Shown: positions 1-64,000 of the stretch, one piece after another
Numbering within the stretch: the stretch's first letter is position 1
How the letters are laid out: each line of letters begins with the position of its first letter
Assembly (NCBI GenBank): GCA_963662335.2
Contig: CAXXVD010000001.1
Span: 352,001-416,000, forward strand
DNA length: 64,000 nucleotides
Reading direction: 5' to 3'
Source of the DNA: Chloroflexota bacterium
Lineage (GTDB): Bacteria; Chloroflexota; UBA11872; VXOZ01
Program-made: the position numbers and the translations under genes
Notes under the pieces: model-generated
What the model saw: only the letters and a program-made list of their open reading frames with translations
Told to the model about the DNA's origin: nothing
Database searches by the model: none

Positions 1-131
1 GCAAGGTAGATAGCGGCGCGGTAACGCGCGCCATGCGCTTTGCCATGCAACGGCAGCAGGAACCGCAGGCGTGACGCGGACGGCGCGGCGCACTAGCCAC
101 CGCCGGGTCTGGCAGCGCTCGCCCGCCTTGT

Positions 132-257
132 TGTCATTCCGAACGAAGCGCAGCGCAGTATCGAACGGCGTTCGCGGAATCTCAGGCGCCTTGCGGTACG
201 GACTCTAGATTCCTCGCTGCGCTCGGAACGACAGCGAGCGTTGCGCTTGGAATGACA
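132..257. repeat. REP-like inverted doublet (GTCATTCCGA...GGAATCT / AGATTCC...GGAATGACA family)
   Basis: TGTCATTCCGAACGAAGCG...GGAATCT followed by its inverted partner AGATTCCTCGCTGCGCTCGGAACGACA and a second ...GGAATGACA, downstream of a minus-strand operon. Confidence 0.6.
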
Positions 258-273
258 GTAAGGCCGCGCCCGT

Positions 274-900
274 CTAGAGTTGCTTTTCTTCCATGATCTT
301 GGAGACGATCCGCACCGCCGTGTCGCTGTCGGTGCGCGCCACGTTGATGACCACGTCATAGAGCGTCGCATCGTCCCAATTCGCGTTGAACATGCGGCGG
401 ATGTAGCTTCGCCGCTGGTGGTCCGTGCGCTGCACGTCCCTTTCGGCGTCGCTGAGGTTCATGGCGTTCCGCCGGGCGTGCTGCCGGGCGCGGAAATCCA
501 GCGGCGCGACGAGGCGCAGCTTGAGCACGCCGCGCAGGTCGCTGAGGATGATGCCCGCGCCGCGTCCGACGATGATCGCGTTGTCGCGCCGGGCAATCTC
601 GCGCACCACCGAGCGCAGCGCCGTGCGCACGATTTCGGGCCGCACGCCGCCCTCTTCACGCGTCGCCGGCGCCTGGCCGCGCACGCGCCCGCCCGTGAGC
701 CGCGCCAGCACGCTCTGGATTGCGCTGGGCTGCAAGCGTTCGTCCACCGCCCGCACCACACCGGTGTGCACTTCCAACTCAGCGGCCACTTGCTGGATGA
801 GCCGGTCGTCGTACAGCGGGTAGCCAAGCACGTCCGTCAGCTTGTTCGTGAATTCGACTTCGCCGGCGCCAAGTTGCCGTGAGATGGTGATGATTGCCAC
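274..900 (-). CDS. Cytidylate kinase-like family protein
   Basis: N-terminal ITISRQLGAG P-loop-like motif, IIVGRGAG, and RRSY...YDVVIN typical of the cytidylate-kinase-like family. Confidence 0.8.
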   Translation of the reverse strand: MAIITISRQLGAGEVEFTNKLTDVLGYPLYDDRLIQQVAAELEVHTGVVRAVDERLQPSAIQSVLARLTGGRVRGQAPATREEGGVRPEIVRTALRSVVREIARRDNAIIVGRGAGIILSDLRGVLKLRLVAPLDFRARQHARRNAMNLSDAERDVQRTDHQRRSYIRRMFNANWDDATLYDVVINVARTDSDTAVRIVSKIMEEKQL

Positions 901-909
901 TAGAGCCTC

Positions 910-1710
910 CTAGTCTACCGCGTAGCCGACCGCGGCGAACGTGTCTTCCAGGAACCGGCGCGCGCGCTTGGCCTGGTGGTTGATCTCGTCCAGGGATTCG
1001 CCGCTCAAACACTCTACCACGCATGGGCCGGCGAAACCCGCCGCTTTCAGCGCACTAAAGACCGCCGCGAAGTCCACCAGGCCGTCGCCGGGCGTCACCA
1101 TCACGTCGCCCTGCATGCCGCCCACCTCGTCCTTGATGCACATGGCGCTCACGATCGGCGCGATTTCGTGCACGTGCGCCAGCGGGTCTTCCCCGGCGTA
1201 GTAGAGCAGATTGCCGGCGTCGTAGCAGATCTTGAAGTTCTGGTGGTTCACCTTCTGCCACGAGTCGATGGTGTCCCGGGTGGTGTTACTCAGGCCGCCG
1301 TGGGGCTTGAGCATGACGGTGATGCCCTTGTGCAGGGCATACTCGGCGCTTTCGCGCATGATGCCGTAGTAGGTCTCGTAGTCCTCCTCTTTGGACGCGC
1401 CGCCGGTCAAGATGTGGCGGAAACTAAGTTGCTCGGCAATGTCGATCTGCCGGTTCAGGGCGGCCGCGCCCTCGGCGACGCTCGTCAAGGGATAGGTGGC
1501 CATCATGACCGCGAACTCCAGGCCGGCCTCCTTCACCGTCCGCCCGATCGCCGCCGCCTCTTCGTCAGTGGTGTTGGAATCGATGAGGCGCAGAGGGTTC
1601 ATACCCATGGGGCCAAAATAGTTGAAGCCGGCCGCCTTCATGCCGGCGGCGGCGGCTTCCACGCCGTGCTCGCGCCACGGGCGGGTGAAACATCCGAGTT
1701 TGATTTCCAT
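910..1710 (-). CDS. Sugar phosphate isomerase/epimerase (xylose isomerase-like TIM barrel)
   Basis: ATG at 1710 after GGAGGAG; KPHGG, CYDAGN, IKD, PGDG.VDF and VVE motifs. Confidence 0.8.
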   Translation of the reverse strand: MEIKLGCFTRPWREHGVEAAAAGMKAAGFNYFGPMGMNPLRLIDSNTTDEEAAAIGRTVKEAGLEFAVMMATYPLTSVAEGAAALNRQIDIAEQLSFRHILTGGASKEEDYETYYGIMRESAEYALHKGITVMLKPHGGLSNTTRDTIDSWQKVNHQNFKICYDAGNLLYYAGEDPLAHVHEIAPIVSAMCIKDEVGGMQGDVMVTPGDGLVDFAAVFSALKAAGFAGPCVVECLSGESLDEINHQAKRARRFLEDTFAAVGYAVD

Positions 1711-1774
1711 ATCAGGTTCTCTCCTCCCTTGACAAACATTTCCTGGATCAGCGCCGCGTGAAAACCCGCGCCAC

Positions 1775-2944
1775 TTACACGTCCGCGGGCAGCGTGCCGG
1801 CCGGCCGGCCGGCGCTGGGCCGAAAGTCCGGCACGGACAGCAGCTTCGAATTCTGCGCGATCGACTCCGCAGCCAAAATCGCCGGCGCGGCCGTATCCAT
1901 GGCGCGGTAGACGTCGAAAGCCAGCGGCTGCGTGCCCAAGACGGCATCGCGAAACGCCGCGTGCACGTAGTAGTCGGCGTCGCCGTGCCCGCTGCCCCGG
2001 GCCTCAGCCGGCGCGTCCGTGCGCTGGAATTGCCAGTCCACCTCCGCCAAATCGTGCATCTGGCCGTTGGCCAGCCACATCTTGGGCCGATCGCGATTCG
2101 ACCGCCGCCACTCCACGGAGCCGGCCGTGCCCATGATCTGGTACCAGTGGTAGTCGCGGGGCGGCTGGGGCTGGGCAAAGCTGGCCGCCAACCGCATGAT
2201 GGCGTCCTTCTCCGTCTTCATCAAGCTCACCTGCATGTCGGCTTGGGGTATCTCCGGGTGTGAGTAACTGGGACTCTGGGTGCTCATGCCCGTAACGGAA
2301 ACCACCCGGTCGTCCAGCACGTAGAGCAGCGGGCTAAGCTCGTGGGGCAGATAGTGGATGCTCGGCATCAACGCGCTCCACGACGGCTCCGCCTCCGGGT
2401 GTTCCGCCAACTCCGTGGGGCCGTAGAACGTGCCGGTCGCTTTCTCCCAGAAGAAATGGGAGACGTAGTAGTGGAAGTACTGCCCTTCCACGAACGTCAC
2501 GCGCCCCAGTTGCCCCTGGGCAACCATGTCGCGCCAGGCCTGCATCACGCCCAGATAGCGGGTCTGTTCCGCCAGTTGGTAGACCTTGCCGGAAGTCTCG
2601 GCGGCGACCACGATGCGCCAGCAATCCTCGATGTAGTGCGCCGCCGGCACCTCCTGGTTGACGTGCTTGCCGGCCTCCAGCGCCTGCGCCGCCAGCAGGC
2701 CCTGGCGCGGGCTGCGCACGGTGAGGGCAACGGCCTCCACGGTGGCGTCGGCCAGAAAGTCGTCATAGCTTGCGTAGGCGGCAACGCCGTCGCTGTCCTC
2801 AATTGCCGCCAATGCGCGCTCGTGTATGGCGGTGATGGGATCGCAGACCGCGACGATGCGGTAGCCCGGGATACGCTGCAACAAGCGCATCCAGCTAAGC
2901 CCGCGGCCGCCCAACCCCGCCACGCCGATGCGAATCTCATCCAT
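1775..2944 (-). CDS. Gfo/Idh/MocA family oxidoreductase
   Basis: IGVAGLGGRG Rossmann motif, AGKHV.QEVP, YLPH. Confidence 0.85.
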   Translation of the reverse strand: MDEIRIGVAGLGGRGLSWMRLLQRIPGYRIVAVCDPITAIHERALAAIEDSDGVAAYASYDDFLADATVEAVALTVRSPRQGLLAAQALEAGKHVNQEVPAAHYIEDCWRIVVAAETSGKVYQLAEQTRYLGVMQAWRDMVAQGQLGRVTFVEGQYFHYYVSHFFWEKATGTFYGPTELAEHPEAEPSWSALMPSIHYLPHELSPLLYVLDDRVVSVTGMSTQSPSYSHPEIPQADMQVSLMKTEKDAIMRLAASFAQPQPPRDYHWYQIMGTAGSVEWRRSNRDRPKMWLANGQMHDLAEVDWQFQRTDAPAEARGSGHGDADYYVHAAFRDAVLGTQPLAFDVYRAMDTAAPAILAAESIAQNSKLLSVPDFRPSAGRPAGTLPADV

Positions 2945-2947
2945 AGC

Positions 2948-3769
2948 CTACTCCGCTCCCGCGCCGACCGCCGCGCCCGCGCGCAAGGGCCGCGCCGCCG
3001 CCAGGAATTCAGCCGACGTTATCGTCCCCGCGATGTCCCGCAGTTCGTAATCGTGGATTGCCATCTTCGTGCACAGCAGATCGTCGATCGTCTCGCTCGT
3101 TTCGATGCCGGTGGTGCAGTCGCGCAGCAGGATGAGGCCGTAGCCGCGTTCGCGCATGGCCAACATGCCGTAGTCCCGGTGCGGCACGCAGAGATTGGTG
3201 GCGAAACCCACGTAGAAGAGGTAGAGGATCTCGCGGTGCGCGCAGAGCCGGTGGAGTTGCTGCCCGTTGGCGATGATGAAATCGTCCGGCTGGGGAAAGA
3301 CCGAGTCGTCGATATACCGGTCCTCGTTTATCTGCGCGATTTCTTCCGCCCACGTAGCGGTGCGGTCCGCGCGCAAACGCGCCCACTCTCCCCGGCGTTT
3401 GGCAAAGTCCGCCGGCGGCCAGGATGGCGCGGGTTCCGGCTGCGGCGCAAGTTCGCTGTCGCCGGCGTAGCGCAGCCATTGGGGAAACTTGTGCGCCACG
3501 TTGGGCGACGGCGCGTGAATCACGGTCACGCCAATCTCGCGGCAGGCGTCCAGCGCCGGCCGGATGCGCTCCCGGCAAATCTGCGCCGTCCGCTCCACGT
3601 GGCTTGCGGTGACGTGAATGTCCCAGCAATCAACCAGGACGATAGCGGCCTGCGCCGGCGGGACCTGAAACTCGGTATACCGGTAGCCAAAGTGCTCTTC
3701 ACGAAACGGCAAGTCCGGCGCGCTCGGTTCGTGGACGATGTGCCGCGTGGAAATTGCTAGTGCCGCCAT
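2948..3769 (-). CDS. Isochorismatase/cysteine hydrolase family protein
   Basis: LVDCW, VIHAP, GFATNLCV and LRDCT motifs; start placed at ATG 3769. Confidence 0.7.
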   Translation of the reverse strand: MAALAISTRHIVHEPSAPDLPFREEHFGYRYTEFQVPPAQAAIVLVDCWDIHVTASHVERTAQICRERIRPALDACREIGVTVIHAPSPNVAHKFPQWLRYAGDSELAPQPEPAPSWPPADFAKRRGEWARLRADRTATWAEEIAQINEDRYIDDSVFPQPDDFIIANGQQLHRLCAHREILYLFYVGFATNLCVPHRDYGMLAMRERGYGLILLRDCTTGIETSETIDDLLCTKMAIHDYELRDIAGTITSAEFLAAARPLRAGAAVGAGAE

Positions 3770-3901
3770 TTCGCTCTCTCCTGGAATGCTGCGCCGCTGC
3801 CCGCCAACCGCCGGCGCGCACCGAGAAGCGCCCGCGCTTACCAAGACTATGGTGCAGCCGGCACCACGTTGTCAAGGAATGCCCCGCGTTCCGGCTCCGG
3901 T

Positions 3902-3934
3902 TCCCTCTCCTCGGGGAGAGGGTTAGGGTGAGGG
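3902..3934. repeat. REP-like element CCCTCTCC..GGGAGAGGGTTAGGGTGAGGG
   Basis: Related copies at about 9001, 9808, 13755, 52913 and 54218. Confidence 0.75.
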
Positions 3935-3998
3935 GAAGTCCTCGGCCGCCGGGCAGGCTGCAAAACAATCCTAATGAAAGAGGAGCCGGCCTTTGAGC

Positions 3999-4171
3999 CA
4001 TCGTTGCCGCATTGAAATGGGATGGGGTTCCAACAGCGCCTCCAATCGGCCTGCCAATTTGAGTAGGGGCACGACGTGTCGTGCCCCTACGCCCTAATGC
4101 GTGAATCACAAGGGTTTCAGCAGTGCACAATCGCTTCCGTTCTTGACGCGGCGGTTCATGCAACAGCATTG
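3999..4171. mobile_element. Degenerate MITE related to the 163-bp element, carrying a perfect GTAG palindrome
   Basis: Ends CATCGTTGCCGCATTGAA / TTCATGCAACAGCATTG resemble the YAATGYTGTCGCATTAA TIR; internal GTAGGGGCACGAC..GTCGTGCCCCTAC also occurs at 41797. Confidence 0.5.
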
Positions 4172-4182
4172 GAGCTTGGCGT

Positions 4183-6768
4183 CTACTCCCGTGCCTGCTT
4201 CTTCAGTTCGTAGAGCGCGCTAATGGCTTCCAGGGGAGTCATGGCGTCCACGTCAAGGTCGCGCAGGGCCGCCAGGGCCGGGTGGGGGCCGCTGAAGAGC
4301 GGCATTTGCCCCGCGCCGTCCTGGCGCGGGGCCGGCGCCGGTTCACCCCGCAGTTGCCGTTCCTCGAGTTCGTGCAGCACCTGTTGCGCGCGCCGCAGCA
4401 CCGGGCGCGGCAGGCCGGCCAGTTTCGCCACGTTCACGCCGTACGACCGGTCCGCGCCGCCCGGCGCCACCTTGTGCAGGAAGACCACGTTCCCCCGCTC
4501 TTCCAGCACGTCCACGCGCCAGTTCTTCACGCGCGGCAGCGTGCCTTCCAGTTCGGCTAACTCGTGGAAGTGGGTGGCAAAGAGCGTCTTGGACCGCAAG
4601 CCCGCGTGGTTGTGCAGATATTCCAGCACGGCGCGGGCGATCGCCAGGCCGTCGTAGGTGCTGGTGCCGCGCCCCACCTCGTCGAAGACCACCAGCGAGC
4701 GCGGCGCGGCGTGGGTGAGGATGTAACTCGTCTCCGTCATCTCCACCATGAAGGTGCTGGCGCCGGCCGCGATTTCGTCCTGCGCGCCCACGCGCGTAAA
4801 GATGCGGTCCACGATGCCGATGCGCGCCGCCCGCGCCGCGACGAAACTGCCCACCTGCGCCATCAACACGGTGAGCGCTACCTGGCGCAGGTACGTGGAC
4901 TTGCCGGCCATGTTCGGCCCGGTGAGCACGACGATCTGCTGCTCGGCGTCCAGCCGCGCGTCGTTGGGAATGAACGGCGCGCCGTCCAGCGCCGCCTCCA
5001 CCACCGGATGGCGGCCCTCGCTGATCTCGATGCAGTCGCCCTCGTCCACTACCGGTCGCGCGTAGTTCCGGCGCACGGCCACCCGGGCAAACGCAGCCAG
5101 CACGTCCAGCGCGGCGAGGCCCTGCGCCAACTTGCGCAAGCGCCGTTCCTCAGCCGCCACGCTCTCCACGATGCCGTCGAAGATGCGCTGCTCCAACGCG
5201 CCCTGCTCTTCTTCCGCGTTGAGCAGGAGAGATTCGGCGTCCTGCAACTCAGTGGTGCTGTAGCGCTCGCCGGTGGTCAGGGTCTGCTTGCGCATGTAGC
5301 GTTCCGGCACGGCGGCGAGCGCGCCCTTGCTCACTTCCAGGTAGTAGCCGTAGACCTTGTTGTGGCCTACCCGCAGGTTCTTGATGCCGGTGGCGTGCCG
5401 CTCCTTGGCCTCCAGATTGGCAATGAAGGCCCGCGCCTCCGCCGCGCGCTGCGCCAGTTCGTCCAGTTCCGCGCTGTAGCCCGCCTGTATCGGCGATTGG
5501 CCCGGTTCCACCGCAATGGCAGACGCCAGCAACGCCGCCACGTCCGGGGCCGGGTCCAGGCGGGCGGCGTGCTCTTGGAGCGGCTGCGCCGTAGACGCCG
5601 CCGCGAGTTCCTGAATCTGCGCCGCCGCCCGCAGCGAGCGGCCCAAGCGCGCCAGGTCTTGGGGCGTGGCGAGCCGCTGCGCGGCGCGGTGGGCCAGACG
5701 CTCTACGTCGGCCAGTTTCCCCAGTTGCTCGCGCAGCCGCTCCAGCAGGACCTGATCCTGGGTCAGGGACTCGACCGTCTCCAAGCGCGCCTCGATGGCG
5801 GCTACGTCCACCAGGGGCTGCGTGAGCCATTGGCGGAGCAGGCGGCCGCCCATGGCGCTGCGCGTTTCGTCCAGGACGCCCAGCAGCGACCCCTCTTCTT
5901 GCCGGGTGCGGCTGTTGCGCACGATTTCCAGATTGCGCAGCGTGGCGGGATCCAGACCCATGAAGGAGTCGAGGGAGTACGTGCGCAGGCCGTCCAGGCT
6001 GCCGAGAAACGACTTCTGGGTCTCTTCCAGATACGCCAGCAGCCCACCGGCGGCGCGGGTCGCCAGCGGCAGGTCGGCCAGGCCAAACCCGTCCAGCGTG
6101 GCCACCGCCAGCGCCCGCAGCAGCGTGCTCGTCGCTTCCTGCACGTCGAAGTGCCACGCCGCATACGGGGTATGCGCCCCGGCGGGCGATTGCGGCGCCC
6201 CGGCGGGGGTTTGCGGCGTCGCGCCCTCGGGCACGACGCACTCCGCCGGTTGCAGCCGCCCGAGTTCGGCAGCGAGTTCAGCGTCGACGTCTTGCCGGAT
6301 CTCGGTGGCGGCGAACTCGCCGGTGCTCACGTCGGCGTACGCCAGCCCCACGCCCCGCTTGCCCCGCACGACCGCCGCCACGTAGGTGTGCTCCTTGTCC
6401 GCCAGCAGGTCCGGGTCAACGACCGTGCCCGGCGTGGCAACGCGCACCACCGCCCGTTCCACCAGGCCCCGCCCCGGCTCGGAGACCTGCTCGCAAATGG
6501 CGACGCGATGTCCCGCCGCGAGCAGTTGTCCCAGGTATCGCTCCTTGGCGTGGGCGGGCACGCCGCACATGGGCATCTTCTCGCGCTTGCCGAATTCGCG
6601 GGCCGTGAGGACGATCTGCAACGTTTCGGAAGCAATTTTTGCGTCATCCCCAAAGAGTTCGTAGAAGTCGCCGAGCCGGAAGAAGAGCAGCGCGTCCGGG
6701 TAGTTTTGCTTGATGCGGTAGTACTGTTCTTGAATCGGCGTCAGGCCGCGGGAAGAGGATTTTGGCAT
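4183..6768 (-). CDS. mutS: DNA mismatch repair protein MutS
   Basis: GDFYELF mismatch-binding motif, TGPNMAGKST Walker A, STFMVEM, DEVGRGTST. Confidence 0.98.
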   Translation of the reverse strand: MPKSSSRGLTPIQEQYYRIKQNYPDALLFFRLGDFYELFGDDAKIASETLQIVLTAREFGKREKMPMCGVPAHAKERYLGQLLAAGHRVAICEQVSEPGRGLVERAVVRVATPGTVVDPDLLADKEHTYVAAVVRGKRGVGLAYADVSTGEFAATEIRQDVDAELAAELGRLQPAECVVPEGATPQTPAGAPQSPAGAHTPYAAWHFDVQEATSTLLRALAVATLDGFGLADLPLATRAAGGLLAYLEETQKSFLGSLDGLRTYSLDSFMGLDPATLRNLEIVRNSRTRQEEGSLLGVLDETRSAMGGRLLRQWLTQPLVDVAAIEARLETVESLTQDQVLLERLREQLGKLADVERLAHRAAQRLATPQDLARLGRSLRAAAQIQELAAASTAQPLQEHAARLDPAPDVAALLASAIAVEPGQSPIQAGYSAELDELAQRAAEARAFIANLEAKERHATGIKNLRVGHNKVYGYYLEVSKGALAAVPERYMRKQTLTTGERYSTTELQDAESLLLNAEEEQGALEQRIFDGIVESVAAEERRLRKLAQGLAALDVLAAFARVAVRRNYARPVVDEGDCIEISEGRHPVVEAALDGAPFIPNDARLDAEQQIVVLTGPNMAGKSTYLRQVALTVLMAQVGSFVAARAARIGIVDRIFTRVGAQDEIAAGASTFMVEMTETSYILTHAAPRSLVVFDEVGRGTSTYDGLAIARAVLEYLHNHAGLRSKTLFATHFHELAELEGTLPRVKNWRVDVLEERGNVVFLHKVAPGGADRSYGVNVAKLAGLPRPVLRRAQQVLHELEERQLRGEPAPAPRQDGAGQMPLFSGPHPALAALRDLDVDAMTPLEAISALYELKKQARE

Positions 6769-6889
6769 CGGGACGCTGCTCTCCGGCTTGGAACTCTCGC
6801 CAAGTCACGACCGTACGAGAGAAGACGGTTCAGACTCATTCTAAACCGTTGGGACGCAAAGGTGTGCAGACGCGGCGGCGCTCTCTCCG

Positions 6890-7086
6890 GTAGCGCAGGT
6901 TTGCGACCTGCGCAATGCGCGGTTTCTGCGTGAAGTCATGCCGATTTGAAGATCGTCCCGGGAGGGCATGGCGCGCGGCCCCTGTGAATGCGGGGGACAA
7001 GCCCCCGCGCTACTGCCTAAGCGTATGTGCGCGAAGCAACAAGAACCGTTCGCGCTGAGCTTGTCGTAGCACGAACGGTTCTTGTT
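6890..7086. repeat. Cluster of three REP-like hairpin families
   Basis: GTAGCGCAGGTTTGCGACCTGCGC (6890), GCGGGGGACAAGCCCCCGCGCTAC (6990), AACAAGAACCGTTCG..CGAACGGTTCTTGTT (7038-7086). Confidence 0.75.
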
Positions 7087-7103
7087 CCCGCGTGGGGCGG
7101 CAG

Positions 7104-8156
7104 CTATTCTTCTTCGAGGATCTCCGGCCACCGCGCGATGAACGCTTGCAGCAAAGCGGTTAGATTGGTCAGCGCGTCGAGATGGGTCATCTCGTAGCCG
7201 TGGGTGTTCTGGGTGGGAAACGCCAGCGCGGCGATGCGCCCAATCGCCGCCACCTTGCGCGCGATCGAGGCATTGCTGCCGAAAGATTCCAGCGCGGCGT
7301 ACTGCACGTCCAGCTTCAATTCCTTTGCCAGCGCGGCGAAACGTCCGAGCAAGATCTCGTCGTAGACGTTGTAGGCGTCCTTGTAGATCAGCACCGGCGC
7401 GCCGCCGGGCCGCAAGCCGTATTCGGCCGCCACCGGCGCGACTTCCAGCGCAATGTACGTGTCGCCGGGCAACGTGCGCGCCGCGTACGGCCCGCCGCCG
7501 CCGGCGTTTTCTTCCGTACTGGAAAAGACCAGGTACACGTCCTGCGGCGGCGGACATTCGGCCAGGCGCTCGGCCAGGGTGAGCAGGATTGCCACCGCGC
7601 CCTTGTCGTCCAGGCCGTACGCGCACACGTAGTCGCCCAGGCGCGTCGGCCGCTTGCGCGCACGGGAGACGACGACCTTACTGCCGGGGTGCACGCCCTC
7701 CGCCAGCAGCCCGTACTTGCCGAGTTTCGCGTCCAGGTAGCAGTCCGACCACTTGAGCGACCTACCGCCCTCGGCGCGCACGGCGTGGATGGGGCTTTCC
7801 TCGGTCACGTGCATCGCGCCAAAGCAGAGCACGGCCGGCACCACGCCCGCGTCCCCCAGGATGTCCATGGGGCCTTCACCGTACTTCCACGGATACGTGC
7901 CGCCGAGCGTGGCAACGCGAATTTTGCCGTCGTCTTCGATGCGCTTGACGACCAGGCCCAGTTCGTCTTTGTGGGCATCGAGAATCAGCGGACAGTCGCT
8001 GGCCGCGCCCTTAATCTTGGCGATGATGTTGCCGGCCGGATCCTGCCACACGTTCCACGGCAGGGGGTCGAGCCGCGCGCGCAGCACGGCGTCGATCTCC
8101 CGCTCGTTGCCGACGGGAGAATGCGCCGTAGTCAATTCCGCTATGAGTTCGAACAT
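7104..8156 (-). CDS. M42 family metallopeptidase
   Basis: SPVGNE, DAHKDELG, LDDK, STEE and terminal NTHGYE metal-ligand motifs; start may be 8177. Confidence 0.88.
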   Translation of the reverse strand: MFELIAELTTAHSPVGNEREIDAVLRARLDPLPWNVWQDPAGNIIAKIKGAASDCPLILDAHKDELGLVVKRIEDDGKIRVATLGGTYPWKYGEGPMDILGDAGVVPAVLCFGAMHVTEESPIHAVRAEGGRSLKWSDCYLDAKLGKYGLLAEGVHPGSKVVVSRARKRPTRLGDYVCAYGLDDKGAVAILLTLAERLAECPPPQDVYLVFSSTEENAGGGGPYAARTLPGDTYIALEVAPVAAEYGLRPGGAPVLIYKDAYNVYDEILLGRFAALAKELKLDVQYAALESFGSNASIARKVAAIGRIAALAFPTQNTHGYEMTHLDALTNLTALLQAFIARWPEILEEE

Positions 8157-8243
8157 GAAGCGTCTCGTACTATCCATCCGTAGCGCGGGGGCTCGTCCCC
8201 CGCCTCTTGGCACGAATGGTAAACGCAATCTTGGGCGGGGCAC

Positions 8244-8867
8244 CTAGAAAAGCGGCAACTTCACCGTGATAAAGCGGCGGTGGATGCTGCCAAGCGCGTG
8301 CGCCGGGATGCGGTTTTCCGCGCGCTCGTTCGTCAGCGTACCGGCCACCTTCAAGCTCAAGAGCTTATGCGTGAACGGGTCCACGCGCATCTCGTCCCAG
8401 TTTCCCACCTTGGCGTAGACGTCCCGCACGAACGTGTTGCCGTCGAGTTCGGCGTCGGGCACGAAGCTATCGGGCAGAGCGGCGGCGACCACGTCCAGGC
8501 CGCCGTCCGCGCCGGCGCCGAGCACCAGCGGCACGCCCGCAATCGAGTCCACGTCGGGAAACGCCGCCAGCGCCTGGCTCACGGCCGGCCGGCTGAGGCC
8601 CAGCGTGATCTCCCGACCGGAAACGCCCCGCACCAGCGTTAGCGGCGCTTGTACGCGCACGATGCCCTCCGCCGCCGTGGACGGCGTGGTTGCCCGTCCC
8701 TCCCGCACGGCGCCCACCTCGATCGGGGCCGCAACGACCAAGGCCGGCTCCAGGAACAAGACGATTGCCTTAACGGTATGCGAGAGCGGATCGACGACGA
8801 TGCCGCCCAACGTGCCCAACGCCTCCCCGTCTTCAGCCGCAATCGGCGCGCCCAACGCTAAGTCCAT
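8244..8867 (-). CDS. PRC-barrel-like domain protein
   Basis: LGAPIAAEDGEALGTLGGIVVDP and a second KVG..DEMRVDP unit; ATG 8867 after GGGAG. Confidence 0.55.
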   Translation of the reverse strand: MDLALGAPIAAEDGEALGTLGGIVVDPLSHTVKAIVLFLEPALVVAAPIEVGAVREGRATTPSTAAEGIVRVQAPLTLVRGVSGREITLGLSRPAVSQALAAFPDVDSIAGVPLVLGAGADGGLDVVAAALPDSFVPDAELDGNTFVRDVYAKVGNWDEMRVDPFTHKLLSLKVAGTLTNERAENRIPAHALGSIHRRFITVKLPLF

Positions 8868-8904
8868 CGCTCTTCTCCCATCACTCCCGCTTGCACGGGG
8901 ATCC

Positions 8905-8948
8905 TTCTTCTCCGTCATTCCCGCGCACGCGGGAATGACGGAGAAGAA
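8905..8948. repeat. Long hairpin built on the GTCATTCCCGCGCACGCGGGAATGAC REP (possible terminator)
   Basis: TTCTTCTCCGTCATTCCCGCG-CA-CGCGGGAATGACGGAGAAGAA; same core at 23052 and 24131. Confidence 0.7.
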
Positions 8949-9049
8949 AACTCGCCGCCAGACTGAAGCCATTGTAACGAAGTCGTGCGCGCGTAACCAC
9001 CTTCTCCCTGGGGAGAGGCAGGGGTGAGGGGAAAGCGGAGGAGTCCGCG

Positions 9050-9457
9050 TCAGCGCGGCGCGGTAAGCGCCATGCTCACCACAAAGCCCAGCAGCAAACC
9101 CCACCAGCGCCAGTCGGGCGGATGCCAACGCCCCTCGCTGCGAGTCTCGGTCCAGGCAAACGCCGCGAAGTGCGTCAGGCCCATCAGCAGCAGCGCGCCC
9201 CAGGCCCACCAGTGACCGTCGCGGATGCCCCAATACGTCAGCCCCCACCACGCCACGCCCATGATGAGGACGTGCATGGCCACGTGGCGCGAAAACGCGC
9301 GCAGTTCCGGCGGCCGGCCGGCTCCCAAACGCGGGGTCAGGACGTTCCCGTACGGCCCATAGCCCAAGAGCGTGGCCAGCGTGAGCGCAAAGTGGATGAG
9401 GGCTCCCACGAGCAGCAACAGCCAGCCGAGGGTGAAGAGAGTTAGTGGCATTGACAA
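9050..9457 (-). CDS. Hypothetical membrane protein (about 4 TM)
   Basis: Four hydrophobic Trp/Leu/Gly-rich segments. Confidence 0.65.
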   Translation of the reverse strand: MSMPLTLFTLGWLLLLVGALIHFALTLATLLGYGPYGNVLTPRLGAGRPPELRAFSRHVAMHVLIMGVAWWGLTYWGIRDGHWWAWGALLLMGLTHFAAFAWTETRSEGRWHPPDWRWWGLLLGFVVSMALTAPR

Positions 9458-9616
9458 TCCCTACCGCCTATTGCGCCAAAGGAACGCGCCCCGGTCCGCC
9501 ACTCGCGCCCGGCGAGTATCCTGGACGCTTTCCACCCCCCAAGCATACCACCTACCACGTAGCGCGGGGGCTTATCCCTAATGCTGTCGCATTAACGTAG
9601 CGCGGGGGCTTGTCCC

Positions 9617-9779
9617 TAATGCTGTCGCATTAACGTAGCGCGGGGGCTTGTCCCCCGCCAGAACATAAAGAAAAGCACACGCAAAGGATTGACCCTACAG
9701 TCTCGCAGGTTGCAAACCTGCGCTACCGGAGATGCGAGGCGTGGTTCTCATCGCCATTGAGTCTAATGCGACAGCATTG
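9617..9779. mobile_element. 163-bp MITE with 17-bp TIRs and 11-bp target duplication inside a REP
   Basis: TAATGCTGTCGCATTAA ... CTAATGCGACAGCATTG flanked by GGGCTTGTCCC at 9606-9616 and 9780-9790. Confidence 0.85.
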
Positions 9780-9846
9780 GGGCTTGTCCCCCGCTCTTGG
9801 CGTAGTTCCCTCTCCCTGGGAGAGGGTTAGGGTGAGGGGAATCCGC

Positions 9847-11046
9847 TCACGTCAACGCCCGCCGTTCGCGCTGGCGGCGGGTTTCCGGCACGAACCAGGC
9901 CAAGTTGCCGGCCGCCAGCGCGCCGACGCCCGCCAGCACGACGGCGGCGAGGCCGAGTCCCGTGATGTCCGCCACCGCCCCGACCACCAGCGGGCCGCCG
10001 GTATTGCCGCCGTCGCCGATCAGCCGCCACAGGCCGAGGAACTCGCCCATCGCGTCTCGGGGCGCCAGATCGCTGCCCAGGGTCATCATGGTGCCGGAGC
10101 CGATCCCGTTGCCCAGGCCCATGATTGCCGCCGCCGCCATGAGCGAAATATAGCCGGCGGTCAACGGCACCATACCCATGCCGATGCCGAGGATGATCAT
10201 CGAGGGCACGGACGCCCACTTGCGCCCCATGCGGTCTTGCAGCAAGCCGGCGATGCCAAAGAGCGACATGTCGATGGCGGCGGAAACCGTGAGAATTACC
10301 CCTACCGCCGCCACGTCCAATCCCAATACGGTCGCGCCGTAGAGCGGCACGATGATTTCGCGTCCCGCGCGGATCATCTGCGCCAGCACTTGCGCGCTGC
10401 CGGCCGCCAGCAGGTCGCGGCGGTACGTGCCCACGATCTGCGCCATGGTGCGCCAGTGCGGACGGCGGTGGGCGGCCTGAGCGGGCGCGCGCGACTCCGG
10501 CACGTAGCGCAGCGTAATGAGAAAAGCCACACCGGCCAGCGCCGCCGCCAGCAGGAAGGGCGTCTGCAGTCCCAAGGTCGCGCCCACGAAGCCGCCGATG
10601 GCGGGACTGGCAAAGACGCCAATGCGGCTCACGCCGCCAAAGGCCGACAAGGCCCGCCCCCGCACCTCCAGCGGTACCGCGTCCGAAATATAGGCCATGC
10701 GCGAGAGCATCCACATGGCCGCGCCGCCGCCGGAGAGCAAGCGCAACAGCACCAACACCGGGAAGCTCTCGATGATGCCCATCAGCGTCAGGGAAACGCA
10801 GGCCACGCCCACGCCCAGCAGCATCACCTTGCGGCTCCCCAGGCGTTCCAGCATCACGCCGGAGGGGAGATCCATGGCCAGCGTGCCGATCCCGCGCGCG
10901 GCTACCGCCAGGCTCACCAGGCTGAACGAGACGCCGAAGGTGGTGGCATAGAGCGGCAGCGTGGGAATCAAGAGGCCCTGGGTAAACGCCAGCAGAAAGC
11001 TGGGCACGTAGACCGGCAGCATGAGCGCGAAGACGCGGCGGCTCAT
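9847..11046 (-). CDS. MFS transporter
   Basis: About 12 TM segments, GVMLERLGSRK and GLLQDRMGRK motif A. Confidence 0.92.
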   Translation of the reverse strand: MSRRVFALMLPVYVPSFLLAFTQGLLIPTLPLYATTFGVSFSLVSLAVAARGIGTLAMDLPSGVMLERLGSRKVMLLGVGVACVSLTLMGIIESFPVLVLLRLLSGGGAAMWMLSRMAYISDAVPLEVRGRALSAFGGVSRIGVFASPAIGGFVGATLGLQTPFLLAAALAGVAFLITLRYVPESRAPAQAAHRRPHWRTMAQIVGTYRRDLLAAGSAQVLAQMIRAGREIIVPLYGATVLGLDVAAVGVILTVSAAIDMSLFGIAGLLQDRMGRKWASVPSMIILGIGMGMVPLTAGYISLMAAAAIMGLGNGIGSGTMMTLGSDLAPRDAMGEFLGLWRLIGDGGNTGGPLVVGAVADITGLGLAAVVLAGVGALAAGNLAWFVPETRRQRERRALT

Positions 11047-11393
11047 GGGTTAAGCGGGCAGGCGGCTAGAACGGCAGTAAGCCGGACTCGATCGCACGAA
11101 AGAAAGGGAACGGGGCAGGGCCGTCCGCCGCGCGGCGGATACGCCACGCGGCGCGCACGACAGGCGCGCGGTCAAAGAATCTACGGCAAAGAAACTCACC
11201 ATCTGGCATCAGGAGAACAAGCGCTCGCGTTCCAACCGGCATGGACGCGCGCGACGCGCGCCGCATCCTACTATAGCACATGCGGTTAGGCGGTAACGCG
11301 CTCTCGCCGTCCGGCATTCTCCCACCTTGGCCCCCGCTCCCAGGACAGCGAAGCAGGCGCACGCGGGCGGCGCGCCGCCGTTCCTTTAACGGC

Positions 11394-11422
11394 TTGCATA
11401 GCTGCCAAAATTCCAGTATACT
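11394..11422 (+). promoter_or_regulatory. Sigma70-type promoter for the zinc-ribbon gene
   Basis: TTGCAT-17-TATACT. Confidence 0.6.
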
Positions 11423-11565
11423 TGGGCAATCGTCTCACATTGGGCGCGGCGCGCTTGCGCGAGGGAACGCGCGAGCGGCGTGCCGTCACTCGCGGTTTCC
11501 GGGTAGCGCGCGCCGCCCGGCGCCAAGCGTGGAGCGGTGAGACCCAGCGCAAGGAGAGTTTCCCA

Positions 11566-11844
11566 GTGTCACCTGAGGATCGTACGATAATCTGCCAGGA
11601 GTGCAGCCAACCGTTCGCCTTCACGAGCGGCGAGCAGACGTTCTATCAGGAGAAGGGCCTCATGCACGAGCCGCGCCGCTGTCCGGAGTGCCGCACCGCG
11701 CGCCGGCGTGAGCGCTACGGCGAACGGGAGATGCACGAAGGCGTCTGCGCGGACTGCGGCAGTGTGGCGCGCGTGCCCTTCGTGCCGCGCGACGACCGTC
11801 CCATCTACTGCAGCGACTGCTTCACCAAGCGCCGTGAAGGTTAG
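11566..11844 (+). CDS. Zinc-ribbon / CxxC-x17-CxxC domain protein
   Basis: GTG after AAGGAG; CQEC..F.FT.GEQ.FY..KG...P.RCPEC plus CADC..VPF.P...RPIYCSDC. Confidence 0.9.
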   Translation: MSPEDRTIICQECSQPFAFTSGEQTFYQEKGLMHEPRRCPECRTARRRERYGEREMHEGVCADCGSVARVPFVPRDDRPIYCSDCFTKRREG

Positions 11845-11861
11845 TCCCCCACAGCCGCTAG

Positions 11862-11918
11862 TTGACAAGGTCTATCCCGTTTGGTAGGCTTGACTATGGA
11901 AGGCAGGCCTTTTATAAT
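11862..11918 (+). promoter_or_regulatory. Two tandem sigma70-type promoters upstream of rho
   Basis: TTGACA-17-TAGGCT (11862-11890) and TTGACT-17-TATAAT (11890-11918). Confidence 0.75.
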
Positions 11919-12369
11919 CCTCTCATCCGCCGGGACTACCGTCCGTTGGCATAGCTTCGTGAAGATAGCCGCTACGGCAACGCCGTTCTTTCCACAAGCC
12001 GCAGCCACGTACCCGTTACCGAATTAGCGACGCTCAGGCACTATTCCCAGACCGGATACGCTCTGCAACACTCAAGTTGTTCCTACACGCAGGTAATGGC
12101 GTAACGCACGTAAACAAGACGCCGCAGGGTTCGCTGAACCGGAGGCGCCGCCCGCGCTTCATTCGCTCGCCCACCCCGCCGTGCCTTGCGCCATCCTGAA
12201 TCGTCGTACCGCTCACGCTAAGGAGGGCGTTCTGTCAGCAGTACTACCCTATCGTAAACGTGGCCGACACAAGCCGCATCGCCGCCGCAACCGTTCTTCC
12301 AAAACGTGGATGCAACGAAACGAAACCCACCACACATCCCAGCCACGCGAGAAAAGGAGTGATCCCGGA

Positions 12370-13626
12370 GTGCAATACGCAGATCTAGACGCAAAGCCTC
12401 TGGCCGAATTGCGAGAACGCGCACGAGAACTGGGCATCAGCGGGTACTCAGTCCTCAAGAAGCATGAACTCGTCAACCGGCTATTGCAGGCACAATCCGA
12501 AGAACAGGGCAACCTCTACCGCACCGGGCTCCTCGAGACCATCGACGACGGCTACGGCTTCCTGCGCCTCCACCGCTACTGGCACACCGGCTGGCCGGAA
12601 GACGTCTACGTCGCGCCCACGCAGATTCGCCGCCTGAGCCTGCGCACCGGCGACATGATCGCCGGCCAGGTGCGTCCGCCCAAAGAGGGCGAGAAGTACT
12701 ACGGCCTGCTGCGGGTGGAAACCGTCAACGACCTCGATCCGGAAGAGGCCAAGCGCCGCCCCTACTTCGAGTCGTTCAGCGCGGTCTTCCCGGACGAACG
12801 CCTGAATCTGGAAACGGCCTCCGCCGGCGTTACCGGGCGCCTCATCAACCTCGTCTCGCCCATCGGCCGCGGCCAGCGCGGCCTGGTGGTCGCCCCGCCC
12901 AAGACCGGCAAGACCATGCTCATGCAGAGCATCGCCAACGCCGTCATGAGCAACTATCCCGAGGTGCACGTGATGGTGGTGCTCATCGGCGAACGGCCCG
13001 AGGAAGTGACGGACTGGGAACGCACCGTCGGGGCCGAGGTCGTGGCGTCCACGTTCGACGAGATGCCGGAAAACCAGACGCGCATCGCCGAACTGGCCCT
13101 GGAGCGCGCCAAGCGCATGGTGGAAGGCGGGCAGGACGTGATGGTGCTGCTCGACTCGATTACCCGCCTCACCCGCGCCTACAACCAGGCCATCCCACCC
13201 AGCGGGCGCACGCTCTCCGGCGGTATCGACCCGGCCGCCATCTACCCGCCCAAACGCTTCTTCGGCGCGGGCCGCAACGTGGACAACGGCGGCAGCCTGA
13301 CCATGATCGCCACCTGCCTAGTGGAGACGGAAAGCCGCATGGACGACGTCATCTACGAGGAGTTCAAGGGCACCGGCAACATGGAACTGCGGCTCGACCG
13401 CAAGTTTTCCGAGCGCCGGGTCTTCCCGGCAATCGACGTGGGCCGCTCCGGCACCCGGCGCGAAGAACTGCTGCTGGAATCGGTTACGTTGCAAAAGGTG
13501 GTCACCCTGCGCCGCATGTTGGCCGCCCTCGGCAACACCGAAGGCTACGAGGCGATGCTCAACCGGCTGGAACGCACCAAGTCGAACGCCGACTTCCTGG
13601 CGCGGCTGAGCAAGGATGCGGTCTAG
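12370..13626 (+). CDS. rho: Transcription termination factor Rho
   Basis: [36 protein letters not shown]; GTG 12370 after AAGGAG; upstream starts possible. Confidence 0.97.
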
Positions 13627-13779
13627 GCACGGCCCAAAAAGAAGACCACGTTCACCCGGCGCAGCGGAGACGCAGCGCGCTTGCGGCTCAGATAAGGCGC
13701 GCCCCGGGCGCGGCGTCTGAGAACGCAACAGACGCGGGCGCAACAGAAGAGACTCCCTCTCCCTGGGGAGAGGGCCGGG

Positions 13780-15018
13780 GTGAGGGGAACATCGGTGCCC
13801 AACCGGCCCAATGCCAATCATTCAGCGGAACTATGCAGAGTCCGCGCGCGGCGCACGCCGCCGCCCGCCTCTCCACTCAATTGGGCGCGGACAATCCTCT
13901 GGTTGCTCCTCTTCCTGCCGGCCTGCGCTCTCGCCGAGCCGCCGCGCCGCGCGCTGGAACTCGACGTCCACCCGGCAATCCTGCACGCGGACGGCGCCGG
14001 CGCGGTCACCATCCGCTACCACGTCACCCAAGAGTCTGTGGTTTCGCTTGCGCTGCACGCAGCCGACGGCGCAGCGTTCGTCTTGCGGGACCGCGTGCCC
14101 CGCGGTCCGGGAACATACTCCTTCAGCTTTAGGGGAGCGCTCGGAGGCCGCGTCCTGCCCAACGGCGCGTATACGCTCGTCGCCACGGCGCGGAAACCGT
14201 ATTCCGGCGAGCATACGGAGCGCCGCCAGCCGCTCACCATCGCCAACGCCGATACCCGGCCCCCTGTCCTGGAAGATCTCCACGTCACGCCGGCCGTGCT
14301 CACGCCCAACCAGGACGGCGTGGACGACCGGCTGGAGGTCAGGTTCACGGTAGCTGAGCCTGTGACCGTGGACGTGCGCCTCCTTGCCGGTAATGAGGCG
14401 CGGTGGCTGCTGCGCGACGCCGCCGCCGATTCCGGCGTGGTTCTGCTATCCTGGCCGCCGCCGCTGCGCCACGCGCCGCAACTCAATCGAGCGGTGGAGC
14501 GACTGCCGGCCGGCCCGGCGCAGGTGGAAGTCACGGTCCAGGACCGCGCGGGCAATCGCTCCGTGCAGCGTCAGCGCATTGCGCTCGGTGAGAGCGGAAC
14601 GCCCCGGGCGCACGTGACCGACGTGAAGATCACACCCGCAGCCGCGCGGGACGGCGGGACGGTGACAATCACAGCCACGATCACCAATACCGGCGCGATC
14701 ACCTTGCGCGCGGCGCCGGTGGGCCCTGCTGCCTATGCCTGGCGCGAGAGCGCCCACACCCTGGGGTATGCCGCCCCGGGAACCGTGCGCTGGGGCGTGG
14801 ACTTCTCACTCAACCGCAGCGGTGTCGCCTATCCGTTTCGGTGGAGTCTGGGCCGCGACCTGCCGCCGGGTGAAAGTATCGTCGTGAGCGGCGGCATTAT
14901 GCTCAGCAAAGACTTCCCCCGGGAACCGGTCCAACTCTGGGTGGGCGTCATTCACGAGCACAACCGTATGCTCGCCGACAAGCGCGGCGTCACCCGCGTG
15001 CAACGCGCCCGCCCGTAG
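13780..15018 (+). CDS. Exported Ig-like (FlgD-like) domain protein
   Basis: Hydrophobic signal ending LPAC, LPNGAYTL, TPNQDGVDD, V...DRAGN motifs; start uncertain. Confidence 0.6.
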   Translation: MRGTSVPNRPNANHSAELCRVRARRTPPPASPLNWARTILWLLLFLPACALAEPPRRALELDVHPAILHADGAGAVTIRYHVTQESVVSLALHAADGAAFVLRDRVPRGPGTYSFSFRGALGGRVLPNGAYTLVATARKPYSGEHTERRQPLTIANADTRPPVLEDLHVTPAVLTPNQDGVDDRLEVRFTVAEPVTVDVRLLAGNEARWLLRDAAADSGVVLLSWPPPLRHAPQLNRAVERLPAGPAQVEVTVQDRAGNRSVQRQRIALGESGTPRAHVTDVKITPAAARDGGTVTITATITNTGAITLRAAPVGPAAYAWRESAHTLGYAAPGTVRWGVDFSLNRSGVAYPFRWSLGRDLPPGESIVVSGGIMLSKDFPREPVQLWVGVIHEHNRMLADKRGVTRVQRARP

Positions 15019-15199
15019 CGCGGGGGCTCGTCCCCCGCCACCATAGCCCACACCGTAGCACGGGGGCTTGTCCCCCGCTACCATAGCCCACACCGTAGCG
15101 CGGGGGCTCGTCCCCCGCTACCATAGCCCACACCGTAGCACGGGGGCTTGTCCCCCGCTCAATACCCTACACCCGTAACGCGGGGGCTTGTCCCCCGCC
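15015..15199 (+). repeat. Tandem array of five GTAG REP hairpins, 40-bp period
   Basis: GTAGCRCGGGGGCTYGTCCCCCGC plus near-identical linker ACCATAGCCCACACC at 15015, 15055, 15095, 15135, 15175. Confidence 0.92.
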
Positions 15200-15237
15200 G
15201 TGAACGACAATTGCCCCGCTCATCCGTCGAAACACCA

Positions 15238-16236
15238 ATGTCCGTAGACTGCGCCTTCTACCAACGCATCATAGAGACGTGCTTTCCCGACCTCACGGTA
15301 GCGCACATCCGGTTCGTGGGCGGCGGCACCTGCCGGGTCTTTGCCGTGAACCGAACGCTCATCTTCCGTTTTCCCCACGGCGGCGGCTCAATCGCAAGTG
15401 ACGAGCGCCAAGCGGATGGCGGCCCCGCTGCGGACGACGGCGCGTTTCTCCATCACGAGAAGCGCGTCTACGACAGCGTAGCGCCGCTGCTCCCGCTGCC
15501 GGCGCCGCGTTTCCGCTACTTCAGTGAGGGCTGCGCCCAGTTTCCCTATCCGGTGGCCGGCTACGAGCGGCTGCCCGGCCGCAGCCTCTCCGCGTGCGCG
15601 CTCGCACCGCGCGCCCTGCAAAGCGCGGCCGCGCAAATCGGCGACTTCCTTTCGGCCCTTCACGCCATACCGCTCGGCGCGCTGCCCGCCGCGCTCCGGC
15701 CTCCGCCGCCGGCGGCCGCTGGCCGTTCCAACGCGCGCAGCCTGTTCCGGCAGGTAAAGGCCGAAGCGTTCCCGCTGCTGAGTCCGGCGGAGCAGGCCTG
15801 GACGCGGTGCCTCTTCCAGGAAATAACCGAAGATCACACCCTCTGGGAACTCACCCCCGTCTTCACCCACGGCGACTTCGACGGCTCGAACATCCTCTAT
15901 GACGAGGCCCGCGGCGCGGTCAGCGGCGTCATCGACTTCGAGGAAGCCGGCCAGAGCGGCGATCCGGCGGTAGACTTCTGCGCGCTGCTGGCGGGGTTTG
16001 GCCGGACGTTCGTGGAAGCCGCGCTCGCCGCCTACACCCGCGACGTTTCCGCCGCCATGCGCCGCCGCATCGACCTCTGCGCCAAGCGCATCCTCTTCAT
16101 CGAGTTGCTCTACGGCATTCAGGTCAACGACCGCCGCTTCATCGACAACGGGCTCCGCCGCCTCCACCGCGCGCGGCACAATCTCGACCCCATCGGCGAC
16201 TGGCTGGACGTCTCTACCAGCGAGACCAGAGCATAG
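15238..16236 (+). CDS. Aminoglycoside phosphotransferase/kinase-like family protein
   Basis: IFRFP, HGDFDGSNIL (Brenner motif), GVIDFEEA..GDPAVDF. Confidence 0.85.
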   Translation: MSVDCAFYQRIIETCFPDLTVAHIRFVGGGTCRVFAVNRTLIFRFPHGGGSIASDERQADGGPAADDGAFLHHEKRVYDSVAPLLPLPAPRFRYFSEGCAQFPYPVAGYERLPGRSLSACALAPRALQSAAAQIGDFLSALHAIPLGALPAALRPPPPAAAGRSNARSLFRQVKAEAFPLLSPAEQAWTRCLFQEITEDHTLWELTPVFTHGDFDGSNILYDEARGAVSGVIDFEEAGQSGDPAVDFCALLAGFGRTFVEAALAAYTRDVSAAMRRRIDLCAKRILFIELLYGIQVNDRRFIDNGLRRLHRARHNLDPIGDWLDVSTSETRA

Positions 16237-16395
16237 GGCACGTTGCGCAACGGGCTAATATTGCCGTCTCAGTGTCGCTCTGCGGCCCTTTGCAAGAACT
16301 AAGTAGGCCATTGCGAGAGCTAAGAAGCCTCTTGCAAGACTCCTTTCCCCATTGAGGCGCCCTTTGCAAAACCCTCTTCCCCCACGTTGAACGAC

Positions 16396-16890
16396 CTATC
16401 TGCGCCAATTTCTCCTCTTACGCGCAGATCTCTCATACATCTCGTCCACCAGCAAATCGCCACCCCGCGCCGCCGCGGCCGCCAGCCTATCGCAGCGCTC
16501 ATTCTCCGCAATGCCCACGTGGGCGGGCACCCACTTGAACGTCACCTGCTGCGCGGCGGCCAGTTCCAGCAGACGCGCCCAGAGGTCGGGGTTGAGGGCT
16601 TTGCCGCCGCGCGGGCGCTGCCAGCCCCGCGCCTGCCAGGCTTGCGCCCAACCCTTGCTCATGGCGTTCACCAGGTACTCGGAGTCGCTGTAAAGGGTCA
16701 CCGCGCACGGTTCCGCAAGCTGCTCCAGCGCCCGGATGGCGGCCAGCACCTCCATCCGGTTGTTCGTGGTCTTGCGATACCCGGCCGAAATCTCCTTGCG
16801 ATGCCGCCCAAACAGAATCACGGCGCCGTACCCACCCGGTCCCGGGTTTCGGATGCACGCGCCGTCCGTGTAGATCGTGACAAGTTTCAT
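16396..16890 (-). CDS. rnhA: Ribonuclease HI
   Basis: YTDGAC..NPGPGG, TTNNRME, SDSEY, N.DLW, WV.AH, NERCD. Confidence 0.97.
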   Translation of the reverse strand: MKLVTIYTDGACIRNPGPGGYGAVILFGRHRKEISAGYRKTTNNRMEVLAAIRALEQLAEPCAVTLYSDSEYLVNAMSKGWAQAWQARGWQRPRGGKALNPDLWARLLELAAAQQVTFKWVPAHVGIAENERCDRLAAAAARGGDLLVDEMYERSARKRRNWRR

Positions 16891-17055
16891 GGGAACGATG
16901 CAGTCCTCCGCGGGCACGGCAAGCCGCCGCACACTACCGGCGCGCGCGCCGGAGGCAAAACGAAAGGAGCGTTTCGCTCCCCGCGCCGCCAGGAAGAGCG
17001 AAATGCCCCTCTTCGTTCAATCTGAACCGTGTTGAGAGCCGGCACGGGCTCTCGC

Positions 17056-17364
17056 TTAGCCGCCGCCTCAGCCGGCGGTATCCACACCGCTTATCTTGAA
17101 GCCCCGGCGCGCGCCCTCGTTCACGAACTCCACCGCCGCGCCGTCCAGCGCCGCGAACGCCTGCGGGTCCATCACCACGCCGACACCGGCGGCATCCACC
17201 ACCTGGTCGTTCTCTTCCACTTCCTGGTCGAAGCCCATGCCGAAGTTCACCTTGCCGCACCCGCACTCGCTCTGCACGAAGATGCGCAGCTTGGCGTCGG
17301 CCAGGTCATTGGCCGCCATCAACCGCAGCAACTCCGCCGCCGCCGTATCCGAAACCGTGATCAC
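17056..17364 (-). CDS. IscA/HesB family Fe-S assembly protein, candidate C-terminal selenoprotein (ends at 17068 if UGA is a stop)
   Basis: ITVSD.AA, LRIFV..CGCG, F.MGFD, LDGA.VEF, GFKI; tail AG-UGA-GGG-UAA followed by a hairpin. Confidence 0.8.
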
Positions 17365-17566
17365 GCTATTGCTCTCTTTCTTCCAACCGTCCGCTCAATG
17401 CTGTAACCCACATTCCCGCATCGGCGCTATAGCACGGAACCCCGCCCCGGCGTCCGCAATGCCGTGAGGACCGAGTCTGTGTAGTCCACATCCGTTCAAC
17501 TGAAGGAGGGAAAACCTATCCTGGCTTCCTGGAGAAGCCCTATGGGAAGCCGCTTGTTGACTTCCG

Positions 17567-17731
17567 CTACCCCTCCCTGGATCGTTCGTCGAACCGGGCC
17601 TCAATCCGTGCAACCCGCCCTGACACGCCGGCGATCTCTCTTGTGAGGACGCGAATCGCATTCCACAGCAACGCTTGCGACGCAAGAAGCGCTGCCAGTA
17701 TCGCACCCATGACGATGAGTGTAGTATCCAC
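17567..17731 (-). CDS. 54-aa membrane-anchored protein (absent from the ORF track)
   Basis: GGGAGGA RBS then GTG; MDTTLIVMGAILAALLASQALLWNAIRVLTREIAGVSGRVARIEARFDERSREG; upstream TTGTCA-18-TATACT. Confidence 0.75.
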   Translation of the reverse strand: MDTTLIVMGAILAALLASQALLWNAIRVLTREIAGVSGRVARIEARFDERSREG

Positions 17732-17816
17732 GTTAGTCCTCCCTCACATGCTTTGCTGCCAGTATAGCTGACTTGCAATTCCCTTGACAACCAAGCGGCG
17801 TGTCAGAGAATGGCAA

Positions 17817-17931
17817 TTGCCACAGACAGTGGCGATATTCTCTCATACTCGTCCCGCCGAGGAGCGATAGTGACCGTATTGAGCAGCGACTCGCGTTCCC
17901 TCGCGGTTTGAGAGACTACTGTCTGTGGCAA
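17817..17931 (+). ncRNA. Candidate structured small RNA (or miniature inverted-repeat element)
   Basis: Perfect 14-bp terminal inverted repeat TTGCCACAGACAGT/ACTGTCTGTGGCAA plus inner TCTCTCA/TGAGAGA; TTGACA 33 nt upstream. Confidence 0.35.
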
Positions 17932-18134
17932 GGCATAGTTCACCTGTCACTCTGCAAGGGAGCGCCTTGAAATGCGACTCTTCTCAGCTTACTCAATAGG
18001 CTATTCTCCGCGCGGAAGCCACCAGCTGTCGTGAAGGAACCGCCGAAAGCGTGAAAAGAGCGCAGCCTTAACCTACGTTGGAGCAGCGCTCAGGACAGGC
18101 ACGTTCCGTGCCATCCTACGAGTCGTTGCTTCAT

Positions 18135-18509
18135 TGGTGGAGATGGGGGAGAGTCGAACTCCCCGTCCAGAGTTGTTCTTCCTGCAACCTCTACGAGCGT
18201 AGTCGGCTTTTGGGTTTCGCTTTACAGGGCACGAGCGGACGAAAAACCCTGCAAACTAGCCTCCATTTGTCTTTCGCAGTCTGCGAAGGCGGCGGACGTA
18301 ATCCGCGTGGACTGCGGCGCCCCGGCTGGTAGGTCGCCCGGGCCGCGCTCGCCGGAGAAAGCGCGGGCGGACGTCACGGCTTTAGTTAAGCCGCGAGAGC
18401 AAAATTGTGCTTGTTGGCACTTAAGAAAGTTGCCATCTGATTAACGAGGGTGATGGCGCCTCGGCTCGCAGTTCCAGGCCTCCCAACCCTGTCGAATCCA
18501 CTCATCCCC
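18135..18509 (-). ncRNA. ssrA: tmRNA
   Basis: 5' GGGGATGAGTGGATTCGAC; 3' T-arm GGTTCGAC-like and ...TCTCCACCA; tag ORF (A)ANKHNFALAA* at 18418-18386; extended -10 TGATATACT upstream. Confidence 0.97.
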
Positions 18510-18621
18510 AGGTACATTTCTAGTATATCATGCCAAGCGGCCGACACTAGCGCTAAAGATCAAATTGGAAACTACAGATCTGGCTTGACACGGAAACATT
18601 CATCTTGATTTGAGTCGGCAT

Positions 18622-19074
18622 CTACCGCGAAGGATCCTCACTCGCCAGCGTGATTTCGACTGCGCCTTCACCGCCGCGATACAGCATGTTGACGTTTGCC
18701 AGGAAGTCCCGCCCAAGCAAAACAGAATGCGAAAAGCCCCTCCGCTGCAACGGGAGACCCGCTAACTTGCCGCGCCTCGTTAGTCCTAGGGCTGACACGC
18801 GAATGTGCGCCAGGTAGAATGACGTGTCTCTTGCGCCATGGACGCCAACGATTGGAGAGACATCTACCCTTAGGAGGCCTAAACGAGCAGCGAGGTCGAG
18901 ATCAATGCAGCTTTGCCGGGTGCCCGAGTCGATTAGCGCCGGCAATTCTTCATCGGGCAATTCCGGCGCTCGCCCAAGCCTATAGTTGGCATCAAATCCG
19001 ACCTGAACCCACAACGTGGGACCATGCTGCTCAAGCAGGCTCTTGTTGGTAAAGCCCGCGTTAGTGGTCGGCAT
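18622..19074 (-). CDS. Retropepsin-like aspartic protease
   Basis: ALIDSGT catalytic motif and VLLGRDFL. Confidence 0.85.
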   Translation of the reverse strand: MPTTNAGFTNKSLLEQHGPTLWVQVGFDANYRLGRAPELPDEELPALIDSGTRQSCIDLDLAARLGLLRVDVSPIVGVHGARDTSFYLAHIRVSALGLTRRGKLAGLPLQRRGFSHSVLLGRDFLANVNMLYRGGEGAVEITLASEDPSR

Positions 19075-19318
19075 CCTGGCGGCCACCGATTGCTAGTGAG
19101 ACTGGCAGCCGCGCCGGCGCATTTGTGATCTGCCGTATGAGATACGGCCCTCTGCCGAATCTCTCCAATGCTGCTTGCGCTGCATCCTCAAGATCCTCGA
19201 AAATGCCGATCAACTGCTCATCATAGAATACCACCCACTTTCCCAGGTGGTCACACTGCAACTGCCCTCGTTGAACCTCAAAGGCGGCGATGTTGGATTC
19301 GAGAGTCGCCGGCTGCAT
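19061..19318 (-). CDS. Small DUF5678-like protein coupled to the aspartic protease
   Basis: HLGKWVVF...LIGIFED...A...FG..P.LIRQI; overlaps the protease start. Confidence 0.65.
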   Translation of the reverse strand: MQPATLESNIAAFEVQRGQLQCDHLGKWVVFYDEQLIGIFEDLEDAAQAALERFGRGPYLIRQITNAPARLPVSLAIGGRQDADH

Positions 19319-19632
19319 GGCTCTCGTCCCCTCTTGAACACGCACGAATGCGAAGGTCTTCAATGACCATTGTACACTGGTCAAGCAATCTATGGACACC
19401 CGCGGCATTCAACAAGGTATCCACTTGGCTTGCCACTCTGTACCATTCAATGTAATCGAGAATCAAGCAACGAGCGAGAGCGACAGTAGAATCGTGAAAT
19501 CCAGTAGCGGAAGCCAAGCCATTGGAACCGCGCAGGCGCAGTGCGCATCCACAGCGCATTGAAGACGGGGCTAGGGCGTAAGCCCAATACCATTTCGCTG
19601 TACGCGAAGGACAAGGGTATCGATACGGGGCC

Positions 19633-20895
19633 TTAGGCGCTCTGGGGTTGGTGAAGCAGGCCAACTTCTACCAGATTGCCGGCGGCGTCGAACTCCCACT
19701 CGTACGGCACGTCGAGAATCTCCAGGTTCGGGTTTTCCCGCGCCGCCGGGATGAGCGCCTCGGAGAAGAGCAGGTATTCCAGGTGGAGCGTGCTGTAGAT
19801 GCGCGCAACGCGCGGCGCTGCCACGCCGGCGCAGGCGGACTTGAAGGCCGTCTCGATTGCCGCCTTGTCGCTTTCCAGCGTGATGGGAATCTTGGCAACG
19901 GCCGGGTTGTTGGCGGTGAGAGCGTTCATGTAGAGGTCGTAGTAATTGATCTTGTCGGCCAGGCGTTTCGTCACGAAGTCGGCGTGGCCGATGCCCACCG
20001 CGTTGCCGTGCGATTCCGGCGTCAGGTCGCGCACCAGCACGCGCGTGTAGTTGGGGTGGCGGTCCATGGTCATGCCGCGGTTCAGCCCAATCACGTTCGG
20101 GTCCATCCCCGCGCCGGAGATGTTCTTGCCCATCACATCCACAATCAGGAGGTCGAGCTCGTCGAACGGCACGCGCGGCAGGAGTGTCTTGGAGAGCGTT
20201 TGCAGTTCCCTGTCGGTCTCGTAGATGTCCTCCGCTAAGGCCGCCCTGATGGTGTGCGGTTGGTCGTAGCCGTTCTCCACCACGCCCAAACCCAGCACGA
20301 TGTTCGAATGCTCGATCGCATGCGCGGCGGCCTGGGGAATGGTCTCCGCCAGGCCGTGGGCGTGCATCTGCTCGGCGCCCTTCTGCTTGCCCAGGCCCAC
20401 CGTGATCATCTTGCACAGGCCGCTCTCCACCGGGCCGCGGAAACTCGTGTGGGGCTTCACCCGCGCCACCACGATCACGGCGTCGGCGTTGTAGGCGTTG
20501 CGGTCGAAGTAGACCGTCGCGCCGTTGGCGGTGCGGCCCAGGTCTACCACGTCCATACTAGCGTGAACCGGCGCGCCGGTGGACTCCTCGGTAATGCCGT
20601 AGTCGCGCAACACGGCGGCCTGGCCTTCGGCAATCGCGCCGCCGTGGCTGCCCATGGCCGGCACGATGAACGGGCGTGCGCCAAGCGCGCTCACCGCCTC
20701 CGCGACCGTACGGATGATCTCCGGTATGCGCGTGATGCCCCGGCTGCCGGCCGTGATGGCGACTTCCATGCCGGGACCGACCACCGTCTCCAGGCCGGTC
20801 CGCGCCAGTTCGGCGCGAATGGCGCCAGGCAGGTCCTCAATCTGATCGGATGAGAAGCGCTGTTGCGCGTGAACCATACGAGGCAACGGTGCCAT
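19633..20895 (-). CDS. Lactate racemase (LarA)-like / DUF362 domain protein
   Basis: TAGSRGI, PAMGSHGG, RVKPHT.F...ESGL.KM..GLGK, GKNISG.GMD.NV. Confidence 0.8.
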   Translation of the reverse strand: MAPLPRMVHAQQRFSSDQIEDLPGAIRAELARTGLETVVGPGMEVAITAGSRGITRIPEIIRTVAEAVSALGARPFIVPAMGSHGGAIAEGQAAVLRDYGITEESTGAPVHASMDVVDLGRTANGATVYFDRNAYNADAVIVVARVKPHTSFRGPVESGLCKMITVGLGKQKGAEQMHAHGLAETIPQAAAHAIEHSNIVLGLGVVENGYDQPHTIRAALAEDIYETDRELQTLSKTLLPRVPFDELDLLIVDVMGKNISGAGMDPNVIGLNRGMTMDRHPNYTRVLVRDLTPESHGNAVGIGHADFVTKRLADKINYYDLYMNALTANNPAVAKIPITLESDKAAIETAFKSACAGVAAPRVARIYSTLHLEYLLFSEALIPAARENPNLEILDVPYEWEFDAAGNLVEVGLLHQPQSA

Positions 20896-21058
20896 CTCTT
20901 CTCCTCGCTCTCCCTACGCGCCGCGCCGCTGCCGCACAACAGCGTGAACGGCGTTTCGCCGGTTGGCCGTGCCTGCAGCCACCCTCACGCCCGCTCCGGC
21001 CAGCGGCGCTTTGCCAAAGCCTCTTTTTCGCGAAATCAGCGTAATTGACGCCTTCAGG

Positions 21059-21985
21059 CTACACCGTCTCCCAGAACGGCGTCGCGCTATCCAACGTGAA
21101 GATGACCAACTGATCGTTGGGTCCCCGCACGTCCGTGAGGTTCTCGGCGGTCACGAGCAGGCGGTTGTACTGTCTCATGCCCTTGGTTTCGGGCGGCGTC
21201 GTCATGACGATTTGGGAATCGCCGTTTGGCGTCACCGTGAGCCACGAACCGTTGTAGGTTATGGGCTCATCGCTCAGCGTATCCAGCACCCACAGGAGCA
21301 GGAACTTATCGCCGTACTCGCGCGGCTGCTTGAGGCCGGCGAACGTAATCGAGAGGCCGCCGTTGACACCCACGCGCACAATCGTGTTGACGTCGCCGCC
21401 AAGCGCGGTCGGCTCCAACTGAAACGTCCTGCCCGGCCGCATCAGCATTGGCCGCGACAAGACGATACTCATCGGCGAATCCTCCAGCGAAACCGACGGC
21501 GTTTCTACCATGGCATGCTCTTCGGCGGTTACGTACACCGCCTTCACCGAGCTGAACGTGGTGTAGGTCCACAGGGTGGCGATCCGCGAAACGTCGGCAA
21601 TGAGCGCGCCGCCGTTCTCGAACCTGAGCGACCCGCCGTCGTCGTTGCCAATCCAGACCACAAAGGTATTGCCGCCATAGGCCGAGGGCGCGGGCATACG
21701 GCGGCCATTGACGAAGACCGACCCTTTATAGGTATTCAGGGCTATGCTGACCTCGGAGTCTTCCGCCGCGCCAAAGACGTCCATGCGCAACGGCAAGTCG
21801 CGTCGACTCTCTTCGGCCTCGGCGATGGCGCGCGCCTGCGCCGTGGCCACCAGGCTTGGGTTGGCGCTAATGGGCGTCTCCTGCACGCCGAGATCTTCTT
21901 CAACACCGCACGCCGCTCCGGCGACCAGCAATGCGAAACTGAGTACTGCTACTCGGTAGACGAAAGGCAACTTCAACCGTCTCAT
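21059..21985 (-). CDS. Putative lipoprotein of unknown function
   Basis: ATG after AGGAGG; basic N-terminus, hydrophobic core and AAC lipobox; two VT.E-containing beta domains. Confidence 0.65.
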   Translation of the reverse strand: MRRLKLPFVYRVAVLSFALLVAGAACGVEEDLGVQETPISANPSLVATAQARAIAEAEESRRDLPLRMDVFGAAEDSEVSIALNTYKGSVFVNGRRMPAPSAYGGNTFVVWIGNDDGGSLRFENGGALIADVSRIATLWTYTTFSSVKAVYVTAEEHAMVETPSVSLEDSPMSIVLSRPMLMRPGRTFQLEPTALGGDVNTIVRVGVNGGLSITFAGLKQPREYGDKFLLLWVLDTLSDEPITYNGSWLTVTPNGDSQIVMTTPPETKGMRQYNRLLVTAENLTDVRGPNDQLVIFTLDSATPFWETV

Positions 21986-22282
21986 GGTTCCTCCTGTATT
22001 CTCCAGCGCAGCGCCACCCGCTATGTCGCGCTCTCCCGCGTACGGTTTCACGCCCGGTTTCCAAAGAACGTATACCAATGGTATGCCAACAATGCGAGAA
22101 TCACAAGCGGCCCGCCCGCTGGCCGTGAGCGGCGCCACCGCCGCTATGCCGCCGCCGCAACCGCGGCGACGCACGTGCGGCGGCCGGTTCTTCCCGCCGT
22201 GATGTGAGCATAGCACACTCGAACGGCGTTGAGAATTGTATAATGGCGCTGGAGCCGTAGTTTCTTGCAGAGGAGCAGCGTA

Positions 22283-22993
22283 ATGTCTCCACTGGCGTTC
22301 GGCAGCCTACAGCAACTGCAAGCAGCCGATCTCGATTTGGACGCGCTGCGCGCGGAAGCGGAGCGCCTCGAGGCCGCTCTGGCCGACCACGGCGAGATCG
22401 AAGCGGCGCGGCGCGCGCTCGCCTCGCTGACCAAGACCCAGGAGCAAACCGGCGCGGCCCTGCGTGACGCCGAACTTGCCCTGGCAACCATCACCGCCGA
22501 GGTCGAAGGCAAGTCGCAGCGCCTCTACAGCGGCAGCGTGGTGAACCCGCGGGAACTGGAGGCCCTGCAGGCCGACATCGCCCAACTGATGCAGCAGCGC
22601 GCCGTGCGGGAAGACCACGCTTTGCAGGCGATGGTGGCCGCGGAAGAGGCCGAAGAGGCCCGCGCCGCGCAACACGAGCATCTGGACTCGCTCGAAGCCG
22701 CGTTTGCGACAAAGCGGAAAGAGTACGGCGCGCGGCTGCGCGAGTTGGCGGCGGAGATTCCGGCGCGGGAAGCGGCGCGCGCCGCGCTGCTGGCGCAGAA
22801 CGACCGCGCGCTGGCCGCGACGTACGGGTCGCTGCGGGCGCGCCTGGGCGGCCAAGTGCTGGCGCCGGTTTCCCAGGGCCGCTGCACCTTCTGCCACATC
22901 GCCCTGCCGGATACGCAACTGCGCCGGGCTCAGCAGAATCAAGAACTCGTCTTCTGCGACAACTGCGGCCGGCTGCTCTTCACGGCGCGGTAG
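22283..22993 (+). CDS. Coiled-coil protein with C4-type zinc ribbon (DUF164 / zf-RING_7)
   Basis: LQ..DL, long coiled coil, RLYSG...PREL, CTFC and CDNCGRLL. Confidence 0.88.
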   Translation: MSPLAFGSLQQLQAADLDLDALRAEAERLEAALADHGEIEAARRALASLTKTQEQTGAALRDAELALATITAEVEGKSQRLYSGSVVNPRELEALQADIAQLMQQRAVREDHALQAMVAAEEAEEARAAQHEHLDSLEAAFATKRKEYGARLRELAAEIPAREAARAALLAQNDRALAATYGSLRARLGGQVLAPVSQGRCTFCHIALPDTQLRRAQQNQELVFCDNCGRLLFTAR

Positions 22994-23052
22994 ACGGTGG
23001 CCGCTGCGCTCCGGTGTCCGTCATTGCCATGCAAATAGCGGGACGGAATCCG

Positions 23053-24063
23053 TCATTCCCGCGCACGCGGAAAGGTGGATTCACACTGCAAGTGCAACAC
23101 CTGTTTCAAGAACACTTCGGTTGGCGTTTGAAAGTCAAGACACTTGCGCGGGGTGTGGTTATAGGCCTGCACCAGTTGCGCAAAGCGGTCTGCGGAGACC
23201 GTCGCCAGGTCGGTCTTGCGGGGCAGCACCCGCCGCAGGCGCCCGATGGCGTTTTCGACGCCTCCTTTCTGCCAGGGGGCGCGCGTGTCGCAGAAGAAGG
23301 TTTGTACGCCCAAGTCGTGGAGGCGGTAATGGCGAGCGAACTCGGTGCCGTTGTCGAAAGTGGCGGTCTGCCGCCAGTCCGGCGGAACCAGCGCCAGCAG
23401 GTCGCGCATGGCGCTGGCGATCGGCTCTGCGGCCTTGCCGTTGGTGCGGGTGGCCAGCAGCAGGCGCGAATGGCGCTCGTGCAGGGTCAAGACCGCTTGA
23501 CCGCCTCTGCCAAAGAGCATCAGGTCTACCTCCCAGTGACCGGGTGTTTGCCGGTCCGCCGCCGCCGCGGGGCGCTCTGCCAAGGGCCGCCGGTGCGCGA
23601 TGAACGAGGCCGGACTGCGTCTGCTGCGCTTGCGCCGCCGCCGCGCCGTCCGCCCCTGGGGCAGCAGGTCTGCCCACGAGTAGTCCTTGGTGCGCGCAAT
23701 CTGCCCGTAGATGAAGCGATAGATGCTCTCGTGAGAGATCACCGGCGCGCACCTGTCATGCGCCAAGCGCCCCGACACTTCCTCCGGCGACCACCCCAAT
23801 GCCAAGCGCTCCAGCACATCCTCCCGCAATTCCGCGTCTCGCTCCAGCCGCATGCCGCGACAGCGACGTGCTTCGGCCTGCTCCTGCGCATACTCCGCTT
23901 GATACCCTGCTTGCCGCGAACTGTTGCGTTTTACCTCCCGCGAAATCGTCGACGGCGAGCGACCAAGAGCTGTAGCGATTTTGGCTTGCGTGAGTCTCGC
24001 GGCCTGAAGTCCGGCCAACTGACACCGCTCTGCATACGTGAATTGTGTGTATGATCTTCCCAT
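23053..24063 (-). CDS. IS30-family transposase
   Basis: HTH LGRSPSTISREVKRN, SHESIY, DDE triad in GHWEVD / TFDNGTEF / WQKGGVEN. Confidence 0.96.
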   Translation of the reverse strand: MGRSYTQFTYAERCQLAGLQAARLTQAKIATALGRSPSTISREVKRNSSRQAGYQAEYAQEQAEARRCRGMRLERDAELREDVLERLALGWSPEEVSGRLAHDRCAPVISHESIYRFIYGQIARTKDYSWADLLPQGRTARRRRKRSRRSPASFIAHRRPLAERPAAAADRQTPGHWEVDLMLFGRGGQAVLTLHERHSRLLLATRTNGKAAEPIASAMRDLLALVPPDWRQTATFDNGTEFARHYRLHDLGVQTFFCDTRAPWQKGGVENAIGRLRRVLPRKTDLATVSADRFAQLVQAYNHTPRKCLDFQTPTEVFLKQVLHLQCESTFPRARE

Positions 24064-24107
24064 GGCAACACCTTAGCATGATGTTGCACTTCACCTGTGA
24101 GTCTACC
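23074..24107 (-). mobile_element. Complete IS30-family insertion sequence (1034 bp), AAA target duplication
   Basis: 26-bp imperfect TIRs GGTGGATTCACACTGCAAGTGCAACA / GGTAGACTCACAGGTGAAGTGCAACA; AAA on both flanks. Confidence 0.93.
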
Positions 24108-24322
24108 AAATCCGGCTGCGCGGCGAAGATGGATTCCCGCGTGCGCGGGAATGACGTTGTGGTACCAGCATGACCTTTTGCCGAGGGGATGATGCGGTGG
24201 CGAGAAGATGGCGCAATGACGCGGGGATTGCGTCAACTTCGGGGTATGGCAACATGGCTTATGGGTGTCGGCGCGCCCGTGCCGCACAGACCCCATACAC
24301 GTAGCGCCAAAGCCCGTAGACG

Positions 24323-24410
24323 TGGTGCCGAAGAAGGGACTCGAACCCTTACGAGCGTAATGCCCACTAGCCCCTCAAGCTAGCGCGTCTTCCAATTCCG
24401 CCACTTCGGC
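24323..24410 (-). tRNA. tRNA-Leu(GAG)
   Basis: GCCGAAG acceptor, anticodon arm CTAGC-TTGAGGG-GCTAG, long variable arm, GGTTCGAGTCC, encoded CCA. Confidence 0.97.
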
Positions 24411-24447
24411 CCGTGGCCTAGCCATGTCTTGGCAGGCCCACACTCTG

Positions 24448-24477
24448 ATTATAGGCAAGCGGGAAATCCGCCGTCAA
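24448..24477 (-). promoter_or_regulatory. tRNA promoter
   Basis: TTGACG-18-TATAAT on the minus strand. Confidence 0.7.
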
Positions 24478-24531
24478 TGCGCAAGTCGCAGTGCTCGACA
24501 CAATCGGTAGGCAAAACAGCCCGTTGGAATG

Positions 24532-24580
24532 GGCGGCATCCGTTCGTCCTGAGCGCGTCGAAGGATGAACGGATGCCGCC
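24532..24580. repeat. REP-like hairpin (CCGTTCG.CCTGAGC..GTCGAAGG family)
   Basis: GGCGGCATCCGTTC..GAACGGATGCCGCC; related copies at about 7046, 35942 and 35994. Confidence 0.7.
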
Positions 24581-24596
24581 TATCCGATGCGTCCTC

Positions 24597-25442
24597 TCAG
24601 ATCGACTGCACCGAAAAGCCGCCGTCGATTACGAAGGCCAGCCCGGTCGTGAAGGCGCTGGCGTTGGAAGCCAGATAAACCGCCGCGCCGCCAAGTTCCT
24701 CGGGTTCGCCAAAGCGGCCCATGGGCGTGTGGCCGACGATCTGCGCGCCGCGCTCGCTCAGGCTGCCGTCCGGGTTGCGCAGCAGGGCGCGGTTCTGGGT
24801 GGTCTCGAAGAAGCCGGGGACGATCATGTTGACGCGCACGACGCCCTGCCACTCCCGCGCCAGGAAGTACGTCAGTGTCGCCACGCCGGACTTGGCGATG
24901 GCGTAGACCGGCACCCGCGAGAGCGGCCGCTCGCCACCGGCCATGGAGCCGACGTTGATCACGCTGCCGCGCCCGTTGGCCAGCATCGCCGGGCCGAATT
25001 CCTGGCAAGCCAGCCACGCCGAGGTGAGGTTGAGGTCGAGGTTGTCGCGCACGGCGTCCAGCGTAATCTCTTCAAAGGTCTGGTCGGGGCTGACGACGGC
25101 CGCCGGCTGGTTGCCGCCCACGGCGTTTACGGCGACCGTCACCGCGCCAAGTTTTTCCCGCACGCGCGCGTGGGCCTCCGCGACAGAGCCAGCGTCGGTA
25201 GCAACGTAGGGCACGAAGAGCGCCTGACCCCCGGCCGCCGCGATCGCCTCCACGCGCCGCTGGCCTTCAACCTGGTTGCGGCCCAGCACCGCCACTTTCG
25301 CGCCGGCCGCGCCGAGATACTGGGCGATCACGCCGCCCAGGATGCCCGTGCCGCCGCCGACAACCGCCACTTCTCCGGAGAGGCCGAACACGTCGTCGAG
25401 GAATGCGCTGCGCCGCCGGTCTTGCGCGGAATCTGCCGCCAT
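24597..25442 (-). CDS. Short-chain dehydrogenase/reductase
   Basis: GGGTGILG, Y...K (YAIAK), VN.I.PG, TPMGRFG.PEE, IDGG. Confidence 0.92.
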   Translation of the reverse strand: MAADSAQDRRRSAFLDDVFGLSGEVAVVGGGTGILGGVIAQYLGAAGAKVAVLGRNQVEGQRRVEAIAAAGGQALFVPYVATDAGSVAEAHARVREKLGAVTVAVNAVGGNQPAAVVSPDQTFEEITLDAVRDNLDLNLTSAWLACQEFGPAMLANGRGSVINVGSMAGGERPLSRVPVYAIAKSGVATLTYFLAREWQGVVRVNMIVPGFFETTQNRALLRNPDGSLSERGAQIVGHTPMGRFGEPEELGGAAVYLASNASAFTTGLAFVIDGGFSVQSI

Positions 25443-25527
25443 CGGTAGTGTCTCCTCATTCAGGCATGTGCGTTAGTCTGCGGGGCTAATCAGGTTCGCG
25501 ACCGCGTTCGGCGCAGACGGCCAGGTA

Positions 25528-25702
25528 GTCGCATTAACGTAGCGCGGGGGCTTGTCCCCCGCCAGAGCCAGTGAAAGTGACATGCAAAGGATTGACCTAA
25601 ATGCTTCGCAGGTTACAAACCTGCGCTACCAGAGATTTCGGACACGAGTTTTGTTGTCTCTATGTCTTATGCGACAGCATTAGGGACAAGCCCCCGTGCT
25701 AC
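25528..25702. mobile_element. MITE copy with truncated left TIR plus flanking half-REP
   Basis: GTCGCATTAAC-REP...GCAGGTTACAAACCTGCGCTAC...TGCGACAGCATTA|GGGACAAGCCC. Confidence 0.75.
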
Positions 25703-25745
25703 GCTGCCCGGGGCCAATCCATCAAGACTGCGCTGGCTCCGGCGG

Positions 25746-27065
25746 TTAGCCGCGCGTGCTCACGCTCAGGTCCGCCACCAGAATCGGCGGCGCGTAGAAA
25801 CTGCCGCCGACCCATTCCGGCTCGCTGCCAATGGCGGCAATGTTCTTGAGCGCCGCGTAGGAATTGCCGGCCACCATCGTATCTTTCACCCGGCCGGCCA
25901 ATTTGCCGTTTTCGATCTTGTAGCCCAGGTGCACGTTGCCGGAAAAATCGCCAGAGAAGAGGTTGCCCATAGACGCGCCCATGGTGTATTCCACCACAAT
26001 GCCCTCGTCGACGCCGCCGATCATCTCCTCCAGGCTGCCGCCGTCGCCGGGCGCGACGACCACGTTATGGTAGCCGGGCGCCGGCAGCGAAGCCGGCGAG
26101 CGCTCGCCGTTGCCGGTCGGCTCCGCGCCGGCCAGGCCCGCCGTCTGCAAGTCGTAGATGAACGTGCGCACGAGTCCGTCTTCAATCAGGGGCGTGCGGC
26201 GCAAAGGTATGCCCTCGTCGTCGGTGGGCGCGGAGCCGACGGCGTGCGCGAGCGTGCCGTCGTCGTAGACGCTCAGCTTCTCGTCGAACACCCGCTCTCC
26301 CAGTTTATCGCTCAAGGGCGACGCGCCTTCCAGCACGGTCTTGCCGCTGAACGCCTGTCGCAGCGGCAGCATCAGGGTTGAACCGAGCCCTTGAGGCGTG
26401 AAGAGCACCGGCATGTGCTTGGTGGAAACTTCCGCAGTGCTGCGGGCCGCTTCGACCCGCTGGATGATGCGTTGCGCAACGGCCTGGGGGTCCGCGTCGG
26501 CCCGGCACGAGAGCGCATAGTGCCACACGTCCAGGAGGTCTTCACCCCGCGTCAGATTGATACTGGCCCCCAAGGACACAACCGACTTGCGGTAGTCGCT
26601 GCCGCCGCCGTTGGAATTGAGCAGCCGCACGCGGGAGATGCGCTTCGTCGCGCCCACGTCGCACAGGAATTCACGGTCATGGCCGCGCAGCGCATCGAGC
26701 GCCTCAGTCCCGAGCGCTACCAACTCATCCAGCGTCAGCGCCGCCACCGCCGGATCGAAGATTTCGACGCCGTTCGTGGTGTACGTATCCGGCAGCGTAA
26801 ACCGCGCCTGCGCGCCGAATTGCGCGGACTCGACCGCGCTTGCCACCAGGGCGTCCAGGTCGCCGGGCGCGCCCAGCTTGGTGGAGTAGCCCAGGCCGAT
26901 GCGCCCGTTTTTGACGATGCGCAGCGCCATGCCGCTCGACTCGCGGGCATTGATCGACTTGATCCGGTTGGCTTCGAAAGAGATGGGCAGTTCCGTTGAC
27001 TCGAGATAAAGCGCCTCCGCCACCTCGGCCTGCTTTGTTGCTTTACAAAGCAGTTCTTCAACCAT
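25746..27065 (-). CDS. pmbA: TldE/PmbA family protein
   Basis: DDEG.P, TGNG.R, SGDFS, V...MVAGN; lacks HExxxH; downstream of tldD. Confidence 0.85.
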   Translation of the reverse strand: MVEELLCKATKQAEVAEALYLESTELPISFEANRIKSINARESSGMALRIVKNGRIGLGYSTKLGAPGDLDALVASAVESAQFGAQARFTLPDTYTTNGVEIFDPAVAALTLDELVALGTEALDALRGHDREFLCDVGATKRISRVRLLNSNGGGSDYRKSVVSLGASINLTRGEDLLDVWHYALSCRADADPQAVAQRIIQRVEAARSTAEVSTKHMPVLFTPQGLGSTLMLPLRQAFSGKTVLEGASPLSDKLGERVFDEKLSVYDDGTLAHAVGSAPTDDEGIPLRRTPLIEDGLVRTFIYDLQTAGLAGAEPTGNGERSPASLPAPGYHNVVVAPGDGGSLEEMIGGVDEGIVVEYTMGASMGNLFSGDFSGNVHLGYKIENGKLAGRVKDTMVAGNSYAALKNIAAIGSEPEWVGGSFYAPPILVADLSVSTRG

Positions 27066-27069
27066 GAGA

Positions 27070-28431
27070 TTACTGACCTCCCACCAGGCACTTGCTGATG
27101 AGGACGTGGGGGCTGCCGTCGCCCACCGGCGCCGACTGCCCGCCCTTGCCGCACGTCCCGCCCGCCGGGTCCCAGGCAAAATCGTCGCCGACGGCGACGA
27201 TGTTCTCCAGGGTCGTAAAGACGTTGCCGGAGAGATTCACGCCCCGCAGCGGTTCGGCCAGCTTGCCGTCGCGAATGGCGTAGGCCTCCATGCAAGAGAA
27301 CGTAAACATCTCCATACTCGTCTGGCCGCCGTACCAGTTCTTGCAGTAGACGCCGTCCTTCACCGCGGCCAGCATCTCTTCCAGCGGCGTCTCGCCCGGC
27401 TCGATTGCCGTATTGCGCATGCGCACCAGCGGCGGCGTGCGGTAGCTTTCGGCGCGGGCGTTGCCGGTGGGCGCTTCGTTCATCTTGCCCGCCGTCTCCC
27501 GCGAGTGCAGCCTTCCCACCAGTTCGCCTTCGCGAATCAGGTACTGCTTGCCGGTAGGCACCCCTTCGTCATCGTACGCAAAAGAACCGGTGAGGCCGGG
27601 CACCTGGCCGCTATCGGTGATGTTCAGGAACGTGCCGCCAAACGCGCGGCCCAAGACCATGATCTCTTTGAGTTTTTCGTTTTCGTAGACGTGGTCGGCT
27701 TCCGAGAGGTGCCCAAACGCCTCGTGGGCAAAGACGCCGGCCAGCGTCGAGTCGAGGATGACCATGAACTCGCCGCCCTTCGGCGGCTGCGCGTCCAGCA
27801 TGGCCACCGCCTTGGCGGCGGCTTCCCGCACGTCCGCGTGGCGGCCTTCCACCACGCCGTAGTCTTCGCTGCTGGCAAAGCCCGCCCGCGCCTGCTGCAC
27901 GTTGCCGTTTTCGCGCGCCACCACACCAAAGCGGGCGTAGACGCGCCCCCGCTCTTGCTCGATGTACGTGCCGGTCGAGTTGCCGATGTACTGCTTGCGG
28001 TAGCCGTCGCCATAGCCCACGTTCGAGGTCTGGATTTTCGGCGTGCGCCAGATTTCTTCCACGTACGAATCCATGAGGCGCTTCTTTTCCTCCAGCGGAA
28101 CATCGCCCGGATCGCGCCGCATGGACATACGTTGGCTCACGTCCTCCACCGGCGGCACGTCCGCCAACTCCGTCTTTTCACTGCCCACCAGGCGCGCTTG
28201 GCTGACCGCCTGCGACACCTTGTCCCGCAAGTCGGCGACCCGGTTGAACGAAACGAAACCCCACCCGCCGTTCACGGCGGCGCGCACCGAGCCGCCAAGT
28301 TGCGTGGTCGTGCCCACCTCTTCCAGGTCCTGGCCGCGGTACGTGACGTTGGTAGACTGCGTCTCCTCGATGCGGATCTCTACGTAGTCCGCCGTATGCT
28401 TCTTCAGCGCCTCTTCAATGCGTTCACGCAT
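27070..28431 (-). CDS. tldD: TldD metalloprotease
   Basis: HEAFGHLSEAD zinc motif, YDDEG, RMRNT, CGKGGQ..PV..GSP. Confidence 0.92.
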   Translation of the reverse strand: MRERIEEALKKHTADYVEIRIEETQSTNVTYRGQDLEEVGTTTQLGGSVRAAVNGGWGFVSFNRVADLRDKVSQAVSQARLVGSEKTELADVPPVEDVSQRMSMRRDPGDVPLEEKKRLMDSYVEEIWRTPKIQTSNVGYGDGYRKQYIGNSTGTYIEQERGRVYARFGVVARENGNVQQARAGFASSEDYGVVEGRHADVREAAAKAVAMLDAQPPKGGEFMVILDSTLAGVFAHEAFGHLSEADHVYENEKLKEIMVLGRAFGGTFLNITDSGQVPGLTGSFAYDDEGVPTGKQYLIREGELVGRLHSRETAGKMNEAPTGNARAESYRTPPLVRMRNTAIEPGETPLEEMLAAVKDGVYCKNWYGGQTSMEMFTFSCMEAYAIRDGKLAEPLRGVNLSGNVFTTLENIVAVGDDFAWDPAGGTCGKGGQSAPVGDGSPHVLISKCLVGGQ

Positions 28432-28440
28432 AGTTGCGGC

Positions 28441-29298
28441 TTACTCCTTGTGAAACGAGATGCCCACGGCGCCGGGGCCGGCGTGGGCGCCGATGGCCGG
28501 GCCGATCGTGCCCTCGATGACGGTCTGCGCCGAGACGCGGCCCAGGATTGCCTCCCGCAATTCGGCGGCGAAGTCCGGATCATTCGCGTGCATCACGCCC
28601 AGGTGCGTGACCTCGCCCCCGGATCCGGCCACGGACTCCACATAGCGCACCATGCGCTCGATGACGCGCGACCGGGTGCGCACCTTGTCGAGCGCTTCGA
28701 TGACGCCGTCCTGGAGAATGAGCACCGGCTTGATGCGGAGCAGCGAACCCAGCAGATGTGAAGCCGCGCCCAGGCGGCCGCCGCGCCGCAGAAATTCCAG
28801 CGTATCGGGCGTGAAGGCGAGGTGCATGAGGCCCGCCACGTGCGTGATCCGTTCGGCAATGCTGGCCGCCTCTTCGCCGGCCGCGGCCAGGCGCGCCGCC
28901 TCCTGCGCCATGTACGCGATTCCGATTGAGGCCGATAGCGTATCTACGACGTGAATCGCGCAGGACGATTCACCCTCCATCTGTTGCCGGGCCGTCAGCG
29001 CCGACTGCATCGTGCCGCTCAGCTTGCCGGAGACGTGGAGCGAGACGATGTGCTCGTGGTCCTGGGCCAGCCGTTGGTAGACCTCGACGAACTCGCCCAC
29101 GGACGGCTGCGAGGTCTGGGGCATTTCCTTGGTCTCCGTCAACATCGTGTAGAATTGCTCGCCCGTAATGTCTACGCCGTCCTTGTAATCGACGTCGCCG
29201 AAACGCACGTGCGCCGGCACGAGGGTTATTTTCTGTTCGGCGGCAACCGCCGGCTCGAGATCGCTCGTGCTGTCAGTTACGATGGCAATCGTACCCAT
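28441..29298 (-). CDS. DegV family fatty-acid-binding protein
   Basis: IVTDSTSDL, TSQPS, SGKLSGT, L.RGGR, H.GPG. Confidence 0.93.
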   Translation of the reverse strand: MGTIAIVTDSTSDLEPAVAAEQKITLVPAHVRFGDVDYKDGVDITGEQFYTMLTETKEMPQTSQPSVGEFVEVYQRLAQDHEHIVSLHVSGKLSGTMQSALTARQQMEGESSCAIHVVDTLSASIGIAYMAQEAARLAAAGEEAASIAERITHVAGLMHLAFTPDTLEFLRRGGRLGAASHLLGSLLRIKPVLILQDGVIEALDKVRTRSRVIERMVRYVESVAGSGGEVTHLGVMHANDPDFAAELREAILGRVSAQTVIEGTIGPAIGAHAGPGAVGISFHKE

Positions 29299-29534
29299 GT
29301 CGTATCCCCCATTTTCCCTTCTCTGCGCTGCTCTTTGCTTTCGCGCTAACGCGCCGCCTTGCGCGCGCTCGCCGCCCACGCGGGTAACCGCACGCTCTTC
29401 CTTGCGCCTGGATTCGAGTCACACGCTATACTAACGTGCACGCGGCGGTCAACTATCCGCGCGCAAGAGCGTAGCAGGGCGGCCTTGCTCCCATAGAGTA
29501 GCATGAGTTTCCAACTTGGTAGGAGGACATTGGC

Positions 29535-30383
29535 ATGAAAGTGGTTGTAACCGGCGGCAGCGGCAAAATCGGACAGTACGTGGTGCGCGAACTTGCGCGG
29601 CATGGGCACGAGATCGTTTCGTTCGACCGGATAGCGCCGCCGGAACCGGAGCCCGGCGTCCACTACCGCCTGGGCGACCACGAGGACGAGGGTACGGTCT
29701 TCGAACTGCTGGCGCCGGCGCAGGCGGTAGTGCATCTTTCCGCCATTCCCTCACCGGGCAGGCACGCCAACGCGCACGTCTTCCGCACCAACGTGATGGG
29801 CACGTATAACGTGTGTGAGGCCGCCGCTACCCTGGGCCTGCGGAAGATCGTGGCTACCAGCAGCGTCAACGTGCTGGGCATGGGCTTCCGCTACCGGGAT
29901 TTTGCGCCCCACTATCTGCCGATGGACGAGAACCACCCCGACCTGCCGCAAGACCCGTACGGCCTCTCCAAAGTGGTGGGCGAAGACGTCGTGGACATGG
30001 CCCACCGGCGCACCGGCATCCCCGCCGTGTCGATCCGTCCGTCGCACGTGATCATGCCGGAGACCTGGCCGGAACGCGTCGCGGCGCTGGCTGCCGACTG
30101 CAACGCCTACTTCCGCGGCATCTGGGGCTATGCCGACGTGCGCGACCTGGCGGTGGGCTTTCGCCTGGCGCTGGAGACGGAATCCGCCGCGCAGGGCGCG
30201 TACTACATCGTGGCCGACGACGCTCTTTGCCCCATGCCGCTGGCCGAGGCTGCTCCCTTGGCGTTCCCGGGGATTGGTCAAATGGCGGCGCACCTCACTG
30301 GGACAGAGTCCGGCATTACGAATGCCAAGGCAAAGCGGGAATTGGGCTTTCAAGCACAGCATTCGTGGCGGGACTTTGCGTAA
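29535..30383 (+). CDS. NAD-dependent epimerase/dehydratase
   Basis: TGGSGKIG, YGLSK; AGGAGG RBS. Confidence 0.92.
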   Translation: MKVVVTGGSGKIGQYVVRELARHGHEIVSFDRIAPPEPEPGVHYRLGDHEDEGTVFELLAPAQAVVHLSAIPSPGRHANAHVFRTNVMGTYNVCEAAATLGLRKIVATSSVNVLGMGFRYRDFAPHYLPMDENHPDLPQDPYGLSKVVGEDVVDMAHRRTGIPAVSIRPSHVIMPETWPERVAALAADCNAYFRGIWGYADVRDLAVGFRLALETESAAQGAYYIVADDALCPMPLAEAAPLAFPGIGQMAAHLTGTESGITNAKAKRELGFQAQHSWRDFA

Positions 30384-30539
30384 AGCGCTGTGCTGTGAGC
30401 TTACGATTGGCTGTCCACCGGGAGGCGGCGAGATGCCTGCAAATCGCCACAGCGCCTTCGAGTTGCGCTGGCAGCGCACCGCTATGCCGGTGTAGTATAC
30501 TAAGGCAGACTGTCTGAGCAGCTTGAGAATCATGAGGGC

Positions 30540-30890
30540 GTGATGGACAACGTTCAATTCTTTAGCTTATTGGCAACACTCGTTATTGCAATGGCGGCGT
30601 TTGGTGGGCTAGTCATTGCGCAATACCGCGCGCTCGAGCGCCGCATCGAGAGACGGTTCTCCGATATGGACCAGCGGATTACCGCGCTAGACCAGCGAGT
30701 CTCCAAGCTAGACGAGCGGTTCTCTAGATTGGAAGTGCGCCTCTCCGCACTGGAGACGCAAGTGACCGCGCTGGAAACGCACGTAGTCGCTCTCGGAGAG
30801 CGTGTCTCCGACCTGAGCGAGCGCGTTTCGCGCATCGAAGGGCTGCTCCAAGGCATGTTTACACGCGTGGGCAGCGTCGAAGACAACTAG
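30540..30890 (+). CDS. N-terminally anchored coiled-coil protein
   Basis: One TM helix then heptads (LDQRVSK LDERFSR LEVRLSA LETQVTA) ending RVSRIEG. Confidence 0.7.
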   Translation: MMDNVQFFSLLATLVIAMAAFGGLVIAQYRALERRIERRFSDMDQRITALDQRVSKLDERFSRLEVRLSALETQVTALETHVVALGERVSDLSERVSRIEGLLQGMFTRVGSVEDN

Positions 30891-30980
30891 CAGTCCTATC
30901 CCCGTGTACCCTTGAGACGCGGCCTTGTGTCTCGCCGCTCGAAGCGTGGCTGCCCCTAGCACGACGTAATAAACAACACG

Positions 30981-32024
30981 ATGACACCGCCAATAAAGCT
31001 AACCAGTCTCGCCGCTTGCGCCGGCTGAGCGGGCAAACTCGGCCCGGCCGAGCTCGCGCAGGTGCTGCGCGCCTTTCCCTCCCAGGCCAATAGCAATCTG
31101 CTAGTGGGCCTCGCCGCGCCCGACGACGCCGCCGTCTACCGCCTGAACGACCGGCAGGCCGTCATCAGCACGGCGGACTTTTTTCCTCCCGTTGTGGACG
31201 ATCCGTATGACTATGGGCAAATCGCTGCCGCCAACGCCCTGAGCGACGTCTACGCCATGGGCGGCGAGCCGCTCTTTGCCCTGAACCTGGCCGGCTTTCC
31301 CGACGACCTGGACCTGGACATCCTGGGCCGTATCTTCCAGGGCGGCGCGGACAAGGTAAGCGAGGCCGGCGCGGTGATCGCGGGCGGGCACACGGTGACC
31401 GATGCGGAACCTAAGTACGGCCTGGCCGTGACCGGCCTGGCGCACCCCGACCGCCTCTTTACCAAGGCCGGCGCGCAACCGGGCGACCTGCTGGCGCTCA
31501 CCAAGCCGATCGGCACGGGGGTGATCACCACGGCCCACAAGCGCGATTGCGTCGAGGCCGCGCACTTTGATGAAGCCGTTGCCAGCATGTGCCGCCTAAA
31601 CGCCGGCGCGTCGCGGCTGCTGCAACAGATCAACGTACGCGCCTGCACCGACGTCACCGGCTACGGCCTGCTCGGCCACGCCATGGAGATGGCGCGCCAC
31701 GGCAGCGTGCGCTTTGCGATCGACGCGGAAGCCGTGCCCCTGCTGCCCGGCGCGTTGGCCTACGCCGAGGCCGACGTGGCGCCGGGCGGCCTGGACCGCA
31801 ACCGCGCCCACCTGCGGGACGAAGGGCTGCTCACGCTGGACGCCACCATCCCCCCGGCCTTGGCCGCGCTCCTCTTCGATCCCCAAACCAGCGGCGGCCT
31901 GCTGGCAGCCGTCCCACCGCGCGCGCAAGCGGGTCTCGCGCAGGCGTTCCGTACCGCTAACGAACCCTACTGGATTGTTGGCACGGTTACCGAGGGCAGC
32001 GGCATTGGTGTTGAGTCGGCGTAG
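30981..32024 (+). CDS. selD: Selenide, water dikinase with in-frame UGA (Sec16)
   Basis: MTPPIKLTSLAACAG-UGA-AGKL in frame with DDAAVY, DFF.PVVDDP, NALSDVYAMGG, GGHT, DVTGYGL, DPQTSGGLL. Confidence 0.95.
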
Positions 32025-32068
32025 CCGACACGGCGGCCCGCACGCGATACAATCGCCACGCGCGCGGC

Positions 32069-32713
32069 TCACCCTTCGTTTGCGCAACGTCGCGGCGCCT
32101 TCTCCCGCGCTCCGGCGGCCTCGTACGCCGTCCGCCACACGACCAGATCGGCAATCACGTTCCCGTCCGGCTCGGTGACCGTGGCGTGGCGGCTGAAGCC
32201 ATTCTTCGCAAAAGCGCGCTGGCTGCGGCGGTTTTCTTCCTTTACCAGGCCGAAGATGGCGTCGGCCTTCTCCGCGCTAAAGCCAAAGTCCACCAGCAGC
32301 CCAATCGCCTCCGTCCCGTAGCCGCGGCCCCAGAGCGCTTTCTCGCCGATCATCAGGTCGATCCGGCGCAGGTCGTGGTCGGGAAATTGCGAGACGATGC
32401 GTTGCAGGTTCATGCGTTGCAGCCAGCACTCGCCGATGGGATTCCCATCCACCTCCATGATGAAACAATAGGCGTGGGTGGAAATCCAGCGGTAGATGGT
32501 CTGCAATTCCGCCAATGTCGTTTCTTCGAATGGATTGGCGTCCGCGAGTTCCATCACCACCGGGTCGTTATTCCACGTGAGCAGCGCGTCCCAATCGCCT
32601 TCCGTCATGGGGCGCAGTGTCACCGCGCCGCCGCGCAGGATGACGTCGTGTGGCGCCAGCGACGAGGGCCGGCGTTCCGGCGTTGGCTGAAGTTCCGGGA
32701 TGACAGGGTTCAT
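32069..32713 (-). CDS. GNAT (RimJ/RimL-like) acetyltransferase
   Basis: LRPM...D, IGE..LWGRGYGTEA, N.RS...F.KNGF. Confidence 0.88.
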   Translation of the reverse strand: MNPVIPELQPTPERRPSSLAPHDVILRGGAVTLRPMTEGDWDALLTWNNDPVVMELADANPFEETTLAELQTIYRWISTHAYCFIMEVDGNPIGECWLQRMNLQRIVSQFPDHDLRRIDLMIGEKALWGRGYGTEAIGLLVDFGFSAEKADAIFGLVKEENRRSQRAFAKNGFSRHATVTEPDGNVIADLVVWRTAYEAAGAREKAPRRCANEG

Positions 32714-32811
32714 GGGAGTAGTATACTAGCAGAAGAAGCAGGAGCGCGGTGCAGCGCGGGCAGCCGCTTGCGCAGCACGCCGCCTTTTCACAGCATCGAG
32801 GAGCAACGCGC

Positions 32812-33516
32812 ATGAGCCAGGTACAAGAGCGAATAGCCGTCAGCACGGAGATCGACGAGCGGTGGCTGCCGCCGTCGCCGCACCGGGAGAAGATTCTGAA
32901 AAAAATCGCCCAGGGACGCGCCCACGTGGAAGAGGCCGGGCACGGCCAGCCGCCGCTGGTCTATTTCGAGGACGGCGGCATGATGGAGTTGCCCCGCGTG
33001 CGCTGGGCCGGCGCCAACCAGTTCGTGCCGGACATGTCGGAGGGTGAAGCCGCGCGCCAGACCCACTACACCGACGTCTGCGGCAGCATCGATGAATTGA
33101 AGCGCATCGAGGAAGAAGAACCGGCGCGGGTGCGGTCGGACGCCGCGCACGTCGAGGCGCTCCTGGACGACATCCAGCACATGATGGAGCGCATGCAGCG
33201 CCGCTGGGAGGTCTACCGGGAAGCCGCCGACGCGCTGCTGGATGCGGCCCAGGCGATGCAGGAGATTACCGGCCCGGACGTGCCCGGCGGCCTGGAGAAA
33301 CTGGCGGAGATGCGCCAATTCCTGCTGGAACGTCCCGACGAGGTGGCCGCCAACGTGCCCTGGCTCCACCAAACCGCCGAAGAGGTGCGCAGCGTGGCCG
33401 GCGCGAACGAAAAAACCCTCTACGCCTACCGCGAAGCCTGGATCGAAGCCGGCGCGGCCTACCTGCGCGTCAAAGGCAGCCGGGCGTGGAACAGCGAGAA
33501 TGGGCAGACTTCATGA
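32812..33516 (+). CDS. Hypothetical protein
   Basis: GAGGAG RBS, host-like codon usage, no recognised family. Confidence 0.75.
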   Translation: MSQVQERIAVSTEIDERWLPPSPHREKILKKIAQGRAHVEEAGHGQPPLVYFEDGGMMELPRVRWAGANQFVPDMSEGEAARQTHYTDVCGSIDELKRIEEEEPARVRSDAAHVEALLDDIQHMMERMQRRWEVYREAADALLDAAQAMQEITGPDVPGGLEKLAEMRQFLLERPDEVAANVPWLHQTAEEVRSVAGANEKTLYAYREAWIEAGAAYLRVKGSRAWNSENGQTS

Positions 33517-33593
33517 ACTCGCCTAACGAGGATGCCGCCACTTGCGTCGCGCTTCTTTCTGCGTAGCAAGCAGACCCAACAGAATGGCAATCG

Positions 33594-33989
33594 GTGAAGT
33601 TGCCCAATGCTTGTCAGGCCCGCATCGATAGGGAGAAGATTACGGGCTACTTGCTATCAACGACCAGCCCCCGCGGCCAATCGAAAGCACGCTTCTTCCT
33701 GCGATTTGGGTTTAGAGCCGAGCGTTGGCGGGACTTTGCGGAAACCCTTAGGCGTCATGGGGCGACTAACGAGATTGGCAAGGTTCTTCAGACGGTTTAC
33801 GGAAGTCGCTACTACGTGGCGGGCGCCATGCGAACACCGGATGGCCGCAATCCGCGTGTGGTGACCATCTGGCAAGTTGATCCGGGCAGCGATATTCCAA
33901 GACTCATTACGGCATACCCAGCAGGAGAAAGCGAGAGTGTTCAAGGAACACGAACAGATCGTCCTCGTGGCGGCAGTTCGCGGCGATGA
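33594..33989 (+). CDS. DUF6883-like protein (putative toxin)
   Basis: KI.GYLL....P.G..KA.FF..FGF, YG..Y, TPDGR, T.W, PRLITAYP. Confidence 0.75.
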   Translation: MKLPNACQARIDREKITGYLLSTTSPRGQSKARFFLRFGFRAERWRDFAETLRRHGATNEIGKVLQTVYGSRYYVAGAMRTPDGRNPRVVTIWQVDPGSDIPRLITAYPAGESESVQGTRTDRPRGGSSRR

Positions 33990-34179
33990 CGGAGAAGAAC
34001 TACAGCCGGGAGACGTCGGCAGCATCGTGCACGTGCATGCCAAGGGCGAAGCCTTCGTGGTGGAATTCATGGCCTGGGACGGCGAAACCGTAGCCATCGC
34101 TACAGTGTTGCCTTCGCAGGCGCGTCAGGTAACGAACGCTGACCTCGCACATGCCCGCGTGGTAGAGACGACTGCGTGA
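33937..34179 (+). CDS. DUF4926-like protein (putative antitoxin/immunity)
   Basis: KEHE.IVL, L.PGDVG.IVHV, A..VEF...DGET.A..TV. Confidence 0.8.
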   Translation: MFKEHEQIVLVAAVRGDDGEELQPGDVGSIVHVHAKGEAFVVEFMAWDGETVAIATVLPSQARQVTNADLAHARVVETTA

Positions 34180-34249
34180 ACGCTCCAAACTACACCTGCG
34201 GTCAACCCTTGGTGCAATGGGCCGTGGCGCTTGGTGGGAGAACGTGCCT

Positions 34250-34924
34250 CTATCCCGACTTATCGGGCAAATGCGGTATCAGCCACGCCAACAGGGCGTC
34301 GGTGCTGCGGGACTGGATGGTGATCGTGCCGGGGCCGGTGAGTTCCACCACCAGGCCTTCGCCGCTGAAGAAGGTGGACTTCATGCCGCCCACGCGCTTC
34401 ACGTTGTAGCCCACGCCTTCGGCGAACGAGACGATGTGGCCGGTGTCCACGGTGTAGGTTTGGCCCGCTTCCAGCGTGACCTCGTGAATGGCGCCGTAGC
34501 TGGAGAGGAAGACCGTGCCGCTGCCGCTGATCTTAAGCATGAAAAAGCCTTCGCCGGAGAAGAAGGTCTTGGCGCCGCCCCAGGAGGTATCCACGTCGAT
34601 GCCTTGGGTGGAGGCGATGTAGGCTCCCGACTGCGCGTAGATGGTCTCGCCGCGCAGTTCCACCGCGTAGACGTCGCCCGGCAGGCTGGGGGCAAAGTTC
34701 ACCTCGCCGTCCTGCGATGCGGTGAACGAATTGACGAAGAACGACTCGCCGCCCAGGACTTTGCGCTTCAAGCCGCCCAGCAGGCCGCCGCGCATACTGG
34801 TCTCGATTTCGATGCCGCTGGACATGCTGACCATCGCGCCCGATTCGGCGCTCACGCTCTCGCCGGCGGAAATCTCCATCCTGAGCAGGGCATACGACGG
34901 ACGATGCAGAATCTCGTAATCCAC
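34250..34924 (-). CDS. TIGR00266 / AIM24 family protein
   Basis: AESGAMV.MS, GGESFF.N, FFSGEG, VDTGH.V, GPG...IQSR. Confidence 0.9.
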   Translation of the reverse strand: MDYEILHRPSYALLRMEISAGESVSAESGAMVSMSSGIEIETSMRGGLLGGLKRKVLGGESFFVNSFTASQDGEVNFAPSLPGDVYAVELRGETIYAQSGAYIASTQGIDVDTSWGGAKTFFSGEGFFMLKISGSGTVFLSSYGAIHEVTLEAGQTYTVDTGHIVSFAEGVGYNVKRVGGMKSTFFSGEGLVVELTGPGTITIQSRSTDALLAWLIPHLPDKSG

Positions 34925-35019
34925 TTGGGCCTCCCTATGAGCCTGGAATAAGCACTGCACGCTAGGCATAGCGTACCGCATTGCGGGCGCGCGGCGCATC
35001 TTTGGGCAATCGGCGGGCC

Positions 35020-35874
35020 TTACTCGACGCTCTCCGCCAGCGCCTGCAGGTCGAGGCCGGGCACGTTCGTGCTCAGCACATGGATGCGCCCGTCGGCCAC
35101 CCAGACGAGCATCGGGTCGCCCTCATCCACGTCGTCGAAGAACCGCACCGCCGTTGCCGAGCCCACGCTCACCTCTTCAGACATGCCCTCCACCAGCGGC
35201 AGGAGCAGCGTGCTCTCCCAGTCGCTGACCGCACGAAGTTGCGCGGCCAGTTCCGGCGGCAGGATTTCCAATTCCAGCAGTTCGGCGCGTATGGCGTCCA
35301 TGTCTATCTCGCCGGGGACCGCCAGCGTGGGGCTGGTAGTTTGGAAGAGCCACACGCCCATGTCGGGATCCTCTTTCGCGGCATAGAAGAGCAGTCCCGC
35401 CTGGGGCATGGTGACGCGGAAGACCGCGCCTTCAAGGTTATCGGGAAGAATAGCGCCGTCGCCGCCCAGCGCCCAGATGTAGTTGCGCGCCACCGGCAAG
35501 TCAATCGTAAACGCGCCTTCTTCCTCATCCGTTATCTTGACCGTGGGTTCCGGCTGCACCGTGTCGGGCACCGCGGAGAGGCGCGCCAAACGGAAGCCCA
35601 GTTCCTCTTCCGCTTCCGCAAGCGAAACTTCGCGCGACTCGCCCGCGCCCGTGGGTTCTTCCACCCATTGGATGAGTGCGGCGTCCGGCTCCGGCAGCGA
35701 ATCCAGGAACTCCTGGGTAATTTGCACGGTCTGCGCCTGCTCGACCCGGAAGAGATTGAGGAACTGCTGGCCGGCGCTGCGCACGGAAGCGAAGATTATG
35801 ATGAGCAGAATGACCACGCCCACCGCCAAGGCGGAGACGCCGATCCATGCTCGTCTGTCGAGTGTCTGCAACAT
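35020..35874 (-). CDS. Membrane-anchored hypothetical protein
   Basis: N-terminal TM, FL.LFRVEQ, SL.EA...LGF, DW.STL.LP. Confidence 0.7.
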   Translation of the reverse strand: MLQTLDRRAWIGVSALAVGVVILLIIIFASVRSAGQQFLNLFRVEQAQTVQITQEFLDSLPEPDAALIQWVEEPTGAGESREVSLAEAEEELGFRLARLSAVPDTVQPEPTVKITDEEEGAFTIDLPVARNYIWALGGDGAILPDNLEGAVFRVTMPQAGLLFYAAKEDPDMGVWLFQTTSPTLAVPGEIDMDAIRAELLELEILPPELAAQLRAVSDWESTLLLPLVEGMSEEVSVGSATAVRFFDDVDEGDPMLVWVADGRIHVLSTNVPGLDLQALAESVE

Positions 35875-36437
35875 TCAACTCTTCCTTTCTGTTACGGTGG
35901 TTAGCGTGTTGAGAACTGTAATTCGCTTGCGTCTCCGTTCACCCTTCGACGGCGCTCAGTGCTAACGGAAACTAGAGTTTTCGACGGCCGCTCGCCCTTC
36001 GACGGCGCTCAGGGCGAACGGTAGTAAGGATTTCGAGAACTCGCGCGGGTTGTGCGGCACGGGTCTCGCATACGGGTCTTGTGTAGGGAATTCCGCCGCG
36101 CTCCATTCTAAACGGCAATTCTGAGTAGCCCCTGAGAGAAGCGCTCGCAACGCGCGAACCTCCGCACAATCGGCACGCGCCGCCCACGGCACGCTTGCCA
36201 CGTACCGCGAGCGTGGCCGCCCCGGTTGACTTAGGTAGGGACGCGGCGTATTGCGGCTGCGCAGCCGGGGGCAACCGGCCGTCTCTCCCTTCATCAGTAT
36301 ACTCTGCCGCGGGCGCCGCGTATGCTATACTGGCCTTGCGTCGGGCTGCGGCCGCAGACGCGCCGAAACCGGGGTGAACACAATGCGCATTTCCCCCGCT
36401 GCGTATTGCAACGGGGCCGTCTGGGAGGATGCGAGCC

Positions 36438-37373
36438 GTGGCGGCGGAGTTGGCAATCGAAACGCGGCAACTCACGAAGTACTACGGCAAGAGCCGCGGC
36501 GTGGTGGATCTGGACCTGGAGGTGCGGCGCGGCGAAATCTACGGCTTCGTCGGCCCCAACGGCGCGGGCAAGACGACCACGGTGCGCTTGCTGCTGGACC
36601 TCATCCGCCCCACGCGCGGTTCCGCCACCGTTCTCGGCATGGACGTGGTGGGCCAATCGAAAGCCATTCGCGCCCGCGTCGGCTTCCTGCCCGGCGAACT
36701 GCGCATGTACGAGAACCTCACCGGCCGGCAACTGCTGCGCTTCTTCGGCAGCGTGCGCGGCGTGACGGACCTGACGTACGTTCACGAATTGGGCGAGCGC
36801 CTGAGCGCGGCGCTCGACCGCCGCATCAGCACGCTCTCCCGGGGCAACAAGCAGAAGATCGGCGTGCTCCAGGCGCTCATGCACCGGCCCGACCTGGTGC
36901 TCTTCGATGAGGCCACCAGCGGCCTCGACCCGCTCATGCAACAGGAACTCTACGGCATCCTGGACGAATACCGCCAGCAAGGCGGCACGGTCTTCTTTTC
37001 CAGCCACTACCTGGACGAGGTGGAGCGCATCTGCGACCGGGTGGGCGTAATCCGCGACGGCCGGCTCATTCTGAGCGACACCTTGGAAGCGATCCAGGAG
37101 AAGCACGTGCGGCGGTTGCGCCTGGATTTCGCCGAGCCGCCGCCGGCTGACTTCCTCAGCGACGTGCCCGGCGTGCAGAAGGAATCGCAAGAGGGCGCGA
37201 CGGTGGTCGCGCTGGTGCAGGACAACCTGGCCGGCGCGCTCAAGGAAGCGGCGCGCTACACCGTGGTGGACATCGAATACCAGGAGCGCCGCCTGGAAGA
37301 CATCTTCCTCCAGTACTACGATATGCGCGAGGACGCACATGCTGCGGAATCTACTGCTCAAGACTCTGCGTGA
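36438..37373 (+). CDS. ABC transporter ATP-binding protein
   Basis: GPNGAGKTT, LSRGNKQK, DEATSGLDP, SSH. Confidence 0.95.
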   Translation: MAAELAIETRQLTKYYGKSRGVVDLDLEVRRGEIYGFVGPNGAGKTTTVRLLLDLIRPTRGSATVLGMDVVGQSKAIRARVGFLPGELRMYENLTGRQLLRFFGSVRGVTDLTYVHELGERLSAALDRRISTLSRGNKQKIGVLQALMHRPDLVLFDEATSGLDPLMQQELYGILDEYRQQGGTVFFSSHYLDEVERICDRVGVIRDGRLILSDTLEAIQEKHVRRLRLDFAEPPPADFLSDVPGVQKESQEGATVVALVQDNLAGALKEAARYTVVDIEYQERRLEDIFLQYYDMREDAHAAESTAQDSA

Positions 37374-38142
37374 CCAGCGCATCCCGGTGCTGGCCTACGG
37401 GCTGGGCTTGGGCGCGCTGGCGCTGCTGATCATCGCGATCTATCCCACGTTTGCCGAGGGCGGCGCCGAGATGGAGGCGGCGATGGAAAACTTGCCGGAG
37501 GCCTATAAGGCCTTTACCGGCGGCGTGCTCTCATTGACCGAGTTCGACGGCTACCTGGTGTCGCAATACCTGATCATCCTGCCGCTCATCCTGGCGATCT
37601 TCGCCATCATCGAGGGCACCGGCGCGCTGCGTGGTGAAGAGGAACGCGGCACCATGGAAGCCCTGCTCTCGCTGCCCATATCCCGCAGCCAGGTCGTGCT
37701 GCACAAGGCGGCCGCCGCGCTGCTGAGCCTCGTCGTCGTCCTCTTGATCATCGGCGTCGTGCTTTGGGTGAGCGCCGGCTTCGTAGAAGGAGCCACGTTG
37801 GCAATCGACCGCCTCGGCGTAATCCTGCTCAATACCTTTGGCATGGGCGCGCTCTTCTATTGCTTCTCGCTCTTCCTCTCCGCTTCGCTGCCGTCGCGCC
37901 GGCTGGCCGGGGTTATCGGGGCCGTGTTCGCCGTCGGCGCGTACTTCTTCGACGCCATGGCGGACATCGTCGAGAACCTCCACGACTATCGTTTCCTGGG
38001 GCCGTTCAACTACTTCGACCCGCTGGCAATCCTGAAAGAAGACCTCTCTTTCCAGGATTCCGGCGTGCTGCTCGGCGCCAGCCTGGTCCTGCTGATTGGC
38101 GCAATGCTCATCTTCCGCCGCCGGGATATTGCCGGTATCTAG
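37339..38142 (+). CDS. ABC-2 type permease
   Basis: Six TM segments, GEEERGT.E.LLS.P.SR, F.RRDI. Confidence 0.9.
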   Translation: MLRNLLLKTLRDQRIPVLAYGLGLGALALLIIAIYPTFAEGGAEMEAAMENLPEAYKAFTGGVLSLTEFDGYLVSQYLIILPLILAIFAIIEGTGALRGEEERGTMEALLSLPISRSQVVLHKAAAALLSLVVVLLIIGVVLWVSAGFVEGATLAIDRLGVILLNTFGMGALFYCFSLFLSASLPSRRLAGVIGAVFAVGAYFFDAMADIVENLHDYRFLGPFNYFDPLAILKEDLSFQDSGVLLGASLVLLIGAMLIFRRRDIAGI

Positions 38143-38374
38143 AGCCACCGGCTTGGTTTGCGGCTGGCTCCGCAGTCGCAAACGGATTTTCTCTGGAGAT
38201 TACTTGTGGTATGAATGCGGAAGTTTTACCTTCGCTATCCTCAATGAACCAATCCCCTCTTCAATTTGGATTATTCGGGGTGACATTTAAGTTGTTCTTT
38301 GATATTGTGGAAAAGGGTCGCCTCGCAGCGAGTGCACTGTGAAGTGAGCCAATTTCAGCAGGCAGGAGGACAAG

Positions 38375-38533
38375 ATGGGTAAACAGAGCGATCTCGACAA
38401 CCACGCCGATCAGCTCAACCCCAACAACGATGCCTACTGGGAGTCGAGGGGATTTGACGAGCGGCCTGACGATTGGGAAGAGCGCGTCGAAGAGGATGAG
38501 GAGGAAGCTGAGCAAAGCCCCCGCACCAAGTAG
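38375..38533 (+). CDS. 52-aa acidic small protein with DNHA.QLNPNN.AYW.SRG motif (absent from the ORF track)
   Basis: AGGAGG RBS; MGKQSDLDNHADQLNPNNDAYWESRGFDERPDDWEERVEEDEEEAEQSPRTK. Confidence 0.8.
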   Translation: MGKQSDLDNHADQLNPNNDAYWESRGFDERPDDWEERVEEDEEEAEQSPRTK

Positions 38534-38822
38534 GTGCTAGCACACACTTGACACCGTGGCAAGAGCCTGGTCAGTAGCGGCCCCACCAGGCTCTCGCTGC
38601 GGGATAGACTACAATTAGAACTGCACTTACGCCAAAGTACAGCCAAGCGGGCGTTCCAAACCAAGTTTGGCAGCGGCACAAGCGGATACTATAATCGAAG
38701 TACATAAAGTCGGAACTACAATCATGTGCGCGTTCGGTGCACGTGTGGTGGAGTGCAGAAGTCCCCGGCGGACGTAGATCGCCGAATCGGCGATGCGACG
38801 CGAACGAAGGGAGAAACGAGCG

Positions 38823-39224
38823 ATGCCGCGGCTGGACACCCACAGGGCAGTAAAGACGCTTACGGGCGCGGGCTTTCAAGAGCATCAGGCGGAAGCCCTA
38901 GTCGGTGTGGTCGGCGAGGAACATGAAGACCTGGCCACCAAACCTGACCTTGCTGCGATGCGTGCGGAGATGGCAACCAAAGCCGACATAGCCGACGTCC
39001 GGGAGGAGATGGCAACCAAGGCCGACCTCGCCGGTGTGCGCGAAGAAATGGCAACCAAGGCCGACCTCGCTGCCGTGCGGGAGGAGATGGCTACCAAAAC
39101 AGACCTGCGTGAACTGGAATTGCGCATGACGATTCGCTTGGGTGGAATCGTGGCTATCGCGGCTGCTTTGGTGATCGCAATTCAGGGACTCCTGCTGGCG
39201 TTTCTTCAAGGCGCATTTTCTTAG
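38823..39224 (+). CDS. DUF1640/CCDC90-like membrane-anchored coiled-coil protein with 13-aa repeats
   Basis: DTH.AVK.L..AGF...QAEA head, (EMATKADLAxVRE) repeats, LELRMTIRLG and C-terminal TM. Confidence 0.85.
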   Translation: MPRLDTHRAVKTLTGAGFQEHQAEALVGVVGEEHEDLATKPDLAAMRAEMATKADIADVREEMATKADLAGVREEMATKADLAAVREEMATKTDLRELELRMTIRLGGIVAIAAALVIAIQGLLLAFLQGAFS

Positions 39225-39301
39225 GCGCAGATTCCAGGAGTGCTGACTATAGGCGAGAGATCGGCGCAGCCGTGCCGCTACCGCGATTGGGAGTCTGTTC
39301 T

Positions 39302-40462
39302 GTGAGCGACATCATCTTCCTCGACCACGCCGCTACTACGCCGGTGGATCCGGCCGTGCTCGATGCCATGCTGCCCTATCTCACGGAGCAGTGGGGCAAT
39401 CCTTCCGGCATCTACGGTATCGCGCGCCGGGCCAAACAGGCGTTGGAAGAGGCGCGGGAGGACATCGCGGACGTCTTCCTGTGCAGTCCCAACGAAATCG
39501 TCTTCACCGGCAGCGGCAGTGAGGGCGCGAATCTCGCCTTGAAGGGCGTGGCGTACGCCCGGCGCGACGAGGGCCGGCACATCATCACGACCCAGATCGA
39601 GCACCACGCCGTGCTGCACACGTGCCACCGGCTGGAGCAGGAGGGATTCGAGGTAACGTACCTGCCGGTGGACGGCTATGGTGTCGTAGATCTGGACGCG
39701 CTGCGGGAGGCGGTGCGCCCGGATACCATTCTGCTGAGCATGATGATTGCCAACAACGAGGTCGGCGCAATCCAGCCGCTGCAAGAAGCCATCGCGTTGG
39801 CGCGGGAACGGAATCAGGACATCGTGACGCACACCGACGCGGTGCAGGCGGCCGGCTGCATGGAGTTGGACGTGGAAGAGCTTGACATTGACCTGATGTC
39901 AATTGCGGCGCACAAGTTCTACGGGCCGAAAGGGGTGGGCGCGCTCTTCGCCCGGCGCGGCACGCCGCTCATTCCCCTGGTTCAGGGCGGCGGACAGGAA
40001 CGCAACCGGCGCTCCGGCACGGAAAACGTGCCCTACGCGATCGGCATGGCAAAGGCGCTCACGCTGGCCCACACCCACCGCGACGAACGCAACGCGCACT
40101 GCGAGGCCCTGCGCGACCGCCTGCTGGACGGCGTCTGCGCGCGCATCGAGATTGCGGAAGTCACCGGGCATCCCACCCGGCGGCTGCCTCACGTGGCCAG
40201 CTTTACGTTCGCGAACGTGGAGGGCGAAACCGTGCTCCTGAATCTCGACCTGCACGACGTCTGCGCCTCGGCCGGTTCCGCCTGCTCCGCCACCTCGCTG
40301 GAGCCTTCGCACGTGCTGCAGGCGATGGGCGTTCCCGTGCACCGGGCGCGGGGCGCGCTGCGCCTGAGCGTCGGCTACGGCAACACGACGGACGAAATCG
40401 AGCACGTGCTGGAGTTGCTGCCCGGCATTGTCAGCCAGTTGCGCGCGCTGGCCGTGGTGTAA
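39302..40462 (+). CDS. iscS: Cysteine desulfurase (IscS/NifS class I)
   Basis: DHAATTP, GNPS, HTDAVQA, AHKFYGPKG, RSGTEN, SAGSACS. Confidence 0.92.
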   Translation: MSDIIFLDHAATTPVDPAVLDAMLPYLTEQWGNPSGIYGIARRAKQALEEAREDIADVFLCSPNEIVFTGSGSEGANLALKGVAYARRDEGRHIITTQIEHHAVLHTCHRLEQEGFEVTYLPVDGYGVVDLDALREAVRPDTILLSMMIANNEVGAIQPLQEAIALARERNQDIVTHTDAVQAAGCMELDVEELDIDLMSIAAHKFYGPKGVGALFARRGTPLIPLVQGGGQERNRRSGTENVPYAIGMAKALTLAHTHRDERNAHCEALRDRLLDGVCARIEIAEVTGHPTRRLPHVASFTFANVEGETVLLNLDLHDVCASAGSACSATSLEPSHVLQAMGVPVHRARGALRLSVGYGNTTDEIEHVLELLPGIVSQLRALAVV

Positions 40463-40538
40463 GTCCGGCAAGTGCGACATTGGTCTGCGGCTGTCGGGTA
40501 ACCGGCCGTATTTCCCTATCGGACGCAGCGCCTCCTAG

Positions 40539-41636
40539 ATGCCCATGGATTTCATGACTCGCGCTCTCAACCTTGCGGAGCGGGCGCAAGGTCGCACGTC
40601 TCCAAATCCCGCTGTCGGCGCTGTGATCGCGCGGGACGGCGTTGTGGTCGGGGAAGGGTTCACGCAGCCGCCCGGACGGGCTCACGCCGAGGTCATGGCG
40701 CTGGAACAAGCCGGGGCGGCTACCAGGGGCGCTGACCTCTACGTGACGCTCGAGCCCTGCGCGTTTTACGGACGCACGCCGCCCTGCGCGGACGCCATCA
40801 TCGCGGCCGGTATCGCGCGCGTGCACGTGGGCGTGCTCGACCCGCATCCGCAGGTCAACGGGCAGGGCGCGGCGCGTCTCCGCGCCGCCGGTATCGCGGT
40901 TGACGTGGGCGTCAAGGGCGCGCAGGCCCGGCGCTGCCACGAGGCGTATCTCTATAGCGTGCAGAGCGGCCGGCCGTTTGTGACGTTGAAGATGGCGATG
41001 AGCGCCGACGGCAAAGCGGCCGGCGGTGAAACACGGTATTTGACTAGTCAAGCGGCCCTCACGCACGTCCATGAATTGCGCGACCGCAGCGACGCGATCG
41101 TGGCCGGCGTCGGCACGGTGACTGCCGACGACCCGCGCTTGACGACGCGCCTGGCGCGGCCCGACGTGCGGCATCCCCGGCGCTTCATCCTGGATAGCCG
41201 CGGCCGAACGCCGCTGAATGCCCGCGTCCTGCAGCCGGACCTCCCCGGCCAAACCACAATCGTTACCACAGAAGCGGCCCCGGCGGAGCGGCTGCGGCAG
41301 TTCCGGGCGTGCGGCGTAGACGTGTGGCCGCTGCCGGCGTCAAAAGGCCGCATCGACCTGGCGGAATTCTTGCGCGCACTCCACGCGGCCGGCGTTCGCT
41401 CGGCGCTGCTGGAGGGCGGCCCGACCCTGGCCGCGGCATTCCTGAACCAAAACCACGTGCGAAAGTTCCTGCTCTTCGTCGCGCCGCTCCTGGTCGGCAA
41501 CGATGTTGCGCCGCCGCTGCTGGACGGACACGGCGCCGGCACGCTAGCTGCGGCGCGGCGGTTCCACTTTACTTCAGTTAAGCGCATCGGCCCCGACGTG
41601 CTCCTGGCCGCGTACCTCCATGGTGGCGGGGGCTAG
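40539..41636 (+). CDS. ribD: Riboflavin biosynthesis deaminase/reductase
   Basis: PNPAVG, HAE, TLEPC....RTPPC, DDP.LT.R, LEGG. Confidence 0.95.
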   Translation: MPMDFMTRALNLAERAQGRTSPNPAVGAVIARDGVVVGEGFTQPPGRAHAEVMALEQAGAATRGADLYVTLEPCAFYGRTPPCADAIIAAGIARVHVGVLDPHPQVNGQGAARLRAAGIAVDVGVKGAQARRCHEAYLYSVQSGRPFVTLKMAMSADGKAAGGETRYLTSQAALTHVHELRDRSDAIVAGVGTVTADDPRLTTRLARPDVRHPRRFILDSRGRTPLNARVLQPDLPGQTTIVTTEAAPAERLRQFRACGVDVWPLPASKGRIDLAEFLRALHAAGVRSALLEGGPTLAAAFLNQNHVRKFLLFVAPLLVGNDVAPPLLDGHGAGTLAAARRFHFTSVKRIGPDVLLAAYLHGGGG

Positions 41637-41639
41637 GCG

Positions 41640-42014
41640 CGCCGCCGCAGCCATTGAAACAGACATGTAGAGGATTGACCTGCAAGATTCGCAGGTTACA
41701 AACCTGCGCTACCGGAGACTTCGGACGCGAGATTTGCTGTCTTTCTGTTTGCTGCGACAGCATCAGGGGCAAGCCCCCGTGCTCCGGCGAAACGGCGTAG
41801 GGGCACGACATGTCGTGCCCCTACGCCTGTTGGCAAACGAGGCAAGGGTGTTCTTGTGACGCCCTTCCAAGCAAGTGCGACAGCAGCGGGGGACAAGCCC
41901 CCGCGCTACGATGTGGCGAAGAGGCGGGGGACGAGCCCCCGCGCTACGGTTTGCGCAAGAGGCGGGGGACTAGCCCCCGCGCCACGGTTTGGCCAAGAGG
42001 CGGGGGACAAGCCC
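41640..42014. repeat. REP/MITE cluster between ribD and ribE
   Basis: Degenerate MITE body (about 41645-41766), GTAG palindrome at 41797-41824, four tandem GCGGGGGACAAGCCCCCGCGCTAC-type units from about 41886. Confidence 0.85.
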
Positions 42015-42177
42015 CAATGTTGTCGCATTAACGTAGCGCGGGGGCTAGTCCCCCGCCGGAGCCATTGAAACTGACACGAAAGAGAATTGACCTAACAGCC
42101 TCGCAGGTTACAAACCTGCGCTACCAGAAGTCTGGGACGCGAGTTTTGCCGTCTCTTTGTTTAATGCGACAACATTA
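42015..42177. mobile_element. 163-bp MITE with 11-bp target duplication inside a REP
   Basis: CAATGTTGTCGCATTAA ... TTAATGCGACAACATTA flanked by GGGACAAGCCC at 42004-42014 and 42178-42188. Confidence 0.88.
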
Positions 42178-42277
42178 GGGACAAGCCCCCGCGCTACGGC
42201 GTGCCAATTGGGGGCGGACTGCGCGCCCGGGGTCTCCCAGAGCCGGTATAATCGAAAGAAAGACACGGGAGCGCGGC

Positions 42278-42883
42278 ATGTTTACGGGCATCATCACGGC
42301 GCTTGGCACGGTCGAGCGCATGGCGGTTACTTCGGCGGGCGCGGAGTTGGCGATTGCGGCGCCGGAGCTTGCGGAAGACCTCAGCGCCGGTGAGAGCGTG
42401 GCCGTCAACGGCGCGTGCCTTACGGTGGCCGCACTCGCGCCGCCCATATTCACCGCACAGCTTACGCCGGAGACTCTGGCCCGCACCTGCCTAAGCGACC
42501 TGGCGGCCGGCGACACGGTGAACTTGGAACCCGCCTTGCGCCTGGGCGATCGTCTTGGCGGCCACGTGGTGCAAGGCCACGTCGATGCTACCGGCGCCAT
42601 TCGCGAGCGCAGCGCGGTGGGCGAATCCGTGGTGATGCGCTTCGCCGCGCCGCCGGACGTGCGCCGCTACCTGATCGTGAAAGGCTCGATCGCCGTAGAC
42701 GGCGTCAGCCTGACCGTTGCCGACCTCGATGCGCAGTCATTTGCCGTTTCCCTGGTACAATATACCCAAGAACACACGAATCTCATGCGCAAGCCGCCGG
42801 GCGCGCGTGTTAATCTGGAAGTAGACCTGTTCGCGAAATACGTGGAGCGCCTGTTGCCGCAAGCGCCGAGTCCGCAGCGCTAA
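42278..42883 (+). CDS. ribE: Riboflavin synthase alpha chain
   Basis: MFTGII, SVAVNGACLTV, GGHVVQGHVD, KGSIAVDGVSLTV. Confidence 0.96.
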   Translation: MFTGIITALGTVERMAVTSAGAELAIAAPELAEDLSAGESVAVNGACLTVAALAPPIFTAQLTPETLARTCLSDLAAGDTVNLEPALRLGDRLGGHVVQGHVDATGAIRERSAVGESVVMRFAAPPDVRRYLIVKGSIAVDGVSLTVADLDAQSFAVSLVQYTQEHTNLMRKPPGARVNLEVDLFAKYVERLLPQAPSPQR

Positions 42884-42902
42884 GCGCAAGGAAGCAACAC
42901 GA

Positions 42903-44120
42903 ATGCCACTGGCAACCATTGAAGAGGCCGTCAGGGAGTACCGCCGCGGCAACTTCGTCATCATCATCGATGACAAAGACCGGGAGAACGAAGGCGATCT
43001 CTGCATTGCCGCGGAGAAGATCACGCCCGAGCAGATCAACTTCATGGCCAAGCACGGGCGCGGCCTGATCTGCGCGCCGCTCACCGGCCAGCGGTTGGAC
43101 GAACTGCGCATTCCGCTGATGGTGTCGAACAACACCACCATGTATGGCACGGCGTTCACCGTTTCCGTAGAGTCGCGGCACGGCGTCGCCAGCGGCATCT
43201 CGGCGTTCGACCGGGCGACCACCATCAAGGCGCTCGTTGACCCCGATACCGCGCCCAGCGACCTGATCATGCCGGGGCACACCTTTCCCTTGCGCGCCTG
43301 CGACGGCGGGGTGCTGGTCCGCGCCGGCCATACGGAAGCGAGTATCGACCTGGCCAAGCTGGCCGACCTCTATCCCGGCGCGGTGGTCTGCGAGATCATG
43401 GACGATGACGGCAAGATGATGCGCCTGCCGCAACTGGAGGAGTTCGCCGCCAGGCACGGCATCATCATCATCAGCATCGCCGACCTCATCGAGTACCGCT
43501 ACCGCACGGAGAGCATCGCGCGGCGGGTTGCCCGCAGCCGCATTCCCACCGAGTTTGGCGAGTTTGCGGCGGTCGCGTACGAGAGCACCGCCGACGGGCA
43601 GGAAGGGATTGCGCTGGTTGCCGGCGCGATCACGCCGGACGAACCGGCGCTGGTGCGCGTCCACTCCCAGTGCGCCACCGGCGACGCGCTCGGTTCGCTG
43701 CGCTGCGATTGCGGCATGCAACTGCGCCTCGCCATGCGCATGGTGCAGGAAGCGGGCAAGGGAGTCATCCTCTACCTGAATCAAGAAGGCCGCGGCATCG
43801 GGCTGATGAACAAGATGCGCGCTTACGAGTTGCAGGACGACGGTCTCGATACAGTCGAGGCCAATCATCGCCTGGGCTTGGGCGCGGACCAGCGTCACTA
43901 CGGTTTCGGCTGCCAGGTGTTGAAAGATCTGGGCGCGCACAAAGTGCGGCTGCTTACCAACAGCCCCATCAAGGCGGCGGCGCTGCGCGTCTACGGCCTA
44001 GAGATGGTCGAGCGCGTGCCCCTGAACGTGGAACCGAACAGCGAGAACCGCCGCTACCTGCAAACGAAACGTGATAGACTGGGACACGATCTGTCGTTTG
44101 CCGCGCAGGACACGGAGTGA
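42903..44120 (+). CDS. ribBA: Bifunctional DHBP synthase / GTP cyclohydrolase II
   Basis: DRENEGD, R.GHTEA, RVHS.C.TGD...S.RCDCG, QEGRGIG. Confidence 0.96.
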   Translation: MPLATIEEAVREYRRGNFVIIIDDKDRENEGDLCIAAEKITPEQINFMAKHGRGLICAPLTGQRLDELRIPLMVSNNTTMYGTAFTVSVESRHGVASGISAFDRATTIKALVDPDTAPSDLIMPGHTFPLRACDGGVLVRAGHTEASIDLAKLADLYPGAVVCEIMDDDGKMMRLPQLEEFAARHGIIIISIADLIEYRYRTESIARRVARSRIPTEFGEFAAVAYESTADGQEGIALVAGAITPDEPALVRVHSQCATGDALGSLRCDCGMQLRLAMRMVQEAGKGVILYLNQEGRGIGLMNKMRAYELQDDGLDTVEANHRLGLGADQRHYGFGCQVLKDLGAHKVRLLTNSPIKAAALRVYGLEMVERVPLNVEPNSENRRYLQTKRDRLGHDLSFAAQDTE

Positions 44121-44593
44121 ACGCACCTGTGGCACGCACCATCGAGGGCACGTTCGCGAGCGCGGACCACCGCTTCGGTATCGTGGCGGCGCGCTTCAAC
44201 GAACTCTTCGTGGACCGGCTCATCCACGGCGCGGTAGACGGCCTGACGCGCCACGGCGTGAACGACGACGCCATCGTCGTGGTGCGCGTGCCCGGTTCTT
44301 TGGAGATTCCCCTTGCGGCCCAGCGCCTGGCCGCGAATGGCGGCTATAGCGCCATCATTTGCCTGGGCGTCGTGATCCGGGGGGCTACCGCGCACTTCCA
44401 GCACGTGACCGACGGGGCCGCCAGCGGCATCGCCCAGGTCGCCCTTACCCACGACGTGCCGGTCATCAACGGCCTGATCGCGGCGGAATCGCTGGAACAA
44501 GCCACGGAACGCGCCGGCACGAAACTGGGCAACAAGGGCTTCGACGCCGCCCTGGCCGCGTTGGAGATGGCGAATCTGCTGAAGCAGATCTAG
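44117..44593 (+). CDS. ribH: 6,7-dimethyl-8-ribityllumazine synthase
   Basis: ARFN, VPGS.EIP, LG.VIRG.T.HF, GNKG. Confidence 0.96.
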   Translation: MNAPVARTIEGTFASADHRFGIVAARFNELFVDRLIHGAVDGLTRHGVNDDAIVVVRVPGSLEIPLAAQRLAANGGYSAIICLGVVIRGATAHFQHVTDGAASGIAQVALTHDVPVINGLIAAESLEQATERAGTKLGNKGFDAALAALEMANLLKQI

Positions 44594-44786
44594 GCGCGCC
44601 TCTCGACGCACGGTTGGGCCGCACCGGCGCTCTCCTCCCTCTGACCGCGAGACGGCGCTCTGCTCGGCGTATCGGACTACAGCCACCGCTCAGACACGAG
44701 CCGTCTTCTGCCAGCGTGTTACGCTGTATCCATGATTGCGGTACAGTGGAACCAAGGAGTTTGGAGCAACAGAGTCAGGAACGCAG

Positions 44787-45935
44787 ATGAATCAGGGGAC
44801 GTTCCCGCTCTTTCGGTTAGCGGGCATTACCGTGCGTCTGCATTACACCTGGTTCTTGGCATTCTTTCTCATTGCCTGGTCGTTGCCGCGCTTTGTCTTT
44901 CCGCTCGGATACCCCGGCTGGTCCGACGTCCACTATTGGCTTGCGGGCAGCGCGGCCGCGCTGTTGCTCTTCGCGTCGGTGCTGTTTCACGAGTTTGCGC
45001 ACTCGTTCGTGGCGCTCTGGCGCGGCCTGAAAGTCGATAGCATAACGCTCTTCGTCTTTGGCGGCGCGGCCGCGCTCACGTCCGAGCCGCGGCGGCCGGG
45101 CGACGAGTTCCTGATTGCCGTGGTTGGCCCCGCCAGCAGCCTGCTCCTCGCCGTCGTCTTCTTCATGCTGAGCATCCTCATCCCACCGGACGTACCGGCG
45201 CGCGCCTTCGCCATCCATCTGGCGTTTGCGAACGGCGTCCTTGCCGTTTTCAATTTGCTCCCCGGCTTCCCGCTGGACGGCGGCCGCGTATTTCGCGCCA
45301 TCGTTTGGGCCGTCACCGGCAGCATGAGGAAGGGTACGACCATCGCCACCATCGTGGGGCAGGTCTTCGCCTTCGGCCTGATCGCGCTCGGCATCTACCT
45401 GGTCTTCAACGGCGGCCTCTTGTTCGGCATCTGGAATATCTTCATCGGTTGGTTCCTCAATGGCGCCGCCGCCGCGAACCGCCGCCAGGTGACCCAGGAC
45501 GAGTCCTTGCGCGGCATCACCGCCGCCGCCCTTATGCGCGCCAATCCACCCGTAGCGCATCCCGACGAGACCATGGACAGCGTCGTGCTGACCATGCTTG
45601 CCGACGAGGGCGTCCGCGCCCTGCCGGTGGTGCGGGAGGGCCGCGTGGCCGGCATCATCACCATCAGCGACGTGCGCGCCGTGCGCCAGGCCGACTGGTA
45701 CCGCACGCCAGTGGCCAGCGTCATGACCCCCGCGCCGCTCATCACCGTGGGGCCAAACGAGCCGATCCTGCACGTCTTCGCGCTGTTGGATGAGCACGCC
45801 ATCCACCACGTGCTGGTGATGGATGGCGACGCGCTCGTGGGAGTGCTGAGCCGGGGCGACATGGTGCGCTTGCTCGAGCTTTCCGGCTCGCCGGCCCCCA
45901 GCGGGATGCGCGCCCAGCGGCCGGCAGACCGCTAA
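44787..45935 (+). CDS. Site-2 protease (M50) with tandem CBS domains
   Basis: HEFAH, FNLLPGFPLDGG, two CBS domains. Confidence 0.93.
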   Translation: MNQGTFPLFRLAGITVRLHYTWFLAFFLIAWSLPRFVFPLGYPGWSDVHYWLAGSAAALLLFASVLFHEFAHSFVALWRGLKVDSITLFVFGGAAALTSEPRRPGDEFLIAVVGPASSLLLAVVFFMLSILIPPDVPARAFAIHLAFANGVLAVFNLLPGFPLDGGRVFRAIVWAVTGSMRKGTTIATIVGQVFAFGLIALGIYLVFNGGLLFGIWNIFIGWFLNGAAAANRRQVTQDESLRGITAAALMRANPPVAHPDETMDSVVLTMLADEGVRALPVVREGRVAGIITISDVRAVRQADWYRTPVASVMTPAPLITVGPNEPILHVFALLDEHAIHHVLVMDGDALVGVLSRGDMVRLLELSGSPAPSGMRAQRPADR

Positions 45936-46131
45936 GCCGGCGCTTCCAAGTCCCTTTGTCGCCTTCTTTCCTTCAGTTGCCAGCGGGCAGCCAAATGCGT
46001 AGAATGCACGTTAACGTGCACGTCAAAGGCCGGTTGCGCGTCCCATTGCGGGCGGTTGCGCGTCCGCCGCGCGGCGCGAACGCGGACGCCGCTGACGGTT
46101 TCGTCCGGCCATTCGAGAAAAGATTGACACA

Positions 46132-47484
46132 CTGAGCGTCCAAGCCTCGACACCGAAGTCCAATGAGCCCGAAACCGCGGCCGGCCCCGGCGACGGCGAG
46201 AAGACGCGGGGCATCGCGTCCATAGCTCGCACTTTCGACGCGCTGACCGTCCCCGCCTTCCGCGACATGTGGCTGAGCATGTTGATCGGCTTTGGCGGGC
46301 TGCAAGTCGCCATCATCTCGCGCGGCTATTTGGCGTTCGACCTCACCGGTTCCGCCGGCATGCTCGGCCTCGTCAGCCTGGCCATGGGCGTGCCCATGCT
46401 GGTGTTCTCGCCGGTGGCCGGCGTACTGGCCGACCGGCTGGACAAGCGCAGTCTGCTAGTCGGCACGCATCTCTTCATGTTCGTGAATTCCGGCATTCTG
46501 GCGTTTCTCATCCACACGGGCCTCATTGCCGTCTGGCATCTCATCGTCTTCGGCTTCATGCAGGGAATTGCCTTCTCGCTCCACATGCCTACGCGCTCCT
46601 CGCTCATTCCCGCGCTGGTGGGGCGGGAACGGCTCGGCAACGCCATCGCGCTCAACAACTCCGGCCGCAATATGATGACGATCGTGGGGCCGGCGGTGGC
46701 GGGCATCGTCATCGTGACGCCGTGGCTGGGTGTTGCCGGCGCTTTCGACATCACCGCCTGCTGCTACGGCGCGGCCACGCTCTTCATCCTGCGCCTGCCC
46801 AAGACCGGCGACGGCGGCAAGCAAGCCAAGCCCGGCAAGTTCTCCGCGCAGATGGTGGACGGCTTCAGGTACGTCTTCACCGAGCGCACGCTGCTCTTGC
46901 TCTTGAGCCTGGCGTTCGTACCGCTGCTGCTGGGACGGCCCTACCAGATGCTGCTGCCGGTCTTTCAGGCGGACGTGCTGGGCGTGGACGCGCGCTGGCT
47001 CGGCTTCCTGAACGCGGCCACCGGCGCCGGCGGCCTGCTCGGTTCGCTGCTCGTGGCCTACCTGGCGGCCAGCCAGCGCGCCAAGCTGCTGCAAGTGGTC
47101 TTCGGCGGGTTGTTCGGCATCTCACTGCTGCTCTTTGCCTACAGCACCTCGCTCACGCTGAGCCTCGTGCTGGTGGGCCTCGTGGGGCTGACGGCAAACG
47201 CGTACATGTCTCTGAACAACACGCTGGTGATGCTGCACACCGACCAGGCCTACTACGGCCGGGTGATGAGCATCTACATGATGGCCTTCTCGCTCATGCC
47301 GCTGGCCGCGTTCCCGATGGGCGTGCTGGTCGACCGCTGGAGCGCGCCGCAGGTCGTCGGGGTTGCCGGGGCGGTTATCCTGCTCTTCATCCTGGCAATC
47401 TCGGTAGCCGTGCCCAGCATGCGCCAGGAGGACACCGGTGAACCGCAGGCCGCTCCGCCCAGGCGGACTCCGGCGCCGCTGTGA
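46132..47484 (+). CDS. MFS transporter (start uncertain; first ATG at 46267)
   Basis: GVLADRLDKR, GRVMSIY, about 12 TM; MFS-like FDAL..PAFR lies upstream of the first ATG. Confidence 0.88.
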   Translation: MSVQASTPKSNEPETAAGPGDGEKTRGIASIARTFDALTVPAFRDMWLSMLIGFGGLQVAIISRGYLAFDLTGSAGMLGLVSLAMGVPMLVFSPVAGVLADRLDKRSLLVGTHLFMFVNSGILAFLIHTGLIAVWHLIVFGFMQGIAFSLHMPTRSSLIPALVGRERLGNAIALNNSGRNMMTIVGPAVAGIVIVTPWLGVAGAFDITACCYGAATLFILRLPKTGDGGKQAKPGKFSAQMVDGFRYVFTERTLLLLLSLAFVPLLLGRPYQMLLPVFQADVLGVDARWLGFLNAATGAGGLLGSLLVAYLAASQRAKLLQVVFGGLFGISLLLFAYSTSLTLSLVLVGLVGLTANAYMSLNNTLVMLHTDQAYYGRVMSIYMMAFSLMPLAAFPMGVLVDRWSAPQVVGVAGAVILLFILAISVAVPSMRQEDTGEPQAAPPRRTPAPL

Positions 47485-47662
47485 TCTCAAATCTGTTTGC
47501 AGCGCCTTCACAGATTCTGCGCACTCACTGTGTATGCGAATACTTACAATAGAATGCCTCTTGACTACTCCGGCCCTTCGACGGTAACGTAAAGCTACGA
47601 TTCCCGTGGAGGACTTGCGGATTGGACGCCGCGCTAGGAAGTGGCTCAAGGAGCAAAGGAGT

Positions 47663-48049
47663 ATGATCTACGGCAGAGAAGAGGCTGTAGTAAAGTACGC
47701 AAGCCGCAGCCGGACACTTATTCAGCAAGCGCAAGTGGAACTCCAGCAAGGCGATGCGCCGCAAGCTTCTGAAAAAGCCTGGGGCGCGGCGGCGCAGGCC
47801 GTGAAAGCCATCGCTGAACTCAGAGGCTGGGAGCACAGAACGCACGCGCATCTCTTCCAGAACATGACCTCGATCAGCGCCGAGTTGGGCGATCCTGAGT
47901 TGCTTGCGCTGTTCAGAGAGGCCAACTCCCTGCACCAGAACTTCTATGAAGACGCGCAGACCGTTGAATCCGTGCGGGGCGGCGTTGACCACGTCGCACA
48001 ACTGGTCGCGCGGCTGCTGCCTCTGACGCCGGCGCCACCGGCGGGCTGA
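47663..48049 (+). CDS. PaREP1-like (HEPN-fold) protein
   Basis: QASEKAWGAAA, HRTH..L, LHQNFYE. Confidence 0.8.
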   Translation: MIYGREEAVVKYASRSRTLIQQAQVELQQGDAPQASEKAWGAAAQAVKAIAELRGWEHRTHAHLFQNMTSISAELGDPELLALFREANSLHQNFYEDAQTVESVRGGVDHVAQLVARLLPLTPAPPAG

Positions 48050-48121
48050 TCGTTTGGACAGAGGTGTGTTTGCCGCGCCTGTGGCTGGGAGTCGATTCCG
48101 CACAACTGGAGTGACTGCAAC

Positions 48122-48835
48122 ATGGCGGAAGAAGCTGTGGAGTGGGGCTATACGGGCGAAATCGGCCCGGCGCACTGGGGCAACCTCTCGCCGGATTTTG
48201 CGGCGTGCAAACTTGGCGCGGCGCAGTCGCCAATCGACCTGACCGGCGACGCGCAACCGCGGCCCCACGACCTGGCGTTCCACTACACTCCCGCGCCATT
48301 GGAAATCGCCAACAACGGACACACCATCCAGGTAGACTATGCGCCCGGCAGCACGCTCGTCAGCGGCGGCAGAGAGTACGCGCTGCTCCAGTTCCACTTC
48401 CACCGCTTGAGCGAACACACGCGGGACGGCAGACCCGCCGACTTGGAAATGCACCTGGTGCACCAAGACGCGGCCGGGAATCTCGCCGTTGTCGGCGTCT
48501 TCCTGAATGCGGGGCGGCGAAACGAGGCGCTGCAGGCGGTGTGGGCGCACGCGCCGGCCGAGAAGGGCGGGCAGCGCCGCGCGGCAGGGACAGCCATAGA
48601 CGCTGCCGATCTGCTGCCCGCCGACCTTTCCTACTACAGCTACGTTGGCTCGCTCACCACGCCGCCGTGTTCTGAAGGCGTGCGGTGGTTCGTCCTCAGC
48701 AGCCCGGTGGAAGTTTCGCCGGCGCAACTTGCGCGATTCGCGGCGCTCTATCCGGACAACGCCCGTCCCATCCAGCCGCTCAACGGGCGGCCGGTTTTCT
48801 TTAGCCCAGCGACCGCCTACCGGCGATACGGTTGA
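48122..48835 (+). CDS. Alpha-class carbonic anhydrase
   Basis: QSPID, NNGHT, QFHFH..SEH, EMHLVH, GSLTTPPCSEGV.W, N.RP.Q. Confidence 0.95.
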   Translation: MAEEAVEWGYTGEIGPAHWGNLSPDFAACKLGAAQSPIDLTGDAQPRPHDLAFHYTPAPLEIANNGHTIQVDYAPGSTLVSGGREYALLQFHFHRLSEHTRDGRPADLEMHLVHQDAAGNLAVVGVFLNAGRRNEALQAVWAHAPAEKGGQRRAAGTAIDAADLLPADLSYYSYVGSLTTPPCSEGVRWFVLSSPVEVSPAQLARFAALYPDNARPIQPLNGRPVFFSPATAYRRYG

Positions 48836-48922
48836 CTTCTTAGACGTATCGCAGTATCGTAGTTATGCCTGACCCTAGAGAACACGCGCGTTGTGCACCG
48901 TATAGAGAATGCAGAGCGAGCA

Positions 48923-49306
48923 ATGAAGGACAACGGCAGAGACGAAACCGTGGAGAAGCATCTCAGCATCAGCCGGGACTTCATTCGCCAGGCCCAAGTG
49001 GAACTTGACAAAGGCGAGCGGCTACAAGCGTCGGAGAAAGCGTGGGGCGCGGCGGCCCATGCGGTGAAGGCGGTTGCTCAGCAGCGAGAGTGGCAGCATC
49101 GCAGCCATAGCCACCTCTTTCAGGCGGTCAGCAGACTCTCTTCCGAGCAAAACGATCCTGAATTGCGCACCCTCTTCAATATAGCAAGCACGCTGCATCA
49201 GAACTTCTACGAAGATTGGCGCACCGAAGACTTCGTGCAAGACGGCATCGACGACGTGGCCCGGCTGCTTGGAAAGCTGGACTCGCTTGCGCCGCCGTCT
49301 CGCTGA
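48923..49306 (+). CDS. PaREP1-like (HEPN-fold) protein
   Basis: QASEKAWGAAA, HRSH..L, LHQNFYE; paralog of 47663-48049. Confidence 0.8.
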   Translation: MKDNGRDETVEKHLSISRDFIRQAQVELDKGERLQASEKAWGAAAHAVKAVAQQREWQHRSHSHLFQAVSRLSSEQNDPELRTLFNIASTLHQNFYEDWRTEDFVQDGIDDVARLLGKLDSLAPPSR

Positions 49307-49394
49307 ACTGAGTAACGCTCTTGCACGTGTGCAGCGACCGCCTCAAAGCGCTTTACACCGGCAACTGGTAATCCGGCGTTTGCACGGCCACGTG

Positions 49395-50711
49395 CTACGC
49401 AGTAGCCGACGTATCCTCGTCCAGCAGCGTCCCGTCGCGCTCGCCGGCCGGCGTAGAGCGCTTGTCGTCGGACGCCACCAGCAGCGGTTGCGCCCGCTTG
49501 GCAATCACGTCCGCCGTCACGATCACTTCGCGCACGTCGTTGCGGGAGGGCAGGTCGTACATCACGTTCAGCAGCGCCTCTTCCATGATCGTCTGCAGCG
49601 CCCGCGCGCCGGTGGTGAGGCTCTGCGCCATCTGCGCCGCTTCTTCCAGGGCGTCGTCCTGGAAGATGAGCGACACGTCGTCCATCGCGAACAGGTGTTG
49701 GTACTGGCGCACCGGCGCGTCGCGGGGCTCGGTGAGCACCTGGATCAGTTCATCGTGGGTGAGCGCGTCCAGGCCCACCGTCACCGGCAGGCGGCCTACG
49801 AACTCGGGAATGAGGCCGTACTTCAGCAGATCGTCCGGCGAAAGCTGGCGCAGGAGATTCTTCTCCTCTTCCGCCCGTTCCGCGGCGTCCATCGCGCCAA
49901 AACCGACGCGCCGGTGACTGCCGACGCGCTTGGCGATGACGTCATTCAGGCCCTCGAACGCGCCGCCGCAAACGAAGAGAATGTCGTTGGTGTCGATCTG
50001 GATGAAGTCCTGGTGCGGGTGCTTGCGCCCGCCCTGCGGCGGCACGTTGGCCACCGTGCCCTCGATGATCTTGAGCAGGGCTTGCTGCACGCCCTCGCCG
50101 GAGACGTCCCGCGTAATCGATGGGTTGTCGGCCTTGCGGGCAATCTTGTCGATCTCGTCGATGAAGACGATGCCGCGCTCCGCCGCGCTGATGTCGTGGT
50201 CCGCCGCCTGGATCAGGCGCAGCAGGATGTTTTCCACGTCCTCGCCTACGTACCCGGCCTCGGTCAGCGAGGTGGCGTCGGCAATGCAGAACGGCACGCC
50301 CAAAATGCGCGCCAGCGTGCGCGCCAGCAGCGTCTTGCCGCAGCCGGTGGGGCCGATCAGCAGCACGTTGCTCTTGCCCAGTTCCACCTCGTTGTCGCTC
50401 TCGCCGCTCTTCACCCGCTTGTAGTGGTTGTAGACCGCTACCGCCAACACGCGCTTGGCGTGCTCCTGGCCCACGACGTATTGGTTCAGGAACTCATGAA
50501 TCTCCCGGGGACTCAGCAGGCGCGGCGGCCCGGCGCTGCTCTTGCGCTGCGACGACGTCTGCTCCTCGTGGATCAACTCCCGGCACAGGTCCACGCACTC
50601 GTCGCAGATGTACACCCCGTTCTGCCCGGAAATCAGCCGGCGCACTTCCTCCTGCGCCTTATTGCAGAACGAGCACCGGTATTGGCCCCGGCTATCACGA
50701 CGGCTTGGCAC
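49395..50711 (-). CDS. clpX: ATP-dependent Clp protease ATP-binding subunit ClpX
   Basis: CSFC..ICDEC zinc domain, [29 protein letters not shown] loop. Confidence 0.98.
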
Positions 50712-50750
50712 GTTCGCTCTCCTTGCATCCGGTCGAATTCGGTCTCTCTG

Positions 50751-51371
50751 CTATCGGCTGGCTACGCCGTCCGTCTCCGGCTCCCGCACGGCGGACGGCA
50801 AGACGTCATCGATGAGGCCGTAATCCTTCGCTTCTTCCGCGTCCATCCAGAAGTCGCGCTCGCTGTCGCGCTCGACCTTGGCGAGTTTCTGCCCGGTGTG
50901 CCGGGCGATGATCGAGTTCACCTGGTTGCGGGTGCGCAGGATTTCCTTTGCCTCGATCTCGAGGTCGGTCGCCTGCAAGGGCCGCGACGCTTGCGTCCAC
51001 GGTTGATGAATCAACATGCGCGAGTTGGGCAGCGAATAGCGTTTGCCCGGCGTGCCGCCGGCCAGCAGCAGCGCGGCAATGCTGGCCGAAAGGCCCATGC
51101 AGTAGGTGGCAACGTCGTTCCTGATGTACTGCATGGCGTCGTAGATCGCCAAGCCCGAGTGCACGCTGCCGCCTGGTGAGTTTATGTAAAGGCCAATGTC
51201 CGCGTCGCTGTCCTCACTCGAAAGCAGCAGTAGCTGGGCAATGATGACGTTCGCCACGTTGTCGTCGACCGGCGTGCCCAGAAAGATGATCCGGTCGCGC
51301 AAGAGACGGGAAAAGATATCCAAGCCGCGTTCGCCGCGGTTCGTCGTCTCAATGACGTAGGGTATGAGCAT
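50751..51371 (-). CDS. clpP: ATP-dependent Clp protease proteolytic subunit
   Basis: [22 protein letters not shown], catalytic Ser (SAS), IHQP, RD. Confidence 0.97.
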
Positions 51372-51597
51372 GCGTTTCTCCTTCGTAGTGGCGTTGGTGT
51401 CTAAAGTGTAAGTGGCTTAGTTTGCTGTCTTTGTGTTGCCCGGATCAACGCGGACTGCCGCGCCTTCACGAGTTCCGCTCCATTATAGAGTGCCCGCCGC
51501 GCTCCGGTCACTCTGCCGGCCGCCGCCCGGCGCGGCGCAAGCCGCCTCCCGGTCGCATAAGCCGGCGCCCCCGCGCGCCAACCCTAGCCGTCACGGT

Positions 51598-52572
51598 TCA
51601 CGCCGTAACTTCCGCCCCCGCCGTCTGCGGCCGCTCCACCCGGTCGTACAGGTCTTCAAGGTAGTGGGTTGCGGCCACGGCGGCGGTGGTCGCGTCGCCC
51701 ACGGCGGTGGTAATCTGCTTCGTCAACTGCGTGCGCACGTCGCCGGCGATGAAGAGGCCCGGCACGGCGGTCTCCATGTGCAAGCCGCCGATCAGATAGC
51801 CGTTCTCATCGCGCGTTACGTCTTCCTCAATGAAGTCGGTGTTCGGGTCGAACCCAATGAAGATGAACACGCCGTCGGTCTCGTGCACCCACTCCTCGCC
51901 GGTCTTGACGTTGCGCAGCCTCATGCCGGTAACCGCGCCGTCAGCGCCGATGATCTCGTCGGCCACCGTATCCCAGATAATTTCGGTCTTGTCATTCGCC
52001 ATGAAGCGCTCTTGGATGATCTGTTGTGCGCGCAGCTTGTCGCGCCGGTGCACCAGATAGAGCTTGCTGGCAAAGCGGGTGAGGAAGAGGCCTTCCTCCA
52101 CCGCCGAGTCGCCGCCGCCAACCACCGTGATCACCCGGTCGCGGAAGAACGCCCCGTCGCACACGGCGCAGTACGAGACACCGCGCCCCGCGTACTCGAA
52201 CTCGCCCGGTATGTTCAGCGCCGTGGGCGACCCGCCGGACGAGACGATCACCGCCCCGGCGCGGTATTCCTCGCCGTCCGTCGTGCGCACGACCTTCTGC
52301 CAGCCGTCCGAAAAGACCGCCGCCACCTCGGCGGTGAGGATTTGTGCGCCAAACACCTGGGCGTGGGAGACCATCTTCTGAATCAGATCGGCGGCGTCGA
52401 TGGACTCGAACCCCGGGTAGTCCTCGATGAGTGACGTATTGATAAGCTGCCCGCCGGGCGCCATCTTCTCCAAGATCACCGTATCGAGCCGCGCCCGCGC
52501 CGTGTAGAGCCCGGCGCACAATCCGGCCGGCCCGGCGCCAATGACGATAACGTCGTGATACCGTACTGCCAT
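51598..52572 (-). CDS. trxB: Thioredoxin-disulfide reductase
   Basis: GAGPAG, GVSYCAVCDG, GGGDSA.EE, HRRD..RA, AGD. Confidence 0.96.
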   Translation of the reverse strand: MAVRYHDVIVIGAGPAGLCAGLYTARARLDTVILEKMAPGGQLINTSLIEDYPGFESIDAADLIQKMVSHAQVFGAQILTAEVAAVFSDGWQKVVRTTDGEEYRAGAVIVSSGGSPTALNIPGEFEYAGRGVSYCAVCDGAFFRDRVITVVGGGDSAVEEGLFLTRFASKLYLVHRRDKLRAQQIIQERFMANDKTEIIWDTVADEIIGADGAVTGMRLRNVKTGEEWVHETDGVFIFIGFDPNTDFIEEDVTRDENGYLIGGLHMETAVPGLFIAGDVRTQLTKQITTAVGDATTAAVAATHYLEDLYDRVERPQTAGAEVTA

Positions 52573-52940
52573 CTGTCTGCTCATTCCTTTCACTCGCGCC
52601 GCCATCCCGGAAGCGCGTACACGTCGGCGAGGCTGCGCGTTCTTGCGCTCGTTACGGTAGTTCTCAATCGGTCATAGCGGTCGCCGCGCAGCGGCGTCCT
52701 CCTCTTTCAGGGTACCAAACCCGCAGACCTACCGCTATAGATAGCGCTGCGGACGGAGAGACGTCGTTTTTCAAGCCGCCTCAAACCATCTTCCATAGCA
52801 TCCTACCTTCCCGCCCACGAGACGGCTGTGGGGAAAGGTTTGGCAACTCTCTCGGCGGCCAAGGGGCTTGACTCACGCCAAGGTGAGAGGAGACCCCTTG
52901 CTCATCGGATTTCCCCTCGCCTGAGAGAGGGTTAGAAGCC

Positions 52941-53299
52941 CAATATAGTCGCATTAACGTAGCGCGGGGGCTTGTCCCCCGCCGGAGTAAAGCACGGGGA
53001 CTCGTCCCCCCGCCGGAGTAACGCGCGGGGGCTTGTCCCCCGCCAGAGCAAAAGAAAAGCACACGCAAAGGATTGACCCTACAGCCTCGCAGGTTGCAAA
53101 CCTGCGCTACCGGAGATGCGAGGCGTGGTTCTCATCGCCATTGAGTTTAATGCGACAGCATTGGGGCTTGTCCCCCGCCGGAGCTATTGAAACTGGCTCG
53201 CAAAGGATTGACCTAACAACTTCATAGGTTTCACAACCTGCGCTACTGGAGACTTGAGACGCGGGTTTTGCAGCCGCTCTGTTTAACGCGACAGCATTG
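52941..53299. mobile_element. Nested/tandem MITE composite
   Basis: One left TIR (CAATATAGTCGCATTAA), three REPs, a body nearly identical to 9617-9779 ending at 53163, then GGGCTTGTCCCCCGCC plus a second body and right TIR ending at 53299. Confidence 0.82.
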
Positions 53300-53362
53300 G
53301 GGTTCGAGCCTGCCCGCGCATGCTACGGGCGTGAGGAGAAGTTCGGCCAAAATCGCCTTGCG

Positions 53363-54196
53363 CTACCGGCCGGACTGCGCCGTCGGTTCCCTTGCAGCGT
53401 TCGCCGCGTGCAGGTATTGGCGGCAGAAGGCGGCGGCCTGGTGGATGCGGTCGCGCACCTTCTCGTCGGAGCGGCCCGCGTGCAGCGCGTACGGGTGCAA
53501 TTCCACCACGATCGTGCCCCCGAAGCCGTCGCGGCCCAGTTCGCCCAGGAAGTCCGCCAGCGGCAGCGTGCCCTCACCGGGGAAGAGGTGTTCCCGGCCG
53601 TTGTACTCGTCCGAAAGGTGGATGTGGCGCACCGTGCCGCGCAGTTCCCGCCACGCCTGCAGGATGTCGATCCGCGAGACCCCAAAGTGCGTCGTATCCA
53701 TCGTGAGCGCGGGGAACGGCCGCATGGACTCCACTTGCCAGAAGTCATGCTGGTCCCGCTGCAAGATGCCCAGGCGCTTTACCAGGCGGCGCGGCAGGTT
53801 TTCCACCGTCAGCAGCACGGGCGTCTCCGCTTGCAGCGCTGCCAGGTTCTGCATTAGCCACGGCGCGATCTCCGGCCCGCCAAAGGCCACCGGGTGGATG
53901 ACCACCGTGCGCGCGCCCACCGCTTCCGCCAGGCCGATCGTCGCCTTCAGCGTGCCGGGGTAGTCCGCCCCCATCTCCGATATGGTCCGAAACGGCGCGT
54001 GCAAGCTGTGCACCGGAATGCCCCACTGGGCCACCAGCGCGTTGATGTAGTCCGCCTGGCGCGTATCCCAGCGGTTGTCGACGATGAGTTCCACGCCGTC
54101 AAACGCGGAGCCCCCCATCAACTCGAACGTCCGCGCCAGGCCATAGGTGTAGAGCGAGCCGGTGGATAGGGTCAGCGCGGGCTCTTGATTCGCCAT
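53363..54196 (-). CDS. Sugar phosphate isomerase/epimerase
   Basis: SLHAPF, VVIHP, VENLP, DTTH, HIHLSD, H..PGEG, VVEL. Confidence 0.85.
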   Translation of the reverse strand: MANQEPALTLSTGSLYTYGLARTFELMGGSAFDGVELIVDNRWDTRQADYINALVAQWGIPVHSLHAPFRTISEMGADYPGTLKATIGLAEAVGARTVVIHPVAFGGPEIAPWLMQNLAALQAETPVLLTVENLPRRLVKRLGILQRDQHDFWQVESMRPFPALTMDTTHFGVSRIDILQAWRELRGTVRHIHLSDEYNGREHLFPGEGTLPLADFLGELGRDGFGGTIVVELHPYALHAGRSDEKVRDRIHQAAAFCRQYLHAANAAREPTAQSGR

Positions 54197-54380
54197 CGTA
54201 CCAGTTCGTCTTATTATCTCTCCCCGTGGGAGAGGGTTAGGGTGAGGGTGTATTCCCTACCAGTCTAGCACCTCGGCCAGGACTCCGCACCACGCCAGCG
54301 CCACGAGCCAACGTCCGCGCGGCCGGCGGCGTGGCGCGTACGAATGCCGTAGAGAATAGCTGTCGGCTAGTTGAATACTC

Positions 54381-54409
54381 TTGACGCAAAACAGTGCGTC
54401 TGGCATGAT
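54381..54409 (+). promoter_or_regulatory. Promoter with overlapping palindromic operator candidate
   Basis: TTGACG-17-CATGAT containing GACGCA-N6-TGCGTC. Confidence 0.45.
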
Positions 54410-54448
54410 AATTGACAACTGCTAACAGACAGCGGATAAGCGCGCGTT

Positions 54449-57400
54449 ATGATGCGTGCTCGTTGGTTCGGACAGGCATTGAAGCGGCGGGGCGGAGTTT
54501 CCCCCGGCGGCCGGGCGGCGCTGGTAGCGGCGCTGCTCATTGGCGCGCTCTGCGTTGCGCTGGTTCACGCCAACGCGGCGGCAGCGGCCACGGTCACGGC
54601 TCCCCTCTCCCAATCTGAGGCTACGCCGACACCGACGCCACAACCTGCGCCGGACCCCACGCCAGCGCCGCCTCCCGCGCCAACGCCCACACCTACACTT
54701 ACACCCACGCCTTCTCCTACCCCGGAGCCTACGCCTACACCGACGCCGGAACCTACGCCGGAACCTACGCCGACGCCCACTCCCACTCCCACGCCAACAC
54801 CGTCCGGGACTCAGGGAGGCCCTCCCGCGCTGACCATCGCTTCCTCCCACGCCACGGCGGCCAAGGGCGAGGAGGTCGAGTTCACCATCACAGCCGGCAA
54901 CGCGCCCGCTTCCGATCTCACGGTCAATCTGCAGGTTAAGGCCAAAGGCTCGTCGGTGGATGAGACCGGGTCGCTGCAAGTCGTCCTCCGGCAGGGCGAG
55001 ACGCAGACCTGGCTCACCTTGGTCACGGAGGGCGGCTCCGTAGACCTAGCGGGCGCCACCGTCACCCTCACCCTTCAAGCCGGCACGGGCTACACACTTG
55101 GCAGTCCCGCCGCGGCCAGCGTCAGCGTGGAAGACCGGCCCCTGCCCACGCCCACCCCCACGCCGGAAGTAAAGGGGGAGACGCCTGGCGGAGCGGCCCC
55201 GGCGCCCTCGGGCCTCTCGGCGTCGGGGACCAGCCGCTCCAGCATCCGCGTCAGTTGGAGCAGCGAAATATTCGTCGTCGCTTACAAGGTAGATCGCTAT
55301 TACGACGAAATCCCGCCTGTGCCCTTCTGGCTGAACCTTATCAGCGGCACCTCGAGCACGAGTTATACGGATGGCGGACGCAGGTGCGGCACAAGCTATA
55401 GCTACCGCGTCGCCGGCAAGGGAGACGGCAGTTTCTACGACACGTACTACGGCTCCTATTCGTACACGTCGGGCAGCACCTACTCGTGCCCGGTGCCAAC
55501 GCCGACGCCTACGCCCACTCCCACACCAACACCTACGCCCACTCCCACACCAACTCCGACACCCACGCCTACGCCAACGAAGACGCCCACACCTACGCCA
55601 ACGAAGACGCCCACACCTACGCCAACGAAGACACCTACACCTACGCCAACGAAGACGCCCACACCTACACCAACGAAGACGCCCACACCTACGCCAAGAC
55701 CAATTCCCACACCCGTACCCAAGGCCCCCGCCCCTGCCAACGTAGTCGCGACTCCCACCGGTCTCACCAGTATCACGTTCGCTTGGAGTGCGCGGACGGG
55801 CGTTTCGCACTACATGTTGGAGCGCTACTTCACCGGTGTCAGGAGCGAGAAAGAGAAGGAGGGTTCCGGCCAGAGCGAAGAAGGTTGGTCGAGCGTAGCC
55901 ACTGAGATAGCGGGCACAAGCTACGCTTATACCAGCAACACCTTGCTCTGCGCTAGCAGCGAGAAGTTCCGCGTCAGCGGCCGCGGAAACGGCGCCACGT
56001 ATAGCACAGCGTACGGCGCCACCACCGAGGTTAGCGGCACTATTCCGTGCGCAAAAGCAGCCCCCAAGCCCACCGGCTTCACCCTTACCGCCACCGGTGA
56101 GCAGAGCATCACCGCCAGTTGGGACTCCCATACCGATCTGCACGGTTTCAAGCTCGAACGGCTCTTCCTTGGCACCGAACCCGGCGGCTCCGGGCAAACC
56201 GAACAGAGCGTCTGGAGTGAAGTAAAAGGGGCTGAAGACCTATCTGCCACCAGTTTCGAAGTCACCGACCAGGTCGCGTGCGGCAGTTCCTATTCGTTCC
56301 GGCTCAGCGCCCGGGGGGACGGCTGGCCGTATCTCACCGCGTTCAGCACGCCGACCGCGGAGCAGAGCGGCAGCACCTCGCCCTGTACCAGAACCGCGCC
56401 TGCGCCCACCGGCCTCAGCGCCAGCGCCGCCGGTAAGACCGGCATCACCGCCAGTTGGAGCACGCAGGATGACGTCGCCGCCTACAAGCTGGAGCACGCC
56501 CTCGCCGGCACACCCACGCCCGCCTGGACCGCCATCGAGAACATCGCCCCGACCCCGGGCGCGAACGCCACCACCGGCTATACCGTGAGCACCCTCGAGT
56601 GCGGCACGGAATACAGCCTCCGCGTCAGCGGCAAGGGCGACGGCTCGCCCTACACCACTACCTACGGCACTCCATCGGCGGCAGTCACCGGACGCCCTGC
56701 GCCCTGCGACGTGCCCGCGCCGACCGGCCTTAGCGCCAGCGCCTCCGGCCAGACCGGCATTGCCGTCACCTGGTCTGGCGTCACCGCCGGCGTCACTTAC
56801 ACGCTGGAGCGTTCCGACGATGGCGGAAAAACCTGGCCGAAGGGATCGCCACACGTCATCAGCGGTATCATCGGTACCAGCCAGACCGTTAGCGGCCTGA
56901 GCGAGTGCACCGAGTACGACTTCCGGGTGGGAGGCGTAGGCGACGGCTTGCGCTATTCCGCCACCCCCGGCCCCACGGCGCAGACGACGGGACGCACCGC
57001 GCCTTGCGCCGTGCCCGCGCCCACCGGCCTCAGCGCCACCGTCGTGAGCGAGACCGCAATCACCGTCAGTTGGACCGCCATCGGTACCGGCGTGAAGTAC
57101 ACGCTGCAATACGACAAGGGTAAGGAAACCCAAACCCACTCAGACATCACCGGGACCAGCTACGCGGTAACCGGTCTAACGTGCGGCACCGCATACACCT
57201 TCAAAGTCAACGGCGTGGGGAGCGGCTGGCCTTACGTCGCCACCCCCGGCCCCACGGGCCAAGCGCAGGCCACCACCACCGGCTGCGACGTGCCCACGCC
57301 CAGCCTCTCATTCCCCCAGGTTACGCGGACGAGCATTACCGGGCAGTGGAGCACTTACACCGACATCACCTACCGGTTGGAGTACATAGTCAAAGCTGCC

Positions 57401-59437
57401 GACAGCGGCGCGGGTGGCGCTGCCCCCAACTGGTCCCCGATCGGGAATAGAATCCCAGGGACAGGCAGCGCGGTTTCCAGCGTTGCGGAGAACCTGAAGT
57501 GCGGCACCGCCCATCAGCTTCGAGTCGAGGCAATTGGCGACGGAACGCACTACAAGAACGAAACCGTCACTACTGACCCGCTCACCCAGAGCACCAGCCT
57601 CTGTCTGGCGTCGGCCCCTACTAACGTCCAGGCCATACCCACCGCCCAGACCAGCATCACCGTCAGTTGGGACACCCAATCCGGCGTCTCCACCTACAAG
57701 CTGGAGCGCTCCGACGACAGTGGCGCCAACTGGCCGAACGCCAATGCGGTGCAAGTTGCCCCCACCCCGACGGGCGCCAGTCACACCTATACGAACCTAA
57801 CTTGCGGCACGGACTACCGCTTCCGCGTCAGCGCCATCGGCGACGGCATCAACCTCGATAATTCCACTTACGGCAGCACGTCGTCAGTGATAACAGCCAG
57901 CACCGACAACTACTGCACGCCGCAGGACCTCACCATAATCCCAATGCCGCAACGAAAGGCGGAGTTGCGTTGGGGCGCCGTGAATGGCGCGACGTACACA
58001 GTGCAGATACGCAAGCCGAGCGGGAATTGGCCAACGCCTATACCCGGCGGTACCGTTCCTAACGAGCATGACAGAGGAACGAGCACCTCCCATGAGATCA
58101 AGCTGGATGAAGTTTTCAACGCTGGCACAGTAGCGGCGCCGGCCCTTGAAGGCCTCGCTCATGCCACGGCCTACCACCTTCGCGTCCAAGCCACCGTCCC
58201 CGGCCATGGCACCTTTAGCAGCATGCCAATTGTCATTATTGACACCCCGATCTTGCGGGCCAATGGCAACAGCCCCGGCTTGGGCGCAAATGACGCTCAG
58301 GTAGCCCTTAAGTGGACGCCCATCCAAGACATCCTTGGCGCAAGCTACACCGGTGGCGCGTATACCTTCAACTATCGCCAGCTTGAAAACGACCACACCC
58401 AGATCGGCTGGCAGCCAGACACCTTTGGCCCAACAAGCACTACCAGCGCCACAATCAACGGCACAACTCATACGATCACCGGGCTAGCGCGGGAAAAGAT
58501 CCAAGCCATACAGTTAGTCTATGCCGTCACTCCGACCCCCGGTGGCGCAAACCGGGTATTCGCCGCCAGAGATGCCTACGTCTGGCCCTCCGATCGCGCC
58601 GGAGGCGGCGGTGAACGAGTTGCGACGTTTCCTTTGAATTATCCGCTAAGTTTGCTCTCCAACAAAACGTATGTGTACCGCATCTGCGCAGGCACGTTCT
58701 CCTCAGATGCAAACAAGCAAGCAGCTTGGCGGACTTTCGTCATCCATGCTCTCAACCAGTGGCACCTGGCCACTGACGGTCTGGTCACAATGACACATTC
58801 ACCTGGCGGTTGTGCCGACTTCTCCGATCACATTACGCTCGTTTACGATGGAGTTAAAGACCGCCTTATGAAAGAGTTAGAGCCTGACGAGGATGCCAAA
58901 CTGCGGGCTCAAGTGAGAGCGCACGTTGGGAAAATCGGCAGTTGGTTGGATATCGCCTCTCAGGATCGCGCGTTGAATGAAATCAGCGTGATCGACCTCG
59001 GCGCGGATGAATACGACGCATTGAAAGCTGTGAAGATTTCAGCGGAACTCGCAAGGGATCTTGGATTCGCCACATGCATATTCGACGCTCCCGCCTGCGC
59101 ACCCCGAAACAAGGTGCCGCTAACGCTACTTACTACCGACATCTTGCTCAAGCGGGAAGGTGGCTCAGCGTACCAAGAAGATCCTCCACCTTTGCCGACG
59201 GTAGAGTTCAATACATGCGTCGCAGGGGAAAACAAGGCATATGAACACTTGGTGCATGAAGCGGGCCATGCCTTGGGAATCCGAGAGGGCAATGATGGCG
59301 CTGACCAACTGGTCCATCACCCTACAATTCCGGACTCAGTGATGAGTTACGAAAGGCTGCTCCCGGTGGAAGACCCGGACTGTTCCCCTCACCCCCTAGA
59401 CATCATGGCTATATTTGCGCTGTATCAGACTCGCTAG
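54449..59437 (+). CDS. Giant secreted protein: PT linkers, Calx-beta-like domain, about 8-10 FN3 repeats, C-terminal zinc metallopeptidase
   Basis: Signal peptide; repeats AP.GL.A....T.I..SW...LxCGTxYxFRV...GDG; HEAGHALG and SVMSY Met-turn. Confidence 0.88.
55494..55720 (+). repeat. Coding tandem repeats (PT dipeptide and 24-bp TPTPTPTK units)
   Basis: ACGAAGACRCCYACACCTACRCCA repeated five times after a (PT)n tract; a second PT tract lies at about 54620-54800. Confidence 0.9.
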
Positions 59438-59453
59438 TAAGGAGACTCAGAAC

Positions 59454-60878
59454 ATGTCGTTCAACGCACGCTTGATTCAGGTGGCAATTCGAGGCATGGG
59501 TCTCATGGCGCTAATGCTGGGCCTTGCCAGTTGTGGGGAGCAAGATTCATCAGCAACCGCAGCAGAATTGCAGTACCCATGTGGCCCGTTCTTCACAGAA
59601 CACTATACCGGGTACCAAAGGCACTTCTTGGAGTGGACGCCGGACGGTAGCAAAATAATGTTCGACTATATTCCAAGAGGCTATAGAGACCTTAGCTCCT
59701 TGTTCCCTGGAAGGATGATTTGGCTAGCAGCCAGCGATGGTAGCGAGGCGCGAATGCTTGTTGACGCAAATCCTGGCGGCGTCGGACTGTTCAACTTCCA
59801 TGCCGACGTGTCACCTGATGGCACACGTATCGTCTATGCCACCTGTGAGTTCCCGACGGAAAGCATACACATGGAATCATTCGACTCGGAACGAAGACAA
59901 CTCCACTACGAGATTGCCGTAATCAACCTTGACGGCTCGGGGCAACAGCGGCTCACGGTGAATGAGCATCTTGACCACTTCCCAGTCTGGTCGCCCGACG
60001 GAAACACCATCGTCTTCATTGCTAACCCCCATGAGAGAAGCTTATACAATACAGCAACTGCGGAACTCTATGCTATGGCGGCGGATGGTTCAGACGTGCG
60101 CCTTGTAGTCTCCACACTAAATAAGGTGAGCACGGAAACCGAGGGATACTATTACTGGCGAAATAACGCTTTCAACACACAGCGCGGCGTAAGTGAGATT
60201 GGTAATCCTGACGAGCCGTGGCTGTGGGCGGTGACTCTCGCCGCGCCTGCGTGGTCCCCGGATGGGGGGCGTTTGGCGTTTCTGGTGGACGAGGGGGAAT
60301 CACCGCCGCTTCGCCACCTGCTGTACATGGCGCGGGCTGATGGTTCGGAACTTATGAAAGTCGCCGAAACTGCAGGTGTTCAGATTGCACTTCCGGGTAG
60401 CAATTACAATTCGCCGATTACGCCCACTTGGGAGCCGAGTGGGGAGCGACTCGCCTTCGTGGGTGTCAATGAGGCAGGTGGCCCCGGCGGAGTCTTTACC
60501 ATTCGTCACGACGGTACCGATCGCAAACTGGTCTTGGAACCGCAGGGGCCAGACTGGCAGGTGTGGCACCTGTCATGGTCGCCGGACGGATCTGAGATTC
60601 TCGTAGTGTCTACTCATGGCACATTCGCTATCGAGATGGATGGCGGTGGCTTTCGCACTCTGAATTCTGTGAAAGTGCCGCGCAACTCACTTGGTGTTGT
60701 TGCGGCGTGGTCGCCAGACAGTACACGCATTGCGTTCTATATTGCACGTGAAATCCACAACGAACCGCCGCAACTGTTTACAGTAGCCCGCGACGGTACC
60801 GACCGCCGCGACCTAATTCGCCTGGACGCCGACGGCAACCTCGTGCCAGCCAACCCGCCGCAGGAGAAAGCCGAATGA
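59454..60878 (+). CDS. TolB-like (PD40) beta-propeller lipoprotein
   Basis: AAGGAG RBS 2 nt after the upstream stop; LASC lipobox; repeated W(S/T)PDG motifs. Confidence 0.85.
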   Translation: MSFNARLIQVAIRGMGLMALMLGLASCGEQDSSATAAELQYPCGPFFTEHYTGYQRHFLEWTPDGSKIMFDYIPRGYRDLSSLFPGRMIWLAASDGSEARMLVDANPGGVGLFNFHADVSPDGTRIVYATCEFPTESIHMESFDSERRQLHYEIAVINLDGSGQQRLTVNEHLDHFPVWSPDGNTIVFIANPHERSLYNTATAELYAMAADGSDVRLVVSTLNKVSTETEGYYYWRNNAFNTQRGVSEIGNPDEPWLWAVTLAAPAWSPDGGRLAFLVDEGESPPLRHLLYMARADGSELMKVAETAGVQIALPGSNYNSPITPTWEPSGERLAFVGVNEAGGPGGVFTIRHDGTDRKLVLEPQGPDWQVWHLSWSPDGSEILVVSTHGTFAIEMDGGGFRTLNSVKVPRNSLGVVAAWSPDSTRIAFYIAREIHNEPPQLFTVARDGTDRRDLIRLDADGNLVPANPPQEKAE

Positions 60879-60962
60879 GCCTTCCACGTGGGTACGTGCT
60901 AACGCCGTTGCCTCAGACTGGGGTTGCCGCTTGCAGCCTGCGCCGACGCCATGCACGGGAGA

Positions 60963-63140
60963 ATGAGGTTGATGAAAACTAGGTCAAGCGGAAGGAACCT
61001 GTTGGCGGCCGGCGCGCTGGCGCTGCTGCTGGGCGGTCTTGGCGTCAGCGGCTGCGCGGACGCGGACACTGCGCCCCCCGCCGCCGCGCCGGCCCAAACC
61101 CGGTCTGCTGCCGCTACGGACGACGCGTCCCGGCAACCCGCCGCCGCGCCCACGGTGACCGCTCCCTGCGCGGCCGATGGCGAGTGCGCCCTGCGCGACG
61201 TGAGCGCTCTCCACCTCTTCTCCTTTGAAGACGGCGGCGCGCGTTCCCCGTCGGTTGAAATCCCCAGCGTGGAGGACGTGCTGGAAAAAGGCCTGCGCTT
61301 GGCGGAAGCCTCACCTGTTCACATTGCCGTCCGCGGCCGGGCCGCCGCCAACTCCGTGCGCTGCGAGTGGCGCGGCATCGCCCGCACCCTACAACAACGG
61401 GCAAACGCCGTGCGCTTCTGGCTCGGCCTGAGCACGAGCGACACGCTCCCCGCCGCGCCCCACCTCGAAACTCTCTTCAAAGTAACCTTCGATACCGTGA
61501 AGCCCGCCTATCGGGAGACCGCTACCTCCAACTTCCTCGCCATCGCCCGCGGCGGCCTCTCGGAAGAGTACCTCTTCCTCACCTGCTACGCCGACTTCAC
61601 CATCCGGGAATACGTGCTCGGCGCAGGGCCTTCCACCATCACCGTCGCCTACGACCGCATGGGCGAGGTCCACTCCTACGAGTTGTACCGCAAGGAACAC
61701 GCGGCGGGCACGTTCGGCACGGCGGCGCTCCGATCCCGTGACGCCCACGCCACGGCCATGTTCACCCTGGTCGCGCAAGCCGAGCGGTCGCTGCGAAGCA
61801 GTATCGGCGGCAAGCAGATCGTGGTCTTCCTGGCCCCCATGGGCGCGCACAACGCAATCGCCGTCGAGGCCTGGCAGGCGATCGACCAGTGGGACGTGCA
61901 GTTGGTGAACGGCACGCTGAACGCGGTGCGCTTCGGGGCCTATCCCGGCGACCCGGAGCACTCCCAATCCCTGCACAACCTGCGCAACCGCGTCACCAGC
62001 GCGGCGAGTAAGGACGCCTTTGCCGGCAAGCGCATCAGCAACGTCAGCGGACTGCGCAAGTACTATACCGACATCGGCGCGTACGGCGACATCACCCCCG
62101 ACGACGGCAAGACCGATACGTTCACCCCCAGCCAGCCGCCGCCCGTCCTGCCCTGCGAGAACGGCGCCGCCGTCCCCAATCCCAGCGCCAATCCCGGCCT
62201 GGTCTTCGACTGCCGCACGCTGCTGGGGCTGAAATCTACCCTGGCCGGCTCCGCTACCCTGAACTGGAGCGGCAGCACGGCTATCACCGCGTGGGACGGC
62301 GTGCTGGTCGGCGGCTCGCCGCAGCGGGTCAACCGCCTCTCACTGAACGGCAAGCAACTGAACGGCCGCATCCCCCCTGAACTCGCCAACCTGACCAAAC
62401 TCCACTTCCTCTACCTGCAAAACAACCGCCTGCGCGGTTCAATCCCGCCGGAACTGGGCGATATGGCCGAACTCCAACACCTCTACCTGAACCAAAACTG
62501 GCTCACCGGCGCGATCCCCGCCGAACTCGGCAACCTGGCCAATCTCACGCGCCTCTTCCTGGACCGCAATCAACTCTCCGGCGCGATCCCCGCCGAACTC
62601 GGCAGCATGGCCAAACTCCATCAACTCTACCTCAATCACAACCGCCTGACCGGCGCCATTCCCAAAGAACTCGGCAACCTCTCGAAACTCTGGTACCTCT
62701 ACCTGGAACACAACGAACTGACCGGCAGCATTCCCAAGGAACTCGGCAAACTGTCCATCCTCACGCGGATGGACATCTACGACAACCAATTGAGCGGCGC
62801 CATCCCCAAAGAACTCGGCAGCTTGACCTTGGTCACCCGCCTGGACCTGAGCAAGAATAAACTCACCGGCGCCATCCCCCCTGAACTGGGCAATATGGCC
62901 AAACTGGAGTTCCTCTACCTGCACTGCAACGTGCTGACCAGCACAATCCCCGCCGCGCTGGGCAACATCACGACCCTGCGGGAACTCTACCTGCTGGGCA
63001 ACACCATCACCGGCGACGTGCCCGCGAGCCTGTCCGGCGTTGACGTGCGCACGGGCGCGTCGTCGGTCTGCACCTCGGTCTCCCCAACACCGACGCCGTT
63101 CCCCACCCCAACCCCAACCGCAACGCCCGCCTCCGGCTGA
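60963..63140 (+). CDS. Lipoprotein with ten plant-type 24-aa leucine-rich repeats
   Basis: VSGC lipobox; LRR N-cap DC..LL..K..L.G...LNW...W.GV; LxxLxLxxNxLxGxIPxELG repeats. Confidence 0.9.
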   Translation: MRLMKTRSSGRNLLAAGALALLLGGLGVSGCADADTAPPAAAPAQTRSAAATDDASRQPAAAPTVTAPCAADGECALRDVSALHLFSFEDGGARSPSVEIPSVEDVLEKGLRLAEASPVHIAVRGRAAANSVRCEWRGIARTLQQRANAVRFWLGLSTSDTLPAAPHLETLFKVTFDTVKPAYRETATSNFLAIARGGLSEEYLFLTCYADFTIREYVLGAGPSTITVAYDRMGEVHSYELYRKEHAAGTFGTAALRSRDAHATAMFTLVAQAERSLRSSIGGKQIVVFLAPMGAHNAIAVEAWQAIDQWDVQLVNGTLNAVRFGAYPGDPEHSQSLHNLRNRVTSAASKDAFAGKRISNVSGLRKYYTDIGAYGDITPDDGKTDTFTPSQPPPVLPCENGAAVPNPSANPGLVFDCRTLLGLKSTLAGSATLNWSGSTAITAWDGVLVGGSPQRVNRLSLNGKQLNGRIPPELANLTKLHFLYLQNNRLRGSIPPELGDMAELQHLYLNQNWLTGAIPAELGNLANLTRLFLDRNQLSGAIPAELGSMAKLHQLYLNHNRLTGAIPKELGNLSKLWYLYLEHNELTGSIPKELGKLSILTRMDIYDNQLSGAIPKELGSLTLVTRLDLSKNKLTGAIPPELGNMAKLEFLYLHCNVLTSTIPAALGNITTLRELYLLGNTITGDVPASLSGVDVRTGASSVCTSVSPTPTPFPTPTPTATPASG

Positions 63141-63168
63141 ACCGCGGCCTAATCAACTGCTCGTGCGC

Positions 63169-64000
63169 TTGGAGACCAACGTCATGGTCACTCCCACCGC
63201 CCAGACCAGCATCACCGTCAGTTGGGATACGAACAACAAGGTCACTGCTTACAAGCTGGAGCGCGCCATTGCCGTCACCCCCACGGCCACGCCCGCGTGG
63301 ACGCAAGTTGCCGTCGTCACCCCAGCCCCGAGCTCCACGACCACAAGCTACCCGGATCCTAGCCGGAGTTGCGGCACGGCCTACCTCTACCGCGTCAGCG
63401 CCATCGGCGACGGCACAGACTACAGTAAGTTCGAATACGGCGACCCGTCACAACCGGAAACGGCCAGCACTGACTTCTATTGCGTTCCGCAGAGCCTCAC
63501 TGTCATCCCGCTGCCACAACGAAAAGCGCAGATCGCCTGGAATCCAGTCGCCGGCGCTACCGGCTACGCCATCCAGGTCATGAAGCGGGGCGGGGTCTGG
63601 TCGCCTCCCACTCCAGTAGCCGATACTTCCAAAGACATCGAGTTGGACAGCATTCTCGCTGGTGAAGGCCTCGCTCACGCCGACGCCTTTCACTTCCGCG
63701 TGCAGGCGGTGTTCCCCACTCCAACTCCGATTAGCGCCTTCAGCAAGACGATCACCGTTATAGACAGTCCCATTGTCAGGGTCAACGGCCACAGCCCCAC
63801 TTCGACGCCGATAGCGAAGGCCGTTGTCACGTGGAAGCCGCCTGTCGCGGCTACGGCATACTACGTGCGCTCGCGGAAACTCAGTGTTGGGCAAGACCAT
63901 ACGGCCAAGGAGTGGCAGCTGGACGGAGACTCATTCTCAATAGGCGAATTTGCGCCTGGCAGCCCCACGCCCGTGCCCTCTCCGGTCCCCACTCCCGTTC
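63169..64000 (+). CDS. Partial ORF (runs off the window): signal-less paralog of the C-terminal third of the giant FN3 protein
   Basis: [65 protein letters not shown] aligns with 57620-58420. Confidence 0.8.
   Translation, partial: METNVMVTPTAQTSITVSWDTNNKVTAYKLERAIAVTPTATPAWTQVAVVTPAPSSTTTSYPDPSRSCGTAYLYRVSAIGDGTDYSKFEYGDPSQPETASTDFYCVPQSLTVIPLPQRKAQIAWNPVAGATGYAIQVMKRGGVWSPPTPVADTSKDIELDSILAGEGLAHADAFHFRVQAVFPTPTPISAFSKTITVIDSPIVRVNGHSPTSTPIAKAVVTWKPPVAATAYYVRSRKLSVGQDHTAKEWQLDGDSFSIGEFAPGSPTPVPSPVPTPV

Follow-up and report, generated by a model that had tools for sequence, protein, structure and literature searches.

The window, by which we mean the entire 64-kb stretch of DNA analysed here, carries two 163-bp elements, copies A and B, the former situated just beyond an MFS transporter gene, on its 3' side (Table 1). 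The original prediction singled out these elements by their identical length, their 17-bp terminal inverted repeats (TIRs), the exact 11-bp duplication of a REP hairpin core at each of them and the two types of REP in each interior, and all these features were confirmed. The left terminus of both copies reads T/C-AATG(C/T)TGTCGCATTA-A and recurs in the inverse orientation at the right end, the TIRs being 17-18 nt long; the outermost base is C or T, and the sequence of every terminus forms a small palindrome of its own (TAATGC-tgtc-GCATTA). The flanking duplication is GGGCTTGTCCC at copy A and GGGACAAGCCC at copy B, in each case an exact 11-bp direct repeat that corresponds to the core of the hairpin of a 24-nt repeat denoted REP1 (GTAGCGC-GGGGG-CTTGT-CCCCC-GC), namely, 3 bp of the stem, the 5-nt loop and 3 bp of the stem. 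Because the REP1 loop is asymmetric and reads the same way to the left and to the right of the element, this is a true direct duplication and is not produced by the symmetry of the hairpin. The stem of REP1 extends further as G/C, such that the duplication can be read as 11 to 13 bp.

The REP1s that served as targets for copies A and B are in opposite orientations, and the interiors of the two elements are collinear. In both, a complete REP1 starts two bases past the left terminus and is followed, ~46 nt further on, by an inverted REP2, a second hairpin with the GTAGCGC head of REP1. The 15-nt core of the terminus has 10 matches in the window at <=2 mismatches, compared with 0.08 expected, and none of 100 shuffled sequences reached 10. 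Copy A, taken as single-stranded DNA, has a predicted fold of -43.7 kcal/mol (z = -4.2). The further copies that had been predicted at about 25528, 41645 and 52941 are real but incomplete; the third is a 223-bp variant that is followed by a partial copy. Solo units consisting of a left terminus and REP1, like the half unit that precedes copy A, are also present elsewhere in the genome.

Table 1. Features of the repeat family in the window (window positions) and remnants of the insertion sequence (IS) elsewhere in the genome (contig:positions)
Feature	Position	Strand	Details
IS-type terminus remnant	4156..4171	-	matches the 15-mer except at 2 positions; then ACCGC, which also stands at one end of the full IS
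REP1 variant, 5' part (GTAGCGCGGGGGCTTATCCC)	9559..9578	+	adjoins the first left terminus
38-bp half unit, arranged in tandem with the beginning of copy A	9579..9616	+	left terminus 9579-9596; first 20 nt of REP1 9597-9616, the final 11 nt of which (9606-9616) are the left duplication of copy A
MITE copy A, 163 bp	9617..9779	+	left terminus 9617-9633, right terminus 9763-9779
Interior of copy A			REP1 9635-9658; inverted REP2 9705-9726
Target REP1 of copy A, 3' part	9780..9794	+	9780-9790 is the right duplication GGGCTTGTCCC of copy A
MITE copy, left terminus truncated	25525..25682	+	right end adjoins a REP1 half
Decayed MITE copy without left terminus	41626..41765	+	model positions 24-161; REP1 degenerate
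Three free REP1 copies, 38-bp spacing	41886..41985	-	directly upstream of the REP1 struck by copy B
Left duplication of copy B (GGGACAAGCCC)	42004..42014	+	target REP1 oppositely oriented
MITE copy B, 163 bp	42015..42177	+	REP1 42033-42056; inverted REP2 42103-42124
Right duplication of copy B and rest of its target REP1	42178..42197	+	duplication 42178-42188
MITE variant, 223 bp	52941..53163	+	extra REP1-like hairpins past the left terminus
Partial MITE from model position 27 (inside REP1)	53164..53299	+	abuts the right terminus of the previous copy
IS remnant	C2:441580-442637		same ends; REP1-variant duplications
IS remnant	C3:445030-445786		same ends

Distribution and target sites of the elements in the genome

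The genome (3.23 Mb in 5 contigs, 64.5% G+C, 96% complete), which represents a Chloroflexota MAG lineage, contains 134 terminus-like sites at <=2 mismatches. On the outward side, half of a REP1, in either orientation, directly adjoins 83 of these termini, a GGGTGAGGG/CCCTCACCC repeat adjoins 9 and a GGTTCGCGAAC palindrome 4; among the 38 with other flanks, many abut decayed variants of REP1 and a few unique sequence. Given that REP1 covers ~0.4% of the genome, the fact that 83 of the 134 termini abut it indicates a strong target preference.

The MITEs are non-coding, multicopy elements of 160-223 bp. A profile built from 26 full-length copies yielded 403 non-overlapping matches, and those that span at least 90 model positions total 18.8 kb. 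Both termini are present in 50 matches and the right terminus alone in 44 (27 starting at the head of REP1, 14 inside REP1 and 3 more), such that about 90 copies keep the right end. Another 13 matches have the left terminus only and cover at least 60 positions, 29 comprise REP1 and REP2 with neither terminus, and the residual ones are single REPs, short combinations of a left terminus with REP1, or unclassified. Taking 52 matches of the short combined type for solo units was an overstatement and was abandoned: the inner 9-mer of the terminus lies directly upstream of 67 of the 510 REP1 copies in the genome, and the full terminus core upstream of 44.

Among 41 pairs of facing termini compared in a fixed 11-bp register, 10 are flanked by exact duplications, 3 by duplications with 1 mismatch and 4 by duplications with 2 (17 of 41 at <=2 mismatches). 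The other 24 pairs show at least 3 mismatches in this register and include clear 10-bp duplications in a different one, for example, GTTCGCGAAC, CCCCTCACCC and AGGTGAGGGG; we read these 24 as a mixture of such 10-bp cases, one-base offsets, two IS remnants, nested or recombined copies, decay and a few unclassified cases. Where REP1 is found on both sides, the halves are in direct orientation in ~16 pairs and inverted in 2 (counted by eye), both of the latter being nested arrangements. The duplications extend to insertions outside REPs: the element at C5:640040-640201 is flanked by an exact 11-bp repeat, CGGGCATTCTC, for which the chance expectation is ~1 in 4^11, and the element at C2:819388-819549 has the flanks GGGAACCACCC and GGGAGCCACCC, a near-exact duplication.

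Nested junctions show that the REP1 carried inside a MITE has itself been hit. Of the 14 copies whose first position is ~27 in the model, 12 directly follow the terminus of another element, and this position is the one at which free REP1s are cut, so that cargo REP1s have served as targets. In the window, such an insertion into the REP1 of a MITE is seen at the boundary 53163/53164. The orientation of the target relative to the cargo REP1 is the same in 18, opposite in 12 and other in 20 of the two-terminus copies. When the two point the same way, they form two 20-bp direct repeats at a distance of 38 bp, and a copy from which one unit is lost no longer has a left terminus; the flanks of 27 copies without the left terminus (20 same, 1 opposite, 6 neither) are as this deletion model predicts. 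The tandem 38-bp unit in front of copy A is the reciprocal, or a nested form, of such a loss of the left part.

REP1 is represented by 510 copies at <=3 mismatches (a reversed-genome control gave 3 matches at <=5 mismatches), including 372 exact 24-mers, and REP2 by 201. The terminus-bearing MITE matches hold 134 of the REP1s (26%) and 88 of the REP2s (44%), and the matches of at least 90 model positions hold 115 REP1s and 115 REP2s (57% of the latter). Across the 26 aligned copies, the mean column identity is 99.4% for cargo REP1 (4 non-consensus cells of 650), 94% for REP2, ~90% for the termini and 81% for the remaining 79 columns that belong to neither termini nor REPs; the free REP1s are as uniform as the cargo REP1. 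The single RAYT gene of this genome (C2:168671-169159) is flanked by inverted REP1 copies, which identifies REP1 as a classical RAYT-type REP. The RAYT is 70% identical to a 163-aa protein that is encoded beside one of the ISs of the sister species described below and passes the NCBIfam RAYT model NF047646 (95.9 bits, with a cut-off of 80).

The cognate insertion sequence and the sister species

A sister species of the same genus (G011) harbors four near-identical 1194-bp ISs, three of which differ by 3-8 nt. Their ends read CAATG(C/T)TGTCGCATTAA, closely matching the (T/C)AATG(C/T)TGTCGCATTAA with which the MITEs in the window begin. All four split the REP1 hairpin at the same place and are flanked by exact 11-bp duplications; one of the targets has a variant loop (GGGCTCGTCCC), found in matching form on the two flanks. 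The IS contains one ORF, for a 367-aa transposase that scores 81.8 bits against Pfam DDE_Tnp_1 (PF01609; cut-off 23, E = 7e-23) and 156.9 bits against the NCBIfam model NF033592, 'IS4 family transposase' (cut-off 115), the next best family model being IS701, which reaches 44 bits where the cut-off is 170. The Y(2)R(3)E(6)K motif is present, as YRKRWQIELFFRWLK, both in this ORF and in a broken copy in the genome analysed here. The IS end, CAATGTTGTCGCATTA, fits the IS4-subgroup signature -AATR--------WTW at positions 2-5 and 14-16 and, together with the 11-bp duplications, agrees with the IS4-type identity that was proposed from the window alone; at 1194 bp, the four copies are shorter than the 1400-1650 bp given for the subgroup. 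The MITE and the IS share only the terminal 17-18 nt and a weak subterminal resemblance.

In the genome analysed here, two broken remnants with the same ends were identified (Table 1), both containing frameshifted and internally deleted pieces of the DDE transposase with the motif YRKRWQIELFFRWLK; tblastn and blastn searches of the 5 contigs detected fragments of the transposase but no intact gene, and none of the fragments lies at a contig end. When 41 genomes were searched with one of these transposase pieces as the protein query, matches were found in this genome and in G011, and none in the other 39. More distant relatives of the transposase, with 37-57% identity, are encoded in other Chloroflexia, Thermomicrobiales and Rubrobacteraceae MAGs; the respective elements, ~1200-1460 bp in size, keep the end motif and are flanked by duplications of 9-11 bp, in several cases at targets that resemble hairpins. 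The terminus remnant at position 4156 of the window was at first assumed to stem from the same event as a nearby IS of G011; the two are in opposite orientations, which makes a common event doubtful.

We further sampled the 15 MITEs of G011 that best match copy A and its flank, a selection that is hence biased with respect to orientation and subfamily. All 15 are 162 bp long, reside in REP1 and have exact 11-bp duplications, which, with the four ISs, makes 19 of 19 sampled G011 elements. The left end lies beside the GTAG half of the target in all 15, and the orientation bias that this would suggest was discarded, the sample having been picked by similarity. The pairwise identity of these 15 MITEs has a median of 95% and a maximum of 100%, compared with 81% and 95% among the MITEs of the present genome, and the median between the two genomes is 74%. 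This pattern fits recent activity in G011, where the IS is intact, an old, dead family in the present genome, and separate amplifications in the two.

For twelve of the G011 insertions, the two flanks could be placed within a short interval of the present genome, and at four of these loci (the IS L006 and the MITEs L038, L041 and L051) an uninterrupted REP1 is found in a matching flank context, these empty sites being matches of position and flank rather than base-for-base alignments, given that the orthologous intergenic DNA is very divergent. At the remaining mapped loci, the intergenic DNA is unrelated. Conversely, the locus of copy A in G011 has an intact REP1 directly upstream of the same CCCTCTCCC...GGGTGAGGGG repeat, and in place of the ~620-bp REP/MITE cluster around copy B, G011 has an orthologous spacer of ~46 bp. 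For the non-REP insertion at C5:640040-640201, a search of 17 genomes of the genus showed conserved flanking genes and intergenic DNA too divergent for the exact site to be placed. The expectations of the original prediction that the 11-bp duplication would recur genome-wide, that an IS with the same ends would exist in the lineage and that relatives would have empty REP sites are thus borne out.

In four sequencing runs of one study, with flanks 100% identical to those of copy A, no short-read contig bridges either the occupied or the empty form of the site; the contigs end near 9596-9605 and restart near 9772-9818. Repeat sites of this kind explain breaks in short-read assemblies of these organisms.

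Transposition, REP cargo and alternative readings

These observations, all of them comparative, make it very probable that the 1194-bp IS, a member of the IS4 subgroup of the IS4 family that targets REP1, gave rise to the 163-bp element as a non-autonomous derivative (MITE). Under this scenario, the DDE transposase encoded by the IS would bind the 17-18-nt TIRs, and the target would be cut with an 11-bp stagger whose midpoint is the dyad of the hairpin in REP1, GCGGGGG-CTTGT-CCCCCGC, so that repair of the stagger would double the GGG-loop-CCC core and leave one copy on each side of the insert. The MITE would be moved in trans by this transposase, and the target might be recognized via the two symmetric arms of the hairpin. 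Since the body of the MITE consists of an inverted doublet of REP1 and REP2 with spacers, each jump plants a fresh copy of both REPs.

The same repeats could, in principle, be accounted for without any DDE transposition, as a BIME-like mosaic of three palindromes (the terminus hairpin, REP1 and REP2) that is spread by the RAYT or by recombination, in which case the apparent duplications would be halves of REPs. Compatible with such a mosaic are the palindromic nature of every terminus, the existence of terminus-free tandem arrays of REP1 and REP2 (for example, at C1:517301-517732), the 29 profile matches that combine the two REPs with neither terminus, and the presence of a RAYT. As to a RAYT-mobilized REP doublet, the picture is mixed: REP1 and REP2 of the MITE are both GTAGCGC-headed and inverted relative to each other but differ in sequence, and the RAYT is flanked by REP1 only. 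What speaks against the mosaic is that four near-identical copies of a DDE transposase gene lie between the same 18-nt ends, that the asymmetric loop occurs twice in direct orientation, that variants of the loop match on both sides of the insert, and that exact or near-exact duplications are found at non-REP sites. HUH-type tyrosine transposases of the IS200/IS605 group are not known to make a target duplication, and mobility of the REPIN/RAYT type is not expected to give DDE-type terminal repeats or 11-bp duplications, both of which the MITE has. We consider the mosaic extremely improbable and largely refuted.

Within the preferred reading, a MITE of the IS4 type, the role of the REP cargo is less clear-cut. 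The cargo might be passive, with the RAYT spreading and homogenizing the REPs and any feedback adding nothing measurable: 376 of the 510 REP1s (74%) lie outside terminus-bearing MITE matches, REP1 is very uniform throughout the genome and flanks the RAYT in inverted orientation, and REP1 is equally the target of the full IS, an element devoid of REP cargo. Against this stand the 44-57% of REP2 copies that are held in MITE-family DNA, the 12 junctions at which cargo REP1s were struck, and the near-perfect conservation of cargo REP1 next to columns that have decayed to 81% identity, and we deem a purely passive cargo rather unlikely. The uniformity of cargo REP1 could have its cause in selection for the hairpin, in conversion between the hundreds of copies or in replacement linked to the RAYT. 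A broader proposal, which we put forward tentatively and rate at somewhat below even, is that a single 24-nt hairpin couples two unrelated transposition systems: an element of the IS4 subgroup would both consume and carry RAYT-type REPs, requiring REP1 to land, seeding REP1 and REP2, accounting for most of the REP2s and a quarter of the REP1s, and raising the supply of its own targets, with the cargo REP1 actively kept perfect, by selection or RAYT-linked conversion, as the rest of the element decays, and with nested arrays accumulating until the transposase was lost. The REP-MITE feedback loop postulated in the original prediction thus exists in a qualitative sense, in that cargo REP1s were targeted; no intact transposase was found in this assembly, and the loop looks extinct here, a fossil. 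With a RAYT present between inverted REP1s and three quarters of the REP1s outside MITE DNA, the MITE adds to the spread of REPs and does not replace the RAYT.

Given that only broken remnants of the transposase were detected in this genome, the family appears to be immobile here at present, and it is probably still active in the sister species. Continued mobility in the genome analysed here, via an unassembled copy of the transposase or a distant relative acting in trans, is improbable in our estimate: the assembly is 96% complete, IS copies are often missing from assemblies and the most similar pair of copies is 95% identical, but the searches of all 5 contigs recovered fragments of the transposase away from contig ends, and the median identity of the copies, 81%, is well below the 95% observed in G011, where the IS is intact.

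REPs are usually seen as products of RAYTs and as passive landing pads for ISs. Under the preferred reading, a DDE-type MITE carries REPs to new places, where they are struck in turn, so that some members of a REP population can have been spread by a second, unrelated transposase. The IS of 1.2 kb, the MITE of 163 bp and the target of 24 nt make up a compact, testable system for the recognition of hairpin targets by IS4-type elements, and the interplay between REPs, RAYTs and ISs is extended to uncultured Chloroflexota.

Relationship to known REP-associated elements

IS1111, the IS that is relevant to one of the closest parallels, QMITE2 of Coxiella burnetii, belongs to the IS110 family. QMITE2 is a MITE of 150-190 bp that, according to the parts of the two accounts drawn on here, is flanked by 7-11-nt direct repeats, holds a GTAG REP that is targeted by an IS, and has truncated copies, short of ~40 nt at one end, that resemble plain REPs (Wachter et al. 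2018, PMC5896051; Minnick 2024, PMC10969869). In the same accounts, the REP of QMITE2 is struck by IS1111, which is neither the element whose ends QMITE2 carries nor the enzyme thought to move it, whereas the REP carried by the MITE described here is a target of its own transposase family, hence self-targeting.

Members of the IS4 subgroup are characterized, in the portion of the survey of De Palmenaer et al. (2008, PMC2266710) used here, by -AATR--------WTW ends, 10-13-bp repeats, a YREK motif and a length of 1400-1650 bp, and some of them display a striking specificity in the left and right arms of the target. The present IS shares with them the DDE transposase with Y(2)R(3)E(6)K, the end motif and the size of the repeats (here 11 bp), and differs in its length of 1194 bp, its uncultured Chloroflexota host, its RAYT-type GTAG REP target and its MITE with REP cargo. 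Targeting of REPs by an IS4-family element is itself not unprecedented: all copies of ISRm22 of Sinorhizobium meliloti are located at the symmetry axis of a REP palindrome (Tobes and Pareja 2006, PMC1525189). Unlike the IS described here, ISRm22 has 6-bp direct repeats (PMC1525189) and belongs to the subgroup IS4Sa (PMC2266710), and the passages of the former report that concern it describe neither a MITE derivative nor a REP cargo.

Among other families, REPs are documented as targets of IS3, IS110, IS4, IS256 and IS5 members in the excerpts of the two surveys consulted (PMC1525189, PMC3184786). High REP specificity is reported there for IS1397/ISKpn1 (IS3) and for IS621, ISPpu9, ISPpu10 and ISPa11 (IS110) (Delihas 2011, PMC3184786; PMC1525189); these elements encode transposases of other families, and the same excerpts describe no REP-bearing MITE derivative of any of them. 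The duplications vary as well, ISPsy8 producing 3 bp and ISPa11 none (PMC1525189, in the part cited).

The MITE body resembles REPINs in being an inverted pair of GTAG-headed REPs, and the genome has one RAYT with inverted REP1 flanks, an arrangement familiar from the parts of the work on REPINs and RAYTs cited here (Bertels and Rainey 2011, PMC3116915, PMC3337134); GTAG-headed REPs have also been reported in Chloroflexi (PMC3733652, as far as drawn on here). Unlike the REPs of a REPIN as described in those parts, the two REPs of the MITE differ in sequence and lie ~46 nt apart, and the element has DDE-type TIRs and 11-bp duplications.

In a full-text search of the literature, the scope of which excluded most subscription journals and ISfinder, no MITE was found to be described as carrying the target of its own transposase. 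The element is not a new kind of mobile element, each of its components coming from a known class. REP-targeting IS4 elements and a REP-bearing MITE were already known, and what appears to be new is a MITE equipped with its own transposase's target.

Minority targets and relatives of the transposase

Besides REP1, the 24-nt GTAG-headed hairpin that is the main target of the MITE and the IS, a further repeat, CCCTCTCCC..GGGAGAGGGTTAGGGTGAGGGG, is present at 9811-9840 of the window and at many other genomic sites. This repeat is a minority target that adjoins 9 of the 134 MITE or IS terminus-like sites identified in the genome at no more than 2 mismatches, and insertions into it are accompanied by 10-bp duplications, for example, CCCCTCACCC. 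Two MITE copies reside in another GTAG-headed palindrome, which may represent a third REP type (Table). Relatives of the transposase, with 37-57% identity, are encoded on MAG contigs from other Chloroflexia, Thermomicrobiales and Rubrobacteraceae (loci L016-L024); the end motif (C/T)AAYGNTGTCGCA is kept, and the duplications are 9-11 bp long. Several of these relatives occupy palindromes that are hairpin-like or GTAG-headed, and the targeting of hairpins may therefore be common to the entire transposase clade.

Coordinates of element copies, remnant, RAYT genes and REP array (G000, genome of the window; G011, sister-species genome)
Feature	Location	Details
MITE copy in GTAG-headed palindrome GGGGCGGTTCGCGAACCGCCCC	G000 C2:519983-520177	10-bp duplication GTTCGCGAAC
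MITE copy in GTAG-headed palindrome GGGGCGGTTCGCGAACCGCCCC	G000 C2:750604-750766	10-bp duplication GTTCGCGAAC
Full-IS terminus-like remnant	window 4156-4171	2 mismatches, then ACCGC
RAYT gene	G000 C2:168671-169159, beyond window	inverted REP1 flanks
RAYT gene	G011 L006:2459-2950	
REP1 + REP2 tandem pairs	G000 C1:517301-517732	118-bp period, without element termini

Comparison with the sister species

At 41619-42241 of the window, a decayed MITE, three free REP1s and MITE copy B form a ~620-bp intergenic cluster, whose counterpart in G011 is a ~46-bp spacer; therefore, the entire cluster was built, or lost, after the species split. The full-IS remnant lies near a G011 whole-IS locus, in the opposite orientation. 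Each of the two genomes carries a single gene for a REP-associated tyrosine transposase (RAYT), with inverted REP1 copies on either side; in G011, the REP1 located ~120 bp upstream of this gene is interrupted by a full IS copy. Short-read contigs from four public runs of one study (X3-X6) match the unique flanks of MITE copy A at full identity, and all break at the REP/MITE cluster (9596-9605 and 9772-9818 of the window).

REP cargo of the MITE

Among the 26 full-length MITE copies in the genome, the cargo REP1 (9635-9658 and 42033-42056 in the window copies) is 99.4% invariant; outside the termini and REPs, column identity has fallen to 81%. Genome-wide, 372 of the 577 REP1 matches are exact. 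The tandem array of REP1 and REP2, the second, inverted cargo hairpin, is a possible source of the REP cargo of the MITE and is BIME-like.

Follow-up and report, generated by a model that had tools for sequence, protein, structure and literature searches.

A candidate C-terminal selenocysteine in an IscA/HesB-fold protein of a Chloroflexota genus, with a SECIS-like hairpin behind the stop codon

Described carriers and selenoproteins related to the window protein

The A-type carriers IscA, SufA and ErpA contain three invariant cysteines in the order C ... C-x-C, a pattern that is visible in the PDB and other protein sequences aligned here. The HesB-like selenoprotein family TIGR01911 (HesB_rel_seleno) is marked by the motif UxGP (PMC13188914). 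In the usual view, as given in the same article, bacterial SECIS elements lie within the coding sequence (PMC13188914). Precedent exists for Sec very close to a bacterial C-terminus, namely in the families termed 'UXX-star' (NF041114, NF041211), 'KCU-star' (NF033934), 'UXPK-star' (NF047649) and SaoC (NF040734), in some of which Sec has been proposed as a metal ligand (PMC13188914). In these families, Sec stands 1-4 residues before the stop, as it would in the protein described here, and the insertion signal must therefore lie beyond the coding region.

The gene studied here belongs to an uncultured Chloroflexota genus and lies on the minus strand of a 64,000-nt stretch of DNA that was analysed as a whole (the window); we refer to its product as the window protein. 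On the basis of sequence comparison, we put the probability at roughly 80% that it is a genuine selenoprotein ending in G-U-G-G-G, into which Sec would be inserted through a SECIS located wholly in the 3' UTR. The window protein shares with TIGR01911 the small IscA/HesB fold, a Sec-decoding prokaryotic host and a (here proposed) Sec at a position where relatives have Cys. Judged from its profile score, however, it is not a member of this family (24.8 bits, the cut-off being 66.35 bits). The UxGP motif is absent, and the only TGA is codon 99, which is followed by G-G-G. Moreover, the N-terminal site holds Cys (C-G-C-G) rather than Sec, whereas the proposed Sec of the window protein would be a ligand near the C-terminus, followed by just 3-4 residues and with the hairpin outside the coding sequence. 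The profile NF038090 ('IscA_HesB_Se', described as an IscA/HesB family protein) gave 41.8 bits against a cut-off of 85, aligned over 1-99 of 101. Members at or above this cut-off were found in 0 of 301 Chloroflexota genomes, a set that includes five unpublished genomes (G249, G198, G293, G075 and G171) used for this null result only, in 0 of 401 genomes from the phylum to which G321 belongs and in 0 of 14 control genomes, with none in G321 or G322. Two near-members (81.5 and 79.8 bits) are free of TGA.

The families with Sec near the C-terminus consist of unrelated proteins, and none matched the window protein in an NCBIfam scan with E up to 1. Arner and co-workers in 1999 and Liu, Engelberg-Kulka and co-workers in 1998 reportedly expressed mammalian thioredoxin reductase (…G-C-U-G-stop) in E. 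coli from engineered genes whose bacterial SECIS follows the stop. The layout of that construct is the same as the one found here, with a UGA, a few codons, a stop and then, at a short and fixed distance, the hairpin that binds SelB; it shows that a bacterial SECIS can work untranslated. While the construct is artificial, the window would offer a natural case of this layout, conserved across a genus.

The fold is common to the window protein and the A-type carriers; C36 aligns with their one ligand Cys at the N-terminal site, and U99 with one Cys of the C-terminal CGCG, with three chalcogen ligands in total on either side of the comparison. The arrangement differs, as the canonical C-x(63-65)-C-x-C stands against C-x-C ... 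U-x-G in the window protein, in which C34 is additional. Membership in this family suggests that the window protein may bind and transfer Fe-S clusters. A separate canonical carrier is encoded in the same genome (C2:510872-511147, GGCSG...CSCGQSF).

Reading frame, product and conservation in the genus

The open reading frame up to the TGA (17068..17364, minus strand) encodes 98 aa, from a GTG at 17364-17362 to the TGA at 17070-17068. The full proposed frame (17056..17364, minus strand) comprises 98 codons starting with this GTG, the candidate Sec codon (U99, 17068..17070), three Gly codons GGC GGC GGC (G100-G102, 17059..17067) and the proposed true stop TAA (17056..17058), all on the minus strand, and would yield 102 aa ending ...ISGVDTAG-U-GGG. 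Upstream of the start, the purine-rich AGAAAGAGAGC (17371..17381, minus strand) is identical in 17 of 17 orthologs and is likely the ribosome-binding region; further upstream, 45 of 47 columns vary among the orthologs. The ORF scores 37.3 bits with the Pfam profile PF01521 (Fe-S_biosyn; cut-off 26.3), which places it in this fold. With U read as C, TIGR00049 gave 58.4 bits, a marginal miss of the curated cut-off of 58.8, and in the NCBIfam scan the window protein fell far under the cut-offs of the IscA, SufA and ErpA equivalog profiles. Matches to PDB sequences were obtained with E = 7e-12 to 2e-4, the relatives being 1nwb, 2apn, 1s98/1r94 and 2d2a.

The preliminary description, made from this DNA alone, had reported a CGC at the N-terminal ligand site and no C-terminal Cys, and the translation agrees: C34 and C36 ('SECGCGK') are the only cysteines of the 98-aa ORF. 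The N-terminal motif ECGCGKVNFGMGFD combines C-G-C-G with F/Y-G-M. The 3' end, VDTAG-TGA-GGC-GGC-GGC-TAA, likewise reads as it had been described, with TGA to TAA at 17070-17056 of the minus strand. All 11 matched database proteins end at or before G98. If the Sec reading is true, gene callers truncate the protein, and its key residue is invisible in databases.

The 102-aa read-through product finds a match to its very end in each of the 17 genus genomes, at 78-98% identity and with exactly one TGA. All of them retain the TGA with its three Gly codons, an in-frame stop (TAA or TAG) 3 or 4 codons on and the hairpin, and the TGA is also present in a metagenome contig (L094). Contigs of three further runs, from close strains, carry the same TGA region. 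One contig of low depth (X5, 5.7) is missing 2 nt at 17053. In the gap-free alignment of the 17 orthologs, variable columns amount to 26 of 98 at first, 14 of 98 at second and 75 of 98 at third codon positions; on this comparison, the gene is under purifying selection.

The 14 nt GGC-TGA-GGC-GGC-GG around the codon are invariant across the 17 orthologs. Only one of the nine columns past the TGA varies, the wobble position of the last Gly codon (GGC/GGT/GGA), and this change is synonymous. The tails read UGGG-stop (7 genomes), UGGGE-stop (8), UGGGK-stop (1) and UGGGS-stop (1), and with 3-4 codons they are below the size for a formal statistical coding test. While the TGA is constant, the second in-frame stop (TAA/TAG) shifts in type and place among the 17 genomes, and the stop of the neighbouring rnhA varies in the same genomes (TAG 9, TAA 2, TGA 1; 12 readable ends out of 13 matches). 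Behind the hairpin, 27 of 31 columns of the spacer are variable. G98, G100 and G101 are invariantly encoded by GGC, whereas 8 of 11 invariant Gly codons within the coding sequence vary synonymously. This argues that the constraint acts at least partly on the RNA, where roles other than Sec are possible. RNAalifold also pairs the bases of these Gly codons with codons upstream of the UGA.

Hairpin, terminator and selenocysteine machinery

The SECIS-like hairpin GAGAGCC-CGUGCC-GGCUCUC (17034..17053, minus strand) starts 14 nt past the UGA and two bases past the TAA. As already stated in the preliminary description, it consists of a 7-bp stem whose loop (6 nt) starts 21 nt past the UGA, carries G at position 2 and is not followed by a U-tract; the bases downstream are AACACGG. 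In isolation, it folds with -11.4 kcal/mol, compared with a shuffle mean of -4.29 (z = -3.91), and 0 of 200 shuffles equalled it. The bacterial SECIS (bSECIS) model that section 5 of PMC13188914 summarises from Zhang and Gladyshev allows a loop of 3-9 nt, a stem of 4-16 bp, an MFE of at most -7.5 kcal/mol and a UGA-to-loop distance of 16-37 nt, with G in the first two loop positions and then G or U. With a loop of 6, a stem of 7, C-G-U, a distance of 21 and its folding energy, the hairpin fits every one of these constraints, in support of the earlier proposal of a SECIS in the 3' UTR.

The covariation check proposed at the outset showed the hairpin to be kept, with pairing in 100% of 98 cells (14 distinct sequences). 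The stem carries one compensatory change from G-C to A-U (7 versus 7 rows) and one from C-G to U-G; because the compensatory pair tracks a split in the tree, the covariation probably reflects a single event. RNAalifold of the orthologs recovers the hairpin, and the loop bases CGUG are invariant. The 41 nt from the UGA onward have, for G000 alone, an alternative fold (-17.2) that is more stable than the hairpin.

We then compared the ends of other genes in the same genome, using a loose class of hairpins (stem of at least 6 bp, spacer 9-30, loop 3-6, GU at loop positions 1-2 or 2-3) and a strict class (at least 7 Watson-Crick pairs, spacer 11-20). Among 1375 long, coding-like ORFs ending in TGA, 2 had a strict and 20 a loose SECIS-like hairpin past the stop (0.15-1.5%). 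Past TAA the counts were 0 and 5 of 631, and past TAG 2 and 22 of 1680, respectively. The hairpin past this TGA thus exceeds chance. An Rfam search of 16900-17450 with E up to 10 returned no SECIS family, a result that is uninformative as to a SECIS; it gave three sub-threshold matches to miRNA families, on the terminator hairpin only.

This second, long hairpin with its U-run (16956..17011, minus strand; terminator-like site 16982..16964 plus TCGTTTTG) is likely the intrinsic terminator of the gene, and RNAalifold of 15 orthologs shows its long helix to be conserved. It lies ~20 nt further downstream, which rules out the small hairpin as the terminator.

The host has the complete Sec-decoding trait. 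Besides selA (562 bits) and selB (381 bits), whose presence the preliminary description had left to be confirmed together with selC, the genome contains a tRNA-Sec (67.8 bits; called tRNA-SeC with anticodon tca by ARAGORN). The recoding of UGA reported earlier for selD holds as well: selD (30996-31925 of the window) has one in-frame TGA at 31026, in the context 'ACAG-U-AGK'. Across the genus, selA was detected in all 17 genomes and selB in 16 of them; the remaining genome is a 69%-complete assembly.

At least seven more TGA-containing candidate selenoprotein genes were detected in the genome. They were found by family searches and the hairpin scan; the coding-potential scan for in-frame TGA, which uses both flanks, missed selD, whose Sec lies too near the N-terminus. 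A profile search of the genome with PF00085 returned no TGA-containing thioredoxin. In an AhpC/TSA-like gene, the hairpin past the TGA has a geometry identical to that of the window hairpin (spacer 14, stem 7), which also falls within the range of the other candidates (spacer 12-27, stem 6-7). The loops of the other candidates, GGUCU, GGU, GUU, GGUCU, GUG, GGUCG, GUU and GUA, begin with G in 8 of 8 cases, while that of the window hairpin begins with C. The genome also looks rich in further Sec candidates beyond those listed, one of them phosphatase-like.

Relatives, proposed mechanism and competing readings

Among 983 phmmer hits, the best beyond the genus and the protein P0012 are CGCG...CxC proteins with at most 43% identity. 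They belong to an IscA-like subfamily with an N-terminal CGCG and a C-terminal G-C-x-C-G-(G)-H, which we term the 4-Cys subfamily and for which we found neither a name nor a study. It comes mostly from Chloroflexota MAGs (Dehalococcoidia, Anaerolineales), with a few members labelled Bacillota or Proteobacteria. An identity with NF038090 was rejected, as the best member reached E = 1.6e-16, weaker than the two near-members below the cut-off. In a quick tree, the genus and P0012 group together (support 98) within the 4-Cys subfamily, and the canonical carriers stand apart (support 97). The window protein shares with this subfamily its length, a Gly-rich C-terminal tail and the N-terminal CGCG with an aromatic-Gly-Met (F/Y-G-M; F-A-M in one member). 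The 4-Cys proteins, however, end in Cys-x-Cys, usually with His, and ordinary stops, where the genus has U-G-G; in the window protein, G-C-x-C-G is replaced by G-U-G-G-G, with TGA in place of the first Cys and Gly in place of the second.

The comparison of homologs at this codon that the preliminary description had called for gives a clear pattern, with conserved sequence past the UGA. In the multiple alignment A2, U99 falls opposite the first of the two Cys that make up the C-terminal CxC in the 4-Cys proteins. The distant homologs of this subfamily carry two Cys at the site in 16 of 16 loci (15 CxC, 1 CC) and TGA in 0 of 16, and the genus carries TGA in 17 of 17. The nearest Cys forms are 34-44% identical to the window protein, and none of the relatives compared was a close ortholog bearing Cys here, as a classical Sec/Cys pair would require. 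The sole intermediate relative, P0012, is 59% identical and ends ...GVSSGGG, one residue beyond the TGA position of the genus; this comparison rests on its protein sequence, for which JGI is the only source. A metagenome scan and a word-based search with P0012 returned no contig for it, P0012 matching only itself. Which Cys of the canonical IscA CGCG corresponds to the Sec appears ambiguous from the alignments: A2 and the pairwise alignment with 1nwb point to the first, and those with 2apn and 1s98 to the second.

We propose that the ancestor was a 4-Cys protein carrying a Cys pair at either end (CGCG ... GCxCGGH), since a subfamily with CxC at both ends allows the genus form to be read as a 4-Cys protein with one C-terminal Cys turned into Sec and the other into Gly. 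In the genus, a single base change from TGC to TGA would have converted the first C-terminal Cys to Sec, and the second would have become Gly; the Sec would thus probably derive from a Cys ligand, with a direction from Cys to Sec. The UGA at codon 99 of the 102-residue IscA/HesB-fold protein would be decoded as selenocysteine, giving ...VDTAG-U-GGG. The recruiting signal for SelB with Sec-tRNA(Sec) would be the 7-bp hairpin 14 nt past the UGA, which lies wholly behind the real stop, a TAA four codons past the UGA. C34, C36 and U99 would form a set of three ligands, the same number as in canonical A-type carriers, where the cluster lies between two subunits; U99 could serve as a cluster, metal or redox ligand. 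A 'swapped' set of two Cys and one Sec had been suggested before, and these residues are consistent with it, but the N-terminal CGC turns out to be a hallmark of the subfamily and not a swap private to this protein. If Sec insertion failed, termination at the UGA would leave a 98-residue protein without the U99 ligand. It is a rather doubtful further step to see here an Fe-S carrier with a selenolate ligand that, from one and the same mRNA, takes a three-ligand form with selenium and a 98-residue, two-Cys form without it, and hence acts as a switch through which selenium would control the trafficking of Fe-S clusters or metals.

The main competing reading is that the TGA is an ordinary stop: a nonsense change from TGC to TGA at the codon of the first C-terminal Cys would have cut a 4-Cys carrier back to a HesB-like protein of 98 residues and two Cys, and GGC-GGC-GGC and the hairpin would be a conserved 3'-UTR RNA element with some other role, for instance in mRNA stability, as a processing site or in protein binding. 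Cys-poor or Cys-free HesB-like proteins do exist, in this genome (C3:163213-163476) and at the metagenome loci L096-L123, and the loss of the second Cys codon (G101) matches decay after truncation. The same reading is favoured by bases at the TGA that are conserved beyond coding need and can pair mutually, by a loop that departs from the other SECIS candidates of the genome in its initial C, and by the lack of a Sec/Cys pair among close orthologs. It would, however, require three coincidences, namely that the stop falls exactly on a Cys ligand, that a stem-loop with SECIS geometry, such as follows only 0.15-1.5% of ordinary TGA stops, stands at the right distance, and that the host is rich in selenoproteins. 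Nor does it account easily for a TGA that stays invariant in all 17 genomes where the next in-frame stop and that of rnhA change type, or for the lone substitution in the 9 nt past the TGA being synonymous for Gly. We regard an ordinary stop as unlikely.

Far less probable still is a read-through of the UGA without Sec, by a near-cognate Trp or Cys tRNA or by leaky termination, which would add a short Gly tail to some molecules. A UGA followed by G, together with a structured downstream region, can favour leaky termination; both features are present here, and the tail residues are conserved. The complete Sec system, the fit of the hairpin to a Sec signal, the aligned Cys of the homologs as the classical partner of Sec and the use of TGA as the normal stop of 1375 long ORFs in the genome all speak against it. 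A pseudogene in decay, or an artefact of assembly, is the least probable reading of all, and we rejected it: nothing more than the apparent loss of the C-terminal motif favours it, and it is opposed by 17 independent assemblies (11 of them single-contig) with the contigs of three further runs, by the indel-free alignment and its dependence on codon position (14 and 26 versus 75 variable columns of 98), and by the conserved start region and terminator.

Decoding of the UGA as Sec, if true, would mean a second, independent recruitment of Sec by the IscA/HesB fold, this time as a C-terminal and not an N-terminal ligand, within a subfamily whose double CxC arrangement is unusual. A clean natural case of a bacterial SECIS acting fully outside the reading frame would be gained as well, and the short hairpin could serve as a small tag for inserting Sec at C-termini. 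Spectroscopy would allow a direct test of a Sec ligand in a cluster carrier. Close relatives occur in a run labelled as a sponge metagenome.

The IscA-like gene and selenocysteine decoding in its genome

The IscA-like gene is an open reading frame (ORF) of 98 residues on the minus strand, running from a GTG at 17364-17362 to a TGA at 17070-17068, behind which GGC GGC GGC TAA follows. Pfam family PF01521 (Fe-S_biosyn, IscA/HesB fold) matches the protein with 37.3 bits (cut-off 26.3), while TIGR00049, its best NCBIfam match, falls barely below the cut-off (58.4 versus 58.8 bits). The only cysteines, C34 and C36, lie within SECGCGK, and the C-terminal region is devoid of Cys. A preliminary description had read the ORF, its CGC motif and the codons behind the TGA in this way, and translation proved all of these details correct. 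It had further proposed a C-terminal selenocysteine (Sec) and a SECIS element in the 3' UTR, and our analysis supports this reading. Judging from sequence comparison, we think that this divergent IscA-like protein very probably has an unannotated Sec at its C-terminus that is conserved within a genus of uncultured Chloroflexota and served by a 3'-UTR SECIS; for Sec decoding of the TGA itself, we estimate a probability of about 0.8.

UGA codon 99 would thereby be read as Sec (U99), the predicted product ending in G-U-G-G-G(-E/K/S), and SelB would be recruited by a hairpin located entirely past the stop codon. Constructs in E. coli have shown that a bacterial SECIS works untranslated. Judged solely from family membership, with A-type carriers as the analogy, an Fe-S cluster or another metal might be held by three ligands, C34, C36 and U99; a role in redox chemistry (selenenyl-sulfide) is a possible alternative.

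The gene is solitary, flanked by ssrA (tmRNA with tag peptide ANKHNFALAA; 18135-18509, minus strand) directly upstream and rnhA (RNase HI; 16396-16932, minus strand) directly downstream, and no Fe-S assembly genes were found near it. It has its own likely terminator, a long hairpin with a U-run at about 17011-16956 (minus strand). The paralogs in the same genome are one canonical three-Cys carrier and one Cys-free HesB-like protein. A Cys-free HesB-like family was also seen on metagenome contigs (loci L096-L123), with the sequence …AAYQEDDG-x-VNFGMGFD…, of which NFGMGFD is shared, and an acidic C-terminal tail; at least some copies are closely followed by an ORF starting MNYLPIFLDLR.

The genome assembly (3.23 Mb in 5 contigs, 96% complete) belongs to an organism that decodes Sec. 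It contains selA (562 bits), selB (381 bits) and tRNA-Sec (67.8 bits; called tRNA-SeC with anticodon tca by ARAGORN), the genes that the preliminary description had proposed to look for. The remark of that description that UGA is recoded in selD also holds. The selD gene (selenophosphate synthetase, 379.6 bits; 30996-31925, plus strand) has a single TGA in frame, at 31026, where the active-site context reads ACAG-U-AGK; a likely SECIS, GCGCAG-GUG-CUGCGC, lies 27 nt past it, and selD and the IscA-like gene have the 10 bases GCCGGCUGAG around their UGA in common. One in-frame TGA each, at the expected Cys position, is present in formate dehydrogenase alpha (C5:266479-268341, CNRT-U-HAPS) and in three AhpC/TSA-like genes with a U-x-x-C motif (C5:322270-322620, W-U-RC; C1:107706-108068, T-U-PVC; C1:156732-157091, G-U-INC), followed by hairpins with the loops GGUCU, GGU, GUU and GGUCU, respectively.

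Further candidates lie outside the window on the plus strand. Two adjacent thioredoxin-like ORFs (locus L159; C1:723904 and C1:724646) each carry one TGA in frame at the expected Cys position, where the context is Y/F-U-x-G-S-L (UxxS), together with SECIS-like hairpins whose loops are GGUCG and GUU; the first scores 22.6 bits with Pfam Thioredoxin, slightly below the cut-off of 23.5, and shows N-terminal hydrophobic stretches by eye. A phosphatase-like ORF (L160:297-1001) has its in-frame TGA (C1:262323; ALVH-U-GSGFGGAGT) where the catalytic Cys of a DSP/PTP-like domain would be; PF22784 (53.3 bits) and PF00782 (37.2 bits) both cover the site, and a SECIS-like hairpin (stem 6, loop GUA) lies 16 nt past the TGA. 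The product is possibly a selenocysteine phosphatase. The predicted selenoproteome is fairly rich for a 3.2-Mb Chloroflexota genome.

Conservation of the TGA codon and its counterpart in related proteins

We searched the read-through product (102 residues) in 41 genomes, comprising its own genome, 16 others of that genus and 24 from other families of the class. In all 17 genus genomes the match reached the last residue and contained exactly one TGA, at 78-98% identity; the 24 others yielded only matches of at most 35% identity, none with a TGA. The coding alignment of the 17 orthologs is gapless, with 26, 14 and 75 of 98 columns variable at codon positions 1, 2 and 3, a pattern of clear purifying selection on the protein. 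Fourteen bases, GGC-TGA-GGC-GGC-GG, are constant in all orthologs, and of the 9 bases past the TGA only the last, which closes the third Gly codon, varies (GGC, GGT or GGA). All 17 have a stop in frame 3 or 4 codons past the TGA, its type and place differing (TAA or TAG directly behind the Gly codons, or TCC-TAG, GAA-TAG or AAA-TAG). Between hairpin and terminator 27 of 31 spacer columns vary, as do 45 of 47 in the 5' flank. The same TGA region occurs in metagenome contig L094 and in contigs of three further sequencing runs. In run X6, labelled a sponge metagenome, the TGA region is preserved in a contig that spans 16940-17384 and shows 19 differences.

A full phmmer search of 1.84 billion representatives returned 983 matches at E ≤ 0.001. 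Past genus fragments and P0012, a relative of 59% identity, the best matches share at most 43% identity and carry CGCG N-terminally and G-C-x-C-G-(G)-H C-terminally (4-Cys subfamily). An alignment of 21 sequences places U99 on the first Cys of their C-x-C and G101 on the second. Following up the comparison of this codon among homologs that the preliminary description had suggested, we found two Cys at the aligned site in all 16 genomic loci of the subfamily (15 C-x-C, one C-C; mostly Chloroflexota MAGs, one labelled Bacillota and two Proteobacteria) and a TGA at these positions in none. When canonical carriers with solved structures are aligned pairwise with the protein, their only N-terminal ligand Cys pairs with C36, whereas U99 pairs with the first Cys of the canonical CGCG in 1nwb and with the second in 2apn and 1s98, so that the exact register relative to canonical IscA is ambiguous. 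A quick maximum-likelihood tree (59 rows, 106 columns) sets ten canonical carriers apart from the remainder (support 97) and places the genus and P0012 (support 98) within the 4-Cys group, beside Dehalococcoidia-type members (not starred; support 84). With the canonical carriers as root, it suggests that Cys-x-Cys is ancestral and U-x-G derived. TGC and TGA differ by one base change.

The hairpin behind the TGA

The SECIS-like hairpin GAGAGCC-CGUGCC-GGCUCUC (17053-17034, minus strand) begins two bases past the TAA, its stem starting 14 nt and its loop 21 nt from the UGA. It is predicted at -11.4 kcal/mol (z = -3.91; 0/200 shuffles as stable). The following bases are AACACGG without a U-run, and the 7-bp stem, the loop distance and the missing U-tract all agree with the preliminary description. 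Across 14 distinct sequences, the 7 stem pairs give standard pairs in 98/98 cells: five are constant, one is G-C in 7 rows and A-U in the other 7, both bases having changed, and one turns from C-G to U-G in a single row. The covariation score is 0.174 versus 0.098 ± 0.021 in shuffles (0/500 as high), and pairing reaches 50% at most when the partner strand is slid. Since the compensatory change tracks the genus split in the tree, the covariation that the preliminary description had asked about probably reflects one event. The loop measures 5 or 6 bases with a constant C-G-U-G. From 15 orthologs, RNAalifold recovered this hairpin, the terminator helix and a small helix around the Sec codon (CCGCY.GC with GC.GCGG; 17056-17082, minus strand) that holds the UGA within a 4-nt loop, UGAG; this helix may be the reason why the flanking Gly codons stay GGC. 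In run X5, one contig from a related strain, at the low depth of 5.7, lacks 2 nt at 17053-17054, between TAA and hairpin, leaving a spacer of 12 rather than 14 nt.

The bacterial SECIS model allows loops of 3-9 nt, stems of 4-16 bp, a minimum free energy ≤ -7.5 and a UGA-to-loop distance of 16-37 nt, with a G at the first or second loop position and mostly G or U next to it (PMC13188914). The hairpin lies within all these constraints (6 nt, 7 bp, -11.4, 21 nt, C-G-U). The other candidate SECIS elements of the genome have spacers of 12-27 nt and stems of 6-7 bp, and one AhpC/TSA-like gene shares the identical 14 + 7 geometry; the sole difference is that their loops (GGUCU, GGU, GUU, GGUCU, GUG, GGUCG, GUU, GUA) all begin with G, whereas the IscA-like loop begins with C-G.

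Alternatively, the TGA could be an ordinary stop followed by a conserved UTR element. Cys at codon 99 occurs in no close ortholog, and P0012, the only intermediate relative, ends in ...GVSSGGG, one residue beyond the genus TGA position; a gene decaying after a truncating mutation could equally have lost the second Cys. The tail has too few codons for a coding test, and G98, G100 and G101 are constantly GGC while 8 of 11 invariant Gly codons inside the coding sequence vary synonymously, so the constraint lies partly on the RNA. In the window's own genome alone, the first 41 nt from the UGA have a competing fold that exceeds the hairpin in stability. For these reasons we retain an ordinary stop as an unlikely explanation. 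As a small control, 12 readable rnhA loci (13 matches, one past its contig end) ended 9 times in TAG, twice in TAA and once in TGA, versus TGA in 17/17 for the IscA-like gene. SECIS-like hairpins are rare after ordinary stops: among long, coding-like ORFs of the genome, loose and strict hits numbered 5 and 0 behind 631 TAA stops, 22 and 2 behind 1680 TAG stops, and 20 and 2 behind 1375 TGA stops, a set still including some true Sec sites such as that of the phosphatase-like ORF. A genuine selenoprotein is the simplest reading of the combined evidence.

Relation to known selenoproteins

The table of a 2026 review contains a single IscA/HesB-type selenoprotein, the HesB-like family TIGR01911 with the motif UxGP (PMC13188914), for which the text of Zhang et al. 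2006 gives 11 members in bacteria (PMC1794560). The IscA-like protein scores 24.8 bits against a cut-off of 66.35 and carries a Cys instead of Sec at the N-terminal site; it is therefore not a member. With NF038090 (IscA_HesB_Se) it reaches 41.8 against 85. None of 301 Chloroflexota genomes and none of 401 genomes from the phylum of genome G321 had an NF038090 member above cut-off; with no true member for comparison, the novelty of the IscA-like candidate is subject to this caveat. Full-text literature searches, in which papers on selenoproteins and IscA were judged by title or abstract, revealed no account of an A-type carrier whose Sec is C-terminal. The same review lists bacterial families that naturally carry Sec 1-4 residues before their end, namely 'UXX-star', 'KCU-star', 'UXPK-star' and SaoC (PMC13188914). 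HesB-like selenoproteins and C-terminal 'star' selenoproteins are kinds already known, and the IscA-like protein would be a variant of both.

Follow-up and report, generated by a model that had tools for sequence, protein, structure and literature searches.

The locus at the end of the window (the whole 64,000-nt stretch of Chloroflexota DNA that was analysed) and its continuation beyond are interpreted here, at an even chance in our estimate, as a hypervariable three-gene surface module with one exported "expression" copy and two intact signal-less spare cassettes. Among cassette-type conflict loci it is a real variant, apparently not described before, with a putative function; within the terms searched, the literature gave no description of a metzincin and propeller-lipoprotein cassette system. 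An earlier, sequence-only reading of the window had proposed a stalk gene followed by one orphan cassette. The orphan exists, but the locus holds three units (A, B and C), not two.

Features of the locus, with positions counted along the window and continued past its last nucleotide
Feature	Position	Strand	Description
Gene A (ORF A)	54449-59437	+	1662 aa; translation, Cys pairs, Pfam, AF2 tip model
Junction segment of A	57620-58185	+	last canonical FN3 and first mid domain (mid1); counterparts in signal-less copies
Tail block of tip	59378-59434	+	codes for 19 residues; ca. 57 nt, the tip's last residues
PD40_A	59454-60878	+	beta-propeller lipoprotein; ATG 16 nt past the stop of A
LRR_1	60924-63140	+	lipoprotein; Pfam LRR; ca. 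10 LRRs and PT linker
Element X	62932-63181	+	LRR gene 3′-end and spacer, ending just before the start of B; direct repeat
Gene B	63184-65067 (= L001:3184-5067)	+	FN3, mid and complete metzincin tip, 627 aa, no signal peptide
Element X, further copies	73080-73328, 77214-77463		outside the window

Stalk and metzincin tip of gene A

Gene A consists of a predicted signal peptide, PT linkers, an FN3 stalk, two FN3-like "mid" domains and a C-terminal metzincin tip (about 58529-59434). The stalk is built of about nine Cys-paired FN3 repeats (Pfam fn3, E 1e-43), with eight Cys pairs spaced by ca. 34 residues from 313/347 through 1119/1156. Stalks are less conserved across genomes than tips, and the stalk of A had no relative above 32% identity. 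Translation and Pfam confirmed the sequence-only reading of an exported FN3 protein that ends in an HExxHxxG/Met-turn peptidase and is followed after 16 nt by a propeller lipoprotein.

The GC content was 0.52-0.57 at 58400-60800, against 0.62-0.72 in the stalk. GC3 was 0.75-0.90 in the FN3 stalk (about 54800-58050; 0.55-0.71 in PT-linker stretches), 0.54-0.66 in the tip, 0.60 in PD40_A and 0.85 in LRR_1, with a genome median of 0.83 (964 long ORFs), of which the tip and PD40 values belong to the lowest 2-8%. In codon composition, the tip and PD40 deviate from the genome at large, and the stalk and LRR genes conform to it. These measurements agree with the greater A/T-richness of tip and lipoprotein that had been noted by eye, and the GC3 plot is not flat along the locus. 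The flanking genes (FAD oxidoreductase, TIM-barrel protein, DUF6807, HSDR_N) are of the housekeeping kind, with no integrase among them. A scan for promoters and terminators was uninformative: promoter-like sites numbered 8 (shuffled sequence 5.9±2.9) and terminator-like sites 9 (shuffled sequence 15±3.5).

The tip of A reads HEAGHALG and then a VMSY turn. Among 34 aligned tips, the HExxHxxG residues H243, E244, H247 and G250 were invariant (34/34), and H264 together with six Cys, which probably form three disulfides, was invariant or at least 90% conserved. The third zinc ligand, His/Asp in HExxHxxGxxH/D, is not at the canonical position in A or B, which is occupied by E in A (seen in an 11-residue stretch) and by G in B. 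H264, a conserved His located 17 residues past the second zinc-binding His in A and farther in B, may act as a substitute ligand. At the Met-turn position, VMSY was found in A, AMNY in B, and VLNY in C and in some homologs, P0019 and P0021 among them.

The AF2 model of tip A (pLDDT 81.9) was aligned by VIA-align with serralysin 1akl (Z 11.3, rmsd 3.9, 185 aligned), MMP-9 (8k5v, Z 11.2), snapalysin (4hx3, 10.5) and astacin (9.8); the best 40 matches were all metzincins (Z 11.3-5.6), and the best Foldseek match was MMP-11 (E 2.7e-3). The predicted fold is thus a divergent, M10-like metzincin. In Pfam, no peptidase family was matched in A or B at E≤0.01 and PF00413 was not matched in the tip of A at E≤1; weak M10 (PF00413) matches were obtained for 25 of 34 tips (best E 4.3e-6), the gathering score being reached by none, and the tip profile had no significant match among PDB sequences (best E 0.55). 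The tip resembles matrixins (MEROPS M10/Pfam PF00413) in its HExxHxxG helix, Met-turn-like segment and C-terminal helix, and in the Z of 10.3-11.2 of the model to MMP catalytic domains over ca. 150 residues, but differs in its length of ca. 300 aa with large insertions, the lack of His/Asp at the canonical third-ligand position, and the three probable disulfides.

All tips fit one profile and form one metzincin fold family, which comprises 784 clusters at 50% identity (E≤1e-3). Architecture figures refer to the 150 representatives listed, of the 784 clusters: the tip is nearly always C-terminal, since the residues beyond it had a median of 0 (maximum 647). Tip start was at residue 250-349 in 19/150, none of these (0/19) being signal-peptide-like, and listed representatives with a tip start at residue 600 or beyond were mostly signal-peptide-like. 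The signal-less "FN3+mid+tip" form appears, by these architectures, to recur across the tip family.

Partner lipoproteins and signal-less copies

PD40_A carries the lipobox LASC and Pfam PD40 repeats (E 3e-23), with the NCBIfam TolB-propeller model below cut-off. The tail block, ca. 57 nt long, precedes each of the 12 PD40 genes of this genome (12/12), orphan array included. It sits between tip and PD40, so that recombination there would uncouple the pair and not move the unit. Differences by codon position among seven tail-block remnants (95/66/223) were biased to the third position; translation of the remnants as small ORFs was rejected, with starts and frames inconsistent between copies.

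Six PD40 genes form an array without a peptidase at C1:612839-621733, and the same orphan arrays were found in related genomes, the genes within one array being paralogs of 34-51% identity. Genome G008 has six PD40 genes, and its peptidase is only a 147-aa tip fragment, the best whole-genome tip match covering the C-terminal third only (profile positions 262-367). Even with a degraded tip or none, the PD40 genes are intact. Identities of tip and PD40 were correlated (Mantel r 0.77, 0/5000 permutations), which indicates shared descent and not specific co-evolution, because the mid-PD40 (0.67) and tip-mid (0.73) correlations were comparable.

The LRR gene, which the sequence-only reading had taken for an interruption, is instead the third component of the module, conserved and recurring in other loci. 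Its N-terminal domain of about 320 aa is conserved, with 49-70% identity in seven other sequences and 260 database proteins at E≤0.001. The domain had no match in NCBIfam or Pfam, the AF2 model built from eight sequences was unusable (pLDDT 40.6), and no usable Atlas match was obtained. Members of this gene family also bear LRR, cadherin and FN3 arrays. The full N-domain was present in 0/150 listed tip-bearing representatives, P0092 having a 56-residue fragment. The three copies of element X are 86-89% identical and equal in length (250, 249 and 250 nt, no net indel), and the regions upstream of the B2 and B3 units are 83% identical. Within the genus, the LRR part of X was found only in G011, and the X-FN3 junction in no other species.

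Gene B has an ATG start with GGAG 9 nt upstream and begins at an FN3 homologous to the last canonical FN3 of A. It retains HEAGHALG and the Cys pattern, the tips of A and B being 39% (pairwise MAFFT) or 31.5% (tblastn) identical. A PD40-LRR lipoprotein, B1, starts at 65087, 19 nt past gene B. Extension past 64000 therefore bore out the expectation of an orphan with a divergent tip and a second PD40 lipoprotein, and the downstream ORF is complete, not a short decayed duplicate without tip or partner. Unit C, a third copy located 10 kb beyond B, has its own PD40 gene and a tip gene without signal peptide, of 651 codons once a 2-nt insertion behind window position 74836 is counted; every contig of the runs X1-X3 has this insertion. 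Pseudogene status of C was rejected, or is at least unproven, as the frameshift at ca. 74836-74872 vanishes with the insertion. The dN/dS ratio was 0.30-0.33 for B vs C and 0.29 for LRR_1 vs LRR_2, and these values point to coding constraint on both signal-less copies.

The junction segment of A is 81% identical at the DNA level to 73322-73899 in copy C and 69% identical to 63175-63531 in copy B. Two blocks reported earlier as common to the stalk and the downstream ORF are both exact between A and B: 35 nt (57638-57672 = 63193-63227) and 26 nt (57823-57848 = 63390-63415). These exceed ordinary repeat paralogy, because the FN3 repeats within gene A are only 66-72% identical to each other in DNA, with the single exception of 66 nt at 82%. 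Species G006 had matches of 28-30 nt to the 35-nt block. At the protein level, B and C are 82-100% identical in FN3 and 42-54% in mid1, and A and C are 82-93% identical in mid1 and 27-45% in FN3. In P0012, which comes from another assembly and a close strain, the start is 90-100% like C and the tip 65-81% like A, and its contig also bears a 97% ortholog of LRR_1. Identity between L002a and L002b was 80% in mid, 46% in the tips and 43% in the PD40s. By these comparisons, A, B, C and P0012 are mosaics with breakpoints at domain borders, indicative of past exchange. Among the joints listed for the X1-X3 contigs, none credibly connects A to B or C, all having sides of 20-29 letters.

Recurrence and comparison with known systems

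The order of tip gene, PD40 lipoprotein and LRR-type lipoprotein recurs in Chloroflexota/Dehalococcoidia MAGs. A PD40 gene lies directly downstream of the tip gene in A, B, C and 9/11 loci from other genomes, a candidate immunity position; the two exceptions are L003, with a non-PD40 lipoprotein, and L009, with a broken tip and the PD40 gene 1.4 kb off. An LRR N-domain gene was found downstream of the tip gene in 10/11 of the other loci, immediately behind the tip-PD40 pair in L005, L007, L008, L010 and L012. Within the genus, matches were obtained in 10/16 other genomes, with 0-18 per genome; the distribution is patchy and the copy number variable. Comparison of related genomes, which the sequence-only reading had suggested, revealed that tips are not invariant and differ between copies, species and close strains. 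A relative was also detected in a run labelled sponge metagenome, as pieces of at most 1.6 kb on contigs of at most 4.7 kb, with ca. 90-93% identity.

The logic of Rhs, CdiA and MafB loci on an FN3 scaffold, as earlier suggested, holds for the truncated copies, the mosaicism and the orphan PD40 arrays, but not for the tips, which belong to one metzincin family and not to unrelated folds. The work of Jackson et al. in 2009 is said to be associated with loci of this type that bear orphan C-terminal/immunity cassettes. Such cassettes of polymorphic toxin loci are described by Zhang et al. 2012 (PMC3482391), who state that domains of the beta-propeller type had not turned up among immunity proteins. 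Similarities to these loci are the full-length exported gene A followed by a small partner gene, the 5′-truncated B and C downstream, which begin at a common junction and have partner genes of their own, as well as the mosaic copies, the compositionally atypical variable end, and the patchy distribution among relatives. In contrast to the unrelated toxin folds there, the variable end here is one metzincin family, presented on an FN3/PT scaffold with plain Sec export and without RHS/FHA repeats, a known delivery machine or a releasing peptidase; the partner is a beta-propeller lipoprotein of ca. 450 aa, and the unit includes a conserved third gene. No dedicated delivery route (T5SS, T6SS, T7SS or others) was found at the locus, where A has a Sec-type signal peptide only and the flanks are housekeeping.

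T6SS orphan immunity gene arrays that arise by sequential effector displacement, as described by Kirchberger et al. 2017 (PMC5361080), are similar in their tandem intact partner genes without effector, in the effector 3′-end pieces beside some partner genes, and in occurring also in effector-less genomes. They differ in that no T6SS context was present in the window or the related loci examined, that the remnant here is a uniform ca. 57 nt before every partner gene, and that partner genes of one array are here paralogs, whereas those of the T6SS arrays are of unrelated families. With serralysin/AprA and Inh/AprI, and with snapalysin and sermetstatin (PDB 4hx3, 6ixx), the locus shares a metzincin-fold protease accompanied by a potential producer-protecting protein. 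In both of these pairs the protease and inhibitor genes adjoin in an operon. However, the inhibitors there are of the small beta-barrel or SSI type, unlike a propeller lipoprotein, and these pairs do not form polymorphic cassettes in multiple copies; the inhibitor role of PD40 is putative.

Proposed mechanism and rival explanations

In the proposed module, the first member would be a Sec-exported protein whose FN3/PT stalk presents the C-terminal M10-like metzincin away from the cell. The second, the PD40 lipoprotein with its start 16-19 nt downstream, diverges together with the tip. Its propeller may bind the tip, and its most likely role would be that of a cognate inhibitor by which the producing cell protects its own surface. 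The third, the N-domain and LRR lipoprotein, may be an anchor or receptor. B and C would be donors replacing the mid/tip/PD40 end of A, by recombination through the common FN3-mid1 segment, whether this deletes the DNA between direct repeats or proceeds by gene conversion. Protection against the proteases of neighbours would come from orphan PD40 genes, the selective driver being conflict between related cells. The fullest form of this proposal is possible, though doubtful: a Chloroflexota conflict system in which the FN3-stalked, Sec-exported metzincin would cut surface proteins of neighbours, the tethered beta-propeller would plug its cognate protease, silent FN3-mid-tip and propeller cassettes would recombine into the single expression gene via FN3-mid1, and propeller-only arrays would accumulate as protection.

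Rather unlikely, in our estimate, is a lineage-specific expansion of surface "adhesin/protease" modules by tandem duplication and incidental gene conversion, with B and C as leftovers without 5′-ends, PD40 as a working partner (substrate capture, anchoring or maturation) and not an inhibitor, and the FN3, LRR, PD40 and cadherin repeats serving host or particle attachment. Direct repeats of element X that bound the duplicated units, the likeness of B2 and B3 upstream, the single family of all tips, the correlation of tip, mid and PD40 identities, the adhesin-typical arrays in the third gene's family and the relative in the sponge-labelled run all suit such an expansion. Leftover status is nevertheless unlikely for B and C, because they keep full open frames, catalytic residues, the Cys pattern and a dN/dS of ca. 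0.3, unlike decaying leftovers. The recurrence of the signal-less form and the atypical composition of tip and PD40 next to typical stalk and LRR genes also argue against it, and the intact PD40 genes found with a degraded tip or none are hard to fit with a PD40 merely assisting its own protease.

In another rival reading, a surface protease that faces a host undergoes antigenic or phase variation as pilE/pilS does, with A as expression site, B and C as silent donors and host recognition as driver. This reading would agree with one signal-peptide copy beside two intact signal-less copies with common junction homology, with the hint of sponge association, and with repeat domains that resemble eukaryotic ones. 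It is improbable, as it leaves unexplained both the co-diverging PD40 lipoprotein of each cassette and the PD40-only arrays in genomes without an intact tip; moreover, donors are here only two, and known variation systems have far more donor cassettes. It is very improbable that B and C are artefacts of a long-read assembly whose indel errors broke single LRR-lipoprotein-FN3-peptidase fusion genes apart, giving two ORFs from each. The assembly does carry an indel error or variant in one place at least, behind 74836, and no stop interrupts the B frame over the 48 codons upstream, where it overlaps the homopolymer-rich PT linker of LRR_1. Yet the element X copies are equal in length, no indel at L027:7040-7184 is among those listed for the X1-X3 contigs, and a fused full LRR N-domain is missing from the listed tip-bearing representatives. 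A single indel cannot fuse LRR_2 and C, because in copy 2 the C frame is closed by a stop that lies past the one ending LRR_2.

Effector/immunity loci built on cassettes have been known mostly in Proteobacteria, Firmicutes and Bacteroidota, where dedicated secretion machines go with them. What the three-gene module adds is a cassette locus grammar in Chloroflexota/Dehalococcoidia, in which the stalk is simply exported, the variable end is a protease, and a propeller lipoprotein co-varies with it. Whatever its function, the tip represents a large metzincin family without a Pfam model, and the LRR N-domain a family of 260 proteins without a known fold. If the conflict system were true, it would include the first beta-propeller immunity family; if PD40 inhibits the protease, the two would constitute a new protease-inhibitor pair, extend the immunity proteins by a new fold, and represent a new route of kin discrimination in environmental or symbiotic bacteria that are abundant and for the most part uncultured.

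Organisation and integrity of the tandem array

The genome assembly (3.23 Mb in 5 contigs, 64.5% G+C), in which the window spans C1:352001–416000, holds the locus within a 23-kb array flanked by ordinary genes, and no integrase or transposase was seen in these flanks. The protein of gene A contains eight Cys pairs at a spacing of about 34 residues, and its C-terminal metzincin domain (the tip) carries HEAGHALG followed by a VMSY turn. As the sequence-only reading had it, the signal-less downstream ORF (gene B) restarts at an FN3 repeat homologous to the last canonical one of A. It ends in another peptidase tip, which is complete with HEAGHALG, the Cys pattern and the C-terminal tail as in A (39% identity to the tip of A by pairwise alignment, 31.5% by tblastn), and is followed 19 nt later by the beta-propeller (PD40) lipoprotein gene B1 with a short LRR tail. 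Behind B1 are located two more PD40 lipoprotein genes, B2 and B3, and the LRR lipoprotein gene LRR_2 with 77% identity to LRR_1. Gene C is followed by one more lipoprotein of the PD40-LRR type and then by 250 nt left over from the 3′ end of an LRR gene. With the parts seen past the window end, the locus is a tandem array of three units built from a tip gene, one or more PD40 genes and an LRR gene; signal peptide and stalk are confined to the first unit.

Features of the locus and related genes (window numbering unless a contig C1 or a genome extract L is named)
Feature	Position	Strand	Description
Flanking genes	51598-54196 and L001:17629-20000		FAD-dependent disulfide oxidoreductase, xylose-isomerase-like TIM barrel, DUF6807, HSDR_N-domain protein
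Gene A	54449-59437	+	1662 residues; signal-like N-terminus; long PT linkers; fn3 (Pfam, E 1e-43)
PD40_A lipoprotein	from 59454	+	16 nt past the stop of A; lipobox LASC; PD40 repeats (Pfam, E 3e-23)
LRR_1	60924-63140	+	LRR lipoprotein
LRR_1 N-domain	61143-62210		about 320 aa
Gene B	63184-65067	+	627 aa; no signal peptide; GGAG 9 nt upstream of start
Gene C	from 73310	+	third FN3-mid-tip ORF, downstream of LRR_2
Element X	62932-63181, 73080-73328, 77214-77463		LRR 3′ end/spacer; equal lengths in all three copies
Lone PD40 gene	C1:464405-465676	-	tail block without tip gene
Six tandem PD40 genes	C1:612839-621733 (L013:2839-11733)		after two ABC-transporter-like permease genes; no peptidase gene nearby

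Codons richer in A/T had been noticed by eye in the tip and the lipoprotein, and the GC3 values agree: 0.75–0.90 in the FN3 stalk of A (ca. 54800–58050; 0.55–0.71 in its PT-linker stretches) versus 0.54–0.66 in the tip and 0.60 in PD40_A, with a return to 0.85 in LRR_1. Compared with 964 long ORFs from across the genome, whose median is 0.83, the tip and PD40 values fall within the lowest 2–8%. Both DNA blocks reported as shared between the stalk of A and the downstream ORF proved exact.

Gene C is frameshifted in the assembly near position 74872. However, every aligned contig of the sequencing runs X1–X3 has a 2-nt insertion behind position 74836 (L027:18836, outside the 64-kb window), with which C lengthens from 520 to 651 codons and includes both HExxH and the conserved tail. 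This points to an assembly error or a variant, rather than decay, as the source of the break in C, so that the assembly contains one or more indel errors or minority variants at this locus. Separation of B from LRR_1 by an indel error was considered and rejected: the copies of element X are equal in length, and the frames at copy 2 cannot be fused by a single indel. Moreover, no indel at the LRR_1/B junction was listed among the aligned contigs, and not one of the 150 listed database representatives with a tip carried a full LRR N-domain. On these four grounds B and C are evidently genuine stand-alone ORFs without signal peptide. Judging from their substitutions, coding constraint acts on the signal-less copies (dN/dS of 0.30–0.33 between B and C, similar to 0.29 between LRR_1 and LRR_2).

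Tip peptidase, LRR N-domain and spread of the module

At usual thresholds neither Pfam nor NCBIfam yielded a family for the tip, and its sequence gave nothing significant against PDB. An AF2 model built from 34 sequences (pLDDT 81.9) found structural matches to metzincins only, with Pseudomonas alkaline protease on top (Z 11.3), then matrix metalloproteinases (11.2–10.3), snapalysin (10.5) and astacin (9.8), and ADAMs, fragilysin, archaemetzincin and ulilysin down to Z 5.6; the best Foldseek E-value was 2.7e-3. Weak matrixin (PF00413) matches were obtained for 25 of 34 tips scanned singly (best E 4.3e-6). Among the aligned tips HExxHxxG is invariant, and six cysteines and a downstream His are at least 90% conserved; His or Asp is absent from the canonical third-ligand position. 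The tip is read as a putatively active, disulfide-stabilised and divergent M10-like metzincin with large insertions. The mid region directly before the tip is FN3-like. The N-domain of the LRR genes (49–70% identity across genomes) heads 260 database proteins, where LRR, cadherin, FN3 or PD40 arrays follow; it is without Pfam or NCBIfam family, its AF2 model from 8 sequences (pLDDT 40.6) gave no usable fold, and it could represent either a novel fold or a domain for anchoring.

Searching 1.84 billion representatives with a profile built from tips A and B gave 784 clusters at E≤1e-3, including 215 at E≤1e-30. In the best 150 of the 784, protein length ranged from 180 to 2676 aa and the tip was nearly always C-terminal (residues behind it: median 0, maximum 647 in the 150 representatives listed). 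Under a crude hydrophobicity rule, proteins of these 150 with a tip start at residue 600 or beyond were mostly signal-peptide-like, and none of the 19 with the form of B and C (tip start at residue 250–349) was; some short signal-less forms could stem from frameshifts in the assemblies. Two hybrid ORFs among the database representatives, P0070 (715 aa; PD40 C-terminal part and tip) and P0092 (447 aa; LRR N-domain fragment and tip), may have arisen from arrays of this kind by read-through or recombination.

All related loci were in MAGs titled Chloroflexota or Dehalococcoidia. In other genomes, a PD40 gene directly follows the tip gene in 9 of 11 loci, the exceptions being L003, with a non-PD40 lipoprotein carrying an LRR N-domain, and L009, with a broken tip and PD40 at 1.4 kb distance. 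An LRR N-domain gene lies downstream of the tip gene in 10 of the 11 (not L011), straight after the tip-PD40 pair in L005, L007, L008, L010 and L012. Loci L002, L004 and L012 have one signal-bearing copy together with signal-less or truncated copies, each with a PD40 gene of its own. Matches were present in 10 of the 16 genomes from other species of the genus (0–18 per genome), and four of the six match-free genomes are one- or two-contig assemblies.

In L002 (9170–15138), from another Chloroflexota genome, a common leader of ca. 45 residues with a signal-like stretch opens three different genes: one tip gene of 585 aa, another of 178 aa with an internal deletion (leaders 77% identical over 44 aa between these two), and an LRR N-domain gene, which suggests a shared, repeated 5′ module.

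Mosaic copies and orphan propeller genes

Sliding identity between copies revealed a mosaic. B and C are 82–100% identical in FN3, 42–54% in the first mid part (mid1), and 58–86% in mid2 and the start of the tip, whereas A and C are 27–45% identical in FN3, 82–93% in mid1 (81% at DNA level over 582 nt) and 36–52% beyond it. The L002 copy pair is 80% identical in the mid region, and only 46% in the tip and 43% in PD40. Protein P0012 of another assembly, the sole close relative of the start of B outside this genome, is 90–100% identical to C in FN3 and A-like in the tip (65–81% in tip windows), and its 3.28-Mb contig also carries a 97% LRR_1 ortholog; no members within 90% of B or C were found outside the source genome. 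Together, P0012 and the ortholog indicate that cassette content differs between close strains, probably beside a near-identical LRR gene.

No credible A::B or A::C joint occurred among those listed for the aligned contigs, because all joint sides were shorter than 30 letters. In run X5, which belongs to a second study, one contig connects a B-like with an LRR_2-like segment and has ca. 4 kb less between them than the source genome, suggesting a different number of PD40 genes. Run X5 is labelled sponge metagenome, and its relative is ca. 90–93% identical (L027:646–1623, L027:7411–16098) in pieces of 0.3–1.6 kb on contigs of up to 4.7 kb; another of its contigs omits 976 nt within the FN3 stalk of A. 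Stalk length and PD40 copy number both seem variable. In another species, G006:C1:337917–337944 and 342340–342369 are 28–30-nt matches (100%, 97%) to the 35-nt exact block, ca. 1.3–1.6 kb upstream of tip-domain starts, with only 68–79% identity in nearby FN3 DNA.

The source genome has 12 PD40 genes of this type, each with a Cys directly behind a hydrophobic stretch, and all 12 are preceded by a block of ca. 57 nt coding for the last residues of the tip (…PDCSPHPxDIxAIYALYQ) and its stop. This tail block is present without a tip gene at B2, B3, the lone PD40 gene and the six-gene array, where the propellers share only 34–51% identity. The tail remnants are still recognisable, and their differences by codon position (95/66/223; 7 remnants, 21 pairs) are biased to third positions, which dates most of the divergence to a time when the block still coded for protein. 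It appears that each orphan PD40 gene derives from a separate tip-propeller pair. Small genes were ruled out as an account of the remnants by inconsistent frames and starts. The remnants all end at nearly one point; perhaps no DNA other than the tail block is similar enough from module to module for crossover, or alternatively the block may carry a signal that the PD40 gene needs. Five relatives (G003, G004, G005, G008, G011) have tail-only matches ca. 1.4–1.7 kb apart, the same array type. In genome G008, six PD40 ORFs are accompanied by a single tip fragment of 147 aa and by two fragments of the LRR N-domain, and the best match anywhere in that genome is confined to the C-terminal third of the tip (profile positions 262–367).

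Proposed exchange of cassettes and its rivals

The proposed likeness to Rhs, CdiA and MafB loci stood in part. The locus grammar matches their orphan cassettes, as described in PMC3482391, and the orphan immunity arrays of T6SS, as described in PMC5361080. In contrast, it departs from polymorphic toxin systems in two defining traits: the tips are not unrelated toxin folds attached to a conserved N-terminal region, and no dedicated route of delivery is evident. A simple toxin-immunity reading is countered by the single fold family of the tips and by their better conservation relative to the stalks; A has a Sec-type signal peptide, and no delivery device was evident for it among the flanking genes. 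According to PMC3482391, no beta-propeller domains had been found among immunity proteins. No account of a metzincin and propeller-lipoprotein cassette arrangement was found in the literature searched.

A system of exchangeable cassettes, to which the mosaic copies and orphan arrays point, is in our judgement about evenly poised between right and wrong. Plain paralog expansion, with PD40 as a working, non-inhibitory partner, is less probable though a serious rival. Tip and PD40 identities correlate (r 0.77), but so, in the same manner, do those of mid and PD40 (0.67) and of tip and mid (0.73), which indicates common descent only and counts against a simple toxin-immunity reading. The variable locus could also be taken as antigenic variation driven by a host, to which we assign a low probability. 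An assembly artefact, in which indel errors would have split B and C off from fusion genes, is very improbable; the error or variant in C stands on its side, the four grounds named above against it.

In the cassette reading, A would be exported and display an active metzincin at the stalk end, and the PD40 lipoprotein, made from the same message as the tip, would sit on the membrane and bind its cognate tip, most likely as an inhibitor shielding the producer. B and C would be reservoirs able to replace the distal part of A plus the propeller gene, with either a deletion between direct repeats or conversion via the 57620–58185 segment as the possible route, and the propeller-only arrays would guard the cell against the proteases of its neighbours.
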